5,506 nt of DNA from a virus: the IMG/VR virus record IMGVR_UViG_3300029359_000078; one strand, 5' to 3'. How positions within the stretch are numbered: the first letter of the stretch is position 1; each line of letters starts with the position of its first letter. Both the position numbers and the translations under genes were made by a program. This document shows positions 1 through 5,506 of the stretch, piece after piece. The notes under the pieces are model-generated. The model was not told the origin of the DNA. It saw nothing but the letters and a program-made list of their open reading frames with translations, and made no database searches.

Positions 1-123
1 AACACCGGCATTATATCTAGAACGTATCTCCATCAGCATCATTCCTTTCGACATTAGCATACTGTAAAGCGTGACTAATAAAATTAGGCATGTCATACGG
101 CTTAAGAAGACCTTTTTCGTCAT
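1..123. repeat. Terminal redundancy, left copy. It is identical to 5384-5506, so the circular 5,383-nt genome was linearised with an overlap.
   Basis: Base-by-base comparison of 1-123 with 5384-5506 shows 123/123 identity, and the repeat runs to the very last base of the window. ORFs run continuously across the junction (VP5-like 3' end and VP3 5' end). Confidence 0.95.
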
Positions 124-295
124 CAAACTCACCTAAACAATACAAGTGGAAGTCGCCGAGATGCTGACTAACAAGACTCCGACTATCATTACACAAATCA
201 CTAAAAGAACGGCCAGCAACCAAGTCATTCTGGGCAAAGTACGGCGTATTGAAGCACTGTGCTTTATCATCCAAGATTGAATAAACTTTAAGCAT
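17..295 (-). CDS. Small conserved gokushovirus non-structural protein, VP5/ORF5-like (92 aa)
   Basis: ATG at 293-295 is preceded by AGGAG with a 10-nt spacer (minus strand aaAGGAGctgttacgaaATG); TAG stop at 17-19. MLKVYSILDDKAQCFNTPYFAQNDLVAGRSFSDL...GEFDDEKG resembles, from memory, the short VP5-type proteins encoded next to VP4/VP3 in gokushoviruses. The 3' end overlaps the VP3 start by 17 nt in another frame. The last 104 nt are duplicated at 5400-5506 by the terminal overlap. Confidence 0.7.
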   Translation of the reverse strand: MLKVYSILDDKAQCFNTPYFAQNDLVAGRSFSDLCNDSRSLVSQHLGDFHLYCLGEFDDEKGLLKPYDMPNFISHALQYANVERNDADGDTF

Positions 296-438
296 TTCGT
301 AACAGCTCCTTTTAAAACATCAAGAATAAAATCAAAAACAGCAGTAACAATAACGGTCAAAATACGTACAAAAATAGTTGAAATCACTCCTTTCCGAGAG
401 GGAGTGTTGCTTGGATTAAACAGAAGAGGATCGCTCAT
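133..438 (-). CDS. Hypothetical 101-aa ORF with two hydrophobic segments; its 3' two-thirds are overprinted on the VP5-like gene (speculative)
   Basis: ATG at 436-438, TAG at 133-135. The first 47 codons fill the otherwise empty 216-nt VP4/VP5 gap. Hydrophobic stretches are VISTIFVRILTVIVTAVFDFILDVL and WLLAVLLVICVMIVGVLLVSI. Unlike every other gene here, it has no Shine-Dalgarno within 5-12 nt of the ATG (the leader is ttttttttatatttaaaATG). Alternate frames of coding DNA often look hydrophobic by chance. Confidence 0.25.
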   Translation of the reverse strand: MSDPLLFNPSNTPSRKGVISTIFVRILTVIVTAVFDFILDVLKGAVTKCLKFIQSWMIKHSASIRRTLPRMTWLLAVLLVICVMIVGVLLVSISATSTCIV

Positions 439-511
439 TTTAAATATAAAAAAAATGCCCTCTCGTTAGCACAACAGTACCATACGGGGGGGGCAAAAAG
501 TCAAATAATAT

Positions 512-1429
512 CTACTCATACATGTCCATATCATCATGCAAACATCGAACAAGCTTAGTTAACTTACGAGCTTTCAAACGCTCTTGAACCTGGGCAATTT
601 CATACTCTTCCGTTGTCATCGACTCATCGCGACAATACTTGTCTTGACGAGCTTTTTTGACTTTCTCGTACAAATCGGGATTATCTTTTTCAAGCAAAGA
701 ATCATAATACGCGGGCGGCTTACATGTCACGCCGTCGCGAACAACAATAAAGTCGTTAGGGTAAACTTGACTTTTATACTTTTCATACCAATCATGGCCG
801 AGACCGGGCATACGCGACATCAAAACAAAGGGCTGCAAAGACTCATCAACATCATCACCTTTTTGTTTTTTCATAACATATCGCGCGACGTAAGCACATG
901 ACTCAAACGTAACGCTGCCGATCAAACTGAATCCATAGGGCCACAGCTTTTCTAATGTCGGACTGCGATAATACTGGAAACCGTGCTTAACTGTGTGAAT
1001 CATCAAATCTGGAAAACGCAGTCCGAAAATAACTGCATGATAGTGCGGCCTTTTAAACTTATGGCCGTACTCGCCACAAGCAAAGAAACGAAGACCATTG
1101 CCAAACTTCTTACGAAGACGCTTCATGAATTTTTGAAAAACATCCTTATGAATTTTACCATCTTCCGGCAAATATTCGGGACTATAAGTAAGCGTTAAAA
1201 ATGATCCAACACGACCGGCCATCTCAAACTCATGTACACAGCGCATGGCCCATTGTCGGCTATACTCAAGCCGACAGCCGACACACTGACCACACGGAAC
1301 ATAAATTGTTTCCGGAAGCTTACCAAGTGGACGCCAAGCATTACCATAGTTTGCCGTTAACGACCGCTTACCAGTCTCTTTATTAATTTCTTTGGAGTGC
1401 CACATAGGTATTGGGTGGTAACATGGCAT
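512..1429 (-). CDS. Replication initiation protein VP4 (HUH rolling-circle endonuclease, phiX174 gpA-like), 305 aa
   Basis: ATG at 1427-1429 follows GGAGG with a 6-nt spacer; TAG at 512-514. Motifs read directly: FLTLTY (RCR motif 1), RPHYHAVIFG (HUH, codons at 1037-1045), and CAYVARYVMKK with two tyrosines spaced Y-x3-Y (codons at 890-892 and 878-880). The last matches the phiX174 A active-site pattern YVAKYVNKK as I remember it. The N-terminal CGQCVGCRLEYSRQW Cys cluster is typical of microvirus Rep. Confidence 0.93.
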   Translation of the reverse strand: MPCYHPIPMWHSKEINKETGKRSLTANYGNAWRPLGKLPETIYVPCGQCVGCRLEYSRQWAMRCVHEFEMAGRVGSFLTLTYSPEYLPEDGKIHKDVFQKFMKRLRKKFGNGLRFFACGEYGHKFKRPHYHAVIFGLRFPDLMIHTVKHGFQYYRSPTLEKLWPYGFSLIGSVTFESCAYVARYVMKKQKGDDVDESLQPFVLMSRMPGLGHDWYEKYKSQVYPNDFIVVRDGVTCKPPAYYDSLLEKDNPDLYEKVKKARQDKYCRDESMTTEEYEIAQVQERLKARKLTKLVRCLHDDMDMYE

Positions 1430-1441
1430 ATCATACCTCCT

Positions 1442-1528
1442 AAAACATGGCTAACCAGGGCGAAGTGTACGTGAAAAGATACTCACTATACACTCGCCTA
1501 CTATAGTCTAAAAACATGGCTAACCAGG
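1442..1528. repeat. Pair of exact 18-nt direct repeats (aaaacatggctaaccagg) at 1442-1459 and 1511-1528, 69 nt apart, in the non-coding leader upstream of VP4
   Basis: Direct reading. On the coding strand the unit is CCTGGTTAGCCATGTTTT, and the proximal copy ends 1 nt before the VP4 Shine-Dalgarno (GGAGG at 1436-1440). An 8-bp palindrome ACTATAGT (1500-1507) lies between the copies. Confidence 0.9.
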
Positions 1529-1569
1529 ACAACCTATACATGACAAGATTGACACCGACCGATTGTCTA

Positions 1570-1683
1570 CTAAAGCCTAAAACCGCCTCTCATCGGTATC
1601 GGACGATTGTTCTTCGGGTTAACTGTCATGCCGCGACGAAAATTTTTACGGCTCTTTTTCTTGCTCATTTTTTGTCGTTTCAT
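1570..1683 (-). CDS. Small highly basic protein, 37 aa (putative DNA-binding/packaging protein, functional analogue of phiX174 J / chlamydiaphage ORF8-VP8)
   Basis: Not in the supplied track because it is too short. Hand translation of the - strand gives ATG(1681-1683) MKRQKMSKKKSRKNFRRGMTVNPKNNRPIPMRGGFRL TAG(1570-1572). 14 of 37 residues are K/R and none are acidic. A purine-rich SD, GAGAGAGAGAGGAA, ends 7 nt before the ATG. The C-terminal P-MRGGFRL motif matches my memory of small basic ORFs in gut and environmental gokushoviruses. Confidence 0.75.
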   Translation of the reverse strand: MKRQKMSKKKSRKNFRRGMTVNPKNNRPIPMRGGFRL

Positions 1684-1702
1684 AATATCATTCCTCTCTC
1701 TC

Positions 1703-1813
1703 TCAAAATAAAGCGTCAATCGTACTGACTATAAGAATCAGCACGAAAAGCACAATAGATAAAGCGAGCAGCAGCGAACAGCAAAACAAAATAAAATTAA
1801 TGAACTTAATCAT
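1703..1813 (-). CDS. 36-aa hydrophobic single-pass membrane peptide (hypothetical; candidate lysis or membrane-targeting factor)
   Basis: Not in the supplied track. Hand translation gives ATG(1811-1813) MIKFINFILFCCSLLLALSIVLFVLILIVSTIDALF TGA(1703-1705). AAGGAA lies 9 nt upstream of the ATG, the same spacing as other genes here. The ATG overlaps the upstream ORF stop (ATGATTAA, 8-nt overlap), and its TGA sits at the 5' edge of the next gene's SD (1692-1705), which suggests translational coupling. Confidence 0.5.
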   Translation of the reverse strand: MIKFINFILFCCSLLLALSIVLFVLILIVSTIDALF

Positions 1814-1985
1814 GCTCATCAATTCCTTTCACTATCTTCCAAAAAGACTGTTCAGCGAAAGCCTTCTCGGAAAATGCAAGAGGGCCAAGATTATCATAAA
1901 CACGAATAAGTGCAAGAGCATTCTTCAAACGCTGGTATTCACTCTCTGTACAATAAACGCTTCTCGACTTTTTTAACTCTTTCAT
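1806..1985 (-). CDS. Hypothetical protein, 59 aa; first gene downstream of the internal promoter
   Basis: This is the track ORF 1806..1994, which starts at a TTG directly abutting the SD. The ATG at 1983-1985 is 9 nt after GGGAGAG (1995-2001) and is the more plausible start. Product: MKELKKSRSVYCTESEYQRLKNALALIRVYDNLGPLAFSEKAFAEQSFWKIVKGIDEHD; TAA at 1806-1808. I recognise no motif. Confidence 0.55.
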   Translation of the reverse strand: MKELKKSRSVYCTESEYQRLKNALALIRVYDNLGPLAFSEKAFAEQSFWKIVKGIDEHD

Positions 1986-2013
1986 ATCTATCAACTCTCC
2001 CTTCTATGTTTAA

Positions 2014-2042
2014 ATTATAACATAGTTTAAATAGAAAGTCAA
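2014..2042 (-). promoter_or_regulatory. Near-consensus sigma70-type promoter: -35 TTGACT (2037-2042), 17-nt spacer, -10 TATAAT (2014-2019)
   Basis: The minus strand reads aaatctaTTGACTttctatttaaactatgtTATAATttaaacatagaaGGGAGAGttgatagatATG. That is 5/6 and 6/6 matches with optimal 17-nt spacing, in the 67-nt VP2/ORF59 spacer, followed by an SD and an ATG. Confidence 0.7.
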
Positions 2043-2061
2043 TAGATTTCTAACAGAAAAC

Positions 2062-3105
2062 TCACTTGAAAATTTGTGTGACAAGGCCCAGCGGGCTAGC
2101 ATCAACAAGGCCTTTCGCGTTGCCGAGAATACGAGCTAAATATTCATAGGAGCCTTGCGGGGTAACGCCAGAATAGCGATTCTGAGTTTGATACTGTTTT
2201 AAATCTATTTGGGTACGCACACGATTTACAAACTTTAGCGCATTATCCTCAGTCTGACCTTTAGCTTGCAAGTACTCAACCAGCGAGCGAGCACTAAGCT
2301 CGCCTTGTACATACTTCTCAGTCATCATTTTAACTTGATTCAAGCTTGTTTCAGAATCAATTCGTAAAACTTCATGCACATTCTTCTCAATATCACTATC
2401 AATTTTTGCAATTTCATGCGGCAATAAAGCATTAATCCGATGCGTCTGAGCGCCGAGATTAGCGGTTGTCGCATTTGCGACATCGGTCTGAGGACCGCTA
2501 ATGTACCGAGTTTCAGCATTGTATTTGTCAATTTCAGACTGTGCTTTAGCAGTGCCGACACCTTTCGTAAAATCAGCGCTGGCTTGTAAATTATTCGCAT
2601 TAGCAAGTAGCTGCAGTAATTGAGACTCTAACATAGCCTTCTTGTAATCTGCTTCTGTTGACGCAGCACGACCTTCCTGCGTCTTTTTATATGTATCTGC
2701 ACTAAGATTCAAATTTTGCTGCTCTAAATTTTTTTCTTGCTGCTGCTGAATCTTGCGATTTGTCTTAGCAGAATACATACCAGTCATAGTATTGATACCA
2801 TTAGAAACATCCGAACCATAACCAGTATACGCATTGGAAGAATAAGAAGCAGTCGCGCCGGCAGGTGTAGACGCGCCTTGACCGCCCATGCCGGAAAGCA
2901 TGGGATTTAAGCCAGCTTTACGTAAATCTTCAATCTCACGCTGGTGGGCGGTAGAAGACATTTTTTCTTGCCAATCGCGAGTTTTTTGTGCTTCCTGCGA
3001 TTGCCACTGCATTTGCTCACGTGAAAGTGAAGCCTGGGCATTAGCCGACTTATGGCCCGACCATATACCAAGAGCAGCACCAGCAACCGACGACAACCAA
3101 CTCAT
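2062..3105 (-). CDS. Minor capsid / DNA pilot protein VP2, 347 aa
   Basis: ATG at 3103-3105 follows AGAGGTGAT; TGA at 2062-2064. The gene starts 13 nt after the VP1 stop. It has a hydrophobic N-terminus (MSWLSSVAGAALGIWSG), the REIEDLRKAGLNPML motif that I recall as the conserved core of gokushovirus VP2, and a Q/N/A-rich coiled middle region. Confidence 0.85.
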   Translation of the reverse strand: MSWLSSVAGAALGIWSGHKSANAQASLSREQMQWQSQEAQKTRDWQEKMSSTAHQREIEDLRKAGLNPMLSGMGGQGASTPAGATASYSSNAYTGYGSDVSNGINTMTGMYSAKTNRKIQQQQEKNLEQQNLNLSADTYKKTQEGRAASTEADYKKAMLESQLLQLLANANNLQASADFTKGVGTAKAQSEIDKYNAETRYISGPQTDVANATTANLGAQTHRINALLPHEIAKIDSDIEKNVHEVLRIDSETSLNQVKMMTEKYVQGELSARSLVEYLQAKGQTEDNALKFVNRVRTQIDLKQYQTQNRYSGVTPQGSYEYLARILGNAKGLVDASPLGLVTQIFK

Positions 3106-3118
3106 ATATCATCACCTC

Positions 3119-4817
3119 TTAGAAATGGTCAAGGAGACCAGGAACACCGTAGACAGGCATCGGACGAGCACATTTTAGATCTAAATACGCATCAAGATAA
3201 AATTGCGGTTCAGTCTGCACCGCACTAATGCGCTTAATAGCTTGATAGGAAGCCTGATCTTGAATAAACTCACCGTTAAGAGCAGGGAGCGCATCAAATT
3301 TCTGGGCAAAGTGCCAAACATCCGTACTCTGCGCATACGTCGAGCGCATCTTCCCAGTAATGATAGACGGATGGTAACGACATTCGGCGTAACGTTCTTG
3401 ATAGCCGAAGACCTGGTTGTCAGCCTCAGTACCTTGTGCGTAAATTTCTTTATTAAGAATCGCTTGCTCACCTAAATGAGCAAAAGTAGGCCAATAAAAT
3501 TCTTCTCTCGTTTGGCGAAGCCATGTCTTATTGATACCCTGCTGGTAACTCAAATCAGTACGGATATTACACAAACCGATTACAATACCGTGCTCCGTAA
3601 ACGATTTATTAAAGCCATGAATACGCGTACTCATCAAAGCATAGGCAGATAAGTTACCTTGCGGAGAAATAGTGTCCGTAGAAGACGTCTGCTGAACAGG
3701 ATTGAACATAATCGGGGTTGAATCACCGCCGAGGTATTCGCTGCGCTGCAAACGAGCATCCGGCGAAATAATACCAAAATGCGAACGAATAATTTCAGTA
3801 TATCTCGTACCACCACGAGCGTCTTTTTCATAGAATCGTTGAAGCGCAAAAGCAGAACGTAAGCTATTAATTGTAATAGATGCCAAGTCAGAAACAACAG
3901 CTCTACCACCTTGAGACAAATCCGCAACAAGACCAGACTCGCCAACAGGGCCAATACCAGTCAAAGCGTTAGATGTAGGAAGAGAACCATCGCTATATTG
4001 ATAATAAGGCGTGTCATGATTATCGCCGCGAAGGCCGAAACTACCTAAACGACGATCGCCGAAATGGAAAATACTAGCAGTAGGGTCAGAAGCACCAACA
4101 GGGACATTACCAATCAAACTAGCATCACCGGCCAAAGATATTTCCACACCGGGGCCTTTTTGTGGCCAAGGAAGCGCGCTTGTAAAATAATCATGACGCT
4201 TACCGCGATAAAAACATTGAGCAGTCGCAGCATCTTGCGTAGCATCGCCACCATAAGCATCGTCTTCTGATGAAGTCGAAGAAAGGGGAGCACCAGTCTG
4301 AATAGACACAGCGTTTTGAAGATTTTCGTCGCGAAACCAATCGTTGTAGATCTTCCAATAGGCTCTAAACGGAAACGCACTTACGGATAACTTATTTTTT
4401 ACATCAGTCGGAAAACCGAAATAATCCCATAACGTTTGAACCTGTGCATCAGTAGCCGTCATCTGAGGTACTTCATATTCTGTGCTCTGATAGCCAGCAA
4501 GCGGGTTTTCACCGTTCAAGCGGGTTTTCACCGTTGAACTCTTTCCAATGCTTCCATAACAAGCGATATGGAACGAAAAAAAAGAAAGTATCCATATAAG
4601 CATTATCCATCGCCGGAACAATAGGCGTAGCCATACGACCAAAAAGCGTTGCTTTACAATTAAAAGTATCGCCAGGGTAAACTTCGTCTATATAAAACGG
4701 AACAAGTCGACCTGCATCCAACGTAGTCTTAACCGTATGAGAACGCTTGAAAGAAGAACGCGGAATTTGGTTTTGCGGGCTTATAGCAAAGTTATGCTGA
4801 GTAGCTCTTTTTGACAT
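3119..4817 (-). pseudogene. Major capsid protein VP1 (phiX174 F-like jelly-roll capsid), interrupted by a +19-nt frameshifting tandem duplication
   Basis: ATG at 4815-4817 follows AGGAG with a 10-nt spacer. The N-terminal fragment (track ORF 4509..4817) reads MSKRATQHNFAISPQNQIPRSSFKRSHTVKTTLDAGRLVPFYIDEVYPGDTF...MDNAYMDTFFFFVPYRLLW, a typical gokushovirus VP1 N-terminus. The remaining 459 aa lie in a different frame (track ORF 3119..4642, from NGENPLAGYQ onward) and end at TAA 3119-3121. The span is 1699 nt (not divisible by 3); minus 19 nt it is 1680 nt, or 559 aa. Confidence 0.9.
4498..4535. repeat. Perfect 19-bp tandem duplication (caagcgggttttcaccgtt x2) inside VP1
   Basis: 4498-4516 and 4517-4535 are identical and directly adjacent. 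The flanking bases differ (g4497 vs t4516; c4517 vs g4536), so the unit is exactly 19 nt. Confidence 0.97.
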
Positions 4818-4849
4818 TTTTATACATCTCCTAACATCTACATTTAGTA

Positions 4850-4906
4850 CACCAATCTTACATTGGTGTCAGTCGTACCAGTTACATCAAGTAGAACTGG
4901 TACGAC
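4850..4906. other. Two adjacent perfect hairpins in the VP3-VP1 intergenic spacer
   Basis: Hairpin 1: caccaat (4850-4856) / attggtg (4862-4868), 7-bp stem, 5-nt loop. Hairpin 2: gtcgtaccagtt (4872-4883) / aactggtacgac (4895-4906), 12-bp stem, 11-nt loop. No U/T tract follows on the coding strand. Confidence 0.85.
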
Positions 4907-4978
4907 CTGAAAACGAAAGTGACAACCATGCGGTTTTTCAGCTTTTCTGAGAAAAAGTGACATTTACTGAGAAAATGC

Positions 4979-5416
4979 CTAACTGTTAACATCATTGGCT
5001 GCATTATTATCCGTGTTCTCCGTATGATTATCAGACTCAATAACGGTCTTAGTAGCAAGACCCATGGCCACAAGCTGGTCTAAATTTTCCGGGTTATCAA
5101 CGAATTCCAAGAAAGCAGCTGGGTCATAGTTGAATTGCTTGCGGACTTCCAAAGGCAAATTATCAAAATTACTCTTAGCTTCAATCATGCGATTGTACAT
5201 CTCTTGCGCATTATCTGGCAGCGATGCGAAATCACCAAAAACAGGCTGTGCAGGCTGACCGTCACCATGGAACGTAGGCATAACGCCAGAAGAGTCATAC
5301 ATTGAAACGATATAATTGATATCTGCTTCATCTTTAAACTGCTGCTGCGTCATGGAAGGGGCAGAAGACTTCCACCCTTCTCGAACACCGGCATTATATC
5401 TAGAACGTATCTCCAT
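4979..5416 (-). CDS. Internal scaffolding protein VP3, 145 aa
   Basis: MEIRSRYNAGVREGWKSSAPSMTQQQFKDEADINYIVSMYDSSGVMP...FGDFASLPDNAQEMYNRMIEAKSNFDNLPLEVRKQFNYDPAAFLEFVDNPEN resembles, from memory, the chlamydiaphage/gokushovirus VP3 scaffold family. I chose the start at ATG 5414-5416 (equivalent to 31-33) because AAGGAA lies 8 nt upstream. The track's 175-aa version begins at the window edge and overlaps the VP5-like gene. TAG at 4979-4981. Confidence 0.85.
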   Translation of the reverse strand: MEIRSRYNAGVREGWKSSAPSMTQQQFKDEADINYIVSMYDSSGVMPTFHGDGQPAQPVFGDFASLPDNAQEMYNRMIEAKSNFDNLPLEVRKQFNYDPAAFLEFVDNPENLDQLVAMGLATKTVIESDNHTENTDNNAANDVNS

Positions 5417-5506
5417 CAGCATCATTCCTTTCGACATTAGCATACTGTAAAGCGTGACTAATAAAATTAGGCATGTCATACGGCTTAAGAAGACCTTTTT
5501 CGTCAT
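5384..5506. repeat. Terminal redundancy, right copy (identical to 1-123)
   Basis: 123/123 identity with the first 123 bases of the window. Confidence 0.95.

Follow-up and report, generated by a model that had tools for sequence, protein, structure and literature searches.

A single-helix membrane peptide on an exchangeable cassette of Megasphaera-associated gokushoviruses: a tentative candidate for a lysis effector

Background

The lysis protein E of phiX174 is an inhibitor of MraY and depends on SlyD. Of its 91 aa, the N-terminal part forms a transmembrane helix in which a proline is essential, and the C-terminal domain is basic; its ORF is overprinted in the scaffolding gene D. The peptides Fst, TisB and Hok and the S21 pinholin, with 30-50 residues and essentially one transmembrane helix each, kill by collapsing the membrane potential. 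MS2 L-like proteins, as Chamakura et al. are said to have defined them in 2017, combine a basic N-terminal domain with a hydrophobic domain that contains a conserved Leu-Ser. LysM (SglM), the MurJ inhibitor of the ssRNA coliphage M, has only 37 residues; it consists of two helices with a kink, the C-terminal one being amphipathic and lying on the membrane surface, an architecture that wedges into MurJ, and its residue D18 is functionally important (PMC12506998). Among the ssRNA phages, functional single-gene lysis (Sgl) genes have been recovered with three criteria, namely at least 25 codons, a Shine-Dalgarno (SD) motif and a transmembrane domain (PMC7693330). The metagenomic candidates of Chamakura et al. 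(2020) share little sequence identity, yet their length, SD, start and stop codons and transmembrane domain are conserved, which these authors read as a sign of function; of the ssRNA-phage ORFs that combine an SD with a transmembrane domain, however, most did not lyse E. coli in tests (PMC7693330).

For gokushoviruses, no lysis gene is known (PMC7062461). Other microvirus families carry accessory genes associated with lysis between VP1 and VP4 (PMC9239249). A first-pass annotation of a gokushovirus-like genome drew attention to a 36-residue hydrophobic peptide, with the argument that such phages lack a recognisable phiX174 E homologue and that single-gene lysis proteins of this size exist. 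Both premises hold: LysM is of comparable length, and a scan of ten ORFs of this genome has shown that none of them matches an E, peptidase or lysozyme family, in agreement with the literature cited above. Our own literature searches found no paper describing this peptide or any gokushovirus lysis peptide.

Results

Genome and host

The window, that is, the whole stretch of 5,506 nt that we analysed, is a circular gokushovirus-like genome of 5383 nt with a terminal redundancy of 123 nt. VP1, VP2, VP3, VP4 and VP5 share one strand with a VP8-like gene, and the size of the genome lies in the range of about 4.5-5.5 kb that we used to define circular genomes of the gokushovirus type. We found matches to Phage_F, Chlamy_scaf, Phage_ORF5, the Rep domain, pilot-protein PHROGs and phrog_10695, and the GenBank relatives of the window are labelled Gokushovirinae.

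One relative, found in a Logan contig, is integrated in a bacterial chromosome. The proteins flanking it match Megasphaera, a diderm Negativicute, exactly, and its copy of the peptide gene is intact. The sample that contains this lysogen is the source of SRR31306416. We regard the virus as a Megasphaera-associated gokushovirus that is able to integrate. This is a single integration event, which disrupted a host gene and involved 1 nt of homology, and lysogeny may be accidental; a search for integrated relatives in one genome per bacterial species yielded only a distant Bacteroidaceae element.

The TM36 gene and its signals

The gene of the hydrophobic peptide, which we call TM36, is described by the following features.

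1703..1813, minus strand: TM36, gene of the 36-aa single-helix membrane peptide (ATG 1813-1811, TGA 1705-1703), from translation, hydropathy, AlphaFold2 and relatives
1823..1828, minus strand: SD-like AAGGAA, 9 nt 5' of the TM36 ATG and within the 3' end of orf59, read from the sequence
1570..1683, minus strand: gene of a basic 37-aa VP8/J-like DNA-binding protein (phrog_10695, E = 9e-10)

Translation of the minus-strand ORF from 1813 to 1703 gives the peptide MIKFINFILFCCSLLLALSIVLFVLILIVSTIDALF, with a Lys (K3) and an Asp (D33). The stop codon of the upstream orf59 (TAA, 1808-1806) and the ATG of TM36 share the sequence ATGATTAA, an overlap of 8 nt. Since an in-frame upstream ATG of the window, at 1819, reads ATA in relatives, ATG 1813 is the conserved start. 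On the other side, the SD of the VP8-like gene (GAGAGGAA, 1698-1691) begins immediately 3' of the TM36 TGA, and that gene starts at ATG 1683, 19 nt past the TGA, preceded by GAGAGAGAGAGGAA. Its product is 89-97% identical among relatives, with a pN/pS of 0.05-0.07. The sequence features agree with what the first-pass annotation had read from the letters, that is, an AAGGAA 9 nt upstream of the ATG (here at 1828-1823), a start overlapping the stop of a 59-aa ORF, a TGA abutting the SD of a basic-protein gene, and a Lys and an Asp near the two ends of the peptide.

The other two sense frames across TM36 always contain stops. An open antisense frame was dismissed as the trivial result of a peptide without Tyr, His and Gln. 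We found no promoter-like site on the opposite strand between 1700 and 1830, and no Rfam family matches.

TM36 as a membrane helix

The proposal that TM36 is essentially one hydrophobic helix was supported by three measures. Its best 19-residue Kyte-Doolittle window scores 3.19 (whole-peptide mean 2.47), the additive Hessa dG of its best segment is -7.2 kcal/mol, and the AlphaFold2 model is one helix spanning residues 2-35 with a pLDDT of 96.9. Over all variants, the dG ranges from -2.7 to -7.2 kcal/mol. Furthermore, ORFs with a 19-residue score of at least 3.0 occur twice in the genome, versus 0.003 times per genome in mononucleotide shuffles, so that chance falls far short of this hydrophobicity.

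It is very probable that TM36 is a genuine gene whose peptide is made and spans the membrane once, although we infer both its translation and its topology. The gene would be translated into a single-pass inner-membrane peptide of 31-37 residues, whose short, Lys-bearing N-terminus would face the cytoplasm and whose C-terminal end, S-x-[IL]-D-x-[LF]-[FL], would sit at the outer face.

Conservation and two divergent types

Relatives of the locus were gathered using orf59 and VP4 as anchors. TM36 is intact in 31 of the 32 related genomes (26 distinct DNA versions). In all 31, the ATG is kept together with an SD-like motif before it, the start overlaps the stop of the upstream gene, and the frame ends just 5' of the next SD; in genome L037, a 7-nt deletion frameshifts the conserved C-terminus. 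This positional conservation bears out the earlier view of a tightly packed coding ORF.

The TM36 peptides fall into two divergent types with 26-32% identity between them: type A, to which the peptide of the window belongs, and type B, with the peptide MKVGTPVALFCWLVLAILVVSLVISILDVFL. Only L9, F10, C11, V24 and D33 are conserved between the types, and the extreme hydrophobicity is retained across both. Lengths range from 31 to 37 residues, and A and B differ by indels (9, 12, 15 and 9 nt) that all preserve the frame. Upstream of the ATG, every cassette subtype has an SD-like motif (GAAAGGAA, GAGGAGAG or AAGGAGAT), even though the C-terminus of orf59 that overlaps it varies.

To see how the frame is constrained, we calculated pN/pS for all sense frames. 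For type A, we obtained 0.42 in the TM36 frame versus 0.52 and 0.78 in the other two, and for type B, 0.27 versus 0.63 and 4.5. The TM36 frame has thus the lowest pN/pS of the three, as expected if substitutions are biased towards synonymous ones, but this bias is weak: the type A value is barely below that of a shifted frame, and the neighbouring genes VP4 and VP8 have values of about 0.05. In a column-permutation test within each type, chance maintenance of the ORF could not be rejected, as it stayed open in 70% and 31% of the permutations.

The expectation that a hydrophobic mini-ORF is conserved in the VP2-VP4 region of related viruses is correct for this clade, but does not describe a general gokushovirus feature. 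In two distant relatives that we read upstream of VP4 (VP4 35-43% identical), the upstream gene is directly followed by the basic gene, without TM36. A survey of 60 diverse gokushoviruses revealed no fixed slot for a universal small transmembrane ORF; only about 7 of these 60 genomes have any non-overlapping one, at varying positions, and most of the hydrophobic ORFs found are off-frame by-products. We were not able to find TM36 homologues beyond the clade in Pfam or PHROGs (at E <= 0.01), NCBIfam or PADLOC. An exhaustive phmmer search of 1.84 billion cluster representatives retrieved only the cluster of TM36 itself, and a word-indexed search of 5.8 billion proteins, for which the query was padded to 41 aa, returned only four clusters of 33-36 aa.

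A cassette with its own promoter

Upstream of TM36, three further features were found.

2014..2042, minus strand: near-consensus sigma-70 promoter with an extended -10 (TTGACT, 17 nt, TGtTATAAT), between the VP2 stop (2062) and orf59
2004..2025, minus strand: inverted repeat CTATGTT(8 nt)AACATAG, spanning the -10 box and the transcript start (5' end predicted near 2007)
1806..1985, minus strand: orf59, ATG at 1985, 59 aa (62 aa from TTG 1994), with an acidic tail

No other site in the window matches a promoter as well as this one does (11 of 12 positions plus the TG), and it is conserved in both cassette types, reading TTGACA, 17 nt, TGtTAGAAT in type B. The inverted repeat could be an operator or a hairpin; at the same position, type B cassettes have a different 7-mer repeat (CTGTTAG / CTAACAG). 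Orf59 and TM36 always co-occur. Megablast gives no alignment between A and B cassettes. Both occur, intermixed, among VP4 lineages with 94-100% identity, and therefore promoter, orf59 and TM36 have been exchanged as one unit. There is no terminator-like site on the coding strand up to VP4, so that TM36 is probably cotranscribed with VP8 and VP4. The dedicated promoter and the cassette shared with orf59 had been overlooked in the first reading of the sequence.

For orf59 itself, no match was found in Pfam, PHROGs, NCBIfam, PADLOC, PDB sequences or Foldseek. Its AlphaFold2 model, predicted from a single sequence, is a two-helix hairpin with a pLDDT of 79. We considered whether orf59 is a ribbon-helix-helix repressor, but Pfam at E <= 10, a PDB profile and AlphaFold2 with Foldseek point to a generic helical hairpin and leave this idea unsupported. 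A 29-aa ORF in an alternative frame within orf59 (1921 to 1832) was rejected as a gene; its 19-residue Kyte-Doolittle score is 1.97 and it is not conserved between the cassette types.

A second transmembrane ORF on VP5

The genome contains another hydrophobic ORF, which had also escaped the first reading and is at least as E-like as TM36.

133..270, minus strand: orfX, second transmembrane ORF, which is overprinted on VP5 (codons 9-54, +1 frame), with the 45-aa core MIKHSASIRRTLPRMTWLLAVLLVICVMIVGVLLVSISATSTCIV

In the window, orfX extends upstream to ATG 438 (101 aa). Its best 19-residue Kyte-Doolittle score is 3.3, and it is open in all genomes examined.

Comparison with known lysis proteins and toxins

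The phage carrying TM36 belongs to the same virus order as phiX174, and neither has an endolysin. TM36 resembles E in having one transmembrane helix, but differs from it in being only 31-37 aa long, in having no extramembrane domain and no E-family match in Pfam, and in being free-standing, with an overlap of only 8 nt with its neighbour; the genomic arrangement of orfX is closer to that of E. As to the essential proline of E, type A peptides have no proline, and P6 of type B is not conserved between the types.

LysM is similar to TM36 in size, in being mostly hydrophobic and membrane-embedded, and in coming from a tiny phage without a muralytic enzyme. Each has one Asp of interest, which in TM36 is the invariant one. 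On the other hand, LysM comes from an ssRNA phage and TM36 from an ssDNA phage, the hosts differ too, and the straight 34-residue helix of the TM36 model has no amphipathic part. In general, TM36 lacks a polar domain and a conserved proline or kink, and its two types share hardly any residue; in all this it is unlike E and LysM, which make specific contacts.

With 36 codons, an SD, a transmembrane helix and no muralytic enzyme among the ten ORFs scanned, TM36 has the properties looked for in Sgl searches, and its pattern of conservation is that of the metagenomic ssRNA-phage candidates. However, those candidates are mostly embedded in other genes, whereas TM36 stands free in an accessory cassette with its own promoter.

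In size and build, TM36 also resembles Fst, TisB, Hok and the S21 pinholin. The weak sequence constraint on TM36, together with its retained hydrophobicity, agrees with an action on the bulk membrane. In contrast to this group, TM36 has no evident antisense-RNA partner (the opposite strand has no promoter-like site there), no charged tail and no adjacent endolysin. We do not assign TM36 to the holins: its C-terminus, STIDALF, contains a single Asp, the genome has no endolysin, and no holin model of NCBIfam or PHROGs matches. Neither is it MS2 L-like, as it has one basic residue before the helix, and the LS dipeptide found in type A (ALS) is absent at the aligned position of type B.

Discussion

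What could TM36 do? Here we infer every functional step. The cassette, located between VP2 and the VP8-like gene, would be read from a strong sigma-70 promoter with repeats over its -10 box, through orf59 and then TM36, with both on one transcript. Ribosomes ending orf59 would translate TM36 by coupling, at the ATGATTAA or ATGA overlap. The peptide would then accumulate in the cytoplasmic membrane, killing or lysing the host. Potentially, it would do so in one of two ways: like Sgl proteins, it could block a membrane step in the supply of cell-wall precursors, or, like pinholins and small hydrophobic toxins, it could depolarise the membrane; lysis of a diderm cell by depolarisation alone would need host autolysins. 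Orf59 would be a co-adapted regulator or antagonist of TM36.

That TM36 is a membrane-acting killing or lysis effector is our best guess, and a tentative one. It is weakened by the weak purifying selection, by the presence of orfX as an equally good lysis candidate and by the resemblance of the cassette to a toxin-antitoxin or regulator-effector pair. Furthermore, should VP4 (Rep) be expressed from the cassette promoter as well, TM36 would be an early product of the infection, which counts against a role in lysis. A wider claim is possible but doubtful: promoter, orf59 and TM36 may form a self-contained, exchangeable lysis-control module of gokushoviruses infecting diderm Firmicutes, with TM36 as a lysis effector without an extramembrane domain and orf59 as a regulator or antagonist that is specific to its type and acts on the operator-like repeats.

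We think it rather unlikely that the lysis protein is orfX and that TM36, although real, is auxiliary, acting in lysis timing or as a membrane partner or antagonist. OrfX has a basic N-terminus followed by an extremely hydrophobic transmembrane helix, analogous to E embedded in D. The pS of VP5 is 0.20 in the overlap with orfX versus 0.41 outside, and third-position variation of VP5 is lowest over the transmembrane segment of orfX; however, VP5 is also under stronger constraint as a protein in its N-terminal half, and this may alone lower pS. Similarly, 10 of 56 distant gokushoviruses have an ORF of transmembrane grade whose start lies at +25 of VP5 or close to it, but the conserved Asp-Asp of VP5 (GATGAT) imposes the ATG at +25, and the remaining 46 have no such overprinted ORF. 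The composition of gokushovirus genomes commonly gives rise to hydrophobic ORFs that are off frame (73 on the coding strand versus 5 antisense), and pN/pS in the orfX frame is 0.93.

It is unlikely, too, that TM36 is a non-lytic membrane peptide serving the carried or integrated state, through superinfection exclusion or the modulation of a host membrane protein; it would then be made from the cassette promoter for as long as the phage stays in the cell. Gokushovirus lysogens are indeed immune to superinfection by an unknown mechanism (PMC7062461), TM36 has stayed intact in the relative integrated in the Megasphaera chromosome, and the cassette has a promoter with operator-like repeats, separate from the structural genes, and is an accessory element swapped between backbones, as is typical for host-interaction genes. 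On the other hand, the integration is the single and maybe accidental event described above, the transcript probably also bears VP8 and VP4, which are genes of the lytic cycle, and TM36 resembles no known exclusion protein or PADLOC model.

The architecture of the cassette invites a comparison with type II toxin-antitoxin systems: a strong promoter with repeats over its -10 box, a small acidic-tailed protein first and an overlapping second ORF. In addition, the repeats vary together with the type of orf59, and the pair is inherited as a unit. Orf59 would then be a dimeric, DNA-binding, autorepressing antitoxin and TM36 a membrane toxin in an addiction or abortive module, killing cells in which the phage, or the balance of the two products, is lost. 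We consider this improbable. There is no detectable DNA-binding fold in orf59 (no ribbon-helix-helix or helix-turn-helix match), neither protein matches toxin-antitoxin or PADLOC models, and a phage genome of 5.4 kb has little room for a pure addiction module. Small hydrophobic toxins are, moreover, usually controlled by antisense RNA and not by a protein.

Finally, it is very improbable that no functional peptide is made and that the T-rich stretch is kept as a leader delivering ribosomes to VP8 or as a DNA or RNA element: the permutation tests, the pN/pS that is high for a gene, the low synonymous diversity of type A (0.17-0.27 versus 0.44-0.50 in the neighbours, a hint at nucleotide constraint or recent exchange) and the rarity of TM36 among called genes would all be compatible with it, but both types, divergent as they are, have retained an ATG, an SD and a transmembrane-grade helix over 31-37 codons, with indels that are all in frame, no Rfam family matches, and a leader is not needed for VP8 expression, because distant relatives have VP8 directly after the upstream gene.

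Gokushoviruses are among the most abundant ssDNA phages of guts and oceans, and how they exit their hosts is an acknowledged gap, since they have no phiX174 E gene and only some of them have peptidases (PMC7062461, PMC3394797, PMC9239249). With two allelic peptide types, a partner ORF, a promoter, a second candidate in orfX and Megasphaera as the host genus, the guess that TM36 is a lysis effector has now become experimentally definable. If the cassette is non-lytic, it would still be an unrecognised accessory module in a temperate-capable microvirus. If TM36 is lytic, it would rank with the smallest known protein antibiotics and lead to a target in Negativicutes; and if the cassette as a whole is a lysis-control module, gokushoviruses would have in TM36 their first identified lysis effector.

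Genome context of TM36

The 5506 bases of the window consist of a circular genome of 5383 nt and a terminal redundancy of 123 nt, and all of its recognisable genes lie on the minus strand. The closest GenBank relatives are Gokushovirinae/Microviridae genomes from pig faeces, with 85-88% nucleotide identity.

Table. Genes of the window, with coordinates, strand and family.
VP1 major capsid protein, 4817 to 3119, minus strand, Phage_F
VP2 pilot protein, 3105 to 2062, minus strand, pilot-protein PHROGs
orf59 (59/62 aa), 1985/1994 to 1806, minus strand, no family
TM36 (hydrophobic peptide of 36 aa), 1813 to 1703, minus strand, no family
Basic 37-aa VP8/J-like gene, 1683 to 1570, minus strand, phrog_10695
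VP4 Rep, 1429 to 512, minus strand, Rep domain
VP5, 295 to 17, minus strand, Phage_ORF5
VP3 scaffold, 5350 to 4979, minus strand, Chlamy_scaf

VP1 is frameshifted into ORFs of 102 and 507 aa by a 19-nt tandem duplication (CAAGCGGGTTTTCACCGTT, two copies) at 4498-4535. The duplication is private to the window and absent from all relatives; either it is an assembly or sequencing artefact, or the window is a defective genome. The spacer between the basic gene and VP4 (1442-1579) is filled by two tandem 69-nt units, 71% identical and each starting with AAAACATGGCTAACCAGG, the second of which overlaps the basic gene at its 3' end. This insert is apparently absent in some relatives, since the spacers there are shorter, and it may serve as an origin or in regulation. 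Finally, the VP3 frame is open for 52 codons upstream of the ATG at 5350 (window 5351-5506 / 1-123; MTKKVFLSRMTCLILLVTLYSMLMSKG...), overlapping the 3' end of VP5. GenBank annotators have counted this extension within 'similar to VP3'; a prophage junction splits it from VP3, which suggests that VP3 can probably do without it.

Anatomy and hydrophobicity

TM36 extends from the ATG at 1813-1811 to the TGA at 1705-1703 and encodes MIKFINFILFCCSLLLALSIVLFVLILIVSTIDALF. The first-pass annotation had described a Shine-Dalgarno (SD) site, an overlap with the preceding ORF and tight packing against the following gene, and all of its sequence statements were correct on re-reading. The SD (AAGGAA, 1828-1823) precedes the ATG by 9 nt; the TAA of orf59 is found at 1808-1806, with the junction ATGATTAA; and the SD of the basic gene, GAGAGGAA, starts directly after the TM36 stop, 19 nt downstream of which its ATG follows. 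Note that an upstream in-frame ATG of the window, at 1819, is ATA in relatives, and therefore the conserved start is the ATG at 1813.

On the accepted scales the peptide is of transmembrane grade, as had been proposed. Its 19-residue Kyte-Doolittle maximum is 3.19, against a classical threshold of 1.6, and residues 7-29 have an additive Hessa dG of -7.2 kcal/mol, with -2.7 to -5.2 for the variants. The AlphaFold2 model is one helix (residues 2-35, pLDDT 96.9). Only two ORFs in the whole genome have a 19-mer score reaching 3.0, while 0.003 per genome are expected from mononucleotide shuffles of the coding strand. The T content of the ORF is 49.5%, as compared to 31% for the coding strand overall.

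Conservation and coding signal

Conservation was checked in a clade set of 32 genomes (6 from GenBank, 17 from IMG/VR, 7 metagenome contigs, 1 Logan contig and the window). The record of a further close relative in GenBank, MG945884 (the seventh), is partial, does not contain the TM36 region and stands outside the set. As had been anticipated for a real gene, an intact hydrophobic mini-ORF is present between an orf59-like ORF and the basic gene in 31 of the 32, with 26 distinct nucleotide versions of it. The sole exception is L037 (IMGVR_UViG_3300045988_126467, 5258-5383), in which the Ser-Ile-Leu codons are lost to a 7-nt deletion. The last seven codons, with the conserved C-terminus, are thereby frameshifted, and the ORF continues as far as the beginning of the basic gene; L037 thus has a natural null allele or else has been misassembled here.

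The peptides fall into type A (33-37 aa, MIK(F I[KN])FILFC[CWH]SL..ALS..LFVLILIVSTIDALF) and type B (31-34 aa, MKVGTPVALFCWLVLAILVVSLVISILDVFL), which are 26-32% identical and share only L9, F10, C11, V24 and D33 as invariant residues; megablast gives no alignment of the surrounding DNA between the types. Both types keep the ATG, its overlap with the stop of orf59 (type A, ATGATTAA; type B, ATGA) and a stop 4-19 nt before the ATG of the basic gene, as well as an SD-like motif, although it is embedded in differing orf59 C-termini. The indels (9, 12, 15 and 9 nt) are all multiples of three. Nearly all replacements stay within Leu, Ile, Val, Phe, Ala, Cys and Trp; three type-A variants have Arg at position 12, and a hydrophobic core of 19 residues still remains.

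The expectation of synonymous-biased substitutions was supported in part. The TM36 frame has the lowest pN/pS of the three sense frames in both types (type A, 15 sequences: 0.42, against 0.52 and 0.78 in the shifted frames; type B, 11 sequences: 0.27, against 0.63 and 4.5), but these values are far above the 0.05-0.07 of the neighbouring VP8-like gene and VP4. When variable columns were relocated at random, 70% of the type-A trials and 31% of the type-B trials still had an open ORF, and therefore the within-type data alone are no proof of coding. The coding signal is thus weaker than the anatomy would suggest. On the other hand, the ORF, start, SD and helix are maintained in two long-diverged cassettes, the indels between them are all in frame and the hydrophobicity is extreme. 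For these reasons the TM36 ORF is very probably a gene, and we have high confidence that it is translated into a single-pass membrane peptide.

Promoter and exchange of the cassette

The cassette has a near-consensus, sigma-70-like promoter of its own, which the first-pass annotation had not mentioned, at 2042-2014 on the coding strand, in the gap that separates the VP2 stop from orf59. With TTGACT, 17 nt, TGtTATAAT (11/12, extended -10) it is the best such match of the window as a whole, and type-B cassettes keep it as TTGACA, 17 nt, TGtTAGAAT. Short repeats span the -10 box and the predicted transcript start (window 2004-2042; likewise in the related genomes L005, L035, L040 and others): an inverted CTATGTT/AACATAG with two direct copies of TTTAAAC in type A, and copies of CTRTTAG/CTAACAG in type B. 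Since the repeat sequence covaries with the orf59 type, it suggests that orf59 may be a type-specific autoregulator. Folded as single-stranded DNA, the promoter region forms a long hairpin in which the -35 box is paired with the SD (z = -2.6). No terminator-like site was found on the coding strand ahead of VP4.

Among VP4 sequences of 94-100% identity, the two cassette types occur intermingled; therefore promoter, orf59 and TM36 have been exchanged by recombination as a block. The TM36 slot was not found in two distant gokushoviruses (VP4 35-43% identical) whose VP4-upstream region was read, where the upstream gene is followed directly by the basic gene. Judged against these two, the slot appears to be restricted to the clade. 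These and other distant gokushovirus genomes have 4.1-4.8 kb, compared to 5.4 kb here.

Host

One cluster member, P0004, is located on a contig of 19.9 kb (Logan contig SRR31306416_161), where exactly one genome unit (L026 6448-11820) is inserted between codons 43 and 44 of a host zinc-ribbon gene. All ten flanking proteins checked are present in the protein collection; for nine, identical sequences are named Megasphaera or M. massiliensis, and the tenth, the truncated zinc-ribbon product, falls in a cluster of Megasphaera zinc-ribbon proteins. These flanks point to a Megasphaera (M. massiliensis-like) chromosome, and the clade would accordingly have a host among the Negativicutes, to which Megasphaera belongs and which are Firmicutes with an outer membrane. 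The strong SD sites across the genome fit such a host, and the phage would be one that infects a gut commensal.

The junction homology is 1 nt only (C). The phage-side breakpoint is near window 5338, within VP3 codon 5, so that VP3 now begins in host sequence (MFLQ in place of MTQQQ). Neither a dif-like site nor an adjacent phage integrase is present at the integrated unit, which may have arisen by Rep-mediated or illegitimate insertion.

Possible functions of TM36

We tentatively consider TM36 a candidate lysis or killing effector, which is quite possible but short of probable. Gokushoviruses lack a known lysis gene (PMC7062461) and, as the first-pass annotation had said of an E homologue, no muralytic or E-like gene was found among the ten ORFs scanned. 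In other microvirus families the VP1-VP4 interval, where TM36 is located, hosts lysis-associated accessory genes (PMC9239249). Furthermore, functional single-gene lysis proteins of ssRNA phages were identified by at least 25 codons, an SD, a transmembrane domain and a comparative pattern (PMC7693330), all of which TM36 has, and a lysis protein of 37 residues, LysM, is on record (PMC12506998). The lysis reading is thus reasonable, yet unproven. Most ssRNA-phage ORFs with a transmembrane domain and SD are non-lytic in E. coli (PMC7693330). The constraint on TM36 is weak, with nearly no residue common to both types, whereas E and LysM make specific contacts; damage to the bulk membrane or a rapidly co-evolving target fits better.

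Moreover, there is a named competitor in the same genome. The core of orfX, a second transmembrane ORF overprinted on VP5, has 45 aa (window 133-270, minus strand, +1 frame of VP5 codons 9-54; 101 aa in the window if begun at ATG 438), in which a basic N-terminus is joined to a very hydrophobic helix (MIKHSASIRRTLPRMTWLLAVLLVICVMIVGVLLVSISATSTCIV). All clade genomes examined keep this frame open, VP5 has only half its synonymous diversity where the two ORFs overlap (pS 0.20 vs 0.41), and orfX is an equally good lysis candidate. However, its ATG is imposed by the conserved Asp-Asp of VP5 (GATGAT), a comparable ORF at or near +25 of VP5 occurs in only 10 of 56 distant gokushovirus VP5 genes, and gokushoviruses commonly have off-frame hydrophobic ORFs as a by-product (in 60 genomes, 73 on the coding strand vs 5 on the antisense strand). 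That orfX is the lysis gene and TM36 an auxiliary is rather unlikely.

The cassette architecture also fits a regulator-effector pair, as well as other functions. Exclusion or another membrane function in the carried state is compatible with it but doubtful, and a toxin-antitoxin-like module of TM36 with orf59, also compatible, is improbable. With frame and helix kept in both types, it is very improbable that no functional peptide is made from TM36.

Short transmembrane-grade ORFs are also seen at or just after the VP4/VP5 junction in other lineages (genomes L078, 1115-1198; L079, 2922-3005; L082 and L109; also L052, L083, L087 and L108), and four genomes conserve one of them, MILLLMLMVGLFFFLLLVLLFGVLLTK. 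Such small ORFs may have originated repeatedly in gokushoviruses.

Relation to known lysis proteins

TM36 matches no sequence family and is a member of none of those discussed here. Its action would at most be akin to that of small phage lysis peptides with a single helix and of hydrophobic membrane toxins. TM36 lacks the overprinting, proline and basic domain of phiX174 E, the basic N-terminal domain of MS2 L, and the charged tail and endolysin neighbour of holins; its AlphaFold2 model is without the kinked two-helix shape of LysM (PMC12506998). Single-gene lysis proteins are, however, mutually unrelated by nature, and therefore TM36, if validated, would join them as a further member of a functional class, and as the first one from gokushoviruses. 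With constructs defined and a host genus named, the old question of how gokushoviruses lyse their hosts can now be put to a direct test.

Follow-up and report, generated by a model that had tools for sequence, protein, structure and literature searches.

A human-gut gokushovirus carries in its major capsid gene (VP1) a genuine and very recent 19-bp tandem duplication, which belongs to one clone and most likely causes a loss of function of the gene. The duplication shifts the VP1 reading frame and leaves the remainder of the genome intact. It recurs without a single difference in contigs from several libraries of one study, and the closest relatives of the phage possess the duplicated unit in one copy only.

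Genome organization and identity of the interrupted gene

The window, i.e., the whole analysed stretch of DNA with a length of 5,506 nt, represents a circular gokushovirus genome of 5383 nt, with positions 1-123 recurring as positions 5384-5506 in an assembly overlap of 123 nt. As a small correction to the initial annotation, the genome size is thus 5383 nt and not the full 5,506 nt, which include the overlap. All genes are located on the minus strand in the order VP1-VP2-ORF59-VP4-VP5-VP3, with ORF59 being a 59-aa ORF between VP2 and VP4, and the genes of this genome have strong Shine-Dalgarno sites (AGGAG/AGGAGG). Only VP1 is broken, and every other gene is intact. The features referred to below are as follows:

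17..295, minus strand: VP5, 92 aa, intact (Pfam Phage_ORF5)
512..1429, minus strand: VP4 replication initiator, 305 aa, intact (Pfam REP_ORF2-G2P)
2062..3105, minus strand: VP2 (DNA pilot protein), 347 aa, intact, equal in length to VP2 of relatives
3119..4531, minus strand: VP1 C-terminal ORF, 470 aa, from GTG 4529-4531 to TAA 3119-3121, called by gene finders (Phage_F positions 90-501)
4498..4516, minus strand: downstream copy of the 19-nt unit, read in the +1 frame as NGENPL, then AGYQSTEY... and the VP1 body
4509..4817, minus strand: VP1 N-terminal ORF, 102 aa, from ATG 4817 to the premature TGA 4509-4511 (Phage_F positions 4-88)
4517..4519, minus strand: in-frame TTG, second candidate restart codon ((M)NGENPLAGYQ...), 5 nt upstream of the TGA, without a Shine-Dalgarno sequence
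4517..4535, minus strand: upstream copy of the 19-nt unit (first on the coding strand), AACGGTGAAAACCCGCTTG, encoding N95-G-E-N-P-L100 plus one extra base
4576..4583, minus strand: T8 run on the coding strand (codons FFFF), intact here; relatives with T9 have a frameshifted VP1
4979..5416, minus strand: VP3 internal scaffolding protein, 145 aa, intact (Pfam Chlamy_scaf)
5384..5506: assembly overlap, identical to window positions 1-123

The assignment of the interrupted gene as a major capsid gene of the gokushovirus type, which had been made initially from the sequence, was substantiated by matches to Pfam PF02305 (Phage_F) in both halves (N-terminal fragment, E 1.9e-30, positions 4-88; C-terminal fragment, E 6.9e-128, positions 90-501). 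In a sequence search, the repaired VP1 matched the EC6098 gokushovirus capsid 8DES (E 2.2e-170), which represents the closest solved structure, and also SpV4 9CGM. Gene order, coding on one strand, a circular genome of 5.4 kb and the presence of Phage_F in both VP1 halves are shared with Gokushovirinae genomes, whereas the interruption of VP1 by a 19-nt tandem duplication at codons 95-101 distinguishes the window from these relatives.

The 19-bp duplication and its effect on the VP1 reading frame

The sole array detected by Tandem Repeats Finder is located at 4498-4535 and has a period of 19, 2.0 copies, 100% matches and the unit CAAGCGGGTTTTCACCGTT. On the coding (minus) strand, the region consists of ...GAGTTC, AACGGTGAAAACCCGCTTG, a second AACGGTGAAAACCCGCTTG and CTGGC. 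Since the flanking bases do not extend the repeat, there are exactly two copies and no microhomology at their ends. The chance expectation of a perfect 19-nt tandem repeat is ~2e-8 in 5506 nt.

The frame-0 translation of VP1 from ATG 4817 ends with ...WKHWKEFNGENPLER after 102 aa at the stop codon TGA 4509-4511, in agreement with the ORF list. The frameshift is located at codon 101, and the other 459 VP1 residues are encoded in the +1 frame up to TAA 3119. Deletion of one copy yields 1680 nt (559 codons plus stop) that encode a continuous VP1 of 559 aa. The initial annotation had described the perfect tandem pair (4498-4516 and 4517-4535), the stop after 102 aa, the 459 residues left out of frame and the 1680-nt, 559-aa gene obtained by removal of either copy, and all of these statements were reproduced in the present analysis. 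In the ORF list, the downstream VP1 frame is open over 3119..4642 on the minus strand; the C-terminal ORF called within it reads V/M-KTRL-NGENPLAGYQ... and overlaps the N-terminal ORF by 23 nt.

Occurrence of the duplication in other assemblies

Exact searches with the 102-aa stub and with VP2 yielded eight further contigs:

JGI contig: 3300029779
ENA contigs: ERZ28635200, ERZ28635669 and ERZ28635176 (SAMN05971540, 42 and 43)
Logan contigs: SRR5056730, SRR5056980, SRR5057054 and SRR5057108

These contigs span at least four sequencing runs and at least three BioSamples within one study block (SRR5056730-5057108), and SRR5056980 is a human-gut metagenome (PMC13355591). The two-copy array is present in all eight. 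Seven contigs (the JGI contig, two ENA contigs and four Logan contigs) cover the full circle and agree with the window at each of the 5383 nt, and the partial ENA contig (2521 nt) is identical to the window over all covered sequence. The full-circle contigs originate from three pipelines and have terminal overlaps of 122, 55 and 30 nt (JGI, ENA and Logan, respectively). No 30-mer occurs twice within a 38-nt array of period 19, so that de Bruijn assembly at k>=31 cannot miscount the array and the junction must be in the reads. Judged by these assemblies, the duplication is real in the sequenced DNA and not assembler-made. An assembly or consensus artefact, which had been ranked first among the possible explanations in the initial annotation, is contradicted by the agreement of eight contigs from three pipelines, at least four runs and at least three BioSamples. 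Neither the two-copy junction nor the one-copy junction (searched with a variable gap) had a match in the IMG/VR viral contigs or the JGI metagenome collection, and the collections scanned evidently lack these samples.

A technical origin could also precede assembly, with the duplication arising during library preparation or sequencing, or with one faulty template contaminating the libraries of the study, while the natural phage would have one copy. All samples belong to one study block (SAMN05971540, 42 and 43), the zero differences among the contigs fit a shared DNA source, adapter sequence was left in one of these contigs (L014), and frameshifts in microvirus MAGs are usually taken as assembly errors (PMC9239249). 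However, the same two-copy path was obtained by three assemblers (k 31, 55 and ~120) in every read set, and a polymerase error would be a minority species rather than the consensus in at least four libraries. Cross-contamination would account for the sharing of the genome, yet it would leave the lesion unexplained and real in the sample of origin. A technical origin of the duplication is regarded as very unlikely.

One-copy relatives and the age of the duplication

All ten near relatives compared at the DNA level (87-96% nt identity) contain one copy of the unit. A single NGENPL that is continuous with AGYQSTEY was found in seven of seven Microviridae/Gokushovirinae genomes from pig faeces in GenBank (~87% nt), and the closest intact genomes in public assemblies have one copy each (L016, 96.2%; L017, 96.2%; L018, 94.1% nt). 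The flanks of the ten one-copy genomes match the window across the junction with <=3 substitutions in the 100 aligned columns shown. The closest genome records include Microviridae sp. from pig and human gut (MT135275, MG945505). On the protein level, a NGENPLAGYQSTEYE-type segment occurs once in each of the 120 closest VP1 sequences, always with a length of 15 residues, and is exactly NGENPLAGYQSTEYE in 105 of them. A frameshift at the duplication site was found in none of the ten near genomes and none of the 120 closest VP1 proteins. The question raised from the sequence alone, whether related genomes carry a single NGENPL-type segment at this site, thus receives a uniform answer on the genome and protein levels.

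The two copies are identical, and both have GGT at codon 96, where L016, L017 and L018 have GGC. As this synonymous substitution is specific to the lineage of the window and is found in both copies, the duplication must be younger than the substitution. The changes in VP1 that are specific to the window comprise three synonymous and three non-synonymous ones, the latter being located at residue 12 and in the hypervariable loop, and include no second lesion. The exact repaired VP1 is absent from ~15 billion proteins, and a search for diversified descendants found none, with every contig that carries the 102-aa stub representing the same clone; the absence of the repaired protein together with the single clone gives no sign of maintenance over evolutionary time. 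From these sequence comparisons, the duplication event is young, because the copies are identical and share a derived change, the rest of VP1 has not decayed, and there is no diverged carrier genome. Of the options listed in the initial annotation, a genuine and recently arisen slippage variant is the best supported one, given the one-copy relatives, the shared derived base and the lack of other lesions and of diverged descendants.

Other VP1 frameshifts in the clade

Other truncated N-terminal VP1 fragments were taken from the 90%-identity cluster of the stub and derive from complete-length contigs of other strains. In one of these strains (L019), the 11-bp sequence AAAGTACAGAG is perfectly duplicated in tandem, ~30 nt downstream from the 19-bp site. 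Three stubs (P0130-P0132) all shift right after the FFFF run, and in L020, the one read at the DNA level, the run is T9 and not T8. Two further fragments also shift at the FFFF run. Transcriptional slippage at the T8 run of the window was considered and rejected, because the run is located 14 codons upstream of the duplication and the conserved VPYRLLWKHWKEF would be out of frame. An additional sequence (P0134) with an apparent truncation at exactly NGENP was discarded, as the truncation resulted from read-through into Illumina adapter sequence where the contig ends.

Kirchberger, Martinez and Ochman (2022) described multiple microvirus MAGs in which frameshifts had split genes, ascribed the split genes to assembly and patched them with Ns (PMC9239249). 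The genome analysed here represents the same phenomenon, with a hallmark gene in two ORFs of an otherwise complete microvirus MAG, but differs in that its lesion was reproduced by three pipelines on several read sets and is located in sequenced DNA. At the level of consensus sequences, broken capsid genes are recurrent in metagenome-assembled microvirus genomes, which favours the view that defective genomes get sampled.

Possible synthesis of VP1 in two pieces

The initial annotation had named recoding as a route by which VP1 could be rescued, but had missed two others, which are a restart of translation that yields a two-piece VP1 (GTG 4531/TTG 4519) and a 19-nt hop. In the two-piece case, the duplication would split a surface-type loop and leave a complete NGENPL segment in both fragments. 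Termination-reinitiation at TGA 4509-4511, with restart at GTG 4531 or TTG 4519, would then produce a C-terminal fragment of 470 or 466 aa, which would join the N-terminal fragment non-covalently in a working jelly-roll. GTG 4531 is located 7 nt after GGAAAGAG and has a 23-nt overlap with the stop, and the 470-aa ORF was called independently by two gene callers. However, GGAAAGAG is much weaker than the AGGAG/AGGAGG sequences of the real genes of this phage.

In an AlphaFold model of a 96%-identical VP1 (P0001; pLDDT 84; TM 0.88 to 8DES and 0.87 to SpV4 9CGM), residues 95-111 form a coil between the helix 91-94 and the strand 112-115. The segment comprising residues 93-111 has a length of 12-26 residues in 151 diverse VP1s (19 here). 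Since the site is a coil in the model and the segment varies over this range, the loop position could plausibly tolerate an insertion or a chain break. Against this stands the near invariance of the loop in the close clade, where 105 of 120 sequences are identical at this site, a pattern suggestive of constraint. The two-copy allele is the assembled path in eight of eight assemblies, which is in line with a working two-piece protein, and so is the 11-bp out-of-frame duplication in the same loop of the unrelated strain L019, where stop and start overlap as ATGA; the latter coincidence is weak, as it is expected in ~15% of cases by chance given how the fragments were found. Moreover, the split occurs in no diversified lineage. 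A literature search for frameshifted Microviridae or gokushovirus capsid genes found no split capsid protein, and we know of no natural or engineered split capsid protein of a microvirus. Production of a functional VP1 in two pieces is regarded as unlikely.

Possible recoding by frameshifting or hopping

Full-length VP1 could also be rescued by ribosomal recoding, either by a +1 shift inside the repeat or by a hop over 19 nt from one codon to its match. With the +1 shift, the product would have a length of 565 aa, in accordance with the six additional residues calculated initially; the predicted products contain ...NGENPLNGENPLAGY... (shift at CUU_G) or ...NGENPLERENPLAGY... (shift at CGG_UGA), and the six extra residues would leave the loop segment within its natural length range. 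A hop of the peptidyl-tRNA over 19 nt, with take-off at a codon of copy 1 and landing at its counterpart of identical sequence in copy 2, would restore the exact wild-type protein of 559 aa. For such hops, the duplication itself places each take-off codon 19 nt away from a matching landing codon (AAC, GGU, GAA, AAC, CCG and CUU), and the UGA two codons after CUU could pause the ribosome. Candidate junction peptides of a recoded VP1 are NGENPLNGENPL and NGENPLERENPL.

However, none of the zero-frame codons (TTC AAC GGT GAA AAC CCG CTT GAA CGG TGA) offers a good +1 re-pairing in the P site. The best +1 candidate, CUU to UUG, ends in a G.G clash and has GAA, which is not a slow codon, in the A site. 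The repeat lacks a Shine-Dalgarno-like stimulator, and the take-off codon is not immediately followed by the stop. The duplicated unit can be folded into a small hairpin (CAACGG-TGAAAAC-CCGcTTG), but its fold does not surpass those of shuffled controls (z -1.2 to -1.5; local fold z -1.22). The site is not conserved, and no relative is frameshifted there. In the hopping studies of Weiss, Gesteland and Atkins, unprogrammed hops and shifts reportedly reached typically ~1% or less, which would be far too low for a 60-subunit capsid.

T4 gene 60 bypassing and the prfB-type +1 shift share with the present site the matched codons around a short gap, a zero-frame UGA and the need for a +1 change downstream, but here the take-off codon has no adjacent stop, and a slippery codon, a stimulator, a significant stem-loop and conservation are all missing. 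Programmed recoding of VP1 is unlikely because of the lack of a slippery site, a stimulator and conservation; the initial view that recoding is unlikely for want of slippery or stimulatory signals is shared here, with the poor re-pairing, the fold z of -1.22 and the lack of conservation as additional grounds. Rescue of full-length VP1 by a shift or hop of any kind is regarded as highly improbable.

Origin and persistence of the allele

Slipped-strand and template-switch tandem duplications are a classical class of frameshift mutations (Streisinger- and Ripley-type models) and often occur at the base of small hairpins. The duplication in VP1 resembles spontaneous events of this class in its perfect head-to-tail copies, the one-copy state of the relatives, the shared derived base and the foldable unit. 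It differs from them in the lack of microhomology at the ends and in a hairpin that is not significant (z about -1.2 to -1.5), and the dominance of the allele in several samples is unusual for a lethal mutation. Replication slippage or template switching is the probable source of the duplication. The duplication shifts the VP1 frame at codon 101 and leaves a 102-aa N-terminal stub in a phage that appears as one clone, with zero differences over 5383 nt, in several libraries of a single study.

We infer that the allele is non-functional and that it has survived over a short term without a capsid of its own. It might be carried by a cell lineage in the form of double-stranded replicative-form DNA, be complemented by a co-infecting intact phage, or owe its repeated detection to the DNA of one sample having spread between libraries. 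No helper genome was found. With regard to integration, all full-length contigs close into circles, and a scan of the phage genome for dif-like sites gave a best match with 10-11 mismatches over 28 positions, which equals shuffled controls. Searches of plasmids and E. coli genomes gave no match to the phage, and 185,579 GTDB species genomes contained no close relative. No signal of lysogeny was thus obtained for the phage from the circular contigs, the dif scan and the close-range searches of plasmids, E. coli and GTDB genomes. Distant gokushoviruses (VP1 50-55% identical) were found on long bacterial contigs, for example of Phascolarctobacterium faecium DSM 14760, Sutterella and Intestinirhabdus, which is consistent with their integration; flanking attachment repeats were looked for around the distant Phascolarctobacterium prophage and none were found. 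The occurrence of distant relatives on bacterial contigs indicates that a cell-associated lifestyle is not foreign to the group.

A loss of function has to be reconciled with the fact that a capsid-null phage cannot spread alone and that a perfect tandem repeat should revert readily by losing one copy. The two-copy path in eight of eight assemblies and at least three BioSamples would be easier to explain if the allele kept some function. There is a small but appreciable chance that the allele is still functional, with either a two-piece VP1 obtained by restart or a shift or hop supplying enough capsid for the phage to be infectious. As separate observations that speak against a loss of function, the site is located in a loop and the restart codons overlap the stop.

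Loss of function by a recent duplication remains the preferred reading. On present evidence, the duplication is an ordinary and well-documented spontaneous mutation, in which both the type of mutation and the type of gene are familiar, and its sole unusual aspect is the reproducible dominance across samples.

Implications for microvirus genomes

If the allele were functional, the jelly-roll capsid would show an unexpected tolerance to splitting or recoding, the Microviridae would gain with this VP1 their first natural example of a major capsid protein that is split or recoded, and an infectious phage would explain the dominance of the allele in every sample. The present case shows that at least some of the frameshift-split genes in microvirus MAGs, which are usually dismissed as assembly noise and patched, are real alleles, and that such alleles reach consensus frequency in bulk gut metagenomes. 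Catalogues may therefore contain defective genomes, and, with the allele read as a loss of function, capsid-null microvirus DNA would appear to be able to persist long enough for repeated sampling.

Genome size and terminal overlap

The window begins and ends with the same 123 nt (positions 1-123 and 5384-5506), the overlap of a circular assembly. The genome itself is circular and 5383 nt long; without the 19-bp duplication it would measure 5364 nt.

Other apparent lesions in the VP1 gene

Another strain of the window's clade (L019, Logan SRR28432013) carries in VP1 a perfect tandem duplication of 11 bp, two copies of AAAGTACAGAG at approximately L019:3930-3951. It lies some 30 nt downstream of where the window has its 19-bp duplication and is likewise out of frame; both duplications are located in one loop (residues 95-111). 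The TGA of ORF1 in this strain overlaps the native Met113 ATG as ATGA.

The 19-bp unit can itself fold into a small hairpin (CAACGG-TGAAAAC-CCGcTTG, coding strand, within window 4498-4540), whose stem is extended by the new duplication junction to GTTCAACGG/CCGcTTGAAC. Since its stability was not significant compared with shuffled controls (z between -1.2 and -1.5), the hairpin gives only a weak hint at the origin of the duplication.

A further site of frame disruption is the thymine run encoding FFFF, which comprises T8 in the window (4576-4583) but T9 in L020, another strain with a broken VP1 (approximately L020:1035-1045). L020 and the VP1 fragments P0130 and P0132, which represent two other strains and were read at the protein level only, have a common shifted tail ending in FFFFRSISLALEALERVQW and a stop, resulting in 96-aa VP1 stubs on full-length contigs; the shift at this run also occurs in the fragments P0125 and P0127. 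Homopolymer sequencing errors could account for these shifts, as could genuine variation or alleles that transcriptional slippage rescues.

Public assemblies contain remnants of Illumina adapters, among them an ENA contig of the window's clone, which begins with GCTCTTCCGATCT (L014:1-13). The fragment P0134, seemingly a VP1 truncated exactly at NGENP, was rejected as such because its tail, DRKSVV followed by a stop, is a translation of the adapter GATCGGAAGAGCGTCGTGTAG that mimics a truncation.

Variable and overlapping regions

VP1 residues ~217-300 (window ~3899-4150) are hypervariable; they are common to the window and its 94-96% identical relatives (L016-L018) and could not be aligned with the 87% identical relatives from pig faeces. 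The segment presumably corresponds to the gokushovirus threefold protrusion loop; its structural model is of low confidence, with pLDDT values under 50 at residues 240-280. One additional reading frame was recorded:

window 133-438, minus strand: 101-aa ORF overlapping VP5 in another frame

It had no Pfam match, and in the relative L016 the gene calls include one of equal length at the matching position.

Distant relatives on bacterial contigs

Gokushovirus VP1 genes 50-55% identical to that of the window were located within long bacterial contigs (L024, L026, L027, L028, and L099) of Phascolarctobacterium, Sutterella, Intestinirhabdus, and Desulfovibrionaceae, for example:

L024:~7600-12300: region with a gokushovirus VP1 gene in the 797-kb contig of Phascolarctobacterium faecium DSM 14760

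No flanking direct repeat of at least 18 nt was found around this copy. The location of these distant VP1 genes inside long bacterial contigs suggests that they belong to integrated prophages.
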